Source of the DNA: Candidatus Omnitrophota bacterium
GTDB taxonomy: Bacteria > Omnitrophota > Gorgyraeia > Gygaellales > Profunditerraquicolaceae
Assembly (NCBI GenBank): GCA_018825985.1
Contig: JAHKAP010000047.1
Coordinates: 2,719 to 66,718 of the forward strand
Reading direction: 5' to 3'
DNA: 64,000 nucleotides
Made by a program: the position numbers and the translations under genes. How positions within the stretch are numbered: position 1 is the stretch's first letter; every line of letters begins with the position of its first letter. The notes beneath the pieces were generated by a model, which saw only the letters and a list, made by a program, of their open reading frames with translations, was not told the origin of the DNA and ran no database searches. Shown piece after piece: positions 1 to 64,000 of this stretch.

Positions 1-544
1 CTCAAACGGGTATATTAATGAAGAGCCTTTAAAACAACTATGCCTTTATCTTGACGCTGCCAATATTGACTTAAAGGGGTTTAGCGAGGAGTTCTACGCT
101 AAAGTGTGCTCTGGGAGCCTCGAGCCGGTTTTAAAAAGTTTGAAAATTCTAAAGAGCTCCGGCGTACACTTGGAGATTACTAATCTGTTGATCCCGGGCG
201 CAAACGACAGCCCGGAATTAATCAAGAGAATGTGTTTGTGGATAAAAGATAATTTAGGGGCGGATACGCCGCTGCATTTCTCCCGTTTTTATCCTTTGTA
301 TAAACTAAGCAGTCTTAGCCCTACTCCTTTGCAAGCCCTGGAAAGGGCAAGACAGATAGCAATAGATGCAGGGTTGAAATACGTATATATAGGAAATCTG
401 CCTGGACATCAGGCTGAGAATACCTATTGCCCGAAATGTAATAAGCTGGTTATCGGCCGCAGGGGGTATATCATAACTGAGAATAACCTGGAAAAAGGAA
501 GGTGTAAGTTCTGTGGAGAAAATATCCAAGGTATATGGCAATAA
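1..544 (+). CDS. Radical SAM enzyme of the AmmeMemoRadiSam system (AmrS-like), C-terminal portion only; the 5' end lies outside the window
   Basis: The ORF 104-544 frame is open back to position 2. The C-terminal sequence (NIDLKGFSEEFY...CPKCNKLV...CKFCGE) resembles AmrS-type radical SAM proteins. A Memo-AMMECR1 gene follows immediately. Confidence 0.55.
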   Translation, partial: SNGYINEEPLKQLCLYLDAANIDLKGFSEEFYAKVCSGSLEPVLKSLKILKSSGVHLEITNLLIPGANDSPELIKRMCLWIKDNLGADTPLHFSRFYPLYKLSSLSPTPLQALERARQIAIDAGLKYVYIGNLPGHQAENTYCPKCNKLVIGRRGYIITENNLEKGRCKFCGENIQGIWQ

Positions 545-2099
545 TGCGAATTTTCATTGTGTACCACAGGGATTAATCCGGTTTTTTATTATTTTGGTTC
601 TATGCTTTGCGCTATGCCCTCTTAGATTATGGGCTGACGAGATTAAACAGCCGACTGCCGCCGGAAAATTTTACCCTGATAATCCTGAAGTTTTGTCCCG
701 GCAGGTAGATAAGTATCTTGCTGATGCCGATCCTGAAGGTATCGATGGTGAGATATTTGCTTTGGTTGTTCCTCATGCCGGCTATGATTTTTCCGGGCCT
801 GTCGCGGCGTATGCCTATAAGCTGATCCGGGGGAAGCCGTATAAAACAGTTATCATTATCGCAGGAAGCCATTACTATGGATTCAAAGGAGTTTCAATAT
901 ATCCAACCGGTTTTTTTAGGACACCCTTAGGGGATATTGAAATCGACAGGGATTTTATTTCTAAATTGCTGAACCTGGATCCGGAAATTTATTTTGATCC
1001 TCAGGCCTTTAGCCAAGAACATTCGCTGGAGGTCCAGATTCCTTTTTTACAAAGAAGCCTTACAGGCTGGAAGATCGTTCCAATTATTATGGGCGAGTGT
1101 ACTCTGCTTTCCTGTAAAAAGCTGGCCGGTTTGATCAAAGAGGCGATCGGCGCGCGGCGCGATGTTTTAGTGGTAGCTTCTACTGATATGTACCATGGAC
1201 ATGATTATCAGGAATGTCCGATAATGGACGGATTGACCAATTCTTTTTTGAATAATATGGATGACGAGGGGCTCTATTATGGCCTGCGGGAAGGTAAATT
1301 GCAGCTCTGCGGAGGGCTTCCGGCAGTAACAACTTTAATATTGGCCAAAAGCCTGGGGCATAAAGTTTCAAAACTTTTAAAATATACCAATTCCGCTGAA
1401 GTAACCGGAAATAAGATTAAAGGCATCTGGACAGTAGGCTATTCTAGTTGGGTAATCGATGCTCCGGCAGGGCAACGCATCGACCCTGAGCAAAGTCGGA
1501 TGGTCGGCCAAATCCACAATAAGGAGGATGCAGAGATGTTCAGTTTAAAACAAAAGAAAAAATTGCTGGAGCTCGCCCGCTCCTCAGTAGAGACTTATTT
1601 AAAAACCGGCAGGCGGCTGGAGGTTTATGAGACTGATCCGGAGTTGCTTAAACCAATGGGGGCGTTTGTGACCTTAAGCCAGAAAGGGGAATTGCGCGGT
1701 TGTATCGGTAACCTTATTGGAAGTCAGCCAATATATCTTACGATCAGGGATATGGCTGTGGAAGCTGCGGTGAGCGACCCGCGTTTTTTGCCGGTCAAGT
1801 TAGTTGATTTGGCAAAGATAGAAATCGAGATATCAGCGCTTTCTGCTATGGAAAGAGTAGATACCGCGGATAAGATAATTTTAGGGAAACACGGGGTATT
1901 GATAAAGCAGGGTTACAGGAGCGGCGTATTTCTACCTCAGGTAGCAACTGAAACCGGTTGGTCAAAGGAGGAATTTCTCTCTAATTTATGCTCCCATAAA
2001 GCGGGATTACCTGATGACGCCTGGAAGAAGAAGGGGGTAGAATTGTATATATTTACAGCCGAGGTATTTTCCGAAAAAGAATTACGAACTGCTGAGTAA
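513..2099 (+). CDS. Fusion protein: N-terminal Memo/AmrB-like domain plus C-terminal AMMECR1/AmrA domain. A hydrophobic signal-peptide-like N-terminus is predicted; the start codon is uncertain.
   Basis: Memo motifs are present (AGKFYP, VVPHAGYDFSG, MYHGHDY). The AMMECR1 core is present (GAFVTLSQKGELRGCIGN). It overlaps the upstream radical SAM gene by 32 nt. Confidence 0.8.
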   Translation: MEKISKVYGNNANFHCVPQGLIRFFIILVLCFALCPLRLWADEIKQPTAAGKFYPDNPEVLSRQVDKYLADADPEGIDGEIFALVVPHAGYDFSGPVAAYAYKLIRGKPYKTVIIIAGSHYYGFKGVSIYPTGFFRTPLGDIEIDRDFISKLLNLDPEIYFDPQAFSQEHSLEVQIPFLQRSLTGWKIVPIIMGECTLLSCKKLAGLIKEAIGARRDVLVVASTDMYHGHDYQECPIMDGLTNSFLNNMDDEGLYYGLREGKLQLCGGLPAVTTLILAKSLGHKVSKLLKYTNSAEVTGNKIKGIWTVGYSSWVIDAPAGQRIDPEQSRMVGQIHNKEDAEMFSLKQKKKLLELARSSVETYLKTGRRLEVYETDPELLKPMGAFVTLSQKGELRGCIGNLIGSQPIYLTIRDMAVEAAVSDPRFLPVKLVDLAKIEIEISALSAMERVDTADKIILGKHGVLIKQGYRSGVFLPQVATETGWSKEEFLSNLCSHKAGLPDDAWKKKGVELYIFTAEVFSEKELRTAE

Positions 2100-2208
2100 A
2101 TAATTACGCGGATATACACGGATCAAATAACGGATATACGCGGATAGTCCGTGAAAATCCGTAAGTAAATCCGCGATAATCTGTGTGAACTATTAATTAA
2201 TAAATTAT

Positions 2209-2874
2209 ATGAATAATCAGTTGGTTTTAAACATGTTTTTAACCGGTTTATTGTTTGGGGCAGGCCCCTGCATGGCCAGCTGTGGCCCTATTCTGATTAC
2301 TTATATTTCCGGAACCAAAAAAAATATCGCTAAGGCGATGATAAGTTATGTATTATTTTCTTTAGCCAGGATATTGGTTTATCTGGGGTTGAGTCTGGCT
2401 ATATATTTTATTGGAGCTTTAAGCGTTGAAAAATTAAGCGGTAATTATTCCTGGCTGGTATATAAAGCAGGAGGCAGCTTCATCGTTATGATCGGCTTGT
2501 TTATGGTTTTGGGCAAGAGAATTGTATATCTGCCATTTTTAAAAGGCCTTGAGCGCAGGCTCCTGGAAAATGATAAAAAAAGTGTTTTTATATTAGGTCT
2601 GATAATCGGATTGTTGCCGTGCGCTCCGTTATTAGCGGTGTTTTCTTATATAGCGCTGATAGCTTCGTCAAGCCATGAGAGTTTAGCTTATAGCTTTTTT
2701 TTTGGAATAGGCACATCCTTATCTCCTTTAATTTTATTAGTGGCAGCCAGCGGGGCATTATCCGGTTTTATCCGTAAAAAAGGAGAAATTTATCGACGAG
2801 GATTTAGTCTTGTCTGCGGATTGATAATTATTTTTTTAGGGATAAAATTAATATTAAGAGGAATTAATGTTTAG
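2209..2874 (+). CDS. Polytopic membrane protein with a paired-Cys motif (GAGPCMASCGP), CcdA/DsbD_2-like
   Basis: Six or more hydrophobic segments and a Cys-x3-Cys motif in the first TM segment. Ends with TAG. Confidence 0.35.
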   Translation: MNNQLVLNMFLTGLLFGAGPCMASCGPILITYISGTKKNIAKAMISYVLFSLARILVYLGLSLAIYFIGALSVEKLSGNYSWLVYKAGGSFIVMIGLFMVLGKRIVYLPFLKGLERRLLENDKKSVFILGLIIGLLPCAPLLAVFSYIALIASSSHESLAYSFFFGIGTSLSPLILLVAASGALSGFIRKKGEIYRRGFSLVCGLIIIFLGIKLILRGINV

Positions 2875-3601
2875 GATATATTGTTTGAGCGGAGATATCT
2901 CAGGGGATGAAATTACGTTTACTGATACGCAACAGATCCATCATTTAAGAGATGTTTTAAGGATTAAAAGCGATGAGGAGATCATTGTCTGTGACGAGAA
3001 AGGGGATGAATATATTACAGCGATCGATAGTTTTAAGTCCGCCAAGATGGTTTTAAGGATTAAAAAGAGGAGTGGGTTTGTTACGGATAATAAACCCAAG
3101 ATCACCGTCGCCTGCGCCATCCCTAAGAGATCCAATATGGATGAAATCATTGATAAATTAACTCAGCTTGGTGTATACCGTATAATTCCTTTGCAAACTG
3201 AAAGAGTTATCGTTAGAATCGGGCAGGATAAAAAGATATCCCGCCAGAAACGTTGGAGTAAGATTGCCTTAAATGCCAGCCAGCAAAGCCAGAGAAAGAT
3301 CCTGCCGGTAGTTGATCCGGTCAGGGATATAAAGGAGTTATTAGCTGAATTAGATGAATTTGACCTTAGGCTTATACCTACTCTTGAAGGGGAACGAATA
3401 ACTATTAAGGAAATTTTAAAAAAAGGAAAACCGGAAAGCATTATTGTTTTTATTGGGCCGGAAGGTGATTTTACCCCGGAGGAAGTGGAAATGGCAAAAA
3501 AAGCGCTCTGTATTCCGGTAACTCTGGGGGATTTGGTTTTGAGGGTAGAAACTGCGGCTATCGCGGTTGCCGGATTCTTGAGGTTTTATGAAGAGGCCTA
3601 A
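2867..3601 (+). CDS. rsmE: 16S rRNA (uracil1498-N3)-methyltransferase RsmE
   Basis: Matches the RsmE family along its length (PUA-like N-terminus, C-terminal FIGPEGDFTPEE SPOUT motif). It precedes mtaB as in Bacillus yqeU-yqeV. Confidence 0.8.
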   Translation: MFRIYCLSGDISGDEITFTDTQQIHHLRDVLRIKSDEEIIVCDEKGDEYITAIDSFKSAKMVLRIKKRSGFVTDNKPKITVACAIPKRSNMDEIIDKLTQLGVYRIIPLQTERVIVRIGQDKKISRQKRWSKIALNASQQSQRKILPVVDPVRDIKELLAELDEFDLRLIPTLEGERITIKEILKKGKPESIIVFIGPEGDFTPEEVEMAKKALCIPVTLGDLVLRVETAAIAVAGFLRFYEEA

Positions 3602-4907
3602 TCCTTCGACTGTGCTTAGAGGTAAAGGTGAGCGTAGCCGAAACTTTAAGCTTATTACCTTAGGATGCAAGGTAAATCAATATGAAACTCAGGTAATCCG
3701 CGAAAATCTTATTAAGGCCGGATTCAGGGAATTCAAAGATAAGCCTCCCGCCGATATCTACGTTATTAATACCTGCACAGTTACTCATAAGGCTGATAAG
3801 GAATCGCTTTATTATATTAATCGTTCATACCGTGAAAACCCCAAAGCTAAAATTATAGTTACCGGATGCCTGGCTGAACTGGATAAAAAAGTTATCTCTG
3901 GCCTGAAAGGCAATAGCCAAATTGTTAAAAATAAAGATAAATATAGGATAGCCGGTTTGCTAAAAGGCAAAGGTTTTAATAATGAATCGGGCATAACCGG
4001 TTTTTATAAACATACCCGGGCCTTCCTGAAGATCCAGGATGGCTGTGATAATTTTTGCTCTTATTGCAAGGTGCCGCTGGTCAGGGGGCCTTCCCGCAGC
4101 CGGCCATTAAATGAGATTGTAAATGAAGCAAAGGCATTGGCTAAAAATGGGTTTAAAGAAATTGTTTTAACCGGGATATGCTTAGGGTCGTATGGTAAAG
4201 ACCTAAGTATGGGTAAAGGTAGGGGCATAGATTTGGTTAGGGTAATTGAAGAGCTGGAAAAAATAAGGCGCTTAATGCGGATTCGTTTAAGTTCTATTGA
4301 GGCCGGCGACGTAACGGACGAACTAATCGCCGGGATGGCAAAATCTAAGAAACTATGCCGGCATTTGCATATACCTATTCAAAGTGGAGATGATAATATC
4401 CTAAAGGCTATGAACCGTAAATATTCCCATCAGGATTACCTGGGCCTGATCAGAAAGATTAAAAAGACTATTCCCGATATTGCTGTTACTACCGATTGCC
4501 TGGTAGGTTTTCCCGGTGAAAAAGAAGACAATTTCCGGAATACCGCTGATTTGGTAAGAAAAATAATGCCGCTTAAAGTGCATATATTTCCATACAGTGA
4601 AAGAAAAGGAACCTTAGCTTATGATTTTAAAGATAAGACCCCATCCGCTGCTCTAAGGGATAGGATGATTTATCTTGAAACAATAGCCAATAAATGTGCC
4701 TTAGAATTCCAAAGAAAATTCATAAATAAGAAAATGGATGTCTTGATTGAAGGGATTATTAAGGACAATCCGGGGTTTTGGCAGGGATATACCGGTAATT
4801 ATCTTAAAGTCATGGTTAAATCTCCCAAGGATATCAAAAACCGTGTTTTATCAGTTAGATTAAAAGAGATTAGCCGGGGTTATTTTGTGGCTAAGATTAT
4901 GGATTAG
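3588..4907 (+). CDS. mtaB: Radical SAM methylthiotransferase, MtaB-like (MiaB/RimO family)
   Basis: N-terminal MTTase domain (TLGCKVNQYET, INTCTVT), a radical SAM CxxxCxxC motif (CDNFCSYC), and a C-terminal TRAM-like region. Confidence 0.7.
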   Translation: MKRPNPSTVLRGKGERSRNFKLITLGCKVNQYETQVIRENLIKAGFREFKDKPPADIYVINTCTVTHKADKESLYYINRSYRENPKAKIIVTGCLAELDKKVISGLKGNSQIVKNKDKYRIAGLLKGKGFNNESGITGFYKHTRAFLKIQDGCDNFCSYCKVPLVRGPSRSRPLNEIVNEAKALAKNGFKEIVLTGICLGSYGKDLSMGKGRGIDLVRVIEELEKIRRLMRIRLSSIEAGDVTDELIAGMAKSKKLCRHLHIPIQSGDDNILKAMNRKYSHQDYLGLIRKIKKTIPDIAVTTDCLVGFPGEKEDNFRNTADLVRKIMPLKVHIFPYSERKGTLAYDFKDKTPSAALRDRMIYLETIANKCALEFQRKFINKKMDVLIEGIIKDNPGFWQGYTGNYLKVMVKSPKDIKNRVLSVRLKEISRGYFVAKIMD

Positions 4908-4922
4908 TATGGAAAGAAAAAA

Positions 4923-4944
4923 ACGGGGTCAGAATTATTTTTAG
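4923..4944. repeat. Half-REP (GGGGTCAGAATTATTTTT) at the 5' flank of RAYT. It is followed by a CCTCCC...GGGAGG hairpin that contains the RBS.
   Basis: Same core as the eight or more paired REP copies elsewhere in the window. Confidence 0.7.
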
Positions 4945-4993
4945 TTAGATTTTACCTCCCGACACGTCTATTAATATTAGAAGGGAGGATCTT

Positions 4994-5683
4994 ATGGCCA
5001 GAAGACCGCGTTTATTTGTATCCGATGTACCCTATCACGTTGTTCAGCGAGGCAATAATAAAATTCCTATTTTTTTAGCCGATCAAGATTACCGCATCTT
5101 TTTGGATACGCTCCAAGAAGCCAAAACCAAACACCCTTGTTTTATTTACAGCTATTGCCTGATGCCTAACCATTTCCATTTACTTATTGAACCTAAAGAA
5201 GATAATAATGTCAGTTTATTAATAAAGTTATTGGGAGCCAAATATGTGCGGTATATCAATAAAAACTATGAACGTTCAGGCACTCTTTGGGAAGGTCGTT
5301 TTAAATGCTCATTGATTGATAAGGAATTATATTTTTTAACCTGTCTTCGTTATATTGAAATGAATCCAGTAAGGGCTGGCATAGTCAATTCTCCAGAACT
5401 ATATCGGTGGTCGAGTTATCGGGTTAGGGCAGTTGGTGAAAGAAGTTTTATTGTAGACATGGATCATTGGTATGATAATCTGGGTTCTAATGCAGAAGAA
5501 CGTCAAAATAAATATCGACAATTCTTCCAAAATTCAATATCTGATTCCGCTTTGCAACTTCTACGAGAAATGACTAATAAGAATGGTATCGTAGGCAGCG
5601 TAAACTTTAAAACGCGAGTAGAACAATTTGTCCACAGAGAGATTGTTATAAGGTCTGCTGGCAGGCCGAAGAACGAAAAATAA
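4994..5683 (+). mobile_element. REP-associated tyrosine transposase (RAYT; IS200/IS605 TnpA-like Y1 HuH transposase)
   Basis: HuH motif (PNHFHLLIE) and catalytic Tyr region (RYIEMNPVRAGIV). Inverted half-REPs flank both ends. Confidence 0.85.
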
Positions 5684-5696
5684 TTCTGACCCCATT
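5674..5696. repeat. Half-REP (AAAAATAATTCTGACCCC) at the 3' flank of RAYT. It overlaps the RAYT stop codon.
   Basis: It is the inverse complement of the left half-REP. The decamer ATTAATATTA occurs just inside both flanks. Confidence 0.7.
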
Positions 5697-5708
5697 AATA
5701 TTAATAAG

Positions 5709-5740
5709 AAAGCCCTGACAAAATTTTGTCAGGGCTTTCT
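5709..5740. terminator. Bidirectional rho-independent-type hairpin (AAAGCCCTGACAAAATTTTGTCAGGGCTTTCTTTG) between convergent RAYT and SBP genes
   Basis: Perfect 11-bp stem with T-rich tails on both strands. Confidence 0.7.
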
Positions 5741-5758
5741 TTGTTAAAAGTTCTTAAA

Positions 5759-6721
5759 TTATTCAATGATATTTTTGGCAATACTCAGCATAGACGCCGG
5801 CACTTTTATATCCGATGCTTTAGCTATAGCATTATTAATGGTAATATCATACTGTTTTAATAGCTCGATTGGAAGCTCTGCCGGACTCTTGCCGTTTAAG
5901 ATCTGGATTGCTTTTTTAGTGGATAATTGCCCTAACATATAGGAACTGGAGGATACACATAATAGGACCCCCTGTTTTGCCCTATCGGCCATGTGCGCAA
6001 CAGTCATAATTTTATTATTTTTTGCCACAGTTGTGATATCCGTAAGCGCTTTAGTAACAGTTGTGCCTCCGGTTATAAATATAGCGTCAACTTTTCCTAT
6101 CAGGGAGTTAGCTACGGCAGTTCCATCTTCTGCTTTTGCAAGATTTGCCGCTATAACAGTGATTTTGCTTGTTTCTTGGATTTTCTGGAGCGCCGCTAAT
6201 TGTTGTGTTGTATTAGCTTCTCCTTCCGTGTAGATAACGCCAAGACGGACAACCTTGGTTATTTTTCTCATGGCGTTGATGATTGCAGCCATGTCTACCA
6301 TGGTAGAGGTGCCGGTTGTATTATTTCCTGATGATCCCCAATCCTTGGCAATCTTTGAGCTGATCGGGTCAAATACGAGACTAAACACAACAGGTATATT
6401 TTTTTCTGCCTGGCTCGCAACTATGGCTGCCGGGGTCCCTACCGCGATAATAAGGTTAACTTTATTAGCCTGGAATTCATTTACAATAGCCAGCATTTTA
6501 TCTTTATTATTCTCGGCAAACTGGATGTTAAAATCTACCTTGTCTTTCCCGTATCCTGATTTTTCAAATTGATCAAGTATCCCTTTTTGAGTATCCAGGT
6601 AATGCGAGGCATTCGAAGTGAGGACTATTCCGATTTTAATTTTTTCCTGCGCCAAAGCGATAGAACAAAGGCCAAGGCATATTGCCAAAACAACAACCAC
6701 GACTATTCCTTGCTTAAGCAT
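5759..6721 (-). CDS. Solitary ABC-transporter-type periplasmic substrate-binding protein (PF04392-like), signal peptide present
   Basis: N-terminal signal peptide; the type-I periplasmic-binding-protein-like fold is repeated twice. No permease or ATPase genes are adjacent. Confidence 0.55.
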   Translation of the reverse strand: MLKQGIVVVVVLAICLGLCSIALAQEKIKIGIVLTSNASHYLDTQKGILDQFEKSGYGKDKVDFNIQFAENNKDKMLAIVNEFQANKVNLIIAVGTPAAIVASQAEKNIPVVFSLVFDPISSKIAKDWGSSGNNTTGTSTMVDMAAIINAMRKITKVVRLGVIYTEGEANTTQQLAALQKIQETSKITVIAANLAKAEDGTAVANSLIGKVDAIFITGGTTVTKALTDITTVAKNNKIMTVAHMADRAKQGVLLCVSSSSYMLGQLSTKKAIQILNGKSPAELPIELLKQYDITINNAIAKASDIKVPASMLSIAKNIIE

Positions 6722-6822
6722 GTTTCCCTCCCTTTTAATAAATTACTTTTTCTAAACCCGTATATATGATAATATAAACAATTGATAAGTCAAGTATTTT
6801 TAAAACGTTAGAATATTTTTTG

Positions 6823-6850
6823 TTGACAAGTTGCTGCGTAAAGTTATAAT
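6823..6850 (+). promoter_or_regulatory. Consensus sigma70-type promoter TTGACA-16-TATAAT for the sensor/MCP operon
   Basis: Perfect -35 and -10 hexamers. It lies 124 nt upstream of the 6974 start. Confidence 0.5.
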
Positions 6851-6973
6851 AATGACAATTGGAATAAAAATGATTAGAAAATTAAAAAAGTAAGGTTGTG
6901 TACTCTGGTAAGATAAGGCCTTTTAGTTGAATAACTATCCTGCGGCAGGCAGGATACAATAAAGGAGCGAGAA

Positions 6974-7582
6974 ATGAAAAAGTCTCGGTGGGCTGGTTTA
7001 ATGCTATGTTGCGCTTTGTTATTAACCGCGGTGTTAGATGTATGTTATGCTCAAGCCAAAAAAGAACTAACCCCGGCAGGACAGGCTTTATTTGACAAGG
7101 AAGTGGCTACAGTGCAGTCCTGGGGAAAAGACCCTAAGATAGTTTCTTATGTCAAGGCCAAGAATGCCTCCGGGGAAACCTTAGACCAGGTTAAAGAAAG
7201 AGATAAAGCATGGATCACCACCTCCGGAATAGACGCATTCATGAAAGGCATATTGGATAATGATTGCTCTAAGTATTTGCTGGAGTTAAGAAAGTCAACC
7301 CCAGCGGTTGGAGAGTTTTTTCTTATGGATATAAACGGGGCAATAGTAGGCGAGACTAATAAAACCTCCGATTATTGGCAAGGCGATGAGGATAAGCATA
7401 TTAAGACCTGCCAGGTTGGCGGCTCGGGCGCTACCTTTATTGATAAAAGCAAATATGACGAAAGCTCCCAGAAATTTTCCCGGCAGGTGAGTGTCCCGGT
7501 TATTGATCCTGATACAGGTAAGGTAATAGGCGCGATAACGGTTGGCGTTGACCTGGATAAGTTGATCCGGCTTTCTCAATAA
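6974..7582 (+). CDS. Secreted single-domain Cache/PDC-like sensor protein
   Basis: Signal peptide, then about 175 aa with a Cache-like C-terminal motif ([16 protein letters not shown]). Adjacent to a Cache-containing MCP. Confidence 0.4.
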
Positions 7583-7598
7583 AGACGATTTAAGGAGG

Positions 7599-9653
7599 AT
7601 GGTAATGGCGGTAGAAGCAGTTAAGATCAAGATGTCTGATAGCTTGCGTTGTAGGTTAATCTTATATTTTGTACTTATTACTTTTATCCCCTTGGTTATT
7701 TTGAGCGTCATTGCTTATAATATTACAAAATCAAGGCTGCAATCTCAGATTGCCGGTTCTCTGGAAGTTGTGGCTACGGAGACATTAGACAAAGTAGACC
7801 GCTTTATCTATCAGCAGACATCAGATGTCAAGTCCTGGAGTAAAAATCCGATTTTAAAAGGAGCTCTTTTTTTTGGAACCGCGGATGTAGCGGATACATT
7901 TTTCAGAACTATCCTTGATTCATACAGGGAATTCCAGGCGTTGGCGCTATTTGAACGTAACGGAGATCAGATTATATCTAAAGGTGAATGTGTGTTATAT
8001 GAAAAAGGCCAGAATCAATCCCGGGCTAACTGGTTTAAGGCAGCTATAGCCGCAAAAGGCAGTTTTTATATTACTGAGGTAAAGAAATCCAAAGATAAAG
8101 TGCGTTTAGGGATTTCTGTCGCAGTTGTGGATTCCGAGACCGGAGAGGTCAGCGGAGTGTTGTTTGCAGAATTAAATTTTCTTACTATCAGGGAGATCAT
8201 TGCTCCGGTTCAGGTAACCGCAAATATTAAAGACCAGTCTATCAGTATCATTAATAAAGATGGGTTGATTATATTTGATCTTAATCAAGATGTCATATTT
8301 GAAAAGAATTTGATCAAGGATAATTTCCTGAGCGCCAAGCGGGTGCTCTCAGCCAAGGATAACGGGTACGTAGTTGATCTTAATAGCGGGCGGCTTACAG
8401 GGTATGCTTTCAGTAAGGGTTATAAGGAATTTAAGGGAGAGATGTGGAGCCTTTTATTAGGGGTACAGAATAAGGCTATTCTTGCCCCGGTATTACGCCT
8501 GCGCCAGGTTTTCATGTTAATTATTTTTATAACGTTGATCGTAGTTACTATTATTTCCATATTCATCAGTCACAAGATCACCAGTCCTATTATTATTGTT
8601 ACTAACGCTATTCTTGATATTGCTGAAAGAGAGGCCGATTTAACCCATAAAATTAATTATACTTCTAAAGATGAAATAGGGATGTTAGTGGTAGCGTTTA
8701 ATAAGATTATAGATTCAATTCATAATGTGATTAAGCAGGTTAAAAATACGGCAAACACGGTAGTTGATTCGTCACAGAATATGTCCGCGACCACCCAGGA
8801 GATGAATGCGTCTACTCAGGAAGTATCTGCTGCGATTTTACAAGTGAGTAAGGGCGCCAGTTCTCAGGCAGATCATTTGGCCAGAACTTTTGAAATTATA
8901 GAAAAGTTAGCGGCAAGCCTGCGCCAGGTAGTGGCCAATGCTCAATTAGCTAACCAGACCGCTGACAAGACGAGCCTTGGAACTGAAGAGGCATTTATTT
9001 TTGCTGGTGAGGCGGTGGAGAAAATCGAGATATTAAATAATTCGGTTAATGTGGCTAAAGATGTTATCCAGGAATTAGGCGAAACATCTCAACAAATAGG
9101 CGCAATTACCGAAACAATTACTTCTATCGCAGACCAGATTAATCTTTTGGCTCTGAATGCCGCTATTGAGGCTGCCAGGGCTGGCGAGGCTGGCCGGGGT
9201 TTTGCTGTTGTCGCCGAAGAGGTGCGTAAGTTAGCCGAGGGGTCTGCCGATGCAGTGCGTAAAATTAGCGGGTATATACGTTCGATCCAGAGCGGAACCG
9301 CGAAAGCAGTCAGCGCTATACTCACAAGCTCCAAGGCAGTTCAGGAGGGTAAAGCCAAGGTAGCGAAGATCTCCGAGAACCTGCGGGATATCAATACAGC
9401 TATTAAAGAAGCCGCTGTTTTAATAAACCAGATTGCTGTTGCTGGAACTGAACGCGTAGAAGAGACAGAGAAGATAGTTAGGGCGATTAATGAGGTAGCT
9501 GCCATTGCTAAGCAGTCTGCCGACACTGCCCAGCAGGTATCTTCGACCAGTGAAGAGCAGACTGCGTCGATGCAGGAAGTATCTGCTTCTTCTCAGGAGC
9601 TTTCTCGCTTGGCAATGGATTTAAGAGATGTAGTTAATAGGTTTAAGATTTAG
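7599..9653 (+). CDS. Methyl-accepting chemotaxis protein (TM1, periplasmic Cache-like domain, TM2, HAMP, MCP signalling domain)
   Basis: Highly conserved MCP signalling region ([32 protein letters not shown]). Two TM helices. Confidence 0.9.
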
Positions 9654-9671
9654 GTTAATAAGTAATTTCAA

Positions 9672-9745
9672 AATAGGAAAATAGGGACAGCGACTATTTT
9701 TTTAAATATAGTATGTGAAAAAAATAGTCGCTGTCCCTATTTTCT
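9672..9745. repeat. REP-like hairpin, type B (AAATAGGGACAGCGACTATTTTT ... AAAAATAGTCGCTGTCCCTATTT)
   Basis: 23-bp inverted repeat. A second copy lies at 40152-40216. Confidence 0.7.
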
Positions 9746-9789
9746 TGATTGACACCCGCCTAAAACAGTGGTATATTAAGAAAATATTA

Positions 9790-9838
9790 TTGGGGTCAGA
9801 ATTATTTTTTTGTTAAAAAATAATTCTGACCCCATTTT
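9790..9838. repeat. Paired REP type A (GGGGTCAGAATTATTTTTTTGTTAAAAAATAATTCTGACCCC)
   Basis: Inverted pair with a 4-nt loop. Same core as the RAYT flanks. Confidence 0.8.
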
Positions 9839-9860
9839 AAAACGAAAGGGGATGATATTA

Positions 9861-10028
9861 GTGCCGGAAATCGAAATTAAGAAAGGCGAGTCTTTTGAAG
9901 GGGCGATGCGCCGTTTCAAGAGAAAGATCGAAGAAGAAGGGATTTTGAGGGAAGTTAGGGACCGTAAGCATTACGAAAAGCCCAGTGAGCGCAAAAGAAA
10001 GAAGATGAAGCAAAGCAAAAGAAGATAA
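9861..10028 (+). CDS. rpsU: 30S ribosomal protein bS21
   Basis: [27 protein letters not shown] aligns with the E. coli S21 N-terminus. A GTG start with an AAGGGGA SD is preferred over the ORF-track ATG at 9810, which lies inside the REP. Confidence 0.8.
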
Positions 10029-10942
10029 TGGGCTTGGCTCTTTCTAGTTCCTGGAATGCCTTTAGATATTCTAACGGCGTTCCATTGATCCAGGAGATAA
10101 AATCCTTAGGTTTTGATGAAGTAGAATTAAGCTTTAATCTTACCTCTTCAATGTTTAAGGATATCGAAGATCTAGTAAAAAAACGTTTTATACAAGTTAC
10201 CAGTCTGCACAATTATTGCCCTATACCGACGGGTTTAAAAAGGAAGAATGCTCTTCCTGATTATTATTCGCTTGCCTCAATAGACGGGCCGCAAAGAAAA
10301 AAAGCGGTTTTGGAGACCAAAAAAACAATTGATTCTGCTTCGCGGGTCAAGGCAAAGGCGGTAGTTTTGCATTGCGGGAGAGTGGAGATCCCCGACCCGA
10401 CCCGAGCTCTAATTGGCCTGTATAACCGCGGCTTAACGGGCACGGCTGAATTTTAGGATTTAAAAAAAGACGTCATCCGCAGGAGAAAGGCCAAGGCCGG
10501 GCCATTCCTGGAAAATACCCTGAAATCCCTGGGTGAGTTAAATAAATACGCTTTGAGTAAATCAATAAAGCTGGGTATTGAGACCCGTTTTTATTATCGC
10601 GAAATACCTTGTTTTGAAGAAATAGGCATAATTCTGGGTAAATTCCGGAATTCAAGCCTATTTTATTGGCACGATACCGGGCACGCCGAAGTTATGGATC
10701 GGTTAGGATTAGCCAGGCATATGGCATTTTTGGATTCATATTCCCCTGATTTATTGGGGATGCATCTTCATAATATCCAAGGTTGTATTGATCACCAGGC
10801 TCCTGTAGAAGGGGACTTTGATTTTAAATCTTTAAAGCCTTATCTTACGGGGGAAGCGATCAAAGTGATTGAGGCTCATCATCCGGCAACCCCTGAAGAT
10901 TTAATTGAGAGTAAAAAGCAACTAGAAGCATTATTTGGTTAA
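10028..10942 (+). pseudogene. Sugar phosphate isomerase/epimerase (xylose-isomerase-like TIM barrel) interrupted by an in-frame TAG at 10454-10456
   Basis: ORFs 10028-10456 and 10553-10942 are in the same frame. The translation is continuous across the TAG (…GTAEF*DLKKDV…GIETRFYY…WHDTGHAEV) and forms one single-domain protein. Confidence 0.55.
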
Positions 10943-11100
10943 ACACGAATATACATGAATTATCCCGGCCTTCACATAAGTGGTTCGGGATCCCGACCGG
11001 GTAAATGCGAATATCAGGACACACGAATGGACGCGAATTTATTCGTGTTAATTAGTGAGAGCTTTGAATTTTTAAGATTCAATAGCGAATTTTTGAGAAT

Positions 11101-11931
11101 TTGTGTATGATGGAAAAGAGCAGGATAAGAAAGGCTGTAGTCGCCGGGCAATTCTATCCTTCTTTAAAAGAAGATATTTTTAGCCAGATAGAGAGTTTTA
11201 TCGATAATAAGGCCGAGAAGTGCGATGGTTTAGCCTGTGTCCTGCCTCATGCCGGATATATGTATTCCGGTAAAGTGGCCGTAGAAACAATATCCCGGCT
11301 GAAGGTTAGAAAAAAAATCATTCTTTTAGGTCCTAACCATACCGGATACGGAGCGCGGTTCAGCCTGATGAGCGAAGGGGTTTGGATGACTCCTTTAGGG
11401 CAGGTAAAGATTGCTGAAGTCCTGGCCAAGGGGATGCTTTCAGGGTCAAAGTACCTAAAAAGCGATCATCTGGCTCATGACTATGAGCATTCTCTGGAAG
11501 TAGAATTGCCGATATTGCAGTATTTTAACCCTGATTTTGAGATTGTACCGGTAACCATTCTTTCTCAGGATAAAACAGCGTTAAAAGATCTGGGCCGGGA
11601 GATCGCCGAAGCGGTTAAAGTAAGCGATAATCCCAATGACATAATGATCATAGCTAGTTCTGATATGACCCATTATGAGCCGCAGAAGCAAGCTGAACAG
11701 AAAGATAAAGAGGCGATCGAGGCTATTTTAAGCCTGGATGAAGAGAGGCTTTTTGATAAGGTAAAAAGATTGAATATTACGATGTGCGGGTATGCCGCGG
11801 TGATAGTTATGTTAAGCGCCGTTAAATTGCTGGGGGCTAAGTCCGCAAAGCTGGTAAGTTATATGACCAGCGGCCAGGCCAGCGGTGATTATGAAAGCGT
11901 GGTAGGCTACGCCGGGATAATAATATCTTAA
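11101..11931 (+). CDS. Memo-like protein (second AmrB/MEMO1-family paralog)
   Basis: AGQFYP, VLPHAGYMYSG and SSDMTHYEP motifs. Stand-alone, no AMMECR1 domain. Confidence 0.75.
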   Translation: MCMMEKSRIRKAVVAGQFYPSLKEDIFSQIESFIDNKAEKCDGLACVLPHAGYMYSGKVAVETISRLKVRKKIILLGPNHTGYGARFSLMSEGVWMTPLGQVKIAEVLAKGMLSGSKYLKSDHLAHDYEHSLEVELPILQYFNPDFEIVPVTILSQDKTALKDLGREIAEAVKVSDNPNDIMIIASSDMTHYEPQKQAEQKDKEAIEAILSLDEERLFDKVKRLNITMCGYAAVIVMLSAVKLLGAKSAKLVSYMTSGQASGDYESVVGYAGIIIS

Positions 11932-11947
11932 AAGGAAGGTCGCTGAT

Positions 11948-12295
11948 ATGGACGAGAAAGAAAAAAACATCGATGAGAGCTGGAAGGAAACAGTAGCCAA
12001 AGAAAAAGAGTCTTTAAAAAAAGATAATGGTTTTGCCCCTCCTGAGCCGGACTTCTCCTTTTTTATCACTACTTTATCCCTGCAGGCCTCTATTGCCCTG
12101 GGAAAGATCCCTAATCCTGGGACCAACCAAAAAGAGAATAACCCTGAGCAGGCAAAATTCATAATTGATACCCTGGCGATGTTGAAAGAGAAAACCGCCG
12201 GTAATTTAAAAAAAGAAGAAGGCGAACTTTTAGAAAACCTGCTGTATGAATTGAGGATGGAGTATATATCCTTATCGAAAGAGAGGTTAAAATGA
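11948..12295 (+). CDS. DUF1844-family protein
   Basis: PEPDFSFFITTLSLQASIALG core, flanked by charged helical regions. Confidence 0.45.
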   Translation: MDEKEKNIDESWKETVAKEKESLKKDNGFAPPEPDFSFFITTLSLQASIALGKIPNPGTNQKENNPEQAKFIIDTLAMLKEKTAGNLKKEEGELLENLLYELRMEYISLSKERLK

Positions 12296-12444
12296 TCGAT
12301 AAAGAGCTGTTGGATATTTTGGCCTGCCCGGACTGCAAAGGTGATGTGGAGTTAAAAGAAGAAAAGATTGTTTGTAAGAAATGCGGCAAGAAATATCCTA
12401 TTAAAGACGGCATCCCGGTAATGTTGATTGACGAGGCCGAATGA
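12292..12444 (+). CDS. Trm112/YcaR-like (UPF0434) small zinc-ribbon protein, 50 aa. It is not in the supplied ORF track.
   Basis: [54 protein letters not shown] overlaps upstream, and its stop overlaps the aroQ start. Confidence 0.7.
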
Positions 12445-12872
12445 TAAGAATATTAGTGATCCATGGCCCGAATTTAAATCTTCTCGGGGCAAGAGAACCC
12501 GAGGTCTACGGCCGGATAACCCTGAAAGCCATTAACCAGGCTTTAAAAAAAATGGCCGGTAAAAAGAAAGTTGGTTTGTCGATCATTCAGTCTAACCACG
12601 AAGGCGAAATAGTCGATAAAATCCACCAGGCCGGCAAAAAATTCCAGGGGATATTAATAAATCCCGCAGCTTATACCCATACGAGCGTAGCCATCAGGGA
12701 TTGCCTGGCCGGATGCGCTATTCCTACGGTTGAGGTCCATCTCTCCAATATTTATTTCCGGGAAGAATTTCGTCAAAAATCCTTGGTAACTCCTGTGGTG
12801 AAGGGTACGGTTATGGGTTTTGGCAAAAATAGCTATTTGCTGGGATTAGAGGCCCTCCTGGATATAATATAG
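12441..12872 (+). CDS. aroQ: 3-dehydroquinate dehydratase, type II
   Basis: [15 protein letters not shown] and [10 protein letters not shown] motifs. Confidence 0.9.
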
Positions 12873-12873
12873 A

Positions 12874-12943
12874 AAAATGGGGTCAGAATTATTTTTTCTC
12901 TGGTCTACTTTCTAAAAAAATAATTCTGACCCCATTTCTCAGA
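12874..12943. repeat. Paired REP type A
   Basis: AAAATGGGGTCAGAATTATTTTTT...AAAAAATAATTCTGACCCCATTT. It ends 6 nt before the pepP-like start. Confidence 0.8.
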
Positions 12944-12948
12944 GGTAT

Positions 12949-14010
12949 ATGAATAACAAAATAAAAGATATTTACCATAAATTAAAAGAAGAAGGCTTGG
13001 ATGCATTGCTGGTGTTATCGCCGGCTAATATTTCTTACCTGACGGGTTTTTTATCCAGAGATGCCCATCTATTAGTTTCTTCGAAAAAGAATATTTATTT
13101 TACCGACAGCCGTTATATCCAGGCAGTAAGAAAAAGTTTAAAAGGTTGCCTTCTTAAAGAGGCAGATTCTAACGGTTTTAAACACTTTATGGAGGCTTTT
13201 TATAAATTAGGTTTTAAGCGCCTTGGTTTTGAGAAAGAGCATTTATCGTTAGCGCTTTATCAGAAGCTCAGGAGAGAATCTGCCGGCAGGGGAATTACAT
13301 TGATCCCGGTCTGCGGAATCATAGAGGAGTTTAGGCAGATAAAAAATGAAGATGAACTGGAAAAGATTCGGTTTGCCTGCGGCATAGCCATAAAGGCTTT
13401 AAGGAATATAAAAGATTTTATTGCGCCCGGGAAAAGAGAGATAGAAGTGGCTGGAGAGCTGGAACGGTATCTGCGTTACGCAGGCGCATCCCGGGCCTCT
13501 TTTGATATAATAGTAGCCTCGGGGCCTAATTCCAGCCTTCCGCATCATATAACCGGCTCAAGGAAGATCAGAGATAATGAACCGGTGCTGGTGGATGTTG
13601 GGGCTGATTATTTGGGTTATAAATCTGACTTGACAAGGGTTTTCTTCTCAGGTAGAATAAACACTCTTTATAGAAAGATCCAGGATATAGTCCATAAAGC
13701 CCGGGATCTGGCCGTGCAAGAGATAAAACCCGGCAAGATCGCCCGGGATATTGATTTTCTGGCCCGTTCATTTATAGCTGAAAAAGGGTATGGGAAGTAT
13801 TTTTTCCATAGCCTGGGCCATGGGATAGGTTTAGAGGTCCACGAAGGCCTGAGCCTATCCCCTAAAAGCGATAATATTTTAAAATCCGGAATGGTATTAA
13901 CGGTTGAGCCGGCAATATACCTGCCTGATAAGTTCGGCTCAAGGGTTGAAGAGATGGTTTTAGTTACCAGGAAAGGATGCGAGGTGCTTAGTGGGGCTCT
14001 CGATAAATGA
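12949..14010 (+). CDS. M24 family Xaa-Pro aminopeptidase
   Basis: Creatinase-like N-terminal domain plus a pita-bread fold (HSLGHGIGLEVHE). Confidence 0.85.
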   Translation: MNNKIKDIYHKLKEEGLDALLVLSPANISYLTGFLSRDAHLLVSSKKNIYFTDSRYIQAVRKSLKGCLLKEADSNGFKHFMEAFYKLGFKRLGFEKEHLSLALYQKLRRESAGRGITLIPVCGIIEEFRQIKNEDELEKIRFACGIAIKALRNIKDFIAPGKREIEVAGELERYLRYAGASRASFDIIVASGPNSSLPHHITGSRKIRDNEPVLVDVGADYLGYKSDLTRVFFSGRINTLYRKIQDIVHKARDLAVQEIKPGKIARDIDFLARSFIAEKGYGKYFFHSLGHGIGLEVHEGLSLSPKSDNILKSGMVLTVEPAIYLPDKFGSRVEEMVLVTRKGCEVLSGALDK

Positions 14011-14560
14011 AATTAAAAACGGTTTAACTTTATTGATAGACAATGATGCATATGTAGTCATTGATTTTCAGCAGGTCAAGCCTGGAAAAGGCGCTGCTTT
14101 TGTCCGGGTTAAAATACGCAATCTTAAGACCGGAAATGTGCAGGAGAGGACTTTTCGGGGCGATGAAAAGATAGATGAGGCTTATATAGAGGAACGCAAA
14201 CTCCAGTATCTTTACCTCTCGGGAGAGATGTATCATTTTATGGATCAGGAGAATTATGAGGAATTGGCGATCTCCAAGGATGTTCTAGGAGAAAAGACCA
14301 GATTCCTTAAAGACAGTCTGGATATTATCGCCTATCAATATAAAGACGAGGTTTTAAACGTAAACCTCCCTAATTTCGTGGAGTTTGAGATTATTCATAC
14401 CGAACCGGGTATTAAAGGAGATACGGCTAAAAGCGGCACTAAACCCGCTGAGATTGAGACCGGGGCCAGTATTCAGGTTCCGCTTTTTATCAACACCGGA
14501 GACAGGATTAAAGTGGATACCCGATCCGGCAGTTATATTGAAAGGGCGTCCGGATCATAA
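13991..14560 (+). CDS. efp: Translation elongation factor P
   Basis: Matches EF-P over three OB domains (KPGKGAAFVRVKIRNLKTG). GTG start overlapping the pepP-like 3' end. Confidence 0.9.
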   Translation: MGLSINEIKNGLTLLIDNDAYVVIDFQQVKPGKGAAFVRVKIRNLKTGNVQERTFRGDEKIDEAYIEERKLQYLYLSGEMYHFMDQENYEELAISKDVLGEKTRFLKDSLDIIAYQYKDEVLNVNLPNFVEFEIIHTEPGIKGDTAKSGTKPAEIETGASIQVPLFINTGDRIKVDTRSGSYIERASGS

Positions 14561-14576
14561 CAAAGGGAGCTTGGGG

Positions 14577-14735
14577 TGAACCCAGCACCTTCTTTATAAA
14601 TCAGTAATTATAATACAACGCTTTAGTTTCGTTAATAAGAAAGAAGGTGCTGGATGAATCCCGCACCTTCCAAAAGATTAAATAACTTAAAGCGAACGGT
14701 TTTAATATCATTAATAAAAAGGAAGGTGCTGGATG
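14577..14735 (+). repeat. Two head-to-tail copies of an ~80-bp MITE-like element with 11-bp terminal inverted repeats (CCAGCACCTTC / GAAGGTGCTGG). Each copy ends in SD plus ATG; the second copy supplies the accB start.
   Basis: Copies at 14577-14656 and 14657-14735, plus a third copy at 24741-24820. The ends are conserved: GAAYCCMGCACCTTC … AATAARAARGAAGGTGCWRGRTG. Confidence 0.7.
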
Positions 14736-15194
14736 AATATCAAAGAAATTAAAGAGATGATCAATCTCATGAATGAAAACGAATTAGTGGAGCTGGAAGT
14801 TGAAAAAGAGGGTATGCGTATAAGGTTAAAGAAAACCACGGCTGAGACTCAAGGATATAACGGGCCGGTAGTCATAGATAGGCAAAAGATGCCTGAGGCA
14901 TCGCATCATAAAGAAACCGGCATTTCGGCAATTACCGAAAAACCCCAGATAAAAACAGTGGAAGTAAAGGCTCCGATGGTCGGGACTTTTTACCGCGCCC
15001 CTTCTCCGGAAGCGCCTCCTTATGCTGAAGTAGGCCAGGTTGTAGAGCCGGGCCAGGTGGTCTGTATTATCGAAGCTATGAAATTAATGAATGAGATTAA
15101 ATCTGAGATCCGGGGGAAGATCGTTGATATTCAGGTTGACAATGCCGAGCCGGTTGAGTTTGGCCAGCCGATGTTCATTATAGAACCTCTATAA
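14733..15194 (+). CDS. accB: Biotin carboxyl carrier protein of acetyl-CoA carboxylase
   Basis: Biotinyl-lysine motif EAMKLMNEI. Confidence 0.9.
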
Positions 15195-15198
15195 AATA

Positions 15199-16560
15199 AT
15201 GTTTTCTAAAATATTAATAGCTAACCGCGGTGAAATAGCCCTAAGGATCATCAGGGCCTGTAAAGAATTGGGCATTCGTACGGTAGCGGTATATTCCCAG
15301 GCCGACAAGAATTCTCTGCACGTGCGTTTTGCGGATGAGGCGGTCTGCATAGGCCAGCCTGCCAGCAGTAAGAGTTATCTTAATATTCCTTCTATTATAA
15401 GCGCGGCTGAAATCACCGATGTGGAAGCGATCCATCCCGGATATGGTTTTTTAGCTGAAAATTCCCACTTTGCTGAAATATGCGAGTCCTGTAATATTAA
15501 ATTCATCGGCCCTACTGCGGAGAATATCCGGATGATGGGCGATAAAATGAACGCCCGCAACACGATGCAAAAGGCGGGTTTACCGATTATCCCGGGCAGT
15601 ACCGGTATCATAAAAAATAAAGATGAGGCGGTTAAAATCGCCAAAAGAATTGGTTATCCGGTGATCATTAAGGCTTCAGCCGGCGGCGGCGGCAAAGGGA
15701 TGCGTATTTGTCATAACGATATTACTCTGGCTTCCAGCTTTATGACTGCCCAGTCTGAGGCAGAGGTCAATTTCGGCAATCCGGCAGTATACATCGAAAA
15801 ATACCTGGAAAAACCACGGCATATTGAGATTCAAATCCTGGCTGATAATTACGGGCATGTCCTTCATTTAGGCGAGAGGGATTGTAGTATTCAAAGAAGG
15901 CACCAGAAATTGCTGGAAGAATCTCCTTCTTTAGCGGTTGATAGCAAATTGCGCAAGCGTTTAGGCGAATTAGCGGTAAAGGCGGCCAAGGCTCTGAATT
16001 ATTCTAATGTCGGGACTATGGAATTTCTTTTGGATAAACATAAGAATTTTTATTTTATGGAGATGAATACCCGGATCCAGGTTGAGCATTCGGTAACCGA
16101 GATGGTTACCGGCATCGATATGATTAAGGAGCAGATATACGTTGCTTCCGGAGGAAAACTTAAAATACGCCAGGATGATATTAAGTTTAAGGGCGCTGCT
16201 ATTGAATGCCGGATAAACGCCGAAGATTATGAAAATAATTTTATGCCGTCTCCCGGTAAAATAGAAACTCTTAATCTGCCCGGCGGGCCGGGGGTACGCG
16301 TGGATACCCATATTTATCCCGGATACGAAATTCCTACTTATTATGATTCTCTGATTGCGAAATTAATAGTCCACGGCAATAGCCGGGAAGAGGCGATCAT
16401 GATTATGCGCCGGGCCTTAAATGAGTTTATCATTGGTCCCATTAAGTCAACCGTAAACTTTCACATCCGTCTTTTGGACAATCCTTTGTTCTTGAAGGGC
16501 GATATATCCACGCATTTTGTGCAGGAGATGCTCGCTGAGGTATTTGAAAAAACAGAATAG
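15199..16560 (+). CDS. accC: Biotin carboxylase
   Basis: Matches AccC along its full length (ATP-grasp; [12 protein letters not shown]). Confidence 0.95.
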
Positions 16561-16569
16561 GATTTATTT

Positions 16570-16926
16570 ATGTTAGATAGGCAGGATTCGCGCACAGATC
16601 TGGGCATAATCAGGATCCATAAGAATGCCATAGCATCGATTACTTCTATAGCTGCCAGCGAAATAGAAGGGGTAAGTTTCCTGGGAGAGAGTTTTAGATT
16701 TAGCTGGTGGTTATTGTTGCGCAAGAAAAAGGCCTGTTCGATCAGGGTAGAGATTGATAAGAATCAGGAATTAAAGATTACCATACCTCTGGTAGTAAAA
16801 TACGGGTTTAATATTCCCGATATAGCTTCAAGTGTCCAGGAGAATGTGCGGCAAGCGTTAGAAAATAGCACTAATCTCACTTTAAAAGATATAGATATCG
16901 TGGTCAAGGGCGTAAAGAAAGATTAA
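16570..16926 (+). CDS. Asp23/Gls24-family alkaline shock protein
   Basis: Asp23 domain signature (IRIHKNAIASITSIAASEIEGV … VKYGFNIPDIASSVQENV). Confidence 0.7.
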   Translation: MLDRQDSRTDLGIIRIHKNAIASITSIAASEIEGVSFLGESFRFSWWLLLRKKKACSIRVEIDKNQELKITIPLVVKYGFNIPDIASSVQENVRQALENSTNLTLKDIDIVVKGVKKD

Positions 16927-17042
16927 TCGTCCCGCTCCGCAAGAGGCGTCAAAAATTTTCCGTGAATTTTTGACTTGCTCCGCGGGATCTCACTAAATGT
17001 CCGCCTTAGGCGGACGTATTATAGGTGTTCGAGGAGGTATAC

Positions 17043-17651
17043 ATGAGAGTATTTACGGTGGTATTTTATACGATTGTACTTATATTAATCGGTATCAGTA
17101 TGGTATTGTTTTCTCTGGCGCTGACTTTTAATTTTCTGGATATTGAGAGTATAAGTAAGATCTTAGGCTACATTCATTCCAATATGAATATTCGGATCAT
17201 TCTCGGAGGGTCAGGGTTGGCCCTGGTGCTGATCAGTATTTCTTTTGCCCAGGTTGTCCTCGGCCGTTTCCAGCGCGAAAAAACAATCGCTTTTTCCACT
17301 GCCAGCGGTGAGGTCACCATCGCCCTTTCAGCTATCGAAGACCTGCTTAAACATTTTATTTTTATCCTGCCGGAGATCAAAGAATTAAAGCCGGATGTGA
17401 TCGCCGGAAAAAAGGGGATACTTGTTAACCTGAGGGTGGTTTTAAAATCCGAGGCTAACCTGCCGGAGCTGACAGCCCGGCTTCAGGAGATGACCCGGTC
17501 TAAGATTCAGGAAGTCCTAGGCGTGGAAGAGGAGATAATTACCAGGATACATATAGCCAAGATTATCTCCCGGGATGAAAAAGATAAAAAAAGAAAAGAG
17601 CTTGAGAAAGAAGAAACTACTATTCCCTTTGGTGGTTATGGTAGAGCTTAA
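17043..17651 (+). CDS. AmaP-like membrane anchor protein (two N-terminal TM helices plus an Asp23-like domain)
   Basis: Hydrophobic N-terminus and an Asp23-like C-terminal region. It neighbours the asp23 homolog. An ATG at 17043 with a GAGGAGG SD is preferred over 17025. Confidence 0.45.
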   Translation: MRVFTVVFYTIVLILIGISMVLFSLALTFNFLDIESISKILGYIHSNMNIRIILGGSGLALVLISISFAQVVLGRFQREKTIAFSTASGEVTIALSAIEDLLKHFIFILPEIKELKPDVIAGKKGILVNLRVVLKSEANLPELTARLQEMTRSKIQEVLGVEEEIITRIHIAKIISRDEKDKKRKELEKEETTIPFGGYGRA

Positions 17652-17668
17652 AAGGAGGAAATTCTAAT

Positions 17669-18697
17669 ATGAAGATCGGTATTCTTACGGGCGGCGGGGA
17701 TTGTCCCGGCCTGAACCCGGTAATCCGGGCAGTAGTGCGTAAAGCTCATTGTGAAGGTTATGAAGTAATTGGTTTTAAGAACGGCTGGAAGGGGCTTATT
17801 GAAAACGATACGCTAAAACTTGATCTTGGCGCGGTTTCCGGGATTCTGCCTAAGGGCGGGACTATCCTGGGCACCAGCAGGACTAATCCTTACAAAAAAG
17901 AAGGCGCGCTCGAGAAAGTAAAACAGAATTTTACCAAGATGGGTTTAGACGCCCTGGTTGCGGTGGGAGGCGAAGACACACTTGGCGTGGCTTCAAGATT
18001 AACCCGGGATGGCGTACCTAATATCGTCGGGGTTCCTAAGACCATTGATAATGATCTTTCTTGTACTGATTATACTTTTGGTTTCGATACTGCGGTCAAT
18101 ACCGTGATGGAGTGCATAGACCGGCTGCATACTACCGCTGAAAGCCATCATCGTATTATTGTGGCTGAGGTTATGGGCAGGCACGCGGGATGGATCGCGC
18201 TTGAAGCAGGATTGGCCGGAGGCGCGGATGTGATCCTTATCCCGGAAATTCCCATAGATATGGATGAGGTCTGCGCTATAATTAAAAAAAGGCACCAGAG
18301 AGGCAAAACTTTTAGTATCGTAGTTGTTGCCGAAGGCGCTCAATTTAAAGATAAGGATATGGTTACTCAGGAAGAGAAACTGGATGAGTTTGGCCATGTG
18401 CGATTAGGAGGTATAGGCGAATTCTTAGGGGGAGAGATCGAGAAGCGCACCGGTTATGAGACCAGGATCAGCGTGCTTGGACATATTCAAAGAGGCGGTT
18501 CTCCTACTGCTTTTGACCGGGTCTTAGGCACTCGGTTCGGGGTAAAGGCTGTTGAATTGATCAAAAATAAAAAATTCGGCAGGATGGTTGCCTTGGCGGG
18601 GAATAAGATAGTTGACTTTCCTTTGGAAGAGGCAGTCAAGGCTTTAAAAACCGTGGATCAGGAGCTATATGATATAGCTAAAGTATTTTCCGGGTGA
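17669..18697 (+). CDS. pfp: 6-phosphofructokinase with PPi-dependent signature residues
   Basis: PFK-A family. GGEDT (Asp at E. coli position 104) and PKTIDND (Lys at position 124) are the PPi-type determinants. Confidence 0.75.
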   Translation: MKIGILTGGGDCPGLNPVIRAVVRKAHCEGYEVIGFKNGWKGLIENDTLKLDLGAVSGILPKGGTILGTSRTNPYKKEGALEKVKQNFTKMGLDALVAVGGEDTLGVASRLTRDGVPNIVGVPKTIDNDLSCTDYTFGFDTAVNTVMECIDRLHTTAESHHRIIVAEVMGRHAGWIALEAGLAGGADVILIPEIPIDMDEVCAIIKKRHQRGKTFSIVVVAEGAQFKDKDMVTQEEKLDEFGHVRLGGIGEFLGGEIEKRTGYETRISVLGHIQRGGSPTAFDRVLGTRFGVKAVELIKNKKFGRMVALAGNKIVDFPLEEAVKALKTVDQELYDIAKVFSG

Positions 18698-18839
18698 AAG
18701 AGAAATTAAAAAGCTATTTATTTATATGATTCCAGAGATTAAAAGGCAGATTCCAGAGATTTTGTTTTAATCGTTGTAATCTTCCTAAGAATCGCTGTAA
18801 TCAGGTATAAACCATAGAATTATTTTCTAGGAGAATACC

Positions 18840-19406
18840 ATGAGAGATAGAATAAAAGAAATTTTGTTAGAAAGTATTCAGATCAAAGAAGATGTTTTGC
18901 ATAATCGTATCGACCAGATCATTGAAATAACTAACCTGTTCATCGACTGCCTGAAAAAAGGCGGTAAAGTTATTTTTTTCGGCAACGGCGGTTCTGCCAG
19001 CGACAGCCAGCATCTGGCCGCTGAACTGGTAGGTAGGTTTAAAAAAGACCGTTTGGCCCTACCGGCAATATCATTAACTACTAATACCTCAATTTTGACT
19101 TCTTTGGCAAATGATTATGGTTATGATGTGGTTTTTTCCAGACAGATTGAGGCCTTAGGGAGTAAAAATGATTTAGCGATCGGGATTTCGACCAGCGGAA
19201 AGGCAAAAAATGTGGCGATGGCTATAAAACAGGCCAAGAAGATGGGGCTTAAAACAATTGCTTTTACCGGAGGAGATGGCGGAGAGTTGGTTAAATTGGC
19301 TGATGTCTCGCTGATGATTAATTCCGCGGTTACCGCCCGGATACAGGAAGCCCATATTACTATCGGGCACATTATATGCGAACTGGTGGAAGAGGCGATG
19401 GGTTGA
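18840..19406 (+). CDS. gmhA: Phosphoheptose isomerase (SIS domain)
   Basis: FFGNGGSASDSQH, AIGISTSGKAKN. Confidence 0.8.
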   Translation: MRDRIKEILLESIQIKEDVLHNRIDQIIEITNLFIDCLKKGGKVIFFGNGGSASDSQHLAAELVGRFKKDRLALPAISLTTNTSILTSLANDYGYDVVFSRQIEALGSKNDLAIGISTSGKAKNVAMAIKQAKKMGLKTIAFTGGDGGELVKLADVSLMINSAVTARIQEAHITIGHIICELVEEAMG

Positions 19407-19897
19407 TGAGAAAAATATTGCCGCTCGACCTTTTAAAAAAGAATATAATTTCTCTTAAAAGGCAGGGAAAAAAAATAGTATTCACTAACGGTTGTTTTGA
19501 CATCTTGCATTATGGCCATGTTAAGTATTTAGAAGACGCCTCGCATAAAGGCGACTGTCTGGTAGTAGCTATAAATAGCGATGTTTCCGTCAGAAGGATA
19601 AAGGGAAACCATCGGCCTATTGTAAAAGAGATGGACCGGGCCAGAGTTCTGGCGGGTTTAAAGAGTGTTGATTATGTGGTTATTTTTAAACAAGAAACCC
19701 CGCTTGAGGTCATCGAATACATTAAGCCGGATATTTTGGTTAAGGGCGCGGATTGGGGCCTCAAAGATATCGTAGGCAGGGAAGCGGTTTTAAAATACGG
19801 CGGCAAGGTTTCGGTAATAAGATTTTTAAAGGGGTATTCCACGACCAAGCTTATAAATAAAATTGCTCAAACATTCCAAAGACAGCGGTATAGATAG
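19406..19897 (+). CDS. D-glycero-β-D-manno-heptose 1-phosphate adenylyltransferase (HldE domain II / RfaE2), stand-alone
   Basis: Cytidylyltransferase fold (FTNGCFDILHYGHVKYL). The ATG at 19406 overlaps the gmhA stop (TGATG). Confidence 0.75.
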   Translation: MRKILPLDLLKKNIISLKRQGKKIVFTNGCFDILHYGHVKYLEDASHKGDCLVVAINSDVSVRRIKGNHRPIVKEMDRARVLAGLKSVDYVVIFKQETPLEVIEYIKPDILVKGADWGLKDIVGREAVLKYGGKVSVIRFLKGYSTTKLINKIAQTFQRQRYR

Positions 19898-20306
19898 GAT
19901 AATCGACGCTAACTTAAACCGGGCCAAAGAGGGTTTGCGGGTCATGGAAGAGATATCCCGGTTTATTCTGGAAAACCGCTCACTTAGCGCTGAATTAAAG
20001 AAGTTCAGGCATAGGTTGGATTCAATAATTAAAATTCTGCCCTCCAGATCTATTCTCTTGGTAGAAAGGGACAGCCTAAAGGATATCGGAAAAACCATTT
20101 ACATGAAAGAGTTGCGCCGGGAGAATTGCCGGGATATTTTTGCGGCTAATATGCAGAGGGTCAAAGAGTCTTTAAGGGTATTGGAGGAATTTTCTAAATT
20201 ACGAGATATCAAAGCGGCGATTAGATTTAAAGAGGCCAGGTATTACATCTATGAATTGGAAAAAAAGATCGATCAAAGACTGTCGTCTTTACGCTATCTT
20301 AGATAA
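19863..20306 (+). CDS. Hypothetical small protein upstream of thiE (possibly a ThiE-associated N-terminal-type domain)
   Basis: Helical. DANLNRAKEGLRVMEE resembles the extra N-terminal domain fused to ThiE in some lineages. Weak support. Confidence 0.3.
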   Translation: MLKHSKDSGIDRIIDANLNRAKEGLRVMEEISRFILENRSLSAELKKFRHRLDSIIKILPSRSILLVERDSLKDIGKTIYMKELRRENCRDIFAANMQRVKESLRVLEEFSKLRDIKAAIRFKEARYYIYELEKKIDQRLSSLRYLR

Positions 20307-20889
20307 AGATGTTCTGGTGAAAAGATCCTTATTAAATACCGCGCGAAAAATGTTGGACGCGGGCGTGGATATTATCCAATACCGGGATAAGTCATCCGAT
20401 AAAAAAACCATCCTTAAACACTCCCTCATATTAAAAAAACTATTACAAAAAAGCAGGACCATATTTATAATCAATGATCATGTTGATATCGCCTCTTTAG
20501 TGGATAGCGATGGAGTTCATTTGGGCCAGGACGACCTTTCGCTTGGAGGTGCCCGTAAATTATTAGGGCCGGAGAAGATAATCGGGATATCCTGCCGCGG
20601 TTTAAAACAGGCTTTGATAGCCCAGAATGAGGGCGCTGATTATTTGGGTTTAGGCCCGGTATTCTCAACTCCGGTAAAAAAAGGATTTTCGCCGGTTGGC
20701 CTGGAGAAGATACGTGAGTTTGAAAAAAATATCCGTATTCCTTATTTTGTAATCGGCGGGATTAATTGTAATAATCTCCTGCGGGTAAGATCGGCCGGGG
20801 CTAAAAGGGCGGCGATCTGCCGCGGATTATGCCGGGCGCAAGATATACTTAAACAAACCAGGAAGATCCGAAGTATTTTGAATAATTAA
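20251..20889 (+). CDS. thiE: Thiamine-phosphate synthase
   Basis: TIM barrel ThiE motifs (LYAILD, IQYRDK, VHLGQDD, GLGPVFSTPVKK). Confidence 0.85.
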   Translation: MNWKKRSIKDCRLYAILDKDVLVKRSLLNTARKMLDAGVDIIQYRDKSSDKKTILKHSLILKKLLQKSRTIFIINDHVDIASLVDSDGVHLGQDDLSLGGARKLLGPEKIIGISCRGLKQALIAQNEGADYLGLGPVFSTPVKKGFSPVGLEKIREFEKNIRIPYFVIGGINCNNLLRVRSAGAKRAAICRGLCRAQDILKQTRKIRSILNN

Positions 20890-20894
20890 TTATA

Positions 20895-22178
20895 ATGACC
20901 CAGATAGAATACGCTAGAAAGAATATTCTTACTTCGATAATGAAAAAGATTTCGTCGCAGGAATCATTATCGGGTGAGGTTTTTTTAAAGCGCTTAAAAG
21001 AAGGGAAGATCGTCATACCTTTAAATCATAAACATAAGATAAAAAAACCCTGCGCGGTAGGTTTAGGTTTGAAGACTAAAATAAATGCTAATATTGGGAC
21101 CTCTCCGGATAAGGATAGCTCCTCAGATGAATTGGAGAAATTAGCCGTAGCTCTAAAATATGGCGCGGATACGGTTATGGACCTTAGTGTTGGTTCTGAT
21201 ATACCTGGTGTCCGCCGCAGGATACTAAAGGCGTCTTGTGTTCCTGTAGGTACCGTGCCTATTTATGAGATTGCGGTAAACGCTCAAAAAAAGTATAAAG
21301 ATCTGCTCAGATTTGATATTAACAGCATATTGGATTGCCTTGAAACTCAGGCCAGCGACGGAGTCGATTTTTTTACTATCCATTGCGGAGTTACCAAAAA
21401 AAGCCTTGATGCTTTAAACTCGAGCAAAAGGTTGATGGGAATTGTCTCCCGGGGAGGAGCGATGATCGCCTCCTGGATCAAGAAGAATAAGAAAGAAAAT
21501 CCTTTTTATGAATATTTTGACCGGATACTGGATATCGCTTATCGTTATGATGTTACCTTAAGCCTGGGTGACGGACTGCGTCCGGGATCGATATTCGACG
21601 CTACTGATAATGCCCAGATCTGTGAACTAAAAATTTTGGGCGAACTTAAGGCAAGGGCGAATAAGCGCAATGTCCAGGTAATAATTGAAGGCCCGGGCCA
21701 TGTCCCCTTAGACCAGATAAGAGAGAATATCCTATTGGAAAAAAAGATTTGCCGGGGAGCGCCATTTTATGTCCTTGGACCGCTGGTTACAGATATTGCT
21801 CCCGGATATGACCATATTACTTCTGCGATAGGCGCTGCAATGGCCGCTGGTTATGGCGCGGACTTTTTGTGTTATGTGACCCCTTCAGAACATTTGCGCC
21901 ATCCCTCGGCTGAAGATGTTAGGGAAGGGGTGATAGCTTCCAGGATCGCTGCCCACGCGGCAGATATTGTTAAAGGACTGCCGCAGGCTTTAGAATGGGA
22001 CAGAAAAATGTCGCTGGCTCGTAAAAAGCGCGATTGGCAAAAACAGATCAAGTTGGCAATAGATCCTCAAAAGGCTAAACTTTATCGTTTGTCTTCCAAA
22101 CCGGATCTGTCCGACGTATGCACAATGTGCGGGAAGTATTGTTCAATTAAACTAAGCGAGAAGTGCCTGAAACTTTAA
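20895..22178 (+). CDS. thiC: Phosphomethylpyrimidine synthase (short form)
   Basis: ThiC core plus the C-terminal CTMCGKYC cluster. Confidence 0.9.
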   Translation: MTQIEYARKNILTSIMKKISSQESLSGEVFLKRLKEGKIVIPLNHKHKIKKPCAVGLGLKTKINANIGTSPDKDSSSDELEKLAVALKYGADTVMDLSVGSDIPGVRRRILKASCVPVGTVPIYEIAVNAQKKYKDLLRFDINSILDCLETQASDGVDFFTIHCGVTKKSLDALNSSKRLMGIVSRGGAMIASWIKKNKKENPFYEYFDRILDIAYRYDVTLSLGDGLRPGSIFDATDNAQICELKILGELKARANKRNVQVIIEGPGHVPLDQIRENILLEKKICRGAPFYVLGPLVTDIAPGYDHITSAIGAAMAAGYGADFLCYVTPSEHLRHPSAEDVREGVIASRIAAHAADIVKGLPQALEWDRKMSLARKKRDWQKQIKLAIDPQKAKLYRLSSKPDLSDVCTMCGKYCSIKLSEKCLKL

Positions 22179-22183
22179 ATTTT

Positions 22184-22298
22184 GCGGGTGTAGTTTCCGC
22201 CACAAACCGTGGCGGATCCACCGAGTTCTTTGGCGGACATCGGTAGAATACCAGCTTCCTCCCGACGCTATCGTAAGGAGAATCGGGATCCCGCCCCA
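22184..22298 (+). other. tRNA-like remnant. It starts with the same 9 nt (GCGGGTGTA) as the downstream tRNA-Gly, contains GGTAGAAT and ends CCCGCCCCA, but has no valid anticodon arm.
   Basis: Partial similarity to the neighbouring tRNA-Gly. The acceptor halves are recognisable but the middle is rearranged. Contains the CGGGATCCCG palindrome. Confidence 0.25.
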
Positions 22299-22335
22299 CA
22301 TAAACGAAGGTCGGGACAAGCTGTTGAATTAGTTT

Positions 22336-22409
22336 GCGGGTGTAATTCAATGGTAGAATGGCAGCTTCCCAAGCTGTCTATGGCGGTTCGATTCCGCTCA
22401 CCCGCTCCA
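22336..22409 (+). tRNA. tRNA-Gly (anticodon CCC)
   Basis: Cloverleaf: GCGGGTG acceptor stem, GGTAGAAT D-loop, anticodon loop TTCCCAA, T-arm GGCGGTTCGATTCCGCT, 3' CACCCGC-T-CCA. Confidence 0.8.
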
Positions 22410-22451
22410 AAATACAGTATGTAGTAGGTAGTAGATAGGCGTAAGAAAAAT

Positions 22452-23153
22452 ATGGAGAAAATGAGGGGATATTTATTAAGGAATAGAAAAAGAATAACCT
22501 ATATACTATATACTACATACTTTATGCTGTTCTTGGTCGGGTGCGCCAGTACTACAGTTATTAAGCCAACACATCCCGGCGCGGCCAGGCCGGAAGGTGT
22601 TTATCACCGGGTGGAAAAAGGCCAGACCCTTTGGGCAATTTCTAAGAAATATTCGGTGGATATCGATAGCCTTGCCAGGGCAAACCGAATTTTTGATACT
22701 GCCAGGATAGAAGTAGGGCAGTTAATATTTATACCTGAAAATAAACAGCCTGCTGCGGTTAAGGTTTATTCAAACGATGATTTTATCTGGCCCTTAGAAG
22801 GAAAGGTTGTATCCAGTTTCGGCCAGAGTTTTAATAACATGATCAATAAAGGATTGAACATCCAGCCGGCCTCATCTGCCGATATCCTGGTTTCTCGCAG
22901 CGGCAGGGTAGTTTTTTACAGCGATAATTTTATTTCTTTCGGTAAGACCTTGATCGTTGATCATCAGGATGGATTCTTAACTGTTTACGCTGGGATAGCG
23001 CAGGCTTTGGTTAAGCTTGGCGATGATATTTTAAAAGGCGTTTCCATAGGCAGGGTTTACCCGACAAGTAATTTGGCAGGGGGTAAACCGTATTTACATT
23101 TTGAGATCAGGAAGGGGCATTTAGCCCAAAACCCATATTTTTATCTGCCATGA
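22452..23153 (+). CDS. LysM plus M23 peptidase lipoprotein (NlpD/EnvC-like)
   Basis: Lipobox LVGCAS, a LysM domain (YHRVEKGQTLWAISKKY), and an M23 C-terminal domain. Confidence 0.85.
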   Translation: MEKMRGYLLRNRKRITYILYTTYFMLFLVGCASTTVIKPTHPGAARPEGVYHRVEKGQTLWAISKKYSVDIDSLARANRIFDTARIEVGQLIFIPENKQPAAVKVYSNDDFIWPLEGKVVSSFGQSFNNMINKGLNIQPASSADILVSRSGRVVFYSDNFISFGKTLIVDHQDGFLTVYAGIAQALVKLGDDILKGVSIGRVYPTSNLAGGKPYLHFEIRKGHLAQNPYFYLP

Positions 23154-24742
23154 ACGAAAATAATATTTTTGGAAGACAGGTCTATTTGGATATCCTGGAA
23201 AAGCGGATCAATGATTTTAAAGAAGGCTACCGTCAGAATATCGCTATAATTGGCGATGAGTCTATCGGCAAGACTTCTCTGGTCTTTGAATTCCTGCGCA
23301 AATTTTATGATAATAGCGTTATTACCGTATATCTTGAAGTAAGGCCGGAATCCCTGGCTACTTTCGGTAAGCGGTTTATCGGGGTATTACTTTATAATTT
23401 CCTGGTTAATAGCAATATCAATCTAAAAGAAGATCTGGATTTTCTAATCAATAAATCTTACTCTTATATACCGAAAACCGTAGACAAGATCCGGGTGATA
23501 CTTAAGGATTTGGAAAAAAGGAAAAAAGATAATATCTTCTTTGACCTGCTATCTCTCTGCGATCTAATTTACCAGGAGACCGGAAAGCTTAGCCTGGTGA
23601 TCATGGATGAGTTTCATAATTTTGACAACGCCCAAGCAAAGAAGTTATACAGCGAATGGTCCAAGAGCCTGATGGTCCAGAAGAATACAATGTATATAAT
23701 CCTGAGTTCGTCTGTCTGCCGGGCCCGGGCCCTGCTCTCCAAAGAACTTTCTCTTTTATTTGGCAATTTTCAGGTAGTTGAGATAGAGCCTTTTGACGCC
23801 CAAACCACGGAAGAATACTTAAGCCTTAAATTAGAAGGTATTAATATCGATCCGGAGTTGAAAAATTTCCTGGCCCATTTTACCGCCGGCCATCCGTTTT
23901 ACCTGGAGATCATTGCTAATCTTTTGCTGAAATCTCCGCAGGTTGACCTGGTTGACCTGCTGGAGGATATTATTTTTGAATCATCCGGGATTCTTAACCA
24001 GAGGTTTCATAATTATCTTAAACGGTTTGAATCCGGAAAACATAGTGATGTCCATATCGCGATCCTTTATTCGGTCTCCCGGGGCCAGAATAAGATCAAA
24101 GACCTTGTCCATATTACCCACACGCCTAAAAAAGAATTAGAGTCCCGGATCAATTATTTATTAAGCGTTGATGCCCTTAGCCGCAACGGAGATTTTTTAA
24201 AGATAAATGACCGGGTTTTTAGTTTTTGGCTAAGGTTTGTTTACCAGCAGAAATTGCGTTCTTTTACATATGATGCCCAGAATCAAAAATCGGTATTCAG
24301 GAAGAATATCGAGGATATGGTCGGTGAATTCCTGAATAGCTCAGGAAAGAGCGTTTTTCAGAGGGTAAAGGAGCTATTGAACCTTTTTGCGGATGACTCG
24401 ATCCAGATAGAAAAAAAGAGGCTTAAGCTTACTCACTTCCGCGAGATAAAAAAGGTGGAATTTACTAATCGCGGGATCAGGGAGGGGTTGGTCTGCCGTT
24501 CCGGCGAGAGCCTCTGGATCATCGCTTTCAAGCCGGATGTTTTGAATGAAATAGATATCAGTGAATTCGCCAGGGAATGCAAAAAATTCCGCTATAGACT
24601 CCAAAAAAAAATTATTATCACTATGCGGGAGATGGACGCTAATAGCCGTTTAAGGGCATTAGAGGAGAAGATTATGACTTGGGATGTGGATAATCTAAAC
24701 CAGATATTGGATCTTTATTCCCGGCCAAGGATAGCTATATGA
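23150..24742 (+). CDS. Archaeal-type AAA ATPase (PF01637-like) with a DUF234 C-terminal domain
   Basis: Walker A (IGDESIGKTS) and Walker B (VIMDEFH). The architecture is typical of ATPase_2/DUF234 proteins. Confidence 0.55.
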   Translation: MNENNIFGRQVYLDILEKRINDFKEGYRQNIAIIGDESIGKTSLVFEFLRKFYDNSVITVYLEVRPESLATFGKRFIGVLLYNFLVNSNINLKEDLDFLINKSYSYIPKTVDKIRVILKDLEKRKKDNIFFDLLSLCDLIYQETGKLSLVIMDEFHNFDNAQAKKLYSEWSKSLMVQKNTMYIILSSSVCRARALLSKELSLLFGNFQVVEIEPFDAQTTEEYLSLKLEGINIDPELKNFLAHFTAGHPFYLEIIANLLLKSPQVDLVDLLEDIIFESSGILNQRFHNYLKRFESGKHSDVHIAILYSVSRGQNKIKDLVHITHTPKKELESRINYLLSVDALSRNGDFLKINDRVFSFWLRFVYQQKLRSFTYDAQNQKSVFRKNIEDMVGEFLNSSGKSVFQRVKELLNLFADDSIQIEKKRLKLTHFREIKKVEFTNRGIREGLVCRSGESLWIIAFKPDVLNEIDISEFARECKKFRYRLQKKIIITMREMDANSRLRALEEKIMTWDVDNLNQILDLYSRPRIAI

Positions 24743-24820
24743 GCCCCGCACCTTCTAAAATATTAAATCATTAAAGGCAAATGGTGTTAGGGTTATGAAT
24801 AAGAAAGAAGGTGCAAGGTG
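24741..24820 (+). repeat. Third copy of the ~80-bp MITE-like SD-carrying element. It supplies the SD and GTG start of the yfcE-like gene.
   Basis: About 80% identical to copy 2 at 14657-14735. It begins at the stop codon of the upstream ATPase gene. Confidence 0.7.
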
Positions 24821-25309
24821 AGGATCGGGGTGATCGCAGATACGCATGTTCCGGACAGGGCTAAAAAAATACCGGATGAAGTTCTAAAGGCCTTTAGAAA
24901 TGTAGATATGATTATCCACGCCGGAGACCTGGTCGTTTTAAACGTGTTGGAAGATCTTAAAAAGCTCTGCCCTGACGTGAGGGCAGTCTGCGGCAACATG
25001 GATTGTATTCATGTGCGTAATAATTTTCCCGATAGAATGCTGATCAAAGCAGGCGAAGTTAATATCGGGGTAATGCATGGGTTTGGGCCGGTCGGGAGCT
25101 TAATGGATGTTTTAAAAGAGGCTTTTAAGAAAGAGAAAGTGGGCCTGATCATATTCGGGCATTCTCACAAGGCATTTAATAAAAATAAAGATAATATCAT
25201 TTTTTTTAATCCCGGAAGCCCGACTGATAAATTATTTTCATCCTACAATTCTTATGGTATTATAGAGATTAAAGGCAGGAATATTGATGCCAAGATAGTT
25301 AAATTATAA
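24818..25309 (+). CDS. YfcE/MJ0936-family metallophosphoesterase
   Basis: GVIADTH, HAGDL, GNMD and GHSH motifs. Confidence 0.8.
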   Translation: MRIGVIADTHVPDRAKKIPDEVLKAFRNVDMIIHAGDLVVLNVLEDLKKLCPDVRAVCGNMDCIHVRNNFPDRMLIKAGEVNIGVMHGFGPVGSLMDVLKEAFKKEKVGLIIFGHSHKAFNKNKDNIIFFNPGSPTDKLFSSYNSYGIIEIKGRNIDAKIVKL

Positions 25310-25310
25310 A

Positions 25311-25390
25311 TGTAAATGGGGTCAGAATTATTTTTCTTATTTTACTTACCCGAAAAATAATTCTGACCCCATTTAGACCCCATTTACAAG
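25311..25390. repeat. Paired REP type A, flanked by a 25-bp direct duplication (25283-25309 and 25391-25417)
   Basis: GATGCcAAGATAGTTAAATTAtAAA repeats as GATGCgAAGATAGTTAAATTAaAAA. The first copy contains the yfcE stop. Confidence 0.75.
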
Positions 25391-25418
25391 ATCGATGCGA
25401 AGATAGTTAAATTAAAAA

Positions 25419-25901
25419 ATGGATAAACTCTGGGCGCCCTGGCGGGAGAGTTATGTGCAATCAAAGAAGGATAAGAAGTGCATATTTTGCCTGGCAGTAA
25501 AAAAAGCCCGGGGCAGTCAAATAATTTTTAAATCTAAATATTCATTTTGTATCCTGAACATATTCCCTTATAATAACGGGCATTTGATGGTTGCCCCGAT
25601 TAAGCATTGCGCGGATATAACTTTACTAAAAGATGAAGAAGTCCTGGACCTATTCAGGTCATTAAAAGAAGCCAAGAAACTGCTGGATAGGGTATTAAGG
25701 CCCCAAGGATATAATATAGGTATTAATTTAAATGATGTGGCCGGAGCCGGAGTCACCGGACATTTGCATATCCATATAGTCCCCCGCTGGAAAGGCGATA
25801 CAAATTTTATGCCGATCATAGGCAATACTAAAGTGATATCCCAATCGTTAAAAGAATTATTTAAGCAGTTAATAAATGAGCGCAAAAAAACAAATATTTG
25901 A
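25419..25901 (+). CDS. HIT-family nucleotide hydrolase/transferase
   Basis: Histidine triad HLHIHIVPRW. Confidence 0.85.
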   Translation: MDKLWAPWRESYVQSKKDKKCIFCLAVKKARGSQIIFKSKYSFCILNIFPYNNGHLMVAPIKHCADITLLKDEEVLDLFRSLKEAKKLLDRVLRPQGYNIGINLNDVAGAGVTGHLHIHIVPRWKGDTNFMPIIGNTKVISQSLKELFKQLINERKKTNI

Positions 25902-27030
25902 TCTTGAAGAAAGTTTCCTCGCTCCTTACGCAATGAAGAGCGTAAATTCCAAGGGAAGAGTATATCCGGAGGAAGTCCATTCTTACCGTTCTCCTTACCA
26001 GCGGGACAGGGACAGGGTCATCCATTCCGCGGCTTTCAGGAGGCTGGAATATAAAACCCAGGTTTTTGTTAATCATGAAGGCGATTACTATCGCACCAGG
26101 CTGACCCATACTATTGAAGTGGCCCAAATAGCCAGGACTATTGCTTACGCCTTGCGTTTGAATTTTGATCTGACCGAAGCGATCGCCTTGGCCCATGATT
26201 TGGGGCACACCCCTTTCGGCCATTCCGGAGAAGACGCCTTAAATGAACTAATGTCGAAATTCGGAGGTTTTAATCATAACCTGCAGGGTTTACGGGTCGT
26301 TGATATCCTGGAAGAACGTTATCCGGATTTCCCCGGGCTTAATTTGAGCTGGGAGGTCAGGGAAGGCATAGTTAAACACTCCAGCGCCTTTGATATCGCT
26401 GCGAAAATTAAGGATTTGGCTCCCAAGGAACTGCCGACCCTGGAGACTCAAATCGTTGACATTGCCGATGAAATTGCTTATGATAACCATGATATCGATG
26501 ATGGCATTACATCGGGGCTTCTAAAAGAGTCGGATTTTAAGACCCTGGAGATTTGGAATAATATATGTAAGGCAATTTCCAGTAAATATGCTAAAATAGA
26601 TCCGGCGATAAAGAAATACCTGATCATCCGCTCGTTGATAAATATACAGGTTACTGACCTTATTCAAAAGACGCAGGCCACTATAGACCGGCTTAAGCCT
26701 AAGTCGCATCAGGATGTTAAAAGCGCGGATAAAAAAATAGTTTCGTTTAGCCCAAGGTTAAATGAATTACGTTTGCCATTAAGGGATCTTTTGATCAATA
26801 AATTATATCGGCACTACCGGGTAGTGCGGATGAGCGATAAAGCCAAACGTTTTATTAAAGAATTATTTGAAGTTTATATCTCCCGGCCGCAGGCTCTGCC
26901 TTCGAATATCCAGAAGCGTATCCCCAAGGATGACACTCGCAGGGCGGTGTGCGATTATATCGCCGGAATGACTGATAGGTATGCCTTAGATGAATACAAA
27001 AAACTATTTGATCCCTACGAAAAGGTATAA
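25876..27030 (+). CDS. dGTP triphosphohydrolase-like HD-domain protein
   Basis: HDLGHTPFGHSGE and the DIADEIAY motif. Confidence 0.85.
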   Translation: MSAKKQIFDLEESFLAPYAMKSVNSKGRVYPEEVHSYRSPYQRDRDRVIHSAAFRRLEYKTQVFVNHEGDYYRTRLTHTIEVAQIARTIAYALRLNFDLTEAIALAHDLGHTPFGHSGEDALNELMSKFGGFNHNLQGLRVVDILEERYPDFPGLNLSWEVREGIVKHSSAFDIAAKIKDLAPKELPTLETQIVDIADEIAYDNHDIDDGITSGLLKESDFKTLEIWNNICKAISSKYAKIDPAIKKYLIIRSLINIQVTDLIQKTQATIDRLKPKSHQDVKSADKKIVSFSPRLNELRLPLRDLLINKLYRHYRVVRMSDKAKRFIKELFEVYISRPQALPSNIQKRIPKDDTRRAVCDYIAGMTDRYALDEYKKLFDPYEKV

Positions 27031-28051
27031 AACTCTAATTTCATCCATCCATAGTATTTACCGGCTGGTGAATTCTACCTTTGAATTAAATGATCTAATC
27101 ATCCGGCTATCCCGGTTGATCTGTCAGATATTCGATTCCCAGCACTGTATGATTCTAATCCTGGATTCCAGCAAGAAGCATTCAATATTTAAATGCGTTA
27201 TAAACAACAAAAAGAAGACTATTATTGATAAGAAACATAATATCTCCGCCAGGCTCGAGAAGAGGATCATTGCCAAGCTTTCGGTTGTGCGTAATGATCA
27301 TTGTATCGGTTTGCCGTTGATCGGTGACGATATTGTAGGCGTGGTTGTGTTAAAGCGCTCCAAAAAGGAACCGGCCTTTGATAATTATGACCAGGAGATA
27401 TTAATGACTCTTCTGGAGCAGGCGATGATCGCTATTAAAAATTTGCAGTTATATGAAGAGCAGCAGAAGACCGTTTTCGGAAGTATCAAGAGCCTGGTTA
27501 TGCTTTTAGATATGCGGGTCCCTCAGGGGTACACCCACTCTCCATATTTCAGCCGTCTGGTAGCGGCTATTGCCGGACAGCTGCACCTTGACCAGAAGCA
27601 GATCGAGTCTTTAAAATACGCCAGCCTTTTGCATGATGCCGGAAAAATAGATATTCCCATTGAGATTTTGACTAAAACCACTAAATTGACTCCTCAGGAG
27701 TATTCGATCATTAAGCGCCATCCGGTCATGGGCGCGCAGATCTTAAGGCCATTGCAGATCTTAAGGCCGGCGATACCGATTATTATGCATCATCATGAAA
27801 AATATAACGGAACGGGTTATCCGTCTAAGCTGAAAAAAGGGCAGATCCCGTTGGGCGCCCGGGTTATGGCGGTTGCCGATGCTTTTGAGGCTATGGTTTA
27901 CGGAAGGCCTTACCGGGAGCGGATTAACATAGACCTGGCTATCCGGGAGATTAAAAAGAAGAGCGGGACCCAGTTTGACCCGAAAATAGTCGAAGCCTTC
28001 TTAAAAATATCCAAAAAAATGGCAAAAAAATACTTGCAATTTAATAGATAG
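26990..28051 (+). CDS. HD-GYP phosphohydrolase with an N-terminal GAF-like domain
   Basis: HD motif (LLHDAGK) and HHHEKYNGTGYP. Confidence 0.8.
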   Translation: MNTKNYLIPTKRYKTLISSIHSIYRLVNSTFELNDLIIRLSRLICQIFDSQHCMILILDSSKKHSIFKCVINNKKKTIIDKKHNISARLEKRIIAKLSVVRNDHCIGLPLIGDDIVGVVVLKRSKKEPAFDNYDQEILMTLLEQAMIAIKNLQLYEEQQKTVFGSIKSLVMLLDMRVPQGYTHSPYFSRLVAAIAGQLHLDQKQIESLKYASLLHDAGKIDIPIEILTKTTKLTPQEYSIIKRHPVMGAQILRPLQILRPAIPIIMHHHEKYNGTGYPSKLKKGQIPLGARVMAVADAFEAMVYGRPYRERINIDLAIREIKKKSGTQFDPKIVEAFLKISKKMAKKYLQFNR

Positions 28052-28074
28052 AGGATATATAATAAAAGGTTAAG

Positions 28075-28653
28075 ATGGAGAAAAATAAAGCTTCCCAAAT
28101 GGAATTATTCTCTCAAGGGCGGGATCCTCAAGATGCGGATAACCGGTCTGCGGCCGGATTTATATCCCGGATACGCAATTACGAGAAAGTTGTTTTAGGG
28201 GTAATGGTTTTTATAATTTTTGGAGTGGTTACTTTTTGTATCGGGGTAGAAAGAGGTAAAAGCTTAAGCCGTTTGGATAATTTTAAGCGTTTGGATGTAG
28301 CTAGTAAACCTGTTTTACCGGTCAAATCTCAGGAGACCGTAATATCAGTTGCGCCTGCGAATGTCATTGCGGTTGAGCAGCCGCTGATAAAGAAGATTCC
28401 TGCGGTTGCGCCGGCAATAAAAGAACCGGCCGGATCTTATACCGTCCAAGTAGGAAGTTATAAGAATAATAGCGCGGCCCAGAAAGAGGCCCAGAGATTG
28501 CGCCAGAACGGATTGGACTCTTTAGTTTTGGTCAAGGGGGCGTATTCAATAGTCTGTATAGGAAGTTTTACCGGGAAAAATAAGGCCCAGGCGGCTTTAT
28601 TAAAATTAAAAAATCAATACCAATACCATGATTGTTTATTAAGGAGGCTATAA
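28075..28653 (+). CDS. SPOR-domain protein (septal peptidoglycan binding), N-terminal TM anchor
   Basis: C-terminal SPOR (YTVQVGSYKNNSAAQKEAQRL…). One TM helix. Confidence 0.6.
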   Translation: MEKNKASQMELFSQGRDPQDADNRSAAGFISRIRNYEKVVLGVMVFIIFGVVTFCIGVERGKSLSRLDNFKRLDVASKPVLPVKSQETVISVAPANVIAVEQPLIKKIPAVAPAIKEPAGSYTVQVGSYKNNSAAQKEAQRLRQNGLDSLVLVKGAYSIVCIGSFTGKNKAQAALLKLKNQYQYHDCLLRRL

Positions 28654-28657
28654 AAAT

Positions 28658-28945
28658 ATGTCTATTCACCCGTCGTTAAATATTTCGGATAAGGATAAAC
28701 AGCAAAGGTCGGTATTAAAACGCATTGAGCGGATTAAGCTCATGAAAGATAAGGAGCAATGGAAAGAAGGCGATGATGTTTTTGGATTGCCTAAGATCAA
28801 GACCTTGAGGATCAAGATCAAAAAAGAAAAGGCTGAAAAAGCAACTGATGCTACCGCCGCTCCCGGAGCTGCCGCTTCCGCTCCTGCCGCGCCTGCGCAG
28901 GCCTCGTCAAAAGCGCCCGCCGCCAAAGGTCAGGAAAAGAAATAG
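28658..28945 (+). CDS. Small basic protein with an Ala/Pro/Lys-rich histone-H1-like C-terminal tail
   Basis: Conserved-looking N-terminal half (SIHPSLNISDKDKQQRSVLKRIERI) and a low-complexity AAPGAAASAPAAPAQASSKAPAAKG tail. Confidence 0.35.
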   Translation: MSIHPSLNISDKDKQQRSVLKRIERIKLMKDKEQWKEGDDVFGLPKIKTLRIKIKKEKAEKATDATAAPGAAASAPAAPAQASSKAPAAKGQEKK

Positions 28946-29010
28946 GTATGTCGTGCAGATAAGCGAATTTTTTGCCTGAAGTCCTGGCGATCCGCTTTAC
29001 TTTTTAAAAT

Positions 29011-30096
29011 ATGAAAAAGATCAGGGTTGAACTTAATCAGCGCGCCTATAGCGTTTTTATCGGCAGAGGGATATTGTCCTCGCTGGGAGAGCGCCTGCGC
29101 CAACTAAATATTGGCAGCGATTGTTATATTATTACCAACGCCTGGCTAAAGAAAAAATATTCAAAAGTGCTGGACGCGCCGCTAAGGAGTTCGGGTTTTA
29201 CTTTAAGATACATGATTATCCCGGACAGCGAAAAAAGCAAATCTTTTGAATCCGCTTGCAATATTTTTGAGGATCTGGCTGTTGTTGATAAGAAAAAAAA
29301 CATATTTATTCTGGCTTTTGGAGGCGGGGTGATCGGAGATCTTTCAGCCTTTATCGCCTCTATTTACCGCAGGGGCATCCCGTATATTCAAATACCCACA
29401 ACCCTGCTGGCCCAGGTTGATTCCAGTATCGGGGGAAAGGCCGCGGTTGATATGAGCGCGGCTAAGAACCTGGTGGGGGCGGTTTACCAGCCTAAGGCGG
29501 TATTTTCCGATAATGGACTCTTAAAGACTTTATCCTCCAGGCAGATAAGGGCCGGCTTAGCCGAGATTATTAAATATGGCGTGATTAAAGAGCCGGGGTT
29601 ATTTGATTTTCTAGAAAAAAATTATAATTCGGTTCTCATGCTGAATGAGGCAAAATTAGAATATACCATTAGCAGATGTGTTAAAATAAAAGCTGATATT
29701 GTCAAAAAAGATGAATTAGATCAAAAAGGAATTCGGGCTATCCTTAATTTCGGGCACACTATTGGCCATGCTATTGAAACTGCGGGCGGTTATTTCAGAT
29801 ATAATCATGGTGAAGCCGTGGCTTTGGGTATGCTGGTAGCAATAGATATAAGCCGGTTAATCGGCCTGGCCAATGAGAAAGCAGCCCGGAGAATCGATTG
29901 CCTGATCCAGCAAACAGGCCTGCCTCACCGGATCAGGGGAATAGGGATCGATGCTATAGTAAAGGCCCATTATCATGACAAGAAATTTAAAGGCGCCAGT
30001 AATAGATTCGTGTTATTTAAAGATATTGGTAAAGTTATGCTGGTAGAAAACGTGCCTTTGTCTGTAATTAAAAAAGCGATAAAGAATAGATTTTAG
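29011..30096 (+). CDS. aroB: 3-dehydroquinate synthase
   Basis: GGGVIGDLSAF, GHTIGHAIE. Confidence 0.9.
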   Translation: MKKIRVELNQRAYSVFIGRGILSSLGERLRQLNIGSDCYIITNAWLKKKYSKVLDAPLRSSGFTLRYMIIPDSEKSKSFESACNIFEDLAVVDKKKNIFILAFGGGVIGDLSAFIASIYRRGIPYIQIPTTLLAQVDSSIGGKAAVDMSAAKNLVGAVYQPKAVFSDNGLLKTLSSRQIRAGLAEIIKYGVIKEPGLFDFLEKNYNSVLMLNEAKLEYTISRCVKIKADIVKKDELDQKGIRAILNFGHTIGHAIETAGGYFRYNHGEAVALGMLVAIDISRLIGLANEKAARRIDCLIQQTGLPHRIRGIGIDAIVKAHYHDKKFKGASNRFVLFKDIGKVMLVENVPLSVIKKAIKNRF

Positions 30097-30098
30097 GG

Positions 30099-30127
30099 TT
30101 GACAAAAAGCGATTATTGTTATAAAAT
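30099..30127 (+). promoter_or_regulatory. Sigma70-type promoter TTGACA-17-TAAAAT upstream of guaB-like/guaA
   Basis: Consensus -35 and a good -10, about 80 nt upstream of 30208. Confidence 0.4.
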
Positions 30128-30207
30128 CAAGCTTTAAATCGCGGAGTAAAGTGGCTTATTATTCATAACATATTGTAATGCAATGGTTTATATAAAAAGG
30201 AGTTGAA

Positions 30208-31368
30208 ATGGGTGAATGGATAGGCATGGGTAGGAGGGCCCGCAGATGTTACGGGTTTGATGAAATTGCGTTAGTGCCGGGCACGCAGACAGTTAATCCT
30301 AATGAAGTAGACGCCAGTTTTGAATTCGCTGGAAAGAAATTTAAGGTTCCGATCATGGCCGCGGCTATGGATGGAGTTGTTGATGTTAGATTTGCCGTGG
30401 AGATGTCCAAACTCGGCGGGATCGCGGTTTTGAATCTCGATGGAATTCAGACGCGGTATGAGAATCCGGATCTGGTGCTGGAGAAAATAGCAAAAGCTTC
30501 TCCACAGGAAGCCACTGAATTAATGCAGGCGGTATATACCAAGCCGGTCAAGGATAAACTGATTTCTAAAAGGATTCTGGAGATCAAAAGGAAAAAAGGC
30601 ACTGCCGTGGTTAGCTGTATACCCGCGCATGCCGAAAAATTCGCTAAGCTCGCCCAGGCTGCTGGAGTAGACATATTTGTGGTCCAGTCAACAGTTACTA
30701 CTGCTAAGCACGTTGCCAAAGAATATAAGAGCCTGGACCTGTTTAAATTCTGCAAGTCATCCAAAGTGCCGGTAATTTTAGGCAATTGCGTTACTTACGA
30801 AAATACTTTGGATCTGATGGATACCCAGGCCTCTGGCTTATTAATTGGCGTAGGCCCTGGCGCTGCCTGTACTACTCGCGGAGTATTGGGTATTGGCGTG
30901 CCTCAGGTTACAGCTACTGTGGATGCTGCTGCTGCCCGGGATTTCTATTTTAAGCGCACCGGAAGATACGTGTCTATTATTACTGATGGAGGGATGAATC
31001 GGGGAGGAGATATTTGTAAAGGTTTTGCTGCCGGAGCTGACGCAGTAATGATCGGCTCTAGTTTTGCCCGGGCAATGGAGGCTCCGGGAAGAGGTTATCA
31101 CTGGGGTATGGCTACCTCTCATGTAAATCTTCCCCGGGGTACCCGGATTTATGTTGGTTCGACCGGCTCACTTAAGGAGATTCTTTTTGGCCCGGCAAAG
31201 GTTGATGACGGTTCTCAGAACCTGATGGGAGCGCTGAAGACTTCCATGGGTTCATTGGGGGTCTTGAATATTAAACAGATGCATGATGTGGAGATAATTA
31301 TTGCTCCCACAATACAGACTGAAGGAAAGATTTTTCAGGTCGGCCAGAAAGTAGGGATGGGAAAATGA
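30208..31368 (+). CDS. IMP dehydrogenase family protein lacking the CBS subdomain (GuaB3-like)
   Basis: IMPDH TIM barrel with a catalytic Cys loop (GVGPGAACTTR). 386 aa with no CBS pair. Confidence 0.7.
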   Translation: MGEWIGMGRRARRCYGFDEIALVPGTQTVNPNEVDASFEFAGKKFKVPIMAAAMDGVVDVRFAVEMSKLGGIAVLNLDGIQTRYENPDLVLEKIAKASPQEATELMQAVYTKPVKDKLISKRILEIKRKKGTAVVSCIPAHAEKFAKLAQAAGVDIFVVQSTVTTAKHVAKEYKSLDLFKFCKSSKVPVILGNCVTYENTLDLMDTQASGLLIGVGPGAACTTRGVLGIGVPQVTATVDAAAARDFYFKRTGRYVSIITDGGMNRGGDICKGFAAGADAVMIGSSFARAMEAPGRGYHWGMATSHVNLPRGTRIYVGSTGSLKEILFGPAKVDDGSQNLMGALKTSMGSLGVLNIKQMHDVEIIIAPTIQTEGKIFQVGQKVGMGK

Positions 31369-32906
31369 ACCGTGAAATAGTGCTTATTCTGGATTTTGGC
31401 TCGCAGTATACCCAGTTGATCGCCAGGCGGGTCAGGGAGAACCGGGTTTTTTCTAAGATCGTTCCATATAATATATCGGCCAAAGAAATAGCTGCTATCG
31501 CCCCTAAGGGCCTAATTTTATCCGGTGGTCCGGCATCGGTAGTGGATAAAAAGAGCCCGATGCCCGATAAAACAATTTTTAAATTGGGCATACCTGTTTT
31601 AGGCATATGCTACGGTATGCAGGCTATCGCCCAGATATTCGGCGGCAAGACCAGGCATACCAAGGATCGCGAATACGGCAAAATTGAACTATTTGTGGAT
31701 AATAACCGGATTCTATTCGCGGGCCTGCCGGGTAATTTTACTTGTTGGGCCAGCCATGGAGATTATGTGACTAAGCAGCCCCCAGGATTTACTATCAGCG
31801 CGCATAGTCTGAATTCGCCAATAATGTCTATTGCCAACAAAGCAAAAAAAATCTACGGAGTTCAATTCCACCCGGAAGTAACCCATACTGAGAAAGGCTC
31901 GCAGATATTAAGCAATTTTTTATTTAAGGTCTGCGATTGCTCCGGACGCTGGACTATGCGTTCATTCATTAAAGAAACTGTGGACGGATTAAAAAAAACT
32001 ATTGGAAAAGATAAGGTCGTCTTAGGTTTGAGCGGCGGAGTTGATTCTTCGGTAGTGGCGGTGCTAATGCATCGGGCTATCGGCAGGAATTCCCGCTGTA
32101 TTTTTATTGATAATGGATTAGTTCGGAAAGATGAGGCCGCCCAGATCAAGAATATTTTCCGCAAAGGTTTTCATCTTAATCTTGATTATGTTGACCGCAG
32201 CCGCAGGTTTCTAAACGCCCTCAAAGGGATAACCGATCCCGAAGAGAAGAGGAAGATCATCGGCAGGGAATTTATCAAGGTTTTTGAGGAAGAGGCGAAA
32301 AAAGTCAGGGGCGTGAAATATTTGGCCCAAGGCACGCTTTATCCCGACGTGATCGAATCTATTTCCGCTACTGGTTCTCCGACCAGCAAGATCAAGAGCC
32401 ATCATAACGTGGGAGGGTTGCCCGAGCAGATGCATTTAAAATTAATCGAGCCGCTCAGGGACCTGTTTAAAGATGAGGCCCGCCATATTGCCAGAGAACT
32501 CGGCCTCCCGGAGAGCATAACCTATCGCCAGCCTTTTCCCGGGCCAGGCTTAGGCATCAGGATTATTGGAGAAGTAACAGATGAGCGCCTAAAGATACTG
32601 CGGGAAGTGGATAACCGGGTGATCGAAGAGATCAGAAAAGAGAACCTTTATAACCAGGTTTGGCAATCATTCGCTATATTACTTCCGATAAAGACTGTTG
32701 GAGTTATGGGCGACGAAAGGACCTATGATTGCGTTGCGGCAATACGCTGCGTTGCCAGTGTTGACGGGATGACCGCTGACTGGGTAAAGCTCCCCCATGA
32801 GGTTTTAGAGAAAATATCCAACCGGATAGTCAATGAAGTAAAAGGCGTTAACCGCGTAGTATACGACATAACCTCCAAGCCTCCGGCAACCATTGAGTGG
32901 GAATAA
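31365..32906 (+). CDS. guaA: GMP synthase (glutamine-hydrolysing)
   Basis: GATase1 plus ATP-PPase (SGGVDSSV) plus the C-terminal dimerisation domain. Confidence 0.95.
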   Translation: MNREIVLILDFGSQYTQLIARRVRENRVFSKIVPYNISAKEIAAIAPKGLILSGGPASVVDKKSPMPDKTIFKLGIPVLGICYGMQAIAQIFGGKTRHTKDREYGKIELFVDNNRILFAGLPGNFTCWASHGDYVTKQPPGFTISAHSLNSPIMSIANKAKKIYGVQFHPEVTHTEKGSQILSNFLFKVCDCSGRWTMRSFIKETVDGLKKTIGKDKVVLGLSGGVDSSVVAVLMHRAIGRNSRCIFIDNGLVRKDEAAQIKNIFRKGFHLNLDYVDRSRRFLNALKGITDPEEKRKIIGREFIKVFEEEAKKVRGVKYLAQGTLYPDVIESISATGSPTSKIKSHHNVGGLPEQMHLKLIEPLRDLFKDEARHIARELGLPESITYRQPFPGPGLGIRIIGEVTDERLKILREVDNRVIEEIRKENLYNQVWQSFAILLPIKTVGVMGDERTYDCVAAIRCVASVDGMTADWVKLPHEVLEKISNRIVNEVKGVNRVVYDITSKPPATIEWE

Positions 32907-33010
32907 ATCTGTTGTAGAGTTACCGAGTTAATGAGCTAGCGCTTTAACGAGTTATAACCCGCTAACCCGATAACTCGAGTAATCCTATAACTCGTTAACT
33001 CTATAATTAG

Positions 33011-36000
33011 ATGTTTCATTCTGATTTCATCCACCTCCATTTACATACCCAATACAGCCTGCTGGATGGAGCCTGCCGTTTACCTGATTTATTAACTCTG
33101 GCGAAACTTTATAAAATGGATTCCCTGGCTATTACCGACCACGGGAATATGTTCGGGGCAATTGATTTTTATACGGAAGCCCTTAAACAGGGGATTAAGC
33201 CTATAATCGGAGCAGAGGTTTATGTGGCTCCCCGCAGCCGCTTGGATAAATCCAGCAGCGGCATTGAAGAAGCAGCCTACCATTTAATATTATTAGCCAA
33301 GGATGAGTTAGGGTATAAAAATCTGGCTAAACTTATATCAATAGCCTACCTTGAAGGTTTTTATTACCGGCCCCGTATAGATAAAGAGATCTTGAGCGTT
33401 TATCATGAAGGTTTGATCGGCCTGACTGCCTGTCTTAAAGGCGAGATCCCTTCATTGTTGCAGGAGAAAAGGTTTAATGATGCTTTGAAAACCGCGGACG
33501 ATTATCTGAATATAATGGGTAAGGATAATTTATTCCTGGAGATTCAGGTGAATAAGATTCCCGATCAGGTAACGGTTAATCAGGGCCTGATCAGGATCTC
33601 CCGCGAACTTAAAATTCCCCTGGTAGCAACCAACGATGTGCATTACCTGCAGAAGTCTCATGCCCGGGCCCATGAAGCCCTGCTTTGCATCCAGACCCAG
33701 AATACCCTGGATGACCCCAATAGGATGCGTTTTCAAACCGACGAATTTTATTTTAAATCTCCGGAAGAGATGAAGGAACTTTTTAAAGAAGTCCCTGAGG
33801 CGATAGCTAATACCCTGGAGATCGCCGGACGCTGTAACCTGGAATTGGATTTTAAACAGATCCATCTGCCTAAGTATGAACCACCGGTAAATACGACCAA
33901 GGAAGCGTTCTTAAAAGACCTTTGCGAAAAGGGGTTAAAACAAAAATATCCCGAAGTAGATGCTCAGATAAGAGAGCGCCTGGAGCATGAATTAAAAGTT
34001 ATCAGAGATATGGGTTTTACCAGTTATTTTCTGATCGTCTGGGATTTTATCCATTATGCCAAGAGCCAGCAGATACCGGTCGGACCGGGGAGGGGGTCGG
34101 CTGCCGGTAGCCTGGTTAGTTATTTGTTAGGTATAACCGACATCGACCCCCTAAAATATAAGTTGTTATTTGAGCGTTTTCTCAATCCTCAGAGGATGGG
34201 CCTGCCGGATATAGATATAGATTTTTGTTATGAAAGGCGGCAGGAAGTCATTGATTACGTAACAAAAAAATACGGGCAGGAGAACGTAGCCCAGATTATT
34301 ACTTTCGGGACCATGCAGGCCAGAGCAGTGGTGAGGGATGTCGGCAGGGTTATGGGATTGGCTTACGCGGATGTGGACCGGATCGCTAAAATGATACCTC
34401 CTGATCCTTCGATTAATCTAAAGGACGCCTTAGAGTCGGAACCGGAATTAAAAAATCTTTATAAAAATGACCCGCAGATAACTAAATTAATCGATACCGC
34501 CCTGATATTGGAGGGGCTTAACCGGCATGCCTCGATTCACGCAGCCGGGGTGGTGATTGCGGATAAGCCCCTGAATGAATATATGCCTTTATTCAAGAGC
34601 CAGGATGACCAGATTACCTCAGGTTACGGAATGAAGGTTTTGGAAAAGATAGGTTTATTAAAGGTAGATTTTTTAGGTCTTAGGACCCTGACCGTAATTG
34701 ATCAAGCTAAAAAGATAATCAAAGAAACCAGGGGTAAGGATATAGATATCGATAATATTCCGCTGGATGACCCCAATACCTATAAGCTCTTAGCCGCAGC
34801 TCAAACTATCGGTGTCTTCCAGGTGGAAAGTTCCGGGATGCGGGATCTGCTAAAAAAAATGGAACCGGAGGAATTCGAGGACCTGATCGCTCTCCTGGCT
34901 TTATACCGGCCCGGGCCTATGGGTTCAGGGATGTTAAGCGATTTTATACAGCGTAAGCGGAATAAGACCCCCATCCGGTATGATAATAAAAGATTGGAGC
35001 CGATCTTAAAATCTACTTATGGGATCATGGTATACCAGGAGCAGATCATGCAGATAGCCTCCAGCCTTGCCGGTTTTACCCTGGCCCAGGCTGACCTTTT
35101 GCGCCGGGCTATGAGTAAGAAGACCCCTGAAGTTATGGAACAACAGAGGAAAAGTTTTATAGCCGGCGCGGTTAAACAGGGGGTGAGCGAAACAATAGCT
35201 TCCAAGATATTCGACCAGATCGAATATTTTTCCGGATATGGATTTAACCGCAGCCACAGCGCCGCTTATGCTTTAATATCTTTCCGCACTGCTTATCTTA
35301 AGGCAAATTATCCAGTTGAGTTTATGACCGCGCTCTTGACCTCAGAACGCGACAATACCGATAAGATCGTGGAATATATAAATGAATCCGAACGTATGGG
35401 TATAGAGATTTTGCCTCCGGATATTAATGCCAGCTCAGGCCTGTTTAAAGTGGTTGATGAAAAGAAGATAAGGTTCGGCCTGCTGGCGGTTAAGAATGTT
35501 GGCCGGGGGGCCATAGATTCGATCATTCAGTCCAGAGAAAAGCATGGTAATTTTACTTCCTTGGAAGATATTTGTCAGAGGGTTGATCTAAGGCTGGTTA
35601 ACCATAAAGTCCTGGAGAGCTTGATTAAATGCGGAGCTTTGGATAGTTTTGGAATACATCGGGCCCAAATGTTTATTTCGTTAGACAAAATCCTGGAATT
35701 TGCCTCTAATACCAATAAGGATAAAGCCAAGGGTCAACTTTCTTTTTTTGACAAAGAACTTAATGGGAATGGATTCGACACCCATCTGCCGGCTTCACAG
35801 GTATTGATCAAGGAATGGCCTGAGCCGCAGTTATTGGCTTTTGAAAAAGAAATGCTGGGTTTTTATATTAGCGGCCATCCCTTGGCCCGTTATGCCAGGC
35901 AATTGAAACGTTTTACCTCCCTTTCTATCAAGGACCTTAATCAGTGCAAAGATGAAGATATGATTAAGATAGTCGGGATGATCACTAAGGTTAAACATAC

Positions 36001-36451
36001 TATTACCAGGCAGAAACAGGAGAAGATGGCTATTTTAAAACTGGAAGACCTGGATGGTATAGTGGAGGTTCTGGTTTTTCCGCAGGCTTTTCAGAAGGTA
36101 TCTCAATATATACAGGCTAACCTGGTAGTATTGGTAAAGGGCAGGCTTAATCTGAAAGAAGACGTTCCTAAGATAATAGTGAGCGATATGTTTCCTATGG
36201 ACGAGGTCTATAAATTGGTTACTACATTAAATATCAATCTTACCGGAATGAGGGAAAACCTCTTCGAGAGCCTCAAGGAATTGCTGGGTTCTTCATCGGG
36301 CAGGATACCGGTTTACTTGCATCTGGATACCCCGGCAAAATCCCGGGTCAAAGTGGTTGTGGGCGATAATTTATTTGTTTCGCCGTCAGAGAAGTTGGTC
36401 GAAGATATCGTTAACCTTTTGGGTGAAGATAGGTTATCCCTGACCATCTAA
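33011..36451 (+). CDS. dnaE: DNA polymerase III alpha subunit
   Basis: PHP N-terminus, polymerase core, OB fold. 1146 aa. Confidence 0.95.
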   Translation: MFHSDFIHLHLHTQYSLLDGACRLPDLLTLAKLYKMDSLAITDHGNMFGAIDFYTEALKQGIKPIIGAEVYVAPRSRLDKSSSGIEEAAYHLILLAKDELGYKNLAKLISIAYLEGFYYRPRIDKEILSVYHEGLIGLTACLKGEIPSLLQEKRFNDALKTADDYLNIMGKDNLFLEIQVNKIPDQVTVNQGLIRISRELKIPLVATNDVHYLQKSHARAHEALLCIQTQNTLDDPNRMRFQTDEFYFKSPEEMKELFKEVPEAIANTLEIAGRCNLELDFKQIHLPKYEPPVNTTKEAFLKDLCEKGLKQKYPEVDAQIRERLEHELKVIRDMGFTSYFLIVWDFIHYAKSQQIPVGPGRGSAAGSLVSYLLGITDIDPLKYKLLFERFLNPQRMGLPDIDIDFCYERRQEVIDYVTKKYGQENVAQIITFGTMQARAVVRDVGRVMGLAYADVDRIAKMIPPDPSINLKDALESEPELKNLYKNDPQITKLIDTALILEGLNRHASIHAAGVVIADKPLNEYMPLFKSQDDQITSGYGMKVLEKIGLLKVDFLGLRTLTVIDQAKKIIKETRGKDIDIDNIPLDDPNTYKLLAAAQTIGVFQVESSGMRDLLKKMEPEEFEDLIALLALYRPGPMGSGMLSDFIQRKRNKTPIRYDNKRLEPILKSTYGIMVYQEQIMQIASSLAGFTLAQADLLRRAMSKKTPEVMEQQRKSFIAGAVKQGVSETIASKIFDQIEYFSGYGFNRSHSAAYALISFRTAYLKANYPVEFMTALLTSERDNTDKIVEYINESERMGIEILPPDINASSGLFKVVDEKKIRFGLLAVKNVGRGAIDSIIQSREKHGNFTSLEDICQRVDLRLVNHKVLESLIKCGALDSFGIHRAQMFISLDKILEFASNTNKDKAKGQLSFFDKELNGNGFDTHLPASQVLIKEWPEPQLLAFEKEMLGFYISGHPLARYARQLKRFTSLSIKDLNQCKDEDMIKIVGMITKVKHTITRQKQEKMAILKLEDLDGIVEVLVFPQAFQKVSQYIQANLVVLVKGRLNLKEDVPKIIVSDMFPMDEVYKLVTTLNINLTGMRENLFESLKELLGSSSGRIPVYLHLDTPAKSRVKVVVGDNLFVSPSEKLVEDIVNLLGEDRLSLTI

Positions 36452-36465
36452 TCCGCCAGGCCCGT

Positions 36466-36547
36466 GAAATGGGGTCAGAATTATTTTTTCTTTAGTCTGG
36501 CGCTCGAAAAAATAATTCTGACCCCATTTCTGCTGACCCCATTTCTG
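36466..36547. repeat. Paired REP type A with an extra partial 3' repeat (GACCCCATTTCTG x2)
   Basis: GAAATGGGGTCAGAATTATTTTTTC…GAAAAAATAATTCTGACCCCATTTCTGCTGACCCCATTTCTG. Confidence 0.8.
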
Positions 36548-36568
36548 AAGTTAAATTACTGTTTTTAT

Positions 36569-36597
36569 TTGACGCCAGCTAATTTATGTGCTATTAT
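36569..36597 (+). promoter_or_regulatory. Sigma70-type promoter TTGACG-17-TATTAT upstream of hup
   Basis: About 75 nt upstream of the hup start codon. Confidence 0.4.
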
Positions 36598-36673
36598 TTA
36601 AACAATAAAACAAGCGATCCTATCATTCTAACATTTTGTTAATATTATAGTTACAAATTAGAGGAGGTGAGTA

Positions 36674-36946
36674 ATGACGAAGAAAGATATAATACTCAAG
36701 ATCTCTGATGATACAAATTTAAAGCAGACTGATGTCAAAAAGGTAGTCCAGAAGACTTTTGACTATATGATCGAGGCATTAGTCAGGGGAGAGAAAATAG
36801 AGCTGCGTAATTTCGGAGTATTCAAAATTAAAGAACGCAAGAGCAGGACCGGAAGGAATCCCCGTACCGGAGAAGTAGTGCCTGTTCCGCCCAGAAAAGT
36901 GGCGGTTTTTAAGCCGGGTTTGGAAATGAAGACGAAGATAAGGTAA
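36674..36946 (+). CDS. hup: HU/IHF-family DNA-binding protein
   Basis: RNFGVFKIKERKSRTGRNPRTGEVVPVPPRKVAVFKPG. Confidence 0.9.
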   Translation: MTKKDIILKISDDTNLKQTDVKKVVQKTFDYMIEALVRGEKIELRNFGVFKIKERKSRTGRNPRTGEVVPVPPRKVAVFKPGLEMKTKIR

Positions 36947-36958
36947 GAATCAAAAAAC

Positions 36959-38200
36959 ATGTTTAAAAGAGTGCCCGGTACCAGGGATATTTTGCCAGGC
37001 GAGATCTCCTGGTGGTTAAAAATAGAAGAAGCCAGCCGCAGGATATTTTCGCTGTACAATTATCAAGAGATACGCCCGCCTTTAATCGAAGATGCCCGTT
37101 TATTTAACCGTTCTTTAGGTGAATCCGCTGAAATAGTCCAAAAACAGATGTTTCTGGTCAGGAACAATGAAGATATTTACGCATTGAGGCCTGAAGGTAC
37201 AGCTTCAATAGTCAGGGCTTACCTGGAAAACAATTTGGACAAAACTAACAGCTTTGTAAAATTATATTATACGGGCGCGATGTTCCGTATGGAAAGGCCG
37301 CAAAAAGGAAGGCTTAGGCAATTTCACCATTTAGGCTCTGAAGTGATCGGTTCTTATCAACCGCAGGTAGATGCGGAAGTTATATCCTTAGGCAATAGGA
37401 TTTTAACAGAGGGCGGGATAAATGGTTATAAGATCAAAATCAATACTTTAGGCTGCAGGCAGGATAAAAAAGAATTATCCTCTAATTTAAATAAGAGCCT
37501 TAAGGATAAACTAGGGCAATTGTGTAAGGAATGCCAGGTTCGTTTTGAACGTAATATTTTAAGGGTTTTGGATTGTAAAAACGAGAGTTGCCGGGAGGTT
37601 GTCAGTAGTTTAAACCTTTCCGGTAGTCATATCTGCAAGGAATGCGCGGATCATTTTAAACAGGTCAGGGAGGCCCTGGATTCATTAAAAATAAATTATC
37701 AGGTTTCTCCTTACTTAGTCAGGGGATTGGATTATTATACCCGGACAGTTTTTGAATTTATCCATCCCAACCTGGGTCCGCAACAGGATGCCTTAGGCGC
37801 CGGAGGAAGATATGATAATTTGGTTAAAGATTTGGGCGGACCGGAAATAGGGGCAGTAGGATTCGCTTTTGGCATGGAAAGGTTGTTAATAGCCGATAGT
37901 CCACAGCCAACAGTCAACAGTAATAAATTAGTGTATATTATAACAATGGGCGATGCGGCTAAAAAACAAGGGGTCAGGTTTTTGGACCAGCTGCGCCGGG
38001 CTGGGATCGCAGCGGATACTGATTATGAAGGCAGGACCTTAAAAGGAGCGATGCGCCAGGCCAATGACTTAAAGGCTGGGTTTGTTTTAATTATCGGCGA
38101 TAATGAATTAAATAAAGATGCGGTTACTTTAAAAAATATGTCTTCAGGGGAACAAAAAGAAGTAAAATCCGCTGATATTATAGAGGAGTTAAAATGTTAA
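36959..38200 (+). CDS. hisS: Histidine--tRNA ligase
   Basis: Class II HisRS motifs plus the C-terminal anticodon-binding domain. Confidence 0.9.
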   Translation: MFKRVPGTRDILPGEISWWLKIEEASRRIFSLYNYQEIRPPLIEDARLFNRSLGESAEIVQKQMFLVRNNEDIYALRPEGTASIVRAYLENNLDKTNSFVKLYYTGAMFRMERPQKGRLRQFHHLGSEVIGSYQPQVDAEVISLGNRILTEGGINGYKIKINTLGCRQDKKELSSNLNKSLKDKLGQLCKECQVRFERNILRVLDCKNESCREVVSSLNLSGSHICKECADHFKQVREALDSLKINYQVSPYLVRGLDYYTRTVFEFIHPNLGPQQDALGAGGRYDNLVKDLGGPEIGAVGFAFGMERLLIADSPQPTVNSNKLVYIITMGDAAKKQGVRFLDQLRRAGIAADTDYEGRTLKGAMRQANDLKAGFVLIIGDNELNKDAVTLKNMSSGEQKEVKSADIIEELKC

Positions 38201-39594
38201 GGACCCACACTTGCTCAGAATTGAAAGCTGGCGATGTTACTAAAGAAGTTACTCTTTGCGGCTGGGTGGGCGCCAGGCGCGATCATGGAAAACTTATATT
38301 TATTGATTTAAGAGATAGAGGCGGTATTACTCAAATCGTCTTTATACCCAAAGAATCAGGAGATGCCTATCAAAAAGCCCAGGAATTAAGGGATGAATTT
38401 GTATTGAAAATAAGGGGAATAGTTAATAAACGGCCCGCCAATAATCTAAACCAAAAGATACCTACCGGAGAAATAGAGATTATTGTTAAGGATCTGGAGA
38501 TTCTAAACTCCAGCCTTACACCTCCGTTTGAAATAAAGGATGACCTGGAAGTTACCGAAGAGATGCGTCTTAAATACCGTTATCTGGACTTACGCCGCAG
38601 GAGGGTGCTGGATAATTTTTTATTAAGGCCTAAGATGTACAGAGTCATTCGTTCTTTTCTGGATTCCCAGGGATTTTTAGAGTGCGAAACTCCAATCCTG
38701 ACCAAATCTACGCCCGAAGGAGCCAGGGATTACCTGGTTCCTTCTAGGCTTAATCCCGGGCAATTCTACGCGCTTCCCCAATCTCCGCAGCTATTTAAAC
38801 AGATATTAATGGTCTCAGGTATAGAGAAATACTATCAGATCGCAAAATGTTTCCGGGATGAGGATTTACGGTCTGACCGCCAGCCGGAATTTACCCAACT
38901 GGACCTGGAGATGTCTTTTATTCAAGAGGAGGATATTTTTTTTATATTTGAGCGGATGATGCAGTTGATATTTAAAGAATTGAAGAACATTGATATTAAG
39001 ATTCCGTTCCCTCGTTTAAGTTACAAAGAGTCTATTGGTAAATATGCCTGTGATAAGCCGGACCTAAGAAAAGAATTCAACAGCGATTTCGCCTTTGTCT
39101 GGGTTGTAGATTTTCCTCTTTTTAAATATAACCAGGAAGAGCAGCGCTGGGAGAGCGAACATCATCCTTTTACCGCTGTGGCTGACGGGGATATTGAAAT
39201 ATTAGAAAAGTCTCCGGATAAGGTGAAATCCCGTTCTTATGATTTAGTTTTAAACGGTACGGAGATCGGGTCTGGTTCGATAAGGATCCATAATCAACAA
39301 CTCCAGGAAAAGATATTTAACATTATAGGCATAGATAAAGAGGATGCTTATAAGCGGTTTGGATTTCTTTTGGAGGCTTTTCAATACGGGGCCCCGCCCC
39401 ACGGGGGGTTTGCTTTCGGGATAGACCGGTTATTGGCAATCATAGCCGGCGAGGCCAGCATCCGTGAGGTGATCGCTTTTCCGAAAAACCAAAAAGCGTT
39501 TTGCCCGCTTACCAGCGCGCCTTCGAATGTGGATAAGAAACAATTAAGAGAGTTAGGTATTATGCTTAAAGAAGGAGGAAAGAATGAGGCTTAA
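38194..39594 (+). CDS. aspS: Aspartate--tRNA ligase, bacterial-type sequence, compact form lacking the GAD insertion domain
   Basis: FRDEDLRSDRQPEFTQLDLEMSF (bacterial AspRS motif 2). DKPDLR is followed directly by WVVDFPLF, which would carry the ~130-aa GAD domain in E. coli. Confidence 0.8.
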   Translation: MLRTHTCSELKAGDVTKEVTLCGWVGARRDHGKLIFIDLRDRGGITQIVFIPKESGDAYQKAQELRDEFVLKIRGIVNKRPANNLNQKIPTGEIEIIVKDLEILNSSLTPPFEIKDDLEVTEEMRLKYRYLDLRRRRVLDNFLLRPKMYRVIRSFLDSQGFLECETPILTKSTPEGARDYLVPSRLNPGQFYALPQSPQLFKQILMVSGIEKYYQIAKCFRDEDLRSDRQPEFTQLDLEMSFIQEEDIFFIFERMMQLIFKELKNIDIKIPFPRLSYKESIGKYACDKPDLRKEFNSDFAFVWVVDFPLFKYNQEEQRWESEHHPFTAVADGDIEILEKSPDKVKSRSYDLVLNGTEIGSGSIRIHNQQLQEKIFNIIGIDKEDAYKRFGFLLEAFQYGAPPHGGFAFGIDRLLAIIAGEASIREVIAFPKNQKAFCPLTSAPSNVDKKQLRELGIMLKEGGKNEA

Positions 39595-40150
39595 GAATAT
39601 ATTTTCTTTGATTTTTTTATTTAGCGTATTTATATTTTCCGGATGTGTGGCCAGGACTTATCAAATGACCAGGGATAGGGTTGATCAAGATCTGCCGGGT
39701 AACCGCGGTTGTTTGCAGGGAAAATGCCTGCAGGATGAATTAGAGAGAAAGAAGACCCGTACGATCCAGGTGGTAGAAATTGAAATACCTTCTTTGACCG
39801 GGAAGAAGAAAGCCGTTTCGCAAGAGAGCCTGGAAGCGCCTCTAGTTAAGGAGAAGTCGCCGAAGGAGATTCCTGTTACTGGCGCGGCTTTAGTCCGCCA
39901 AGAGGAAAGATCCGTAGGGGGAGTCAAATTTGAGAAGTATACGGTTTTAAAAGATGATACCTTGCAGAAGATCTCGGAAAAATTCTACGGCACTTCCAAT
40001 AAATGGGAAAAAATTTACGAAACCAACAAAGCAATTCTTAAGACTCCGGACAGGCTTTATCCGGGTGAGTCAATTGATATTCCTATAGAATCAGGAAAAT
40101 CCGCGGAGTCAATTCCGGAAAATAAAAAAGTTAAAGATAATATCAAATAA
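39584..40150 (+). CDS. LysM-domain lipoprotein
   Basis: Lipobox FSGC. C-terminal LysM (YTVLKDDTLQKISEKFYG…). Confidence 0.6.
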   Translation: MRLKNIFSLIFLFSVFIFSGCVARTYQMTRDRVDQDLPGNRGCLQGKCLQDELERKKTRTIQVVEIEIPSLTGKKKAVSQESLEAPLVKEKSPKEIPVTGAALVRQEERSVGGVKFEKYTVLKDDTLQKISEKFYGTSNKWEKIYETNKAILKTPDRLYPGESIDIPIESGKSAESIPENKKVKDNIK

Positions 40151-40151
40151 T

Positions 40152-40216
40152 TAAATAGGGACAGCGACTATTTTTTAGCTCGCTCTCCCTATTTAAAAAA
40201 TAGTCGCTGTCCCTAT
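40152..40216. repeat. REP-like hairpin type B, second copy, with a diverged middle copy
   Basis: AAATAGGGACAGCGACTATTTTTT … AAAAAATAGTCGCTGTCCCTAT. Confidence 0.7.
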
Positions 40217-40218
40217 CA

Positions 40219-41187
40219 ATGGAAAATATAGTAAAACTGGATAATTTATCTGAAGCCCAGGCTCTTTTTGGGCTGCATGATGAAAATATCAGGGCTATAG
40301 AAAGGGAATTCAAGGTCAGACTGCGTCTAGATGAGAATCATTTAAGGATCAAGGGGCTGACCAATAATGTCAAGAAGGCCTCAGTTTTAATAAATAGCAT
40401 TATAAATACTATCCGCCTGCGGGGGAATGAGTCTTTAACTAAATCCGATATATATTCTTTGATTAAAGAAGCCAGGCAGAATAAAGCCGCTGGGATTATT
40501 GCCTTTCCCAAAAATAAGCCTTCAAGCGCGGTCCGAGCTTTATCAGCCAGGCCAATAGAGCCCAAGACTAAGGGGCAGCGGGAATATGTTGAGGCGATAA
40601 AAAAACACGATATTGTATTTGGTATCGGTCCTGCCGGGACAGGCAAGACTTACCTGGCGATGAGCTGCGCTGTCGAAGCCCTAAAAAACCAGGAGGTCCG
40701 CCGGATCATCCTTACCCGTCCTGCGATCGAGGCCGGGGAGTCTCTGGGATTTCTCCCCGGGGATATTTATGAAAAGATTTCTCCATATCTTAGGCCTCTT
40801 TATGATGCCTTGTATGATATGATGGATGCTGAGCGGATCGAGAAATATATTGAAACCGGGATTATTGAGGTCGCGCCCTTGGCTTATATGCGGGGTAGGA
40901 CCTTAAACGACGCTTTCATAATCCTGGATGAAGCCCAGAATTCTACGCCTGAACAGATGAAGATGTTTTTGACCAGGTTGGGTTTTGATTCCAAGGTCGT
41001 CATTACCGGAGATATAACCCAGAGTGATCTGCCCGGAGGCAGGCCGATAGGACTGCTTCAGGCTCAACAGATACTTAAGGATATCGAAGGCATTAAAATA
41101 GTCAAGTTTAGCGGATCTGATGTTGTCCGGCATGAACTGGTGCAAAAGATAATAGAAGCCTATGAAAAAGCCAGCAGTAATAATTAA
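40219..41187 (+). CDS. phoH: PhoH-like ATPase
   Basis: Walker A GPAGTGKT. Conserved phoH-ybeY neighbourhood. Confidence 0.9.
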   Translation: MENIVKLDNLSEAQALFGLHDENIRAIEREFKVRLRLDENHLRIKGLTNNVKKASVLINSIINTIRLRGNESLTKSDIYSLIKEARQNKAAGIIAFPKNKPSSAVRALSARPIEPKTKGQREYVEAIKKHDIVFGIGPAGTGKTYLAMSCAVEALKNQEVRRIILTRPAIEAGESLGFLPGDIYEKISPYLRPLYDALYDMMDAERIEKYIETGIIEVAPLAYMRGRTLNDAFIILDEAQNSTPEQMKMFLTRLGFDSKVVITGDITQSDLPGGRPIGLLQAQQILKDIEGIKIVKFSGSDVVRHELVQKIIEAYEKASSNN

Positions 41188-42565
41188 ACTGAAATTTATT
41201 TTTGGGTTACTTCGCCAGCCTAGGAAGATATTTGCGATCATCGGGTTTGCGCTTACCGCCGGATACATTTTTTTTATCAGTTATAGTTTGGGAATTAATC
41301 CGGTAATTATATTATTTTTATTTTCCCTGGCTATTTACCTTAAGTTCCTTCAAAAAAATCTTTTTTTAAAGGGATGCCGGATCATCAATCTAATCCTGCT
41401 TTTGGTGATAATTTTTCTGTTGGGATATTTTATTACCCGGATTGGCTGGCCTGTATATTGGACCCCGATCGCCGCAATCACCATGCTGGCTACATTGTTG
41501 TTCAGCCAGCCGGTAATTTCATTATTAATTGCCGTAGGTTCGGCGGTCACTGTAGCTTTTATTGAAAGAGGGGACCTTTATTTAGGGACATTATTTTTAA
41601 TCAGCGGTATCCTCTCTTCGGTGCTGGTCTTCGGCGCGCGCAGACGGGGTGTCATTATTCGCAGCGGGTTCATAATCGGAATTGTTCAGGCCCTCTCCTT
41701 ATTCTTTATTAAACGGTTTGATCCTTCAGGCTTAAATGATTATGCCATACTTGTTGCTAATGGGGTTTTGTGCGCTATCGCTACATTGGGAACGCTTACT
41801 ATTTTCGAGTACCTGTTTAACACCGTCACCAATGTAAGCCTTCTGGAACTAGCCGATTTTAACCATCCGTTATTGAACCGGATGATATTAGAAGCGCCTG
41901 GAACCTATCACCATAGTCTTATAGTCGGCAATCTATCTGAGGCTGCCTGTTCAGCTATTGGAGCGAATTCATTGCTGGCCAGGGTCGGAGCTTATTATCA
42001 TGATCTGGGTAAATTACGCAAACCCGAGTATTTCAGCGAGAATCAGGCTTTAAAAGGAAATAAGCATGAGGCCCTTTCTCCGACTATGAGCAAGTTGGTA
42101 ATAATAAATCACGTTAAGGAGGGGATGGACCTGGCTCGGGAATATAATATCAATCCCCGCCTGGTTGATTTTATCCAGCAGCATCACGGAACCAGCCTGG
42201 TTTACTATTTTTATAAAAGGGCAATCGAGGCCCTGGAAGAAGACCAGGATGTCAAGGAGGATGGTTTTCGCTATACCGGTCCTAAGCCGAATACCAAAGA
42301 AACCGCGGTGGTTCTTTTGGCTGATTCCGTGGAAGCGGCGACCCGGGCTTTAAAGGAACCCAGCGCCCAGAAGATCGAAGAAGTAGTGCATAAGATAATC
42401 AATAATAAATTCATTGACGGCCAGCTTGATGAATGTGATCTAACCTTAAAGGACCTGGAAAAGATATCCGGAGTTTTTATTCATATCTTAAGCGGCATAT
42501 ACCATACCCGGGTCAGCTATCCTGATGAAAAAACCGGCAATAGCAATAAGAAGTTTACAAAATAG
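41162..42565 (+). CDS. 7TM-HD membrane phosphohydrolase (PgpH/YqfF-like)
   Basis: Seven predicted TM helices, then an HD domain (HHSLIVGNL…YYHDLGK). Confidence 0.75.
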   Translation: MKKPAVIIKLKFIFGLLRQPRKIFAIIGFALTAGYIFFISYSLGINPVIILFLFSLAIYLKFLQKNLFLKGCRIINLILLLVIIFLLGYFITRIGWPVYWTPIAAITMLATLLFSQPVISLLIAVGSAVTVAFIERGDLYLGTLFLISGILSSVLVFGARRRGVIIRSGFIIGIVQALSLFFIKRFDPSGLNDYAILVANGVLCAIATLGTLTIFEYLFNTVTNVSLLELADFNHPLLNRMILEAPGTYHHSLIVGNLSEAACSAIGANSLLARVGAYYHDLGKLRKPEYFSENQALKGNKHEALSPTMSKLVIINHVKEGMDLAREYNINPRLVDFIQQHHGTSLVYYFYKRAIEALEEDQDVKEDGFRYTGPKPNTKETAVVLLADSVEAATRALKEPSAQKIEEVVHKIINNKFIDGQLDECDLTLKDLEKISGVFIHILSGIYHTRVSYPDEKTGNSNKKFTK

Positions 42566-43001
42566 GATATTTTTTGCGGGTGAACGCAGGAAAGCCGGAG
42601 CCGTTAATTCCCTCGATATCAAAAATCTTGTTTTTAAAACATTATCATTGAGGCCGTTAAATTGGAGCGGCCAAATAAGCATTTTGTTGGTAGGCGATAA
42701 AATGATCAGGGACCTTAATTTTAAATATCTCGATAAAAATAGACCGACTGATGTGCTGGCATTCGATCTGAGCCGGGGAAAAGGTGATATCACTTGTGAA
42801 ATTGTGGTCTCAACCGATGCCGCGTTTTATAACTCCAGGATTTATAAAACCTCTCCCGTTTATGAAACCTATCTTTACGTGGTCCATGGGCTGCTGCATA
42901 TATTAGGTTTTGATGACCGCGCAGAAATTGAGCGTAAATTTATGCAGAAAAAAGCCGAGAAAATACTTTTTGATTTTAATCCTCTAAACTCTAAACTCTA
43001 A
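42525..43001 (+). CDS. ybeY: rRNA maturation endoribonuclease YbeY
   Basis: HGLLHILGFDD zinc-binding motif. Confidence 0.85.
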   Translation: MKKPAIAIRSLQNRIFFAGERRKAGAVNSLDIKNLVFKTLSLRPLNWSGQISILLVGDKMIRDLNFKYLDKNRPTDVLAFDLSRGKGDITCEIVVSTDAAFYNSRIYKTSPVYETYLYVVHGLLHILGFDDRAEIERKFMQKKAEKILFDFNPLNSKL

Positions 43002-43024
43002 ACTTCAAGCTCCAAACTAAAATA

Positions 43025-43792
43025 ATGCCTATACATAAAGCCGAAGCAATAGTTCTTAGTAAGCGTGATTTTCGCGAAACTTCTTTAATAGTTAATTTTT
43101 ATACCAGGGAGTTCGGAAAACTATCCGGAATCTTAAAAGGGATCAGGAAAGAACCGATTAAGTTTGCCAGCAGCCTGGAGCCGTTTTCGCTCAACGATAT
43201 AGTATTTTATAAAAACAGGTCTACTACGCTTCATTTGGTAAGCCAGTGTGATCTTAAGGATAATTTTTCTTCGATACGGCAGAATATGTTCAAGGTGGGG
43301 ATGGCTAGCATAGTCTTGGAGTTGATAGACGCCGTAATGCAGCTGGATGATAAGAATGAAGATATTTTTCAGCTGGGCCTGGATACTCTTGCGGGGTTGG
43401 CTTCGGCTCCTAATCCGGACAAGATTACCACTATTTTCAAGATTAAAATGCTTTCTCTGTCAGGTTTTAAACCAAATCTGGATTCTTGCGTTGTCTGCTC
43501 AAACAAGATCCTTGGGGAATCGAAATTTAGCCTCAAATCAGGCGGACTGCTTTGTTTAAGATGCGCCCCTAAAGATTTGAATTCCCGTTCGATATTCAGG
43601 GGCACGATAGCTACGATCTTGCATATTGAAAGGAACGATTTTAAGTGTAACCTGAATTTAGGTATTAATCCGCAGATTAAAAAAGAATTGGACCTGGTGC
43701 TGAACGCTTTTCTAAATTTTCACCTAGAGAAGGAACTAAAATCCCAGAAAGTACTGCATAAGATCGAGAATTTTATTCCAGTAATTAGATAG
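43025..43792 (+). CDS. recO: DNA repair protein RecO
   Basis: OB-fold N-terminus and a C4 zinc finger (CVVCSNK…CLRC). Confidence 0.85.
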   Translation: MPIHKAEAIVLSKRDFRETSLIVNFYTREFGKLSGILKGIRKEPIKFASSLEPFSLNDIVFYKNRSTTLHLVSQCDLKDNFSSIRQNMFKVGMASIVLELIDAVMQLDDKNEDIFQLGLDTLAGLASAPNPDKITTIFKIKMLSLSGFKPNLDSCVVCSNKILGESKFSLKSGGLLCLRCAPKDLNSRSIFRGTIATILHIERNDFKCNLNLGINPQIKKELDLVLNAFLNFHLEKELKSQKVLHKIENFIPVIR

Positions 43793-43794
43793 GA

Positions 43795-43931
43795 AGAAAT
43801 GGGGTCACAAGAAATGGGGTCACACAAGAAATGGGGTCAGAATTATTTTTTCGTATCAAGTAAAGTAGACAAAAATAATTCTGACCCCATTTCTCAAAAA
43901 TAATTCTGACCCCATTTCTTGACCACATTTC
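43795..43931. repeat. Compound REP type A cluster: three tandem GAAATGGGGTCA half-sites, one full pair, and an extra 3' half
   Basis: AGAAATGGGGTCA x3 … AAAAATAATTCTGACCCCATTTCT x2. Confidence 0.8.
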
Positions 43932-43956
43932 TAAAAAAGGCTGAAAGGGGGTGGGG

Positions 43957-44886
43957 ATGAAAATAGCGATAGTCGGGCCGGGGGCAATGGGATGTTTATT
44001 CGCCGCTTTTTTATCAAAAACAGACGCGGATATAGTTTTAATAGATAAAGACAGCCAGCGCGCGGAAAAAATAAATCAGCAAGGCATAATAGTCGAAGGA
44101 GTTTCCGGAAGTTGGCAGGCAAAAGTAAAAGTAACTTCCGATATCAAGGATATAGGCGCGCTGGATTTAATATTGCTCTGCGTAAAATCCTACGATACCA
44201 AGTCAGCTTGCGCCCAAGTCAAGTTATTAGCCGGTGAAAATACCTTGGTTCTTACATTGCAAAATGGTATCGGTAATATTGAAATATTGGGTGAGATCAT
44301 CGGTCAGGATAAAATAATCGCCGGGATCACTAATTTAGGTTCGACATTGATAGGTTTTGGGCATATTAATCATGCCGGATTTGGCGAAACTATAATTGGC
44401 AGGATGGATAATAAACTTCCTGCCGGGATGCGTTCTATCAGAGAAGTTTTTAATAAAGCAGGTTTAGATACTAGGATATCCAGGGATATTAAGGGTTTAT
44501 TATGGTCAAAGTTAGTAATCAATGCCGGGATAAATCCTCTTAGCGCTATAACCAGGCTGAAGAACGGGCGTCTGGTGGAGGCAGAACCTGCCCGCAAGAT
44601 TCTGCGCGAGACGGTTACAGAGGTTGTAAAAGTGATCAAGCGCAAAAGGATCAAACTGATCTTTGATGATCCTTTGGCTAAGGTTGAAGCGGTATGTGAG
44701 GCCACGGCCGGCAACGTATCCTCCATGCTCCAGGATGTCCTTAATAATAAACGCACCGAAATAGATTTTATTAATGGAGTAGTTGTGCGTATGGCTCAGG
44801 AGTTGGGGGTGCCAGCTCCGGTAAATTCGTTTTTAGTGGAATTGGTTAAAACTATTGAAATAAGTTACGGATTATCCTTAAAATGA
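43957..44886 (+). CDS. panE: 2-dehydropantoate 2-reductase
   Basis: Rossmann IVGPGAMG and the ApbA C-terminal domain. Confidence 0.8.
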   Translation: MKIAIVGPGAMGCLFAAFLSKTDADIVLIDKDSQRAEKINQQGIIVEGVSGSWQAKVKVTSDIKDIGALDLILLCVKSYDTKSACAQVKLLAGENTLVLTLQNGIGNIEILGEIIGQDKIIAGITNLGSTLIGFGHINHAGFGETIIGRMDNKLPAGMRSIREVFNKAGLDTRISRDIKGLLWSKLVINAGINPLSAITRLKNGRLVEAEPARKILRETVTEVVKVIKRKRIKLIFDDPLAKVEAVCEATAGNVSSMLQDVLNNKRTEIDFINGVVVRMAQELGVPAPVNSFLVELVKTIEISYGLSLK

Positions 44887-45266
44887 ACACACGGATAAAA
44901 AGAAATATTTTAGTAGTTGACGATAATAAAAATAATAGGGATGTGGTAAGTATGACTTTGGAGGAGGCCGGCCACAGGGTGATTGCTGTGGCCGCCGGGA
45001 CCCATGGTTTGGAGAAACTTAAAACCGAAAAAATAGATCTGATTATTTTAGAATTAGTTTTAGCTGGTTTAGATGGTTACGGATTATTGACGATGCTTAA
45101 AAGCGATCCTCTGACTAAAGAAATACCGGTTTTGGTCCTGACCGGCAGGGATTCAAGGGGCGAGGTAGAGGAAGCGATAAAATTAGGAGCAGTTGATTGT
45201 ATAGTAAGATACAGGCTTCCACCGGCAGAACTTTTGAAAATCGTAAATATAATCCTAAAAGGTTAA
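44883..45266 (+). CDS. Stand-alone receiver (REC) domain with Glu at the phospho-acceptor position and Arg at the conserved Lys
   Basis: LVVDD; IDLIILELVLAG (Glu where Asp57 is expected); VLVLTG; VDCIVRYR (Arg where Lys109 is expected). Confidence 0.8.
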   Translation: MNTRIKRNILVVDDNKNNRDVVSMTLEEAGHRVIAVAAGTHGLEKLKTEKIDLIILELVLAGLDGYGLLTMLKSDPLTKEIPVLVLTGRDSRGEVEEAIKLGAVDCIVRYRLPPAELLKIVNIILKG

Positions 45267-45281
45267 AAAAAGGAGGATATC

Positions 45282-45653
45282 GTGGCCAAAGTAGTAATGG
45301 TAGTTGATGATAGCAAAATGAGCCGGGAAGTCATCCGGATGAGCCTTGAAAAGGCGGATTATCAGGTAATCCTTGCCGAGAATGGCGAGCAGGCCATCGA
45401 TAAATTAAAAACAGATAATAAAGTTGATTTAATTATTCTAGACCTGGTGCTTCCTGGTTTGGACGGTTTTGGCGTCCTTTGCATTATTAAGAATGATCCG
45501 GTACTAAAAAATATTCCGGTAATAATTTTTACAAACAGGGAATCAGAGGCAGATAGGCAGGAGGCATTAGAATTAGGGGCGATAGATGTTATGGTTAAGC
45601 ATAGAGAATCCCAGGATGATCTTGTAAAATATATTAAACAGTTGATACAATAG
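45282..45653 (+). CDS. Stand-alone CheY-like receiver domain (canonical)
   Basis: VVDD, VDLIILDLVLPG, IIFTN, VMVKH. Confidence 0.85.
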   Translation: MAKVVMVVDDSKMSREVIRMSLEKADYQVILAENGEQAIDKLKTDNKVDLIILDLVLPGLDGFGVLCIIKNDPVLKNIPVIIFTNRESEADRQEALELGAIDVMVKHRESQDDLVKYIKQLIQ

Positions 45654-46562
45654 ATGTTAATTTTTTTATTATCGGTTATTATATTCAGCGGCTGTTCACA
45701 GCAGAATCTTTATAAAGACAGCCGGATAATCATGGGCACTTTTGTTGAAGTAACCTCTCCTTATAAGGGGGCGGCCAACACAGCCTTCCAGGAAATCTCC
45801 AGGATCGAGAAGTTACTGAGCAAATATGACCCGGACAGCGAAATATCCAGGCTGAATAGATCCGGGGAATTAGCGCTCAGTGAGGATACTGGGAATGTTT
45901 TAAAAAAAGCCAGAGAGTTTTGGAGGCTTACCGCAGGCAGCTTTGATGTGACCATCGGGCCTTTAATGGACCTCTGGGGATTTACGACAAAGAATTATCG
46001 TCTGCCTGAAGACACTCAGATCAAGAAAACCCTGGAACTAGTTGGTTTTGATAAAATTATCTTTAATGATGAAAATAATGTGGTAAAATACATTTTTTCC
46101 GGGGCAGAAATAGACTTGGGCGGCATTGCCAAGGGGTATGCAATTGATCGGGCAGTATTTAAGTTAAAAGAAAAAGGCATATTCAGCTGTTTGATAAACG
46201 CCGGCGGCCAGGTTTATTGCTTAGGGGATAATTTCGGTAAGCCTTGGCGAGTCGGTATAAAAAACCCGCGCAAGCCCGGAATTGTTGATTATTTAGAGCT
46301 CAGAGATAAAGCGGTCTCGACCTCCGGAGATTATGAACAATATTTTATTATTAATGGCAGGCGTTTTTCTCACATAATGGATCCTAAAACAGGTTATCCG
46401 GTTGATAGGGGAGTAGTTGCAGTAACAGTGGTTGCCGATGATTCGACTCTGGCAGACGCGCTATCAACTTCGATTTTTGTGTTGGGTAAAGAAAAAGGGT
46501 TGGAATTGGCAAAAAAAATACCCGGTGTACAAGTAAATATTTTAAGCAATGAGCAGTATTAA
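45654..46562 (+). CDS. apbE: FAD:protein FMN transferase (ApbE family)
   Basis: ApbE fold (IMGTFVEV…, GGIAKGYAIDRA). Lipoprotein-like N-terminus. Confidence 0.85.
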   Translation: MLIFLLSVIIFSGCSQQNLYKDSRIIMGTFVEVTSPYKGAANTAFQEISRIEKLLSKYDPDSEISRLNRSGELALSEDTGNVLKKAREFWRLTAGSFDVTIGPLMDLWGFTTKNYRLPEDTQIKKTLELVGFDKIIFNDENNVVKYIFSGAEIDLGGIAKGYAIDRAVFKLKEKGIFSCLINAGGQVYCLGDNFGKPWRVGIKNPRKPGIVDYLELRDKAVSTSGDYEQYFIINGRRFSHIMDPKTGYPVDRGVVAVTVVADDSTLADALSTSIFVLGKEKGLELAKKIPGVQVNILSNEQY

Positions 46563-47874
46563 ATCTAATTCAATGTTTATATATTTTTCCCAGCTTTTGG
46601 ATAAGCCGGTGGTTGATTCCGGCGGCCGGGTAGCGGGAGAATTGTATGATATTATAGTAAAAGCAACAGAGGTTTATCCTCAGTCATCCCACCTGATAAT
46701 CCGCAAGGGGTGGTCTCTTAACAAGCAGTATGCGGTTGTGCCTTGGGTGAGTATTGCCGAGAGGGATAATAAAGAAATAAGGCTTAATATCGGCGCTAGC
46801 GCGATCGTTTTTACCGAGCATCACAATAACAAAGAAGAATTCACTCTGCGCCGGGATATACTGGATCAGCAGGTAGTAGATACTTATAATCATAAAGCGA
46901 TCCGGGTAAATGATATTCATCTTTTAGCAGTAGATCATTCTTTAATGATCGCGCATGTGGATGTAAGCGTAAGAGGATTATTCAGGCGCTTAGGTTTTGA
47001 AGGCCTGGTCGATTTTCTGGTCGGCTTAGTGAACAAAGACGCAGATTACCTTTTAACCGAGCATCTGATACCCTGGAAACATATACAGCCTTTATCGGTT
47101 AATCCAGTCAGTATGACTATTAAGGTAAATTTCCCTCAGAAGAAGCTCAACAGTATACCTGCCGCAGATCTGGGCGAGATCTTTCTTGACCTGAATGTCA
47201 AGGATCAGACGGCTTTATTCAAGTCTCTGGATGTTAATTCTAAGGCTAAGGTTTTTCTGGGGATCGATTTTAAATATCAGAAGTCGTTGATTGAAGACCT
47301 GCCCGATCCTGAAATAGCCGCTATCTTAAATGCCTTGCCCACTGACGAAGCTACTGATTTTTTAGAGAAACTGCCTAAGGACCAGGTCAACCGGTTTTTG
47401 GCGATCATGGAAAATAAGCAGGCCAAGAAGTTATCTCAATTATTAGGTTATTCCAGCGATTCAGCAGGCGGGCTTATGACCGCCGATTTTTTATCGGTAT
47501 TTAAGAATATGCCGGTTGAGGCGGTATTAATCCAGATCAGGGAGAGGGCGTTTAAGGTTGAACCCGTACAGTTAGTATATATTATTGATGAAAATAATAA
47601 GTTGGTAGGCGCGACTAATTTCAGGAGGCTTATTTTAGCCAGCCCGGCTGATCCGGTATCCAAAACAGCTTTTGCCAAGACCTATTTTGTTAATTTAAAC
47701 TCTAGCGTGAAGGAAGTGGCTTATCTAATGGAGAAGTATAAATATTATGCAATTCCGGTAGTGGATGATAACAATGCCCTGCAGGGGATTATTACGGTCG
47801 ACGATATATTGAGCCAGGTTATTTCTATTGCCTGGCGCAGGCTGAAGAAAATAAAAATACTTCCGAAACAATAA
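46549..47874 (+). CDS. Soluble regulatory protein: two PRC-barrel domains, MgtE N-terminal domain, CBS pair. The MgtE transmembrane channel domain is absent.
   Basis: MgtE_N motif (…LGYSSDSAGGLMTADF) and CBS pair. The protein ends after the CBS pair with no hydrophobic segments. Confidence 0.7.
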   Translation: MSSIKSNSMFIYFSQLLDKPVVDSGGRVAGELYDIIVKATEVYPQSSHLIIRKGWSLNKQYAVVPWVSIAERDNKEIRLNIGASAIVFTEHHNNKEEFTLRRDILDQQVVDTYNHKAIRVNDIHLLAVDHSLMIAHVDVSVRGLFRRLGFEGLVDFLVGLVNKDADYLLTEHLIPWKHIQPLSVNPVSMTIKVNFPQKKLNSIPAADLGEIFLDLNVKDQTALFKSLDVNSKAKVFLGIDFKYQKSLIEDLPDPEIAAILNALPTDEATDFLEKLPKDQVNRFLAIMENKQAKKLSQLLGYSSDSAGGLMTADFLSVFKNMPVEAVLIQIRERAFKVEPVQLVYIIDENNKLVGATNFRRLILASPADPVSKTAFAKTYFVNLNSSVKEVAYLMEKYKYYAIPVVDDNNALQGIITVDDILSQVISIAWRRLKKIKILPKQ

Positions 47875-47881
47875 TATGAAT

Positions 47882-47946
47882 GAAATGGGGTCAGAATTAT
47901 TTTTTCTTTATTTTATGTGCTCGAAAAAATAATTCTGACCCCATTA
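47882..47946. repeat. Paired REP type A
   Basis: GAAATGGGGTCAGAATTATTTTTTC…GAAAAAATAATTCTGACCCCATTA. Flanked by the similar 13-mers AATATGAATGAAA and AATTATGAATAAA. Confidence 0.8.
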
Positions 47947-47953
47947 ATTAATT

Positions 47954-49192
47954 ATGAATAAACTAAAGGCATACTGGAGAGAGCTGCTGATTTTTCTGTC
48001 AATAATGGGGCCGGGTATCATCACCGCTAACGTGGATAATGATGCCGGCGGCATCACTACTTATTCCGTAGCCGGGGCCCATTTCGGATATTCCCTGATC
48101 TGGTCTTTTGTCCCTATTATTATAGCCCTTATTATAATCCAGGAGATGTGCAGCCGTATGGCTGTAGTTACTGGCAAGGGCCTGGCAGATTTGATCCGCG
48201 AGGAATTCGGGGTCAGGGTTACCTTCTACGCTATGACCGTCCTGGTATTTTCGAACATTTTTAATACTATTTCTGAGTTTGCCGGTATTGCCGCGGCGTC
48301 CGAGCTTTTTGGGATGAGTAAATATCTTTTAGTCCCGGCCTGCGCGATTTTTGTCTGGTGGCTGATTGTAAAAGGGACTTATAAGACCGTGGAAAAAGTT
48401 TTTTTAGCCGCCTGTCTTTTTTACCTATCATACATTTTTTCCGGATTCTTATCTAACCCAAACTGGAATGAGGTGGTGGCTAGTTCCGTAAAACCCAGCA
48501 TAAAATTCGACAAGGCTTATCTTTTTATGCTTATGGGTGTCATCGGGACTACCATTGCTCCTTGGATGCAATTTTACCAACAGTCGTCAGTGGTTGAAAA
48601 AGAGATCAAGATAAAAAATTATAAGTATAGCAAAATGGATGTGATCGTTGGCTCTTTTGTGGTCAATATAGTCGCTATTTTTATAGTGGTGGTCTGCGCA
48701 AACACCCTATTTAAACACGGGATAAGGATAGAGACCGCCAAAGACGCGGCTTTGGCGCTTAAGCCTCTGGCCGGTAAATATTGTTTTTACCTTTTTGCCT
48801 TCGGGCTATTAAACGCCTCAGTGTTCTCTGCATGCATCCTTCCTCTATCTACCGCTTATTCGGTTTGTGAGGGTATGGGTTGGGAGGTGGGCGTAAATAA
48901 GCGTTTCCGTGAAGCCCCGCAATTTTATACCCTTTATACTACCGTTATTATTATCGGAGCCGCGGTGATCTTGCTCCCGAACGTCCCGCTTATCACTGTT
49001 ATGCTTGTCTCTCAGGTTACTAACGGGCTTTTGCTTCCTTTTGTTTTGATTTTTATGTTGATGTTGGTTAATAATAAGCGCCTGATGGGTAACTATACAA
49101 ATTCTAGGGTCTATAATATATTTGCCATAGCTACTATTGTTTTAATGATCGTTTTGTCAGTAATGCTGATATTTAGTTATTTCATCCACTAA
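47954..49192 (+). CDS. NRAMP-family transporter with a non-canonical metal-binding site (NRMT-like, putative Mg2+ transporter)
   Basis: NRAMP core (AGAHFGYSLIWSF…QEMCSRMAVVTGKGLADLIREEF). The TM1 motif reads DNDAGG rather than DPGN. The TM6 motif reads IAPW rather than MPH. Confidence 0.7.
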   Translation: MNKLKAYWRELLIFLSIMGPGIITANVDNDAGGITTYSVAGAHFGYSLIWSFVPIIIALIIIQEMCSRMAVVTGKGLADLIREEFGVRVTFYAMTVLVFSNIFNTISEFAGIAAASELFGMSKYLLVPACAIFVWWLIVKGTYKTVEKVFLAACLFYLSYIFSGFLSNPNWNEVVASSVKPSIKFDKAYLFMLMGVIGTTIAPWMQFYQQSSVVEKEIKIKNYKYSKMDVIVGSFVVNIVAIFIVVVCANTLFKHGIRIETAKDAALALKPLAGKYCFYLFAFGLLNASVFSACILPLSTAYSVCEGMGWEVGVNKRFREAPQFYTLYTTVIIIGAAVILLPNVPLITVMLVSQVTNGLLLPFVLIFMLMLVNNKRLMGNYTNSRVYNIFAIATIVLMIVLSVMLIFSYFIH

Positions 49193-49194
49193 TA

Positions 49195-50043
49195 ATGAGC
49201 AAAATTACTCCAAAGGATATTTTAGGACTGAAGGGTAAACGTAAGATAACCATGCTTACCGCTTATGATTACCCCTTAGCTTCTTTGATCGATAAAGCAG
49301 GTATAGATATTATTTTAATCGGCGATTCTTTGGCTAATGTGGTTTTAGGGCTGGAATCTACTAAGGATGTGGGGATGACAGAGATGATCCATCATTCAAA
49401 AGCCGTATCCCGCGGGGTAAAGAATGCCCTGTTGGTGGGGGATATGCCTTTTGAATCTTACCAGATAAATCCCGGTGAATCAGTAAATAACGCCCGCAGG
49501 TTCGTTGATGAGTCTAAATGTGATGCCGTAAAGATAGAATGGTTTGATCGGTGTTTAGAAGTAACTGAAAAAATTATTAAATCCGGGATCCCGGTGATGG
49601 GGCATATCGGGCTTACTCCTCAGACCGCGGATAAGCTCGGAGGATTTAAGGTCCAAGGTAAAGACGCGCAGGCCGCCGAAAAATTGATCCATCAGGCTAA
49701 AGCTATTGAGAAGTTGGGATGTTTCTCTGTAGTTTTGGAATGTGTTCCGGACAGAATAGCCCAGATCATTACTGAAGAGCTTAAGATTCCTACTATTGGT
49801 ATTGGGGCAGGTCTATTTTGCGACGGCCAGGTCCTGGTAACTCACGACATGCTTGGGTTATTTGACAGGTATAAGCCGAAGTTCGTAAAGCAATATGTGA
49901 ATTTATCTGAAAGCATTTTGAAAGCGATCGAGGAATATAAAAGCGAGGTTATAAACAGCAAATTCCCGGATAAAGAGCATAGTTTCAGTATCAGCCAGGA
50001 AGAACTGGATAAATTAAGGGCCTCACCAGGTGATAGGGATTGA
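49195..50043 (+). CDS. panB: 3-methyl-2-oxobutanoate hydroxymethyltransferase
   Basis: ITMLTAYDYP…IGDSLANVVLG. Confidence 0.9.
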   Translation: MSKITPKDILGLKGKRKITMLTAYDYPLASLIDKAGIDIILIGDSLANVVLGLESTKDVGMTEMIHHSKAVSRGVKNALLVGDMPFESYQINPGESVNNARRFVDESKCDAVKIEWFDRCLEVTEKIIKSGIPVMGHIGLTPQTADKLGGFKVQGKDAQAAEKLIHQAKAIEKLGCFSVVLECVPDRIAQIITEELKIPTIGIGAGLFCDGQVLVTHDMLGLFDRYKPKFVKQYVNLSESILKAIEEYKSEVINSKFPDKEHSFSISQEELDKLRASPGDRD

Positions 50044-51383
50044 CAACCCTGTTAATCTATGTTAAAAATAATAACTCTATGAACGATTTAATGGAAAAAA
50101 TAGTTTCTTTGTGCAAGCGGCGGGGGGTTATTTTTCAGTCTTCCGAGATTTACGGCGGTTTGGCCAATGCCTGGGATTATGGCCCTTTTGGCATCGAATT
50201 AAAGAATAATATTAAGCAAGCCTGGTGGAAGGCAAACGTACATAATAGGTATGATATTTTAGGCATGGATGCCTCTATACTTATGCATCCTAAGGTCTGG
50301 GAAGCTTCAGGCCATGTCCAGAATTTTTACGATCTTAAGAGCGATTGTAAATCCTGTAAAAAGCGCTTTAAGACCGAGGAGCTGAAAGATAAACATAAAT
50401 GCCCGGAGTGCGGTTCGGAATTGACAGAAGGCCGGCAGTTTAATCTGATGTTTGAGACTTACCAGGGAGCTGTGGGTGATGCTGCGGATAAAATATATCT
50501 GCGTCCGGAAACCGCCCAGGGGATGTTCGTTAATTTCGTTAATATTTTGGATTCCCGCCATCCTAAGCTTCCATTTGGCCTGGCTCAGATCGGAAAATCA
50601 TTCCGCAATGAAATAACCCCGGGTAATTTTATTTTTAGGACCCGGGAATTTGAGCAGATGGAGATAGAGTATTTTGTCCGGCCGCAAGACGGGGATAAAT
50701 GTTATCAGTCCTGGGTTGAGGAGAGGCTTAAATGGTATATCGGTTTAGGTATTAAAAAAGATAATATCAGGAAGCGCGAGCATGGCAAAGACGAACTGGC
50801 TCATTACGCCCTGGCCTGTACGGATATCGAATATAATTTTCCGATAGGTTGGTCTGAGCTGGAGGGTATTGCCAATCGGGCTGATTTTGATTTAAAACAG
50901 CATTCTCAATTAAGCGGCAAGGAGTTAAAGTATTTTGATGAAGTAAGTAAGGAGAAATTTTATCCTTTCATCATTGAGCCTTCTGCGGGAGTGGATAGAA
51001 GTTTGTTAGCGTTTTTAGTTGATGCCTACCACGAAGAAAAAGTCAGGGAAGAGACCCGGGTAGTCTTAAAATTAAATAAGGGGCTCTCTCCTGTGAAAGC
51101 GGCAGTGTTGCCGCTTTTAAAGAACCGCACCGCAATCGTGGAGTTAGCTAAAAAAATTGCCGGAGATCTAAAAAAAGATATTTACGCGGTTTATGATGAT
51201 ACTGCGGCTATCGGAAAGTTATACCGCCGGCAGGATGAAGTAGGTACTCCTTATTGCATAACTGTTGATGTGCAGTCCTTGGAAGATAAACAGGTTACTG
51301 TCAGGGACAGGGATTCGATGCTGCAGGAGAGGATCGGGGTAGATAGGGTAAAAGAATATATTTTAGAGGAACTAAATAAATAG
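50040..51383 (+). CDS. glyQS: Glycine--tRNA ligase (α2 dimeric type)
   Basis: IYGGLANAWDYGPFG. 447 aa. The true start is probably ATG 50079 or 50091. Confidence 0.9.
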   Translation: MTTLLIYVKNNNSMNDLMEKIVSLCKRRGVIFQSSEIYGGLANAWDYGPFGIELKNNIKQAWWKANVHNRYDILGMDASILMHPKVWEASGHVQNFYDLKSDCKSCKKRFKTEELKDKHKCPECGSELTEGRQFNLMFETYQGAVGDAADKIYLRPETAQGMFVNFVNILDSRHPKLPFGLAQIGKSFRNEITPGNFIFRTREFEQMEIEYFVRPQDGDKCYQSWVEERLKWYIGLGIKKDNIRKREHGKDELAHYALACTDIEYNFPIGWSELEGIANRADFDLKQHSQLSGKELKYFDEVSKEKFYPFIIEPSAGVDRSLLAFLVDAYHEEKVREETRVVLKLNKGLSPVKAAVLPLLKNRTAIVELAKKIAGDLKKDIYAVYDDTAAIGKLYRRQDEVGTPYCITVDVQSLEDKQVTVRDRDSMLQERIGVDRVKEYILEELNK

Positions 51384-51477
51384 AAATGGGGTCAGAAAAT
51401 GGGGTCAGAATTATTTTTTCTTTTTGTTTTATTGTAAAAAATAATTCTGACCCCATTTTCTGACTGACCCCATTTAC
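51383..51477. repeat. Compound REP type A (two left halves, one right half plus an extra partial)
   Basis: AAATGGGGTCAGAAAATGGGGTCAGAATTATTTTTTC…AAAAAATAATTCTGACCCCATTTTCTGACTGACCCCATTT. Confidence 0.8.
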
Positions 51478-51504
51478 AACAATGATAGGAGGGTTTTAAA
51501 AGAA

Positions 51505-54240
51505 ATGGCAAAGAAGTATGTGTATTCGTTTGGCGGCGGCAAGGCAGATGGTAATGAGAGTATGAAGAACCTCTTGGGTGGCAAAGGCGCCAACCTGGCG
51601 GAGATGGCCGGGCATAAAGATCTGAAGCTTCCGGTTCCTCCGGGATTTACCCTTACTACGGAGGTCTGTACATATTATTATCAGAATAAAAAGAAGTATC
51701 CTAAAGACCTAAAACAAGAAGTAAATAAGGCTTTAGAGAAGATTGAGAAATTAATGGATAGGAAATTCGGCGACTCGGTTAATCCGCTTTTGGTTTCGGT
51801 GCGATCTGGCGCCAGGAAATCAATGCCCGGGATGATGGAGACGGTTTTAAATGTCGGTTTAAATGAGAAAACAATCCCCGGATTGATCAAACAGAGCAAT
51901 GGTAACGGCCGTTTTGTTTATGACGCTTACCGCAGGTTGATCATGATGTATTCCGACGTGGTTATGGAAAAAGCCGCCGGTATTGAACCTAAGGATGAAG
52001 AAGGTATCCGTAAACAGCTGGAAAAGATCATGGGCCAGATGAAAAAAGAAAAAGGCTATAAAACTGATACGGACCTGAACGTTGACGATCTGAAGAAACT
52101 CTGTTCGTTATTTAAGAATAAGATCAGGGAGGTTTTAGGTAAGGATTTTCCTGATGAGCCGATGGAACAACTCTGGGGAGGTATCGGAGCGGTATTTTCT
52201 TCCTGGAATGGCAAGAGGGCAATTAGCTATCGTCGGATCGAAGGGATTCCCGATGAATGGGGCACAGCGGTTAACGTGCAGTCCATGGTTTTCGGGAATA
52301 TGGGTGATGATTCAGCTACCGGAGTTGCTTTTTCGCGCAATCCCGGAAACGGCGAAAATTATTTCTACGGCGAGTATCTTATCAATGCTCAGGGCGAAGA
52401 TGTGGTTGCCGGGATTCGCACTCCGGCTCCTATCAATCAGGCCTCGCAATCCGAACACAATAAGGGATTGTTGACTCTGGAAAAAGGCATGCCTAAGCTT
52501 TATAATGAATTAGTCGGCTATCGCAACCGCCTGGAGAAACATTACCGGGATATGCAGGATATTGAGTTTACAATTGAAAAGGGCAGGCTTTTTATGTTGC
52601 AGTGCCGGGTGGGTAAGCGTAATGGACCGGCTGCTGTGCGTATGGCTATGGATATGATAAAAGAAAAACTCATAAAAAAAGAGGAAGCGGTAATGCGGGT
52701 TACTCCGGCTCAATTAGATGAGCTATTGCATCCTATAATCAATCCTAAAGTAGAAATGGCTTCTAAGCCTTTAGGCAAAGGTTTGCCTGCCGGGCCAGGT
52801 GGCGCTAACGGACAGATAGTATTTTCGGCTAATGATGCCGTAGAGTGGGCAAAGCAGGGTAAAAAAGTTATTTTAGTCCGCGAAGAAACTAACCCTGAAG
52901 ATGTGGAAGGTATGCGCTCTGCCCAGGCTATTCTTACTGCCCGGGGCGGGATGACCTCTCATGCCGCATTAGTTGCCCGCGGCTGGGGTAAGTGTTGTAT
53001 CGTCGGATGCGGCGAAATGCATATTGATTACGCTAAAAAAGAGGTTTATTTAGGGGGCAAGACCCTTAAAGAAGGCGATTGGATCACTTTAAACGGAACT
53101 AAAGGAAGTTTCTACGCCGGAAAAATGGAGATGATCGATGCTTCTCAGGAGAACGCGATCCTTTATGAGTTTTTAAAGATCTGCGGTTCGATCAAAAAAT
53201 TAGGTATCCGGACTAACGCTGATACTCCGGCAGATGCCGATAAAGCCAGGCAATTTGGCGCTGAAGGTATCGGCCTTTTCCGGACCGAACACATGTTTTA
53301 CGGAAAAGGTTCGGATGAACCGTTATTTCTTTTGCGCAAAATGATTATTTCAAAAACCCTTGAGGAGAGGAATAAGGCTTTAGATGAATTGTTCCCCTAT
53401 GTAAAGAAAGATATCAAGGCAACGCTTGAGGCTATGGATGGGTATCCTGTGGTTATCCGTTTACTCGATCCGCCTTTACACGAGTTTGTTCCCAGGGAAC
53501 AAGCCAAGTTAGAAGAATTAGCCAAGAATTTAAATATTGATATGGGAGAGTTGACCCGTAGGGCCGATGTCTTACATGAATCTAACCCGATGATGGGGCA
53601 TAGAGGAGTGCGATTAGGGGTTACTTATCCGGAAGTTTCTGCTATGCAGATCAAGGCTATTTTTGAAGGGGCTGCCGAGTTAATCAAGGAAGGCAAAAAA
53701 CCCTACCCGGAAATAATGATACCGGTAGTTTGCGATGTAAAAGAGTTAGATGACCAGTTGGTAATAGCTAAAAAAGTATACCAGGATGTATTGGCCAAAT
53801 ACAATCTTAAGAAGATTAAGCATATGTTTGGGACAATGATTGAAATTCCCAGAGCAGCGCTTATGGCCGGTGAAATTGCCCGGGTAGCACAGTTTTTCTC
53901 ATTCGGCACCAATGATCTTACTCAGATGGGCTTTGGGTTCTCCCGTGATGATATCGGCGGATTCCTTCCAGAGTATATTAATAAAGGTATTTTACCGGAA
54001 GACCCGTTCCAGAGCATTGATCAGAAGGGTATCGGTGAGTTGATCAAAATCGCTATTGAGCGGGGCCGTAAGACCAAGAAAGAATTGGAAGTAGGTATCT
54101 GCGGTGAACACGGCGGAGAGCCGCGTTCAGTGGAATTCTGCCACAATGTGGGCATGGATTATGTAAGTTGTTCGCCGTTTCGGGTGCCTATCGCTAAATT
54201 AGCGGCAGCCCAGGCAGTGTTGAGGACCAAGAAGAAATAA
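51505..54240 (+). CDS. ppdK: Pyruvate, phosphate dikinase
   Basis: 911 aa. The PEP-utilising phospho-His domain (GGMTSHAALVARGWG) and the PEP/pyruvate TIM barrel with its catalytic Cys are present. Confidence 0.95.
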   Translation: MAKKYVYSFGGGKADGNESMKNLLGGKGANLAEMAGHKDLKLPVPPGFTLTTEVCTYYYQNKKKYPKDLKQEVNKALEKIEKLMDRKFGDSVNPLLVSVRSGARKSMPGMMETVLNVGLNEKTIPGLIKQSNGNGRFVYDAYRRLIMMYSDVVMEKAAGIEPKDEEGIRKQLEKIMGQMKKEKGYKTDTDLNVDDLKKLCSLFKNKIREVLGKDFPDEPMEQLWGGIGAVFSSWNGKRAISYRRIEGIPDEWGTAVNVQSMVFGNMGDDSATGVAFSRNPGNGENYFYGEYLINAQGEDVVAGIRTPAPINQASQSEHNKGLLTLEKGMPKLYNELVGYRNRLEKHYRDMQDIEFTIEKGRLFMLQCRVGKRNGPAAVRMAMDMIKEKLIKKEEAVMRVTPAQLDELLHPIINPKVEMASKPLGKGLPAGPGGANGQIVFSANDAVEWAKQGKKVILVREETNPEDVEGMRSAQAILTARGGMTSHAALVARGWGKCCIVGCGEMHIDYAKKEVYLGGKTLKEGDWITLNGTKGSFYAGKMEMIDASQENAILYEFLKICGSIKKLGIRTNADTPADADKARQFGAEGIGLFRTEHMFYGKGSDEPLFLLRKMIISKTLEERNKALDELFPYVKKDIKATLEAMDGYPVVIRLLDPPLHEFVPREQAKLEELAKNLNIDMGELTRRADVLHESNPMMGHRGVRLGVTYPEVSAMQIKAIFEGAAELIKEGKKPYPEIMIPVVCDVKELDDQLVIAKKVYQDVLAKYNLKKIKHMFGTMIEIPRAALMAGEIARVAQFFSFGTNDLTQMGFGFSRDDIGGFLPEYINKGILPEDPFQSIDQKGIGELIKIAIERGRKTKKELEVGICGEHGGEPRSVEFCHNVGMDYVSCSPFRVPIAKLAAAQAVLRTKKK

Positions 54241-54339
54241 TTGGTAAAGATATAGGTATAGATAGAGAGCTGATTGAATATTTATTTTTTTCTCTGCCTT
54301 TGCCTTCTCCTCTACCTAGGTCAACTTTGAGGGAAATAT

Positions 54340-55152
54340 ATGGAAGCATTAAAGACTTACCTGAAGGAAGTCCGGCTCATATCGCTCCTGACTGCAGAGC
54401 AGGAAGTAGAGTTAAGTAAGAAGATAAAAAAAGGTGATGAACGTGCCCGGAAGGCGATGATCCGGGCTAACCTGAGGCTGGTAATAAATATAGCCAAAAG
54501 GTACTATCATCTAGGTATACCTCTGCTGGATTTGATTGAAGAGGGTAATCTGGGCCTGATGAAGGCGGTGGATAAATTTAACCACCTCCGGGGTTATCGT
54601 TTTTCCACTTACGCTGCTTGGTGGATCAGGCAGGGTATTATCCGAGCGATCAGCCAACAAGGTAAAATGGTCCGGCTTCCAGTATATATGAATGAACGTC
54701 TGACTAAATGGAAGAAGACTAGTGAGGTTATGTCTCAAAGGTTAAAACGGGTACCCACTGATCAGGAAATAGCTAAAAAGATGAAGATATCCGTTACTCA
54801 TATGGAAGAGGTAAAATTTTGGTTAACTAGTAAAACCTCGTCCTTAGAGGCGCCTATCGGCGAAGAAGACGAGAGCCAGGTTTCGGATCTGGTTGAGGAT
54901 GAAAAAGCCGTGGCCCCTGACGCTGAGGTCAGGCGCATATTTGATCAGGAGAGGATTACGGACCTGCTGGGATTAATGACAGTCAGGGAAAAAGTGATCC
55001 TGGATATGCGTTTTGGCCTAGTTAAGGGAAAGACCCATACTTTAAGAGAAGTAGCAAAGAAAATAGGGGTATCCCGGGAGAGGATCCGTCAGATCGAGGA
55101 AGGGGCGCTAAGAAAACTGCGCAGTTTTGTCAAGAAAGAGGAGATTAGATGA
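54340..55152 (+). CDS. Sigma-70 family RNA polymerase sigma factor (regions 2-4, RpoD/RpoS-like; no region 1.1)
   Basis: Region 2 (FSTYAAWWIRQGIIRAI) and region 4 HTH (LREVAKKIGVSRERIRQIE). Confidence 0.85.
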   Translation: MEALKTYLKEVRLISLLTAEQEVELSKKIKKGDERARKAMIRANLRLVINIAKRYYHLGIPLLDLIEEGNLGLMKAVDKFNHLRGYRFSTYAAWWIRQGIIRAISQQGKMVRLPVYMNERLTKWKKTSEVMSQRLKRVPTDQEIAKKMKISVTHMEEVKFWLTSKTSSLEAPIGEEDESQVSDLVEDEKAVAPDAEVRRIFDQERITDLLGLMTVREKVILDMRFGLVKGKTHTLREVAKKIGVSRERIRQIEEGALRKLRSFVKKEEIR

Positions 55153-55679
55153 AAAAAACAAATCTGGCTGATGCAGTAAGAAGCATTCCCGGATTTCCCA
55201 AGCAGGGGATCATATTCCGCGACATCACCACTTTAGTAAAAGATAAAAAAGCGTTCAAGGAATCAATAGACGCTTTAACCGAAAAATATAAGAATAAAGG
55301 TATAGATATCGTAGTAGGAGTTGAATCCCGGGGATTTATTTTTGGCAGTGCGGTCGCCTATAAACTAGGCGCGGGTTTTGTCCTGGTGCGCAAAAAAGGC
55401 AAACTTCCGGCTAAAACTATATCTGCTACTTATGAGTTGGAGTATGGCACTGATACCTTGGAGATCCACGAGGACGCTATTAAACCTGGTTCTAAAGTTT
55501 TAATTGTGGATGATCTTTTAGCTACTGGCGGCACAGTTAAAGCTGTGACTGGATTGGTCGGACAGCTAATGGGGAAGATTGCCGGGATCGCTTTCGTGAT
55601 CGAACTGGTGGATTTAAAAGGTAAAGAAAAACTAAAAGGGTATCCGGTTTATTCTTTGATAAAATTTAAGGGTCATTGA
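55149..55679 (+). CDS. apt: Adenine phosphoribosyltransferase
   Basis: PRPP-binding VLIVDDLLATGGT. Confidence 0.9.
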   Translation: MKKTNLADAVRSIPGFPKQGIIFRDITTLVKDKKAFKESIDALTEKYKNKGIDIVVGVESRGFIFGSAVAYKLGAGFVLVRKKGKLPAKTISATYELEYGTDTLEIHEDAIKPGSKVLIVDDLLATGGTVKAVTGLVGQLMGKIAGIAFVIELVDLKGKEKLKGYPVYSLIKFKGH

Positions 55680-55682
55680 ATT

Positions 55683-55756
55683 GCGCCTGTAGCTCATAAG
55701 GATAGAGCAGCAGTTTCCTAAACTGCGTGCGGCAGGTTCGATTCCTGCCAGGCGCA
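55683..55756 (+). tRNA. tRNA-Arg (anticodon CCT)
   Basis: GCGCCTG acceptor stem, anticodon loop TTCCTAA, T-arm GGCAGGTTCGATTCCTGCC, 3' CAGGCGC-A. The CCA is not encoded. Confidence 0.8.
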
Positions 55757-55771
55757 CAAGACAGACAAGGC

Positions 55772-55858
55772 AGGGACACCCCGTCAGCTAATCGTCAGGG
55801 TGTCCCCATACAAAAATAATAGGGACACCCTTAGCTTTATCTGGGAGGGTGTCCCTAA
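55772..55858. repeat. Two tandem hairpins of type C (GGGACACCC…GGGTGTCCC) immediately 3' of tRNA-Arg
   Basis: 55772-55807 and 55820-55858. The GGGACA core is shared with type B repeats. Confidence 0.7.
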
Positions 55859-55864
55859 GGAAAT

Positions 55865-56524
55865 ATGAGAATGTATAATCTGCACTGCCATTCACTATTA
55901 AGCGATGGAGAGCTGCTTCCTTCGGAAGTAGCAGTCCGTTATATGGACAAAGGGTATAAGGCAATTGCCATTACTGACCATAGCGACTATGGTAATATCA
56001 GTTCAAATGCCCGATCGATAGTTGAGTTTTCTCGGCACTGGCCTAAGGATTTTGCGATCCGGGTTTTTCCGGGCATTGAATTGACCCATATACCGCCTGA
56101 ACAATTTAAACCTTTAACCAAATTAGCCCGGTCAAAGGGAATCAAGATTATTATAGCCCACGGAGAGACTCCGGTTGAACCGATGATCGCAGGAACCAAC
56201 CGCGCGGCCCTGGAATCGGATATCGATATCCTGGCTCATCCCGGGAAGATCACTGATGAGGATGTGAAATTAGCCAGGGATAAAGGCATATTCCTGGAAG
56301 TAACTACCCGTAAAGGGCATTCTTTGGCTAATGCCTATGTGATTAAAAAAGCTCTTAAGTTCGGCGCCCGTCTGATCATTAACACAGATAGTCATTCGCC
56401 CGATGATATTATCAGCCCGGAGAAAGTCATAGCTATTGCCAGAAAATCGGGCTTAAGCCTTAAGCAAATAGAAGATATTTATAAAGACGTAGCTAACTTT
56501 TTAGGCGAAAGGGGGAAGAAATGA
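55865..56524 (+). CDS. PHP-domain metal-dependent phosphoesterase (histidinol-phosphatase-like)
   Basis: HCHSLLSDG…ITDHSDYG. Confidence 0.75.
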   Translation: MRMYNLHCHSLLSDGELLPSEVAVRYMDKGYKAIAITDHSDYGNISSNARSIVEFSRHWPKDFAIRVFPGIELTHIPPEQFKPLTKLARSKGIKIIIAHGETPVEPMIAGTNRAALESDIDILAHPGKITDEDVKLARDKGIFLEVTTRKGHSLANAYVIKKALKFGARLIINTDSHSPDDIISPEKVIAIARKSGLSLKQIEDIYKDVANFLGERGKK

Positions 56525-57003
56525 GGAGCATTTTAGTTATTTTATTAGTTGGAATTTTCATTACCGGTATTTTGGGCTGCGCAACAACTTCCAGTGATAA
56601 GCCGGGTTTGCCCAAGGATGAAGCTATGCTGGAGCCTTCGGGTTTATTAAAATTCAGCGATATTCCTATCCCCTCCGGGTTTAAGTCTCTATCTCAGGAT
56701 TCTTATTCATTTGAGAGCGCTGGAGTGAGGGTGGGTTTATTGAAATACCAGGGGAAGGCCAATCCTGGCCAGGTAGTAAATTTTTTTAAAGAACAGATGG
56801 TGATGTATAACTGGAATCTTTTGAATGTTATTGAATACGGAGAAAAGATTTTGAATTTTGACCGGGAGGGGGAAAGCTGTATTATTACTATATCCGGCAA
56901 GGGCAATAATTATACAATTACTATTTCTTTAGGCCCAAAATCCCAAAAGATTTCTACCAGGAGATCTTCCTGGGACACCAGGGCCAAAGACCCAGTCAAA
57001 TAA
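56521..57003 (+). CDS. Hypothetical lipoprotein
   Basis: Lipobox ILGCA. No recognisable domain. Confidence 0.4.
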   Translation: MRSILVILLVGIFITGILGCATTSSDKPGLPKDEAMLEPSGLLKFSDIPIPSGFKSLSQDSYSFESAGVRVGLLKYQGKANPGQVVNFFKEQMVMYNWNLLNVIEYGEKILNFDREGESCIITISGKGNNYTITISLGPKSQKISTRRSSWDTRAKDPVK

Positions 57004-57036
57004 AAATGACTAGGTGACCTGTCCCCTTACTCTGGG

Positions 57037-57657
57037 ATGAATTTAAACTGGGACATTTTATTTTTTCTATCCTCCGTAGTCCTTATCTCTTTATCCGGGG
57101 TAATGATGCCCGGGCCTTTATTCGCGGTCACAGTCGTCAAAGGTTACAAAAATAAAAACAGCGGTTTTCTGATCAGTATCGGCCATGGTATAGTCGAGAT
57201 CCCCTTAATGATCCTGATCTACCTCGGCTTCACCCGCTTACTTACCTCGGATATTGTTAAGATCGCTATAAGCCTCTCTGGCGGTTTAATGCTTATTTTT
57301 ATGGGTTATCAGATGTTCAGGCAGAGAAAAACCTCCTTTGCTTCAGTCGAAGACAATCATAATAATTCTCTGGCAGCAGGTATATTTACTACCGCCCTTA
57401 ACCCGTATTTTCTCTTGTGGTGGGCAACTATCGGAGCCGCCTTGATATTAACCACCCGTAAATATGGGGTAATGGGTTTTATATTGTTTGTTATAATCCA
57501 TTGGCTCTGCGATTTTTTCTGGTGTTCATTTATTTCGTTGGCTGTGTTTAAGTCCCGGTATTTATGGAGCCCTAAGGTCCAGCAAACAGTAATCACGATA
57601 TGCGCGTTTGTTCTTTTAGGTTTTGGAGGTTGGTTTATTTATAATGTTATCAGCTAA
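57037..57657 (+). CDS. LysE/RhtB-family amino-acid exporter
   Basis: Six TM helices. PGP motif in TM1. Confidence 0.6.
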   Translation: MNLNWDILFFLSSVVLISLSGVMMPGPLFAVTVVKGYKNKNSGFLISIGHGIVEIPLMILIYLGFTRLLTSDIVKIAISLSGGLMLIFMGYQMFRQRKTSFASVEDNHNNSLAAGIFTTALNPYFLLWWATIGAALILTTRKYGVMGFILFVIIHWLCDFFWCSFISLAVFKSRYLWSPKVQQTVITICAFVLLGFGGWFIYNVIS

Positions 57658-57993
57658 GTTTTTAAAAATTTATTTTGTTTTCGGAGATGAGGACTAACCC
57701 AGGCAGCTTATGAAAAGGGCCTGAAGGTTGCTGTTTCTTATCCTGGCCATGGAGCCTTTGATGACCTCTGCGTATTATAGGTATAGGCAGAGGAGGCAAT
57801 TATGGTCAGGCAACTGAATGTTTTTTCTGAATAAGCTGACTAGGGAAAGACACCGCTTTTTTAAATGAACTAAAAATACCACTTGGGTTTAGAAAATGAT
57901 TTTTCCGGTAACGCCATAGCCATGATTGGGTTATAGTCAAATTTTACCGTATCCGGCTATTTGAAAACGTTTTCGCAAATTTTAAAAAAATAC

Positions 57994-58022
57994 TTGACAA
58001 ATATGAAGGTATATGTTAAAAA
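57994..58022 (+). promoter_or_regulatory. Possible promoter (TTGACA-17-TAAAAA) inside the 560-nt leader upstream of the outer-membrane-protein gene
   Basis: Consensus -35 with a weak -10. Followed by strong SD sequences and tiny ORFs. Confidence 0.3.
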
Positions 58023-58218
58023 AGAGAAAATGCAGCAGAGTTCATATACCGTAGAGGCTGATTAACTTAAGGCGAAGGAGGAGGTGAGCAGGCTTAAGAG
58101 TCAGAAGTCAGCTAAAGACGGTAAAAAGTAGATGTGAAAATCACCTGGAGGCTCAAAGCCCCAGTTAGAAATAGAAACGGCATACTTCTAATAAAAATAA
58201 ACAAAGGAGGAAAAAGAA

Positions 58219-59595
58219 ATGAGTAAACGTTTAATCTTAGTGTTAACGTTGGCTTTTGTGGTTGGCATCACTTTTGGTGCTTACGCAGAAGTTCAGAATG
58301 TCAAGGTAGGCGGTGAAATTTTGATGCAGGCATTGCACCAGAAGAATTTTGGTTTAAGCCAAAGCACTACCATGGGTGATAAGGAAAATGATACCAGTAA
58401 CCGTTTAATAACGCACGTGCAGATTAATGTGAGTGCGGATTTAACTGATAACGTTGGCGTGGTAGTAAAATTATTAAATGAAAGGGCCTGGGGCTTAGAG
58501 AGAATCCCGACCGACACTAACGGCGATGTCAGCAGCACTTCCATTGATTTGGATTTAGCTTATGTAACCTTAAAAGAGTTTCTTTATTCGCCTTTAACTT
58601 TAAAGATCGGCCGTCAAGCAGTAAAGTTTGGCAATGGTCTGGTTATTGGTTCTGGCACATCAGCAACAAATTTAGCTAGTGGTGACACAGCTAGGGCCAC
58701 CAATTATGCTAACGGTGTTCCCAAAGATCAGCGTTTAAGAAAATCTATGGATGCCATGCGGGCAACCTTAGACTATGATCCTTTGACAGTTGATTTATTG
58801 TATGCCAAGATAGAAGAGGGCCCTAACACTGATCGTAATGACAACGTTGATGTATACGGAATCAACGCTGCTTATAAGTTCAACAAAAAGGCATCAGTTC
58901 AGGGCTACGTATTCAGCAAGGTTGATGGCAAAACAGCAGAGGCCATTACTGGTGCTGCTCCCCGAAAAGGTAGCCAACAAATTCATACTATAGGTATTTT
59001 AGGTTATCTTGCGCCTATAGCTAACCTTAAAACATCCTTAGAATTAGCTGGCCAGCTTGGGAATCGTACTCCGACCTCTACTGATACCGCATCAAAACGC
59101 AGGGCTTACGCGATCCAGGCTATGGCAGACTATACATTTAAGGGTAAAAAGTTTGATCCGGCACTCGGAGCAACTTTTACATATTTGTCAGGTGATAATC
59201 AGAGAAACGATGAATACTATCGCAATTGGGATACAATGCAAGAAGGACAGGCACCTAACATATTTACCAACCATTTTTCAATGACTAGTTGTGTAGTAAC
59301 GAATCTTAGAGGTAAAATGAAGCCCGTGGATGATGTTACTTTGAGCGCTAACTATGGTTATTATCACTTCCCGGCTAAATTAAATGAGGTTGGTTTAAGT
59401 AACGCTTATAGCGCTCAAACATTGACTATGACCAAAAGCAAAGACGGCGGAAGCGCGCTGGATCTGTTCGCTAAATACGACTACACCGAAGATGTGCAGA
59501 TTGGTTTGGATATCGGCACATTCTTCCCTGGCAAGGCATTTTCAGATGCCAGAAGCGCAGTTTCGGTAATGCCATATCTAAAGGTAACCTTCTAA
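58219..59595 (+). CDS. Outer-membrane β-barrel protein (porin-like)
   Basis: Signal peptide. Alternating amphipathic β-strand pattern. C-terminal …YLKVTF ending in Phe. Confidence 0.55.
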   Translation: MSKRLILVLTLAFVVGITFGAYAEVQNVKVGGEILMQALHQKNFGLSQSTTMGDKENDTSNRLITHVQINVSADLTDNVGVVVKLLNERAWGLERIPTDTNGDVSSTSIDLDLAYVTLKEFLYSPLTLKIGRQAVKFGNGLVIGSGTSATNLASGDTARATNYANGVPKDQRLRKSMDAMRATLDYDPLTVDLLYAKIEEGPNTDRNDNVDVYGINAAYKFNKKASVQGYVFSKVDGKTAEAITGAAPRKGSQQIHTIGILGYLAPIANLKTSLELAGQLGNRTPTSTDTASKRRAYAIQAMADYTFKGKKFDPALGATFTYLSGDNQRNDEYYRNWDTMQEGQAPNIFTNHFSMTSCVVTNLRGKMKPVDDVTLSANYGYYHFPAKLNEVGLSNAYSAQTLTMTKSKDGGSALDLFAKYDYTEDVQIGLDIGTFFPGKAFSDARSAVSVMPYLKVTF

Positions 59596-59616
59596 TAAAG
59601 ATTCAATGTAAGCAAA

Positions 59617-59652
59617 AACCCCTGGGGGAGAAATTCCCCAGGGGTTTTTTGT
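59617..59652 (+). terminator. Rho-independent terminator (CCCCTGGGGGAGAAATTCCCCAGGGGTTTTTTG)
   Basis: 10-bp GC-rich stem followed by a T6 run. Confidence 0.85.
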
Positions 59653-59668
59653 TGCCGAAAGTAATATA

Positions 59669-61228
59669 ATGTTAAATCTCGCTTTCATCTTTCACATGCA
59701 TCAGCCGTATTACAAAAATCTCCTGACTAAGGTTGCGGATGTGCCCTGGGTGCGTTTACATGGCTCTAAGGATTATTTGGATATGGTTTTGATGCTAAAA
59801 AATTATCCCAAGATAAACCTTGTTTTCAATTTGGTTCCTTCTTTAATAGAGCAGACCGAAGATTATCTTAGCGGCAATGTTAAAGATAAATTCCTGGAGC
59901 TTAGCCTTAAGCCGGCATTAGAATTGGCATCTGCAGAAAAAGAGTTCCTATTAAATAATTTTTTCAGCATAAATCCGGATAAGGTTATATCTATTTTTCC
60001 CAGGTATTATCAGCTTTACTTAAAAAAGCAATCCGGGGATGATTTTAGTGTCCAGGATTTTCTGGATTTGCAGGTTTGGTTTAATTTAGCCTGGATTGAT
60101 CCTTATTTCCGCAGAGAAATGCCGGAATTAAAAAAAATAGAAGGGAAGGGGCGGTTTTTCAAGGAAGAAGAAAAAAGGATAGTGTTAGAAAAACAGCTGG
60201 AGATCTTAAAAGGGATTATCCCTGCTTATAAGGAGTATGGACTTAAAGGCCAGATTGAGGTGACAATGAGCCCTTATTATCATCCGATCCTACCTTTGCT
60301 TTCTAATACTAATATCGCTAAAGAAGCCAATAGTAAAACCGTATTGCCCAAGGTTAATTTTTCATATATCCAGGATGCCTTGGCCCAGATTGATGAGTCG
60401 GTAAAATTTTACCGGCAAAGGTTTGGCTTAAAGCTGAATGGGATGTGGCCGTCTGAGGAGGCGGTGAGCGAGCATATCCTGCCTTTGTTTATTAAATCCG
60501 GCATCAACTGGATCGTGGCTGATGAGGGAGTCTTGTTCAGGTCCTTAAAAAGCAAAAAAAGAAATACCCGCCTTTTGTATCAGCCCCATGTATTAAAAAG
60601 AAAAGACGGGTATTTAAATATAGTTTTCCGGGACCGTAATCTTTCAGACCTCATAGGTTTTGTTTATCAGGCCTGGAAAGCGGAAGACGCGGTTAAGGAT
60701 TTTATTACTCACCTGGAAAATATTAACCGATCGCTAATGAATGAGGATATTTTAGTGGTTATAGCTATGGACGGTGAAAATGCCTGGGAGTATTATAAAA
60801 ATGACGGCCATGATTTTCTGGAGTTACTTTATCAGCGTTTGTCCGAATCAGAAAGTATAAAGACCGTTACTATAAGCGATTATTTAAATGATCATCCAGC
60901 AAAACATCAGATCCCTAGGCTTGCCGCGGGTTCCTGGATTTATACTGAATTCGGTAAATGGATCGGCAATCCTTATAAAGTAAAAGCCTGGGAGTGGCTG
61001 GCTCTGGCCAGGAAGGAATTAGAGGCGAGCATTAATTCCGGCGCGAACATTGATTTAGGCCTGGTTTTAAAACAAATGTATATTTTAGAGGGGAGCGACT
61101 GGTTCTGGTGGTTCGGCGAAGATTATCCCGGTTATTTTGATTCTTTGTTTCGTATGCATATGACGAATTTTTATACACTGCTCAAGAAGGAAATTCCTGA
61201 ATATTTAAGTAAGCCTTTAACTCCTTGA
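59669..61228 (+). CDS. GH57-family glycoside hydrolase (α-glucan branching/amylase-like)
   Basis: N-terminal FHMHQPYY and GH57 catalytic regions. 519 aa. Confidence 0.85.
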   Translation: MLNLAFIFHMHQPYYKNLLTKVADVPWVRLHGSKDYLDMVLMLKNYPKINLVFNLVPSLIEQTEDYLSGNVKDKFLELSLKPALELASAEKEFLLNNFFSINPDKVISIFPRYYQLYLKKQSGDDFSVQDFLDLQVWFNLAWIDPYFRREMPELKKIEGKGRFFKEEEKRIVLEKQLEILKGIIPAYKEYGLKGQIEVTMSPYYHPILPLLSNTNIAKEANSKTVLPKVNFSYIQDALAQIDESVKFYRQRFGLKLNGMWPSEEAVSEHILPLFIKSGINWIVADEGVLFRSLKSKKRNTRLLYQPHVLKRKDGYLNIVFRDRNLSDLIGFVYQAWKAEDAVKDFITHLENINRSLMNEDILVVIAMDGENAWEYYKNDGHDFLELLYQRLSESESIKTVTISDYLNDHPAKHQIPRLAAGSWIYTEFGKWIGNPYKVKAWEWLALARKELEASINSGANIDLGLVLKQMYILEGSDWFWWFGEDYPGYFDSLFRMHMTNFYTLLKKEIPEYLSKPLTP

Positions 61229-61244
61229 CAGATAAGGGGTTTGT

Positions 61245-61832
61245 ATGCTATACTTTTACGATATGGAGAAGACCGATATATACGAACATTTGGCCCATAT
61301 TTATTTAGATACTCCCCTTCGTAAGAAAAATCAACTTAAAAATCAGCCGCCGCAGGTATCTAAAAAATATTTATATATCAGCCTGGCTATTATCGCCTGT
61401 CTGGCTATATTGCTATCGATCGCTCTCCAGATCAAACGCAAGCCTTTAACGACCCAGAATTCATCGGTACTCCAGCCTGATGTAATAAAAATAAATTATC
61501 ATTTCAATACCGGTAAGAAAGAAGTATACTCTTTGAACCTGAAGAAAGCGGACCTTTCTAAATTTAAGCAATTGGCATTTTTCTTAAAAAAGGCTAATAA
61601 TCGGGATACTATTTCTATACGGGTTGAGTTCGCTAACGCTTTTAAGGAAAAAGGCGAGATTTACATAAAGGATGTAGCCAAGAATTGGAAATTATACAAA
61701 TTGGACCTGGCTGATTTCAAGGGGATCACTGATTGGACCGAGATTTTGGAATTGTCTTTTATTATCGAGGAATGGAATGCGCAGGATAAGGACGGCGCTG
61801 TCTACATAGAAAGTGTAACTTTATTTAGATAG
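61245..61832 (+). CDS. Hypothetical membrane-anchored protein (single TM helix, ~130-aa extracytoplasmic domain)
   Basis: One TM helix (YISLAIIACLAILLSIAL). No recognisable domain. Tight spacing within the GH57-ParA operon. Confidence 0.4.
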   Translation: MLYFYDMEKTDIYEHLAHIYLDTPLRKKNQLKNQPPQVSKKYLYISLAIIACLAILLSIALQIKRKPLTTQNSSVLQPDVIKINYHFNTGKKEVYSLNLKKADLSKFKQLAFFLKKANNRDTISIRVEFANAFKEKGEIYIKDVAKNWKLYKLDLADFKGITDWTEILELSFIIEEWNAQDKDGAVYIESVTLFR

Positions 61833-61842
61833 GAGGGAGGCA

Positions 61843-62934
61843 ATGCGGATTATATCCATTACTAATCAAAAAGGCGGGTGCGGCAAGACTACCACTGCGG
61901 TAAACCTGGCTGCGTCATTGGCCAATAACGGCAAGAAAGTGTTATTGATAGACCTGGACCCCCAGTCACATGCCACTGCCGGTTTAAACATTGAATCCTC
62001 TTTAAGTATTTATAATGTCCTCTCCAAATTAACCAATAAGAAGGCCGGGTTTGAAGATATCATTCAAAACCTGGGGCCGAATCTGGATATCGCTCCCTCA
62101 AGCATTGTTTTAAGCACGTTAGAACAGGAATTAGCTTATGAGATCGGTAGGGAATCCCGCTTAATCGATACCTTGAGTGCTTTTAAGGGTAATTATGATT
62201 ATTGCTTAATTGATTGCCCTCCGAATCTAGGAATATTAACGGTTAACGCGCTCAGGGCGACTGACGAGATTATCATTCCTGTGGAAGCCAGCCGTTTTTC
62301 CCTGGAAGGCTTAAAGCAGTTGATCAGTATAATTGATCTGGTAAAAGATAGATTAAATCACGTGGTTGAATACCGGGTGCTGGTGGCTAACTTTGATTCC
62401 AGGCTTAGGCATTCTTTCATAATGCTGGAGCGGATCAAGTCGGCTTTCGGATCCAGGATGTTCGGAACTATTATCCATGTTAATGTTAAATTAAAAGAAG
62501 CCCAGAACCAGGGGACCCATATCTTTAAATACGATAAGTATTGCCGGGGCGCCAAAGATTATTACAGTTTATCCAGGGAGATCATTACCCAGGATAAGGC
62601 TACGGGTCATGAAGTTACGATGTCACAGATCAAAGAAAAAATGGCCGAGGCCATAAAAGAAAATTTGCCCGGATTAACCGAAGTGGTGTTTTCTTTGGCT
62701 GCTAAGGATGCCAAAGAGATCTATGTGGTAGGCGATTTTAATGATTGGAAGATCGATGATAACAGCCGGATGCTCGAACATGACGGCACCTGGACCAAAA
62801 GCTTAAGTTTGTTATCCGGAAATTACCGTTACCGTTTTGTAATGGATGGTAAATGGACCGATGACCCCAATAATTCGAACCGGGCCATGAATCCTTATGG
62901 ACAGATGGATTCTTTATTGGAAGTCAAAGGTTAA
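61843..62934 (+). CDS. ParA/Soj-type deviant Walker ATPase fused to a C-terminal CBM48/AMPK-β glycogen-binding domain
   Basis: KGGCGKTT deviant Walker A. ParA fold to about residue 255. The C-terminal ~85 aa match the AMPK-β GBD pattern (VVFSLAAKDAKEIYVVGDFNDW…GTW…LSGNYRYRFVMDGKWTDDPNN). Confidence 0.85.
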   Translation: MRIISITNQKGGCGKTTTAVNLAASLANNGKKVLLIDLDPQSHATAGLNIESSLSIYNVLSKLTNKKAGFEDIIQNLGPNLDIAPSSIVLSTLEQELAYEIGRESRLIDTLSAFKGNYDYCLIDCPPNLGILTVNALRATDEIIIPVEASRFSLEGLKQLISIIDLVKDRLNHVVEYRVLVANFDSRLRHSFIMLERIKSAFGSRMFGTIIHVNVKLKEAQNQGTHIFKYDKYCRGAKDYYSLSREIITQDKATGHEVTMSQIKEKMAEAIKENLPGLTEVVFSLAAKDAKEIYVVGDFNDWKIDDNSRMLEHDGTWTKSLSLLSGNYRYRFVMDGKWTDDPNNSNRAMNPYGQMDSLLEVKG

Positions 62935-62944
62935 GGAGGTAAAA

Positions 62945-63370
62945 ATGCCCCTTAAAAAAAGTAATAAAAAACAGGTAAAGAAGATAGTTAAGAAAAAAAT
63001 TATCAGAAAAAAGCCGGCGAAAAAAGCGATAAAGAAATTATCCAGAAAACCGGTAAAAAAGCCGGCAAATAAAAAAGTAATTAAGAAGAAGGTTTTTAAA
63101 AAGAAATCAGTGCCGGGTTTGGAGAAAGGGAAGATTTTGGGTGAGATAACCCATTATTTTCCTAAAGTCAGAGCTGGCGTTATCAAATTAAAAGCGCCGC
63201 TTAAATCCGGGGAGAAGGTCAGAATTAAGGGCCATACCACTGATTTTAAGCAGGTAATAGTTTCGATGCAGATTGACCGGGTTACTATTCAGGAAGCCAA
63301 AAAGGGAGATGAAATCGGCATTTTAGTCAACTCCCGGGTCCGCAAAAAAGACACCGTCTATAAGGTTTAG
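62945..63370 (+). CDS. Small protein with an extremely Lys-rich disordered N-terminal tail and a C-terminal β-barrel-like domain. Candidate ParA partner/adaptor.
   Basis: Residues 1-60 are KKxxKK repeats. The C-terminus (GKILGEITHYFPKVRAGVIKLKAPLKSGEKVRIKG…GDEIGILV) resembles an EF-Tu domain-2-type barrel. AAGGAGG SD; 10 nt after the ParA stop. Confidence 0.5.
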   Translation: MPLKKSNKKQVKKIVKKKIIRKKPAKKAIKKLSRKPVKKPANKKVIKKKVFKKKSVPGLEKGKILGEITHYFPKVRAGVIKLKAPLKSGEKVRIKGHTTDFKQVIVSMQIDRVTIQEAKKGDEIGILVNSRVRKKDTVYKV

Positions 63371-63408
63371 AACCCCCTATGGGTCACCCTAGGGGTCATC
63401 ACCCTAGG
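63371..63408. repeat. REP type D (GGGTCACCCTAGGGGTCATCACCCTAGGGGTCAGG) flanking the second RAYT
   Basis: Nested palindromes around CCCTAGGG. Shares GGGGTCA with type A. Confidence 0.6.
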
Positions 63409-63430
63409 GGTCAGGTCCCTTTCACGCAAC

Positions 63431-64000
63431 CTAACTATAATCAATAGGTTGCAACAAGTCACTTTGCACTTCTTCGTTCTGATGGGTACAATCTATCTTT
63501 TTTTTAATATTCTCATTGATTATCGTCTTTAAATAAAATTGTTGTCTTATTATAATACTGCTTCCTAATTCAATATAGTAAGGATCTATATCTACTAGTT
63601 TATCTGCTACTCCCAATACATATACCCTATAACTTGAGAATGGGTATGCTTCAGGCTTACTAATCAATCTAGCCCTTACAGGATTAAGCTCGATATACTT
63701 TCCACACTGCAAATAGTAGGCCTCGTCGTCAATAACCTTACTCTTAAACCGCCCTTGCCATAGATGCCCTACGCATTGATGTCGCTTCTTAAAATAGTAA
63801 TAATAGGTAAGGCTGAGCCTTTGTATAAACTTAGCTAAATCGCTATTGTCATCTACTCCTACCATAAAGTGGAAATGATTGGGCATTAGAGCATAATGAT
63901 AAATCTTGACCTTTTCTGTCTGTTTAAATAGCAGCGCCATCTTCCAGAATAACTTATAGTCCTTGGGTCGGAAGAACAGTTTTCGTTTATTATTACCTCG
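63431..64000 (-). mobile_element. Second RAYT/IS200-like Y1 transposase, a different family from the first. Its N-terminus runs past the window end.
   Basis: HuH (MPNHFHFMV) and ELNPVRARLI. The frame stays open upstream of Met63940 (…RGNNKRKLFFRPKDYKLFWK). Confidence 0.8.

Follow-up and report, generated by a model that had tools for sequence, protein, structure and literature searches.

A soluble PRC-MgtE_N-CBS protein encoded upstream of an NRAMP-related Mg2+ transporter in Candidatus Omnitrophota

NRMT operons and the locus analysed

The closest known relatives of the locus analysed here are the NRAMP-related Mg2+ transporters (NRMT or NrmT) of Clostridium acetobutylicum (Ca_c0685 and Ca_c3329; Shin et al., 2014) and Eggerthella lenta (EleNRMT, 7QIA; Ramanadane et al., 2022; PMC8806188). 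An adjacent "MgtE-like fragment", together with the idea that it contributes to feedback regulation, was already put forward for these systems by Shin et al. (2014, PLoS Genet; PMC4072509), who also reported M-box riboswitches upstream of NrmT operons and complementation by NrmT genes without a partner. In the same study, co-expressing Acp2976 with Acp2977 of A. capsulatum brought no additional gain in rescue, the NrmT-clade protein of this species, which has an adjacent partner and no riboswitch, was found to be mainly a Mn2+ transporter, and "metal chaperone activity" was named as an alternative role for the partner (PMC4072509). EleNRMT has been studied in proteoliposome transport assays and also transports Mn2+; the corresponding report mentions no partner protein (PMC8806188).

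The locus belongs to the class of NRMT operons that Shin et al. (2014) were the first to describe, and the gene pair as such is already published. Both open reading frames lie on the + strand of a 64,000-nucleotide stretch of Candidatus Omnitrophota DNA (hereafter, the window), at the positions at which a preliminary description had placed them:

46549..47874, + strand: gene for the soluble accessory protein, 441 aa (ORF, Pfam, NCBIfam and PDB matches, AF2, Foldseek)
47954..49192, + strand: NRMT gene, 412 aa, NRAMP-related Mg2+ transporter family (Pfam Nramp, PDB match)

The transporter and its soluble partner

The transporter matches the Pfam Nramp domain (PF01566) over the complete model (positions 1-357 of 357; residues 34-385; E 2.9e-106). 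Its top PDB match is 7qia (E 3.9e-117; 46.7% identity over 398 columns), the best canonical NRAMP reaching 2.2e-28, and its score against the NCBIfam MntH model, 143, is below the cut-off of 430. For all EleNRMT residues that the 2022 eLife paper mentions by number, the numbering of 7qia agrees; the roles of metal-site and proton-path residues are taken from that paper (PMC8806188). The two metal-site motifs are as follows:

48041..48052, + strand: TM1 metal-site motif D30-A31-G32-G33, DPGN in NRAMPs (alignment with DraNramp, ScaDMT and 7qia)
48545..48565, + strand: TM6 metal-site motif G198-T199-T200-I201-A202-P203-W204, GATVMPH in NRAMPs (alignment with DraNramp, ScaDMT and 7qia)

In TM1, D30 and G33 are equivalent to EleNRMT D55 and G58. 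Among the TM6 residues, T199 (EleNRMT T224) takes the place of the NRAMP Ala, A202 (A227) that of the Met, and W204 (W229) that of the proton-path His, while the second proton-path His position is occupied by Q209 (N234 in EleNRMT). The Gln of helix 10 (Q354, EleNRMT Q379) and the Glu of helix 3 (E108, EleNRMT E133) are kept, and the window transporter carries the full EleNRMT signature (D30, G33, E108, T199, A202, W204, Q354). The preliminary description had reported a TM1 motif DNDAGG in place of DPGN and a TM6 motif APW in place of MPH. The first substitution is real, but the string DNDAGG starts two residues ahead of the aligned motif; the second is exactly in register (A202-P203-W204), and in the alignment with DraNramp, ScaDMT and 7qia the window transporter shows no canonical DPGN or MPH in a shifted register. 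The 7qia match and the signature residues likewise bear out the assignment of the protein to the NRMTs, and not to the canonical Mn2+/Fe2+ NRAMPs. By analogy with the EleNRMT and CabNRMT experiments, we infer that its uptake of hydrated Mg2+ (and Mn2+) is not coupled to protons. The pair could instead handle Mn2+ rather than Mg2+ in this organism, with a partner that senses Mn2+ or another cation, as the preference of the A. capsulatum protein (adjacent partner, no riboswitch; PMC4072509), the Mn2+ transport of EleNRMT (PMC8806188) and the lack of an M-box in the window operon would allow; the retention of T199 and of the full NRMT signature weighs against this reading, which we consider very unlikely.

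The accessory protein comprises, in order, a PRC barrel, a probable second PRC barrel, an MgtE_N domain, a CBS pair and a short basic C-terminal helix, as delimited by Pfam, AF2 models and alignment:

46576..46788, + strand: PRC barrel 1, aa 10-80 (Pfam PF05239, AF2 strands, Foldseek)
46861..47136, + strand: probable PRC barrel 2, aa 105-196, interrupted by helical residues inserted at aa 141-170 (conservation, hhalign, AF2, Foldseek)
47137..47448, + strand: MgtE_N helical domain, aa 197-300 (Pfam PF03448, ten AF2 helices, residue mapping)
47449..47799, + strand: CBS pair, aa 301-417 (Pfam PF00571 in two stretches, E 1e-16; Foldseek; PDB)
47800..47874, + strand: C-terminal helix and basic tail, DDILSQVISIAWRRLKKIKILPKQ then stop (alignment to TtMgtE and full-length PRC-MgtE)

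The protein may start at M9 (nt 46573), giving 433 aa, because the identical database protein P0001 has 433 aa and residues 1-4 fall below a pLDDT of 50 in the AF2 model (pLDDT 91). As had been proposed from the sequence, it is a soluble, pore-less protein with MgtE_N (PF03448, residues 204-304, E 1.5e-23) and a CBS pair: no transmembrane segment was found in it (highest Kyte-Doolittle 19-residue mean, 1.34), Pfam returned no match to PF01769, the five-helix transmembrane pore domain of MgtE, and its score of 163 against TIGR00400 (mgtE) lies below the cut-off of 232.75 and covers model positions 24-255 of 450 only. PDB sequence searches retrieve the MgtE cytosolic domains 8gpv, 8gps and 2yvy (E 1e-27 to 1e-29), and the AF2 model superposes on 8gpv with an rmsd of 1.6 Å and a TM score of 0.87 (Foldseek). 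The accessory protein is the complete cytosolic part of a PRC-bearing MgtE subfamily, without the pore.

Of the two PRC barrels of the preliminary description, the first was recovered by Pfam, and the second is supported by AF2, Foldseek and hhalign. Barrel 1 matches PF05239 at residues 10-81 with 20.3 bits in the full-length protein and, scanned alone, with 23.6 bits, above the cut-off of 21.2; AF2 models place beta-strands at aa 10-79, and Foldseek matches include 8qzo, 1pm3, 3htr, RimM and reaction-centre H subunits. The barrel 2 segment of the window protein has no Pfam match, but the homologue P0234 has a Pfam PRC match at residues 96-139, the AlphaFold model of the region (pLDDT 90-91) gives Foldseek matches to PRC-barrel proteins, and hhalign aligns the two barrels with a probability of 85% (E 5.9e-6). 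Barrel 2 also carries the most conserved motif of the family, LDxQ[IV]VD..G.K[VI].RVND...VDVG.RGL.RRLG (motif residues D106, Q108, D111, R119, V120, N121, D122, D138, G143, R146, R147 and W176), with a mean of 2.66 bits per column over aa 105-140 versus 2.0-2.2 for MgtE_N and CBS, and this motif is present in full-length PRC-MgtE channels as well. The tandem PRC module, which accounts for about 45% of the accessory protein, is conserved across the family.

Residue mapping onto the Mg2+ sites of Thermus thermophilus MgtE (TtMgtE), as listed in PMC5882242, reveals that acidic equivalents of D91 (D266), D95 (D270) and D247 are kept, and that residues of the N-domain/CBS interface Mg2+ sites are kept in 89-97% of 126 family members, whereas the E59 equivalent is K234. 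Many acidic residues are kept in the N domain. The ATP-site residues of the CBS pair are only partly kept (L342, R359, R360, F375, Y399). The C-terminal helix sits where MgtE has its acidic plug helix, the Mg2+ sites of which (E258, D259 and, partly, D250 and D226) are lost in the accessory protein: the E258 equivalent is R430, at a position that is basic in 66% and acidic in 4% of the 126 soluble homologues, and D259 has no aligned counterpart, the window protein ending about 11 residues further.

Conserved pairing and possible regulation in trans

The genes of the window stretch are all co-directional and tightly packed, so that little can be concluded from the two being neighbours in this one genome. 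The neighbour association on which the preliminary description relied is nonetheless not unique to this genome. The accessory gene lies directly upstream of the NRMT gene in 64 of 75 NRMT loci, with a detectable N-terminal PRC region in 63 of those 64, and the paired loci span Omnitrophota, Zixibacteria, Syntrophales, Geobacteraceae, Acidobacteriota, Chloroflexota, Elusimicrobia, Nitrospirae, Spirochaetes and Peptococcaceae; the other 11 loci have no adjacent accessory gene. The usual spacing is -4 to about 110 nt (79 nt in the window), and the pair is also kept in relatives L001-L004, the two genes overlapping by 4 bp or standing 2 bp apart in L001 and L003. When soluble homologues were sampled over the breadth of the family, six of the eight that were informative proved to be followed by an NRMT gene. 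The P0160 gene, in contrast, shares a 4-bp overlap with a PAP2-family gene, and no transporter gene neighbours P0263. Strong purifying selection acts on the family (26% to 87% identity), and we hold the identities of both genes and their conserved pairing to be right with little reservation.

A protein that looks like a truncated MgtE, encoded among genes densely packed on one strand, could also be a decaying remnant of MgtE that has lost its pore and is adjacent to the transporter by accident. Homologues number in the thousands, intact, of constant length (414-460 aa) and with strongly conserved motifs in many phyla, and the gene order is conserved; these data effectively refute such decay, which has next to no chance of being correct.

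No M-box Mg2+ riboswitch was found in the window operon. An M-box lies directly upstream of the accessory gene in L029 and L041, two of the 13 relatives scanned, and the element is frequent but not obligatory upstream of NrmT operons. The spacer between the two genes holds a different structure:

47884..47945, no strand assigned: intergenic hairpin with 23-bp perfect arms (arm matches, folding)

The hairpin folds with an MFE of -32.6 kcal/mol (z = -7.35), but it belongs to an intergenic palindrome that recurs throughout the window (17 arm matches versus 0 expected), is not operon-specific, and is absent from L001 and L003.

By analogy with MgtE, it is plausible that the MgtE-type sensor gates the NRMT in trans, as the preliminary description suggested and as Shin et al. 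(2014) had proposed before it in their feedback-regulation idea. The accessory protein would dimerise through its CBS pair, as in MgtE, cytosolic Mg2+ would bind at the acidic N-domain/CBS interface (the equivalents of TtMgtE D91, D95 and D247) and change the domain arrangement, and the protein would then act on the NRMT, lowering uptake at sufficient cytosolic Mg2+, with protein-level control standing in for the riboswitch control of relatives. Docking might involve the barrel 2 motif and the C-terminal helix, basic where MgtE has its acidic plug; these are proposed because they differ from ordinary MgtE or are the most conserved parts. The covalent union of PRC, MgtE_N and CBS domains with an MgtE pore in proteins of ~600 aa identifies the module as a genuine channel-regulatory unit, and the conserved pairing, the M-box in L029 and L041, the retained interface Mg2+ residues and the purifying selection also argue for regulation in trans. 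The lost plug-helix sites, the homologues without an NRMT neighbour and the absence of a riboswitch from the window weaken a simple picture of the same sensor on a new pore. Further arguments against regulation in trans are the null result for Acp2976 with Acp2977 and the partner-free complementation by NrmT (PMC4072509), the EleNRMT transport assays, in the account of which no partner protein is mentioned (PMC8806188), K234 at the E59 position, the partial ATP site, the 11 of 75 NRMT loci that are unpaired and the PAP2 neighbour. We give regulation of the NRMT in trans somewhat less than an even chance; identities, pairing and regulation in trans, blended into one judgement, are evenly poised.

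Part of this evidence would suit an autonomous cytosolic sensor of Mg2+ or nucleotides that acts on something other than the NRMT, or on further targets besides it. In unrelated systems (RimM, reaction-centre H, CdpB), protein-protein contacts are made through PRC barrels, and such a sensor could act on other membrane proteins or, through its barrels, on another cellular machine, adjacency reflecting co-regulation in Mg2+ homeostasis. The gene contexts of P0160 and P0263, the NRMT loci without an adjacent partner and the co-expression null (PMC4072509) point in this direction, and the top-conserved barrel 2 element, being common to full-length MgtE, is not an NRMT-specific adaptation. The very high frequency of pairing across phyla, the overlapping or abutting frames typical of co-translated partners and the covalent attachment of the module to a Mg2+ pore in full-length relatives speak against an autonomous sensor, which appears rather unlikely.

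Alternatively, the accessory protein might not be a gate at all but might serve the NRMT in structure, assembly or metal handling, whether as a subunit that stabilises it, as a factor in membrane recruitment or as a metallochaperone that receives imported Mg2+ or Mn2+. The last of these is the alternative that Shin et al. name as "metal chaperone activity" (PMC4072509). Docking to the membrane or the transporter without MgtE-type gating would fit the basic amphipathic C-terminal tail and the lost acidic plug, and the many acidic residues kept in the N domain also count in favour of such a factor. A Mg2+ chaperone is hard to rationalise because Mg2+ is abundant and weakly bound, NRMTs are functional and stable without a partner (PMC4072509, PMC8806188), and a role of this kind is distinctly unlikely.

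Returning to regulation in trans, a broader and more tentative reading, well short of an even chance, is that the tandem-PRC/MgtE_N/CBS unit might be a portable cytosolic Mg2+-sensing gate for two structurally unrelated Mg2+ uptake systems, covalently mounted on the MgtE channel pore in ~600-aa PRC-MgtE and acting as a free trans subunit on the LeuT-fold NRMT carrier in thousands of genomes. After loss of the pore, the acidic plug helix would have been rebuilt as a basic docking helix, and the barrel 2 motif would be a shared effector or oligomerisation surface. If true, this would amount to a natural swap of a regulatory module between channel and secondary-transporter folds. A literature search found no account of tandem PRC barrels in NRMT partners with barrel 2 the most conserved, of a real MgtE pore joined to the four-domain module in proteins of ~600 aa, of a basic tail replacing the MgtE acidic plug helix in soluble partners, or of soluble homologues without an NRMT neighbour.

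Comparison with known systems

With the described NRMT/NrmT proteins (Ca_c0685, Ca_c3329 and EleNRMT) the window transporter shares the SLC11 fold, the site and proton-path substitutions and a similar length; it differs from EleNRMT in having Gln209 where the latter has Asn; further differences are its host, Ca. Omnitrophota, and the lack of an M-box riboswitch in its operon. The accessory protein resembles the "MgtE-like fragment" (A. capsulatum Acp2976 and the C. acetobutylicum split genes) in its homology to MgtE N and CBS domains, its lack of a pore and its same-strand position directly upstream of NrmT, but tandem PRC makes up ~45% of it, a comparison in which Acp2976 and the Clostridium split genes enter by description only.

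The cytosolic domain of MgtE (Thermus thermophilus 2YVX/2YVY; 8GPV; 8GPS; 2OUX) has the same N-domain and CBS fold (rmsd 1.6-2.5 Å, 26-30% identity). Unlike MgtE, the window protein has no transmembrane domain, falls below the mgtE equivalog cut-off, has a basic tail for the acidic plug helix, has lost the Mg2, Mg3 and Mg5 site residues, and has 200 extra N-terminal residues, the tandem PRC. These 200 residues are predicted to adopt the fold of PRC-barrel proteins such as CdpB1/CdpB2 (8QZO, archaeal cell division), MTH1859 (1PM3), RimM and the reaction-centre H subunit (Foldseek E about 1e-6 to 1e-2), from which they differ in their low identity (10-24% only), in the helical insertion and family-specific RVND/RRLG motif of barrel 2, and in a functional context of ion transport. 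Finally, full-length PRC-MgtE proteins (~600 aa; P0149, P0165, P0187 and P0222) share the PRC-PRC-MgtE_N-CBS order, about 30% identity over residues 11-424 and the barrel 2 motif, whereas in these channels both the acidic plug helix and the pore (PF01769) are retained; two of the three full-length genes examined stand alone, and P0165 is followed by an NRMT gene.

The gene pair and its setting

Two adjacent ORFs on the + strand, as located in the preliminary description, encode the soluble partner protein and the NRMT (NRAMP-related Mg2+ transporter), and lie downstream of further co-directional genes.

Genes at and upstream of the pair
44883-45266 and 45282-45653, + strand: two adjacent receiver-only (CheY-like) response-regulator ORFs, translations judged by eye
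45654-46562, + strand: ApbE (FAD:protein FMN transferase family) gene, with a 14-nt overlap into the partner gene as annotated
46549-47874, + strand: partner gene, ORF of 441 aa
47954-49192, + strand: NRMT gene, ORF of 412 aa

The surrounding order, all on the + strand with tiny gaps, is YbeY, RecO, ApbA, the two response regulators, ApbE, partner, NRMT, PanB and an aminoacyl-tRNA synthetase, and because all these neighbours are co-directional and tightly spaced, the adjacency of partner and NRMT in this genome alone carries little weight. The ApbE-partner-Nramp-PanB order is kept in four Omnitrophota relatives (L001-L004), and the two genes are separated by a 4-bp overlap or a 2-bp gap in Omnitrophota relatives, compared with a 79-nt spacer in the window. 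A Candidatus Omnitrophota MAG supplies the closest named partner homologue (87% identity), and Omnitrophota genomes likewise supply the closest NRMT loci among the best 80 of at least 595 relatives. A partner start at M9 (46573) would turn the 14-nt ApbE overlap into a 10-nt gap. The two receiver-only products, read by eye from translations, are 127 and 123 aa long, and no cognate kinase for them was found in the 42-54 kb stretch of the window.

The 79-nt spacer holds a perfect hairpin with 23-bp arms. It was considered as an operon-specific regulatory element and rejected, since it belongs to a palindrome family that occurs across the window and is missing in relatives. The intergenic arms of this family match 17 times window-wide against 0 expected and form at least seven near-perfect hairpins; in this Omnitrophota genome the family resembles a REP- or MITE-like element or else a shared terminator-like hairpin. 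Neither an M-box riboswitch nor any other Rfam family was found near the window pair, where only chance-level "miRNA" matches appeared, spurious hits caused by the intergenic palindromes.

Palindromes in the window
Arms TGGGGTCAGAATTATTTTT: 4924-4942, 5676-5694, 9791-9834, 12872-12940, 25313-25375, 36466-36530, 43825-43921 (three arms), 47884-47945, 51391-51464
Arms ATAGGGACAGCGACTATTTTTT, second family of like design: intergenic 9677-9744 and 40155-40216
AGGGACACCC..., third, imperfect inverted repeat: 55772-55856, just after a tRNA (55683-55756)

Identity of the transporter and architecture of its partner

Among bacterial Mg2+ importers, NRMTs form the fourth class known, and on sequence grounds the window transporter is one of them. 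Its Nramp domain is full-length (Pfam, E 2.9e-106), and its best PDB sequence match is 7qia (E 3.9e-117; 46.7% identity over 398 aligned columns), with the canonical NRAMPs (DraNramp, ScaDMT, EcoDMT, human NRAMP1/2) at 2e-28 or weaker. Entry 7qia was treated as the Eggerthella lenta NRMT (EleNRMT) because its numbering fits every EleNRMT residue named in PMC8806188. All NRMT-characteristic residues named there (Ramanadane et al., 2022) occur in register in the window transporter, and the alignment revealed no canonical DPGN or MPH in any other register, which upholds the earlier reading of its TM1 and TM6 metal-site motifs as altered.

EleNRMT residues and their counterparts in the window NRMT
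D55, window D30: conserved TM1 Asp
G58, window G33: in place of Asn of DPGN
E133, window E108: helix 3 Glu, kept
T224, window T199: in place of Ala; needed for Mg2+ in EleNRMT (PMC8806188)
A227, window A202: in place of the metal-binding Met
W229, window W204: in place of the first proton-path His
N234, window Q209: in place of the second proton-path His
Q379, window Q354: helix 10 Gln, kept

By homology, the window NRMT is predicted to be a proton-uncoupled importer of Mg2+ (and Mn2+). The A. capsulatum transporter displays an apparent Mn2+ preference (Shin et al., 2014; PMC4072509); that Mn2+, and not Mg2+, is the relevant ion here is distinctly improbable.

In the partner, Pfam places a PRC barrel at residues 10-81 and MgtE_N at 204-304 (E 1.5e-23), along with two CBS domains. 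The NCBIfam mgtE equivalog scores 163 bits (cut-off 232.75) and covers only model positions 24-255 of 450, and no hydrophobic segment was found in the protein, which is therefore a pore-less MgtE relative, soluble as originally described. Residues ~200-430 match the MgtE cytosolic domains 8gpv, 8gps, 2yvy and 2oux in sequence (E 1e-27 to 1e-29), and the AF2 model (mean pLDDT 91) superimposes on 8gpv with an rmsd of 1.6 Å and a TM-score of 0.87 on target (Foldseek). Modelled alone, residues 1-200 (pLDDT 89.9, pTM 0.84) yield Foldseek matches to PRC-barrel proteins only: MTH1859, 3htr, RimM, H subunits of photosynthetic reaction centres, and archaeal CdpB1/CdpB2 (8qzo), the last with ~200 aligned columns at E about 1e-6. 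Barrel 1 exceeds the Pfam PRC threshold if scanned alone. Barrel 2 spans aa 105-196, is interrupted by a helical insertion (141-170) and has no Pfam match in the window partner; it aligns with barrel 1 in profile-profile comparison (hhalign, probability 85%, E 5.9e-6), and the equivalent region of a homologue, P0234, matches PRC in Pfam. The two barrels of the preliminary description are thus supported, the second with slightly less certainty.

About 45% of the partner belongs to this tandem PRC module, which is conserved family-wide. Within the whole protein, conservation peaks in the first half of barrel 2 (2.66 bits/column, against 2.0-2.2 for MgtE_N and CBS). D106, Q108, D111, R119, V120, N121, D122, D138, G143, R146, R147 and W176 are near-invariant. 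A reading of the partner as a decaying remnant is effectively excluded by these conservation data, and a stabilising or chaperone role is quite unlikely.

Distribution of the pairing and PRC-bearing MgtE channels

One genome per GTDB species was scanned with an NRMT alignment, and at least 595 relatives were confirmed; the 80 best loci come from Omnitrophota, Zixibacteria, Syntrophales/Smithella, Geobacteraceae, Acidobacteriota, Chloroflexota, Elusimicrobia, Nitrospirae, Spirochaetes, Peptococcaceae and others. Upstream sequence of 1.4 kb or more is available at 75 of these 80 loci; in 64 of the 75 (85%) a partner gene lies directly upstream of the NRMT, its product clustering at 414-460 aa and, in 63 of the 64, carrying a detectable N-terminal PRC region beside MgtE_N-CBS. 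Most spacings in this set fall between -4 and about 110 nt, and almost every NRMT has the DAGG and GTTIAPW motifs. An M-box (Mg2+) riboswitch aptamer stands directly upstream of the partner gene in two of 13 loci scanned, in Pelotalea chapellei (L029 3433-3598, 131 bits) and in a Peptococcaceae MAG (L041 68-234, 151 bits), with none found in the other 11. Apparent fusions of partner and NRMT, in ORFs 856 and 601 aa long, were rejected as ORF-extension artefacts, due to in-frame stops in one locus (L020) and upstream read-through in high-GC genomes.

Sampling in the reverse direction located an NRMT 3' of six of eight informative soluble homologues, at identities down to about 27%. The pairing is hence not unique to the window genome, and the association is strong, not exclusive. 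One of the other two homologues has no transporter neighbour, and the second (P0160, soluble, 432 aa, about 30% identity; L085 3001-4961, NCBI GCA_020725805.1) lies 5' of a gene for a PAP2-family phosphatase-like membrane protein, overlapping it by 4 bp, which suggests that the soluble module is able to pair with other membrane proteins. These PAP2-linked and orphan homologues favour the main rival to a dedicated NRMT regulator, namely an autonomous sensor module with targets not confined to NRMTs. The equal conservation of barrel 2 in full-length PRC-MgtE channels points the same way, as does the negative co-expression result for A. capsulatum, where Acp2976 (accessory ORF) expressed with Acp2977 (transporter) did not further improve rescue (PMC4072509); on balance, we regard an autonomous sensor as rather unlikely.

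These full-length channels, uncovered by exhaustive search, are ~600-aa proteins that match residues 11 to 424 of the window partner and continue into the MgtE TM domain (PF01769). The soluble partner therefore equals the whole cytosolic part of an MgtE subfamily that bears PRC barrels, and the same module also occurs on a genuine Mg2+ channel, as a cis-regulatory domain. Two of the three full-length PRC-MgtE genes examined stand alone; the third, P0165 (599 aa, PF01769 pore; L087 611-3386, Logan SRR22388088), directly precedes an NRMT homologue 52% identical to that of the window, an order that may represent an intermediate before pore loss. Full-length PRC-MgtE channels are the probable evolutionary source of the soluble partner. 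In L086 (2420-2890), a Mut7-C gene lies on the opposite strand just upstream of a soluble partner and Nramp pair; in L094 (2420-2896), one lies on the same strand just upstream of a full-length PRC-MgtE that stands alone. This common neighbour hints that split pair and full-length channel perhaps occupy equivalent positions in related genomes.

Mg2+ sites and relation to known NrmT operons

The Mg2+-site residues of Thermus thermophilus MgtE (TtMgtE; PMC5882242) were mapped over 126 soluble homologues in a mafft alignment cross-checked against a HMMER alignment. As judged from these alignments, some MgtE Mg2+ sites are retained in the soluble family and some are lost.

TtMgtE Mg2+-site residues in 126 soluble homologues and in the window partner
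D91 (Mg4): 91% acidic; window D266
D95 (Mg6): 97% acidic; window D270
D247 (Mg4): 89% Asp; window D419
E59 (Mg7): 70% acidic; window K234
D226 (Mg5): 25% acidic; window K398
D250 (Mg5): 59% acidic; window S422
E258 (Mg2): 4% acidic, 66% basic; window R430
D259 (Mg3): gap in 115 of 126; no aligned counterpart in the window partner

Full-length PRC-MgtE forms retain the acidic plug helix (DV.xEE.xED., compare TtMgtE DVLEAEATEDI), whereas the window partner has a remodelled basic helix at that position (SQVISIAWRRLKKIKILPKQ). Mapping of the CBS-pair ATP-site residues (PMC5529423) indicates partial retention, with Y170 and R187 mostly conserved in the family and L342, R360 and F375 at ATP-ligand positions of the window partner. 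In the favoured model, Mg2+ in the cytosol would be sensed by the partner at its retained acidic interface between N-domain and CBS pair. The partner would then restrict uptake by acting on the NRMT in trans, with the barrel-2 surface and/or the basic C-terminal helix as docking site. We infer such trans-regulation tentatively, as a plausible mechanism. If trans-gating is true, a sensor domain would be transferable between unrelated transporter folds. The comparative data single out the highly conserved RVND/RRLG surface of barrel 2 and the remodelled C-terminal helix as targets for mutagenesis.

NrmT was discovered by Shin et al. (2014; PLoS Genet, PMC4072509), who reported M-box riboswitches on many NrmT operons with an accessory ORF and established that this ORF is dispensable for complementation. 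The descriptive steps of the preliminary description all hold, and its functional reading, a plausible one, thus restates a hypothesis already published in that work, where the accessory protein is termed "small" and its PRC barrels go unmentioned (PMC4072509). In the literature searched, no work combined "PRC-barrel" with "MgtE", or NRMT and Nramp with MgtE and CBS, and after 2014 NRMT occurs with MgtE only in the EleNRMT paper, which does not mention the accessory gene; the tandem PRC module with its conservation peak in barrel 2, the pore-fused module, the remodelled plug helix and the survival pattern of the Mg2+ sites were likewise not found there. The comparative data define the accessory architecture, with tandem PRC barrels forming nearly half of the protein, and reveal a soluble module that is not strictly tied to NRMTs. 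The window locus is an Omnitrophota example of a known operon type, not something categorically new, and its value lies in a sharper description of a long-neglected accessory protein, not in a new system.

Follow-up and report, generated by a model that had tools for sequence, protein, structure and literature searches.

Does the locus described here, which encodes a ParA-type ATPase fused to a CBM48 module alongside an α-glucan enzyme, a membrane protein and a lysine-rich protein, position glycogen granules in the cell? A sequence-only reading of this DNA had proposed such a role. The locus belongs to a Candidatus Omnitrophota bacterium (assembly GCA_018825985.1, contig JAHKAP010000047.1, positions 2,719-66,718, forward strand), and this whole stretch of 64,000 nt constitutes the window that was analysed. 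Its relevant features are the following:

59614..59651, + strand: intrinsic-terminator-like hairpin, CCCCTGGGG ... CCCCAGGGG, then a T-run (sequence read and scan)
59669-61228, + strand: GH57 gene (open reading frame)
61225..61254, + strand: sigma-70-like site, TTGACA, 18 nt, TATACT, with TG (consensus scan)
61245-61832, + strand: gene of a bitopic membrane (TM) protein (open reading frame; the start conserved across the family is the ATG at 61263)
61263-61340, + strand: predicted cytoplasmic N-terminal helix of the TM protein, IYEHLAxIYLD, then a Lys cluster (invariant motif)
61843-62934, + strand: ParA-CBM48 gene (open reading frame)
61843..62592, + strand: Soj-type ParA ATPase domain, aa 1-250 (AAA_31)
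62593..62697, + strand: linker between ATPase and CBM, aa 251-285, weakly conserved (alignment)
62698..62934, + strand: AMPK-β-type CBM48, aa 286-363 plus stop codon (PF16561, PF02922)
62945-63370, + strand: small basic protein gene (open reading frame)
62945..63124, + strand: Lys-rich N-terminal tail (aa 1-60) of the small protein, predicted as disordered (pLDDT 45-58)
63125..63370, + strand: β-barrel domain of the small protein, aa 61-141 (pLDDT ~95, highly conserved)

The N-terminal domain of the fusion matched Pfam AAA_31/ParA (E=1.5e-56), with CbiA likewise over its curated cut-off, and its top PDB matches were the chromosomal ParA of M. xanthus (8RAY, E=6e-51) and the Soj proteins of T. 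thermophilus (1WCV) and H. pylori (6IUB). It agrees with these proteins in its fold and in how the ATPase core is ordered and how long it is. It also has their deviant Walker A, including the signature Lys, their aspartates at D37/D39 (Walker A′) and D124 (Walker B), and basic residues (R187 and K216) at the positions of the DNA-binding R189 and R218 of Soj; it differs from them by a Cys in place of Val in Walker A and by the added C-terminal linker and CBM48. The deviant KGGCGKTT motif noted in the sequence-only reading was thus present as described, intact, in an ATPase of Soj type. Conservation was counted over 41 diverse homologues with 32-67% identity to the window protein. KGGCGKT, D37, D39 and D124 were invariant among them, the column equivalent to Soj R189 held R or K in 38/41, and that equivalent to R218 held K or R in 30/41. 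The latter position corresponds to R238 of M. xanthus ParA, a residue on which non-specific DNA binding depends (10.1101/2025.03.14.642875). Present in 41/41 homologues, the KGGCGKT Walker A is a family-specific signature of ParA-CBM48.

The C-terminus had been assigned to the AMPK-β/CBM48 type, and both profiles scored above their cut-offs: 43.9 bits for AMPK1_CBM (PF16561; cut-off 26.8) and 26.2 bits for CBM_48 (PF02922; cut-off 22.4). A phmmer match to the CBM of AMPK-β1 (1Z0N, E=8e-8) provided a residue-level alignment, in which the glycogen contacts W100, K126, W133 and N150 correspond to W302, R331, W338 and D356 of the window protein. These columns, two of which are sugar-stacking Trp, were highly conserved in the family (W100 in 41/41 homologues, K126 as K/R in 40/41, W133 in 40/41, and N150 as N/D in 39/41), whereas the L146 position is Tyr, Phe or Leu. 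As in AMPK, the module would anchor a nucleotide-regulated enzyme to glycogen; here it is carried by a bacterial P-loop positioning ATPase instead of a kinase scaffold. The linker that precedes it is highly variable in length across the family. Some members reach 430-700 aa, and some representatives were matched as two separate stretches with a long sequence in between.

The first gene of the block encodes a GH57 protein (PF03065, E=6.7e-64) with the signature regions HMHQP, WPSEEA, DGENAW and EGSDW, so that the GH57 assignment, like that of the ParA domain, held under the Pfam profiles. The nearest solved structures were those of AaApu from Aquifex aeolicus (9JLQ, 9IHT and 8ZYI; E=5e-84 to 3e-83), an enzyme that hydrolyses glycogen, pullulan and starch (PMC12106739). 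The Pfam search did not find the branching-enzyme C-terminal domain BE_C. Of the branching or amylase activity suggested earlier, the branching part was therefore dropped, and the protein is best described as a putative cytoplasmic α-glucan hydrolase of amylopullulanase-like type. Hydropathy checks found no N-terminal hydrophobic segment or signal peptide in the GH57 protein and no signal peptide in ParA-CBM48, which indicates that the glucan of both is cytoplasmic.

Genes for relatives of ParA-CBM48 were found at no fewer than 595 genome loci, which span more than ten phyla; the best 80 of these loci included Omnitrophota, Myxococcota, Planctomycetota, Gemmatimonadota, Zixibacteria, Rokubacteria and other phyla, and all hosts seen were uncultivated MAGs. 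End-to-end alignment of the fusion was obtained for more than 100 clusters at 50% identity. This breadth points to an old, selected architecture. The claim that such an architecture had not been described agrees with our survey, as no description of it was found in the literature searched, including accounts of ParA/MinD proteins and of organelle positioning.

The proposed linkage to glucan genes held in one part of the family. GH57 adjoins ParA-CBM48 in the closer Omnitrophota relatives only, whereas elsewhere a glycogen enzyme lay within 10 kb in only 3/~55 loci, which is near a rough chance estimate of a few per cent; GH57 or GH13 branching enzymes were those found (loci L041, L050 and L072). 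Glycogen storage has been predicted for Omnitrophota MAGs (PMC8542988). The conserved core in Omnitrophota consists of the membrane protein, ParA-CBM48 and the Lys-tailed β-barrel protein, and it persists under full replacement of the flanks at three loci (L086, L088 and L089).

The four open reading frames were confirmed in the sequence, on the + strand and 10-16 nt apart as previously reported (gaps of 16, 10 and 10 nt), and a strong Shine-Dalgarno sequence precedes each of the three genes downstream of GH57. In the small gene, AAGGAGG serves the ATG at 62945; a start at the upstream ATG 62897, which yields a longer mechanical open reading frame, was rejected. Gap lengths by themselves do not prove an operon, since short gaps are typical of the window (median of same-strand gaps 16 nt, with 34/62 at 20 nt or less) and nearly all of its genes lie on the + strand. 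Better evidence comes from the terminator upstream of GH57 and from relatives that keep the block although their flanks differ. The terminator-like hairpin, for which the scan gave an inner stem at 59625-59639 followed by the T-run, sits between an Alginate_exp-type porin gene and GH57, and appears to delimit the transcription unit on its 5′ side. The sigma-70-like site, a pattern match with 11/12 consensus positions that spans the GH57 stop and the TM gene start, may be an internal promoter of the three-gene core.

The most constant neighbour of ParA-CBM48 is the TM protein, which the sequence-only reading had passed over. Its gene lies directly 5′ of ParA-CBM48 in 26/26 Omnitrophota loci with a callable upstream gene, and the family was found only in Omnitrophota and adjoins ParA-CBM48 at every locus examined. 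The protein consists of the N-terminal helix, the Lys cluster, one TM helix and a periplasmic jelly-roll β-sandwich, and the IYEHLAxIYLD helix was invariant in 35 sequences. An N-in topology is indicated by the net charge, which is higher before the TM helix (+5.9) than after it (+1.5), with the same pattern in 35/35 members. In the AlphaFold2 model (mean pLDDT 82) the ectodomain appears to resemble CBM11, CBM30 and CBM16, with best Foldseek matches to 1V0A (CBM11, E=1.8e-7), 1WZX and 2C24 (CBM30).

The small protein had been put forward as the ATPase partner on account of its basic tail. This tail is indeed exceptional: it contains repeats such as KKPAKKA and KKPVKKPANKK, has a histone H1-like composition, and reaches 55% K+R over 40 aa, the maximum of the window (35% for the runner-up protein). 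On the other hand, its length and sequence vary among 15 homologues, and adjacency to ParA-CBM48 is inconstant, the gene lying between PolX and UvrD, in a DNA-repair context away from ParA-CBM48, at one locus (L033). Its barrel, with the invariant motifs THYFP, KGHT, QID and SRVR, is predicted to be of U32-peptidase C-terminal/EF-Tu domain 2 type (Foldseek match to 4HE5 with a TM-score of 0.90 normalised to target and rmsd of 1.0 Å, then EF-Tu and IF2 domain 2). The small protein is therefore only a candidate for the activator of the ATPase.

In other phyla a different arrangement was observed. A basic/hydrophobic peptide, LGRGLxDVSHxFLS, opens the next gene in about half of the 55 loci from these phyla. 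The regular expression gave 21 matches in the gene directly downstream and a single one at another place, and in a gapped HMM search 18/18 best matches were N-termini of the downstream gene; neither search found the peptide in the window. The proteins that carry it bear a degenerate MinD-like domain, or an HTH with a TM helix and RodZ_C, the RodZ-like membrane partner being found in Desulfobacterota. LGRGL is the consensus of ParB itself. The peptide resembles the ParA-binding motif described for ParB (10.1101/2025.03.14.642875), and in these phyla the fusion appears to have its own partner system, with a ParB-like peptide on the downstream protein.

Altogether, the best reading of the locus, which we favour tentatively, is an ATPase that binds the nucleoid and serves to tether glycogen particles or to distribute them. 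The ATP-bound ATPase would dimerise and bind nucleoid DNA non-specifically, like Soj/ParA, and the dimer would offer two CBM48 modules for a multivalent grip on cytoplasmic glycogen particles, on whose glucan the amylopullulanase-like GH57 enzyme would also work. Granules would in this way be tethered to the nucleoid, spread over it and inherited by both daughter cells, and a partner protein, probably through the invariant cytoplasmic helix of the TM protein or the basic tail of the small protein, would set off ATP hydrolysis and release, so that the tether turns over. Cargo recognition would reside inside the ATPase itself, as opposed to the adaptor of classical ParA systems; the usual diffusion-ratchet logic, with the activator on the cargo, is for this reason not directly applicable, and the system may be only a granule tether, without active spacing.

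This scheme has two kinds of precedent. The McdA-McdB system likewise employs a ParA-type ATPase to handle a non-DNA metabolic cargo over the nucleoid, is encoded beside cargo-related genes, and has a small, poorly conserved, partly disordered partner. McdA, however, matched the window ATPase only weakly (6NON/6NOO, E about 5e-15) and reaches its cargo via the adaptor McdB, whereas the window ATPase carries a cargo-binding module of its own and would have a polysaccharide granule, not a protein-shelled carboxysome, as its cargo. PhaM, PhaF and AlgP tether PHB and polyphosphate granules to the nucleoid, and the composition of their histone-like DNA-binding tails recalls the KKPAKKA-type tail of the small protein (PMC13052382). 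Both would share the idea that a storage granule is held on the nucleoid so as to be evenly distributed and inherited; those tethers, however, lack an ATPase and ParA homology and none handles glycogen, while here an ATP-switched ParA dimer would provide the DNA binding.

The granule-positioning role proposed earlier is favoured by the ParA and CBM48 domains and their conserved functional residues and, in the lineage of the window, by the adjacent GH57 enzyme; beyond the closer Omnitrophota relatives, the weak linkage to glycogen genes counts against it. Two further observations speak against it: the periplasmic CBM-like domain on the most constant neighbour fits cytoplasmic granules poorly, and the ParB-like peptide of the other phyla is absent from the window.

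A rather unlikely alternative is that glycogen is a signal or scaffold and not the cargo, with the CBM48 reporting or exploiting the glycogen store as in AMPK. Glycogen binding would sequester or activate a ParA-like switch, which would position or regulate another target, possibly a division, envelope-growth or replication factor, via a peptide-bearing partner that is MinD-like, RodZ-like or membrane-anchored according to lineage, coupling carbon reserves to the cell cycle. Soj-type ParAs are able to regulate, as Soj does on DnaA and MipZ and PomZ do in division-site placement. The non-glycogen modules of the partners and the rarity of glycogen enzymes in neighbourhoods outside Omnitrophota are consistent with this possibility, as is the higher score of PF16561 over PF02922; in AMPK, the module of AMPK-β type ties a regulator to glycogen (PMC6274970). 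Nevertheless, no gene for division or replication shows consistent linkage and no regulatory output domain is evident, and the conserved DNA-binding residues and flexible linker of variable length look like a tether rather than a sensor.

Still less probable, in our view, is an organiser of an envelope polysaccharide machine. ParA-CBM48 would dock on the cytoplasmic tail of the TM protein, and both would localise or assemble an apparatus for α-glucan uptake, export or processing across the envelope, of which the upstream Alginate_exp-type outer-membrane porin might be part. The constancy, N-in topology and CBM11/30-like ectodomain of the TM protein agree with this, as do the RodZ-like partner in Desulfobacterota, the Poly_export, Wzz and BY-kinase-like genes downstream in one relative, and the porin upstream of the block at 18 surveyed loci, all of Omnitrophota type. 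The porin, however, is separated from the block by a strong terminator and is missing at the three loci with replaced flanks, the module has no conserved glycosyltransferase, synthase or transporter, and the lack of signal peptides places the glucan in the cytoplasm. A precedent exists in BcsQ, a ParA/MinD ATPase tied to polysaccharide biology and membrane partners, for which a role in directing cellulose synthesis to the poles has been proposed (PMC11407121). The window ATPase matched Pfam CBP_BcsQ with 43.7 bits, but it reached only 70 bits in the NCBIfam BcsQ equivalog model (cut-off 158) and is far nearer Soj; moreover, BcsQ carries no carbohydrate-binding module and no bcs genes lie near ParA-CBM48.

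It is very improbable that the protein is the chromosome-segregation ParA (Soj) of the lineage with an accessory C-terminal domain, its ParB being encoded elsewhere and its neighbours irrelevant. The chromosomal ParA/Soj proteins are its nearest structures, the DNA-binding arginine positions are conserved, and identity within Omnitrophota is ~70%, as for a housekeeping gene. Against this, Pfam found no ParB domain in any neighbour examined, no ParB-like gene or parS is adjacent in the window, and the Walker A is private to the family. The other phyla also have a private downstream partner, whose ParB-like peptide, absent from the Omnitrophota locus, is borne by MinD-like, RodZ-like or unknown modules and not by a CTPase DNA clamp. 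In addition, the fusion occurs in MAGs of Myxococcota, a phylum whose model species has a canonical, essential ParABS with a ParA devoid of CBM.

Finally, the neighbours of a genuine fusion could be unrelated to it, with GH57, the TM protein and the small protein being just syntenic housekeeping genes of a compact, near-unidirectional genome. This fits the short gaps of the window, the 15-kb region syntenic from PPDK onward in close relatives and the DNA-repair context of the small protein at L033, but is scarcely credible given a core that stays intact with both flanks replaced (L088, L086), a small gene that at L088 overlaps the ParA stop codon and is translationally coupled to ParA-CBM48 despite unrelated flanks, and a TM family found only in Omnitrophota that keeps to ParA-CBM48.

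With a partner and a mechanism that we infer, the ParA-CBM48 protein may constitute the first energy-driven machine that places sugar-storage granules or secures their inheritance.

All four open reading frames that the sequence-only reading had delimited were recovered on the forward strand:

59669-61228, + strand, GH57 gene (ORF call)
61245-61832, + strand, gene for a bitopic membrane (TM) protein of 195 aa (ORF call)
61843-62934, + strand, gene for the ParA-CBM48 fusion, 363 aa (ORF call)
62945-63370, + strand, gene for a small basic-tailed protein of 141 aa (ORF call)

Its domain calls were borne out by Pfam, which identified GH57 (E=6.7e-64), ParA (AAA_31, E=1.5e-56; CbiA, E=2.4e-21) and CBM48. 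The genes are separated by 16, 10 and 10 nt, and each of the three downstream genes is preceded by a strong Shine-Dalgarno sequence (AAGGGG, GGAGGGAGG and AAGGAGG, in gene order), the last of which shows that the small gene begins at 62945 and not at the mechanical start, 62897. The short spacing had led to the proposal that the genes are co-operonic. The spacing is real, yet uninformative, and it was rejected as operon evidence because the median same-strand gap in the window is also 16 nt and nearly all window genes lie on the + strand. Better evidence that the four genes form a unit comes from a clean intrinsic terminator separating the upstream porin gene from GH57, and from conservation of the block amid differing flanks. 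A reading of the module as a defence system was also rejected, since PADLOC models gave P-loop noise only: among the four module proteins the search returned short P-loop similarities (E 2e-7 or weaker, ~30 residues), the other three proteins having no match.

The ATPase domain of the fusion is assigned to the Soj type on its sequence. It matched AAA_31 with 191.6 bits (cut-off 27) and CbiA with 76.4 bits (cut-off 25.4), and it carries a deviant Walker A (xKGGxxK[ST]) with the signature lysine together with the Walker A' and B aspartates, so that profile and motifs both place it among Soj-type ParA/MinD proteins. The best solved relatives of the domain were the chromosomal ParA of M. xanthus 8RAY (E=6e-51; recognised as this protein from 10.1101/2025.03.14.642875), T. 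thermophilus Soj 1WCV and H. pylori Soj 6IUB, with far weaker structural-database matches to McdA, MinD, ParF and P1 ParA. The predicted DNA-binding positions, equivalent to B. subtilis Soj R189 and R218, are basic in the window protein (R187 and K216), and the second of them matches M. xanthus R238, mutants of which no longer bind DNA non-specifically (10.1101/2025.03.14.642875). The cysteine of the Walker A motif (aa 13) is invariant in homologues from many phyla, and the aligned Soj/ParA structures have valine there; judging from the alignment, this residue is a private signature of the ParA-CBM48 family, and it could relate to redox sensitivity or to the specificity of the partner pocket.

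The C-terminal module matched the profiles PF16561 (AMPK1_CBM; 43.9 bits, cut-off 26.8) and PF02922 (CBM_48; 26.2 bits, cut-off 22.4), and the last 80 residues align with the carbohydrate-binding module of AMPK-beta1, 1Z0N (phmmer E=8e-8). The residues that we take to be the AMPK-beta1 carbohydrate contacts in the 1Z0M/1Z0N structures are W100, K126, W133, L146 and N150, and they correspond to W302, R331, W338, Y352 and D356 of the window protein, respectively. The contact residues expected of a CBM48/AMPK-beta module are thus present. Column counts were obtained for both domains:

Conservation of functional positions in ParA-CBM48 (position, residue in the window protein, column count in an alignment of 41 diverse members, A2)
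Walker A, KGGCGKT, conserved 41/41
Walker A', D37 and D39, conserved 41/41
Walker B, D124, conserved 41/41
Soj R189 equivalent, R187, R/K 38/41
Soj R218 equivalent, K216, K/R 30/41
AMPK W100 equivalent, W302, W 41/41
AMPK K126 equivalent, R331, K/R 40/41
AMPK W133 equivalent, W338, W 40/41
AMPK N150 equivalent, D356, N/D 39/41

This conservation implies that purifying selection acts, within a single polypeptide, on the residues for ATP turnover and on those predicted to bind DNA and alpha-glucan. The protein-intrinsic evidence for a link to glycogen is strong, with glycogen binding itself being predicted.

The fusion is widespread. In an exhaustive search of 1.8 billion representative proteins, more than 100 distinct clusters at 50% identity aligned end to end with ParA-CBM48 at 34-47% identity; linker-expanded variants of 430-700 aa were recovered as well. 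Two very large proteins rank among the top matches to the fusion in this search: P0242 (1812 aa), with 18 CBM48-like stretches, and P0326 (1436 aa), with 7. A scan of one genome per GTDB species with the patterns NQKGGCGK and L[LV][VI]DxDPQ[GA]H gave at least 600 matches, at least 595 of them encoding ParA-CBM48 relatives. The best 80 of these at least 595 loci belong to Omnitrophota, Myxococcota and other "delta-proteobacteria", Planctomycetota (Phycisphaerae, Pirellulales, Tepidisphaerales), Gemmatimonadales, Zixibacteria, Rokubacteria, Eisenbacteria, Krumholzibacteria, Margulisbacteria, Desulfobacterota and others, and the family spans more than ten phyla.

Outside Omnitrophota, the gene directly downstream of ParA-CBM48 most often encodes a degenerate MinD/ParA-like protein; in other cases its product is a long Planctomycetota protein, an uncharacterised protein of ~190-230 aa, or a RodZ-like protein (HTH, TM helix, RodZ_C). 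All these protein types start with one shared peptide, LGRGLxDVSHxFLS (e.g. RKLGRGLSDVSHIFLSG or KPLGRGLEDVSHLFLSR). When +/-10 kb around 55 loci was translated in six frames, a regular expression for the peptide core had 21 same-strand matches no more than 400 nt downstream and a single match elsewhere, and the 18 best matches of a peptide profile HMM were all N-termini of downstream genes, six of them outside the training set. LGRGL followed by aliphatic residues is the hallmark of the ParA-activating N-terminus of ParB. The ParB motif forms a short helix in which a single basic residue lies central among four large hydrophobic ones, and it docks in a hydrophobic pocket next to Walker A (10.1101/2025.03.14.642875). 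The shared ParB-like downstream peptide therefore indicates that the ParA-CBM48 family has a dedicated putative activator, which argues that the protein would be a working ATPase switch with its own cycle. In the partner family of these other phyla the peptide is fused to degenerate MinD-like, RodZ-like or uncharacterised modules, and none of the proteins matches a curated NCBIfam family above its cut-off. An uncharacterised protein of ~190 aa (neighbour cluster c19) is often encoded after the partner gene. Partner-family genes were located at the following positions within numbered loci of the genome scan:

L038, 3339-4277
L050, 11089-11949
L041, 4476-5462
L039, 11088-11789
L072, 1614-2969
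L064, 3018-4451

Within the window, neither an ungapped PSSM nor a gapped HMM of the LGRGL-type peptide gave a significant match to the TM protein, to its relatives (cluster c18) or to the small protein, so that assignment of the Omnitrophota activator relies on position and conservation. Two proteins are candidate partners in the McdAB-like sense, the TM protein through its N-terminal helix and the small protein through its Lys-rich tail, neither of which is LGRGL-like.

The TM-protein family was found in Omnitrophota only and has no Pfam match. Conservation is highest at the very N-terminus (M-x-K-K-D/E-I-Y-E-H-L-A-x-I-Y-L-D), just ahead of a Lys run. In an AlphaFold2 model (mean pLDDT 82) this N-terminal segment folds into a short helix, which a disordered, basic stretch connects to a single TM helix; after that comes a confidently modelled beta-sandwich whose closest matches are carbohydrate-binding modules (CBM11, CBM30 and CBM16). 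Judged by charge distribution, 35/35 members have a cytoplasmic N-terminus and an external sandwich. The helix IYEHLAxIYLD was considered as a divergent LGRGLxDVSHxFLS and homology was rejected (458th in the window by PSSM rank, no HMM match), the general resemblance being that of a short amphipathic helix with basic residues. Judged from its sequence, the invariant cytoplasmic helix fits the general description of a ParA-binding motif, and the TM protein, overlooked by the sequence-only reading, is at least as good a partner candidate as the Lys-tailed protein which that reading had put forward.

The Lys-rich N-terminus claimed for the small protein is indeed present: this tail (residues 1-60) is disordered, rich in Lys (KKPAKKA, KKPVKKPANKK) and of varying length, and a partner role for this protein is plausible. 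Residues 61-141 form a beta-barrel nearly superimposable on the C-terminal domain of U32 "peptidases" (4HE5, TM 0.90, rmsd 1.0 A) and resembling also domain 2 of EF-Tu and IF2. The protein looks like a nucleic-acid-binding protein. It shares a Lys-rich disordered tail with tethers of the PhaM/PhaF type, but its folded domain is a U32-C/EF-Tu-D2-like barrel, for which we know of no granule-binding role. To our knowledge, the small protein resembles no known ParA partner; ParA partners are notoriously diverse.

The neighbourhood of the fusion was analysed by calling ORFs in the best 80 loci with a GC3-aware caller (neighbour calls in high-GC loci being approximate), clustering their products and searching them with reference proteins. 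The TM protein is encoded directly 5' of ParA-CBM48 in 26/26 Omnitrophota loci with a callable upstream gene (down to 51% identity), and the small protein lies 1-3 genes downstream in 23 Omnitrophota loci. In most Omnitrophota relatives, a DUF4870/MamF_MmsF-like membrane protein of 108 aa is encoded between ParA-CBM48 and the small protein; this gene is absent from the window, where the two flanking genes are 10 nt apart. Examples are:

L001, 11098-11424, DUF4870/MamF_MmsF-like gene
L004, 11122-11448, DUF4870/MamF_MmsF-like gene
L085, 5623-5952, DUF4870/MamF_MmsF-like gene
others

Adjacency of GH57 is restricted to the closer Omnitrophota relatives (~16 loci), and in Omnitrophota loci without an adjacent GH57 a porin gene directly precedes the TM protein. 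Simple adjacency carries little weight in close relatives because the 15-kb region from PPDK onward is syntenic among them; loci L086, L088 and L089, which break this synteny, are more informative on the block. In L086 the upstream genes differ, and GH57, TM protein, ParA-CBM48, a 109-aa protein and the small protein are kept. One gene is inserted between GH57 and the TM protein in L089. Locus L088 lacks both GH57 and porin, with toxin-antitoxin genes upstream and proteasome-like and EPS-export genes downstream, and has TM protein, ParA-CBM48 and small protein intact, the small gene overlapping the ParA stop codon. From these synteny-breaking contigs, the conserved Omnitrophota core is therefore TM protein, ParA-CBM48 and small protein, and GH57 is a frequent, lineage-specific accessory. 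Locus L033 runs counter to the linkage of the small protein: its ParA-CBM48 is a more divergent one from Omnitrophota, preceded by a related TM/CBM-like protein, and the small protein is encoded between the PolX polymerase and UvrD helicase genes, on the other strand and 6 kb from ParA-CBM48.

Two further features were observed around the core. In L088 the genes that come after it (5326-9042) are one proteasome-like gene, one MerR gene and a set for exopolysaccharide export, composed of Poly_export, Wzz/GNVR, an AAA gene and a ParA-like gene of the BY-kinase type. In the window, a near-consensus sigma-70-like site (61225-61254, + strand; TTGACA, 18 nt, TATACT, TG-extended) spans the GH57 stop codon, and just downstream of it the second ATG of the TM gene, at 61263, is the start conserved in the family; site and start suggest that the three-gene core may have a transcript of its own, which could be leaderless.

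The closest characterised relative of the window GH57 was Aquifex aeolicus AaApu (E=5e-84 to 3e-83), a short GH57 amylopullulanase made of the catalytic domain only, which cleaves alpha-1,4 and alpha-1,6 bonds in glycogen, pullulan and starch (PMC12106739). The protein contains the five conserved regions of the family (HMHQP, GQIEV, WPSEEA, DGENAW and EGSDW) and the Glu/Asp dyad, and these regions correspond to those listed for AaApu (PMC12106739). It had been described as a branching/amylase enzyme of family GH57; Pfam and the five regions uphold the family, and the branching activity was rejected, given the AaApu-like sequence, the lack of a Pfam match to PF09210 (BE_C) and a score of 29 bits against a cut-off of 1000 for NCBIfam branch_enz_Thcocales, far from a GlgB-type GH57. 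As no signal peptide was found either, the protein is predicted to be a cytoplasmic glycogen-degrading/debranching enzyme.

Linkage of the fusion to glucan genes, which the sequence-only reading had set as a check, held in the clade of the window, where GH57 is adjacent, and was weak elsewhere. Outside the Omnitrophota relatives, a glycogen enzyme was encoded within 10 kb at 3 of ~55 loci, little above our own rough estimate of a chance rate of a few per cent. These were GH57+BE_C branching enzymes in L041 and L050 (Pfam) and a GH13 GlgB in L072, the last being the only glycogen-enzyme match in cross-phylum tblastn searches with E. coli GlgA, GlgB, GlgC, GlgP, GlgX and MalQ, the window GH57 and a PGM. 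A PGM/GlmM-like gene is syntenic near ParA-CBM48 within Myxococcota. The evidence from gene context is mixed and the cross-phylum linkage weak. Omnitrophota MAGs are generally predicted to synthesise glycogen (PMC8542988).

The best-supported reading is one of tethering and spreading by ParA-CBM48, whose functional steps beyond the sequence we infer. An ATP-dependent ParA dimer would form on the nucleoid, the two flexibly linked CBM48 modules of the dimer would hold glycogen particles, the granules would thereby be tethered and spread over the chromosome, and a partner peptide would trigger release. Nucleoid tethering of storage granules by PhaM, PhaF and AlgP represents one half of this proposed logic, and the ATP switch of McdA the other half (PMC13052382). 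The tether model has three weak points: one would usually expect the cargo to carry the activator, the neighbour found most consistently is membrane-bound and has a periplasmic domain, and the context linkage to glycogen genes is weak. Three other explanations are serious. Glycogen may be the signal or scaffold for a regulatory ParA rather than its cargo. ParA-CBM48 may also be a BcsQ-like organiser of an envelope glucan apparatus; it scored 70 bits against the BcsQ equivalog TIGR03371 (cut-off 157.85), and no bcs genes were found within the window. The third, that the protein is a chromosomal Soj carrying an accessory domain, is made less likely by its private Walker A signature, the private partner and the lack of an adjacent ParB such as defines ParABS loci (Pfam found no ParB-like domain in any neighbour in the window or the related loci examined), the NCBIfam ParA_partition equivalog scoring 108 bits, under its cut-off of 180. 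Returning to tethering and spreading, we tentatively put forward, as a possibility somewhat short of an even chance, that ParA-CBM48 proteins form a widespread class of ATP-driven systems for the positioning or partition of glycogen granules, with cargo recognition fused to the ATPase and turnover controlled by a dedicated partner family, bearing LGRGLxDVSHxFLS in most phyla and represented by the TM and/or Lys-tailed protein in Omnitrophota.

Other features of the window were recorded. REP-like palindromic repeats (GGGTCACCCTAGGGGTCA...) at 63371-63425 adjoin a RAYT/IS200-like REP-associated tyrosine transposase gene (63431-63940, - strand; NCBIfam E=5.9e-18), and in two independent assemblies of the organism the contigs end ~1.3 kb past the small gene, at this REP/RAYT element. 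By eye, the N-terminus (MARRPRLFVSDVPYHVVQRGNN...) of a second ORF (4994-5683, + strand) resembles a RAYT/IS200-type transposase. The intergenic region ahead of the porin gene (57658-58218) is unusually long, at 561 nt. Of the long ORFs, 64/66 lie on the + strand, and GC skew is positive in every 2-kb bin (1-64000), consistent with a long leading-strand gene stretch.

Overall, the initial observation was confirmed and its interpretation partly supported, the domains and the novelty holding. The architecture had been thought undescribed, and targeted full-text searches, hampered by 'para' matching unrelated words, turned up no account of a CBM48-bearing ParA. Glycogen, carbohydrate or polysaccharide cargo is absent from a 2024 ParA/MinD review (PMC11407121), a multi-ATPase survey (10.1101/2022.06.09.495121) and PMC13052382, except for BcsQ in cellulose secretion. 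Public records label ParA-CBM48 proteins only as "AAA family ATPase" or "chromosome partitioning protein". What appears to be new here is that a positioning ATPase of the ParA/MinD kind has its cargo-binding module built in and is paired with partners from a distinct family.

Knowledge of the placement and inheritance of bacterial storage granules is incomplete. Passive, histone-like proteins attach granules of PHB and of polyphosphate to the nucleoid, and a 2025 review asks whether an undiscovered carboxysome-like ATPase system exists for storage granules, glycogen never being mentioned (PMC13052382). If our reading is true, a ParA that itself carries a module for glycogen binding would settle the matter for the commonest carbon store of bacteria. 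It would represent the first active segregation machinery for a polysaccharide store, and a new design principle of ParA/MinD proteins in which cargo binding is fused to a motor-like switch with no adaptor. The fusion is surprising to specialists and widespread, and with it whether and how bacteria position glycogen granules becomes directly testable.
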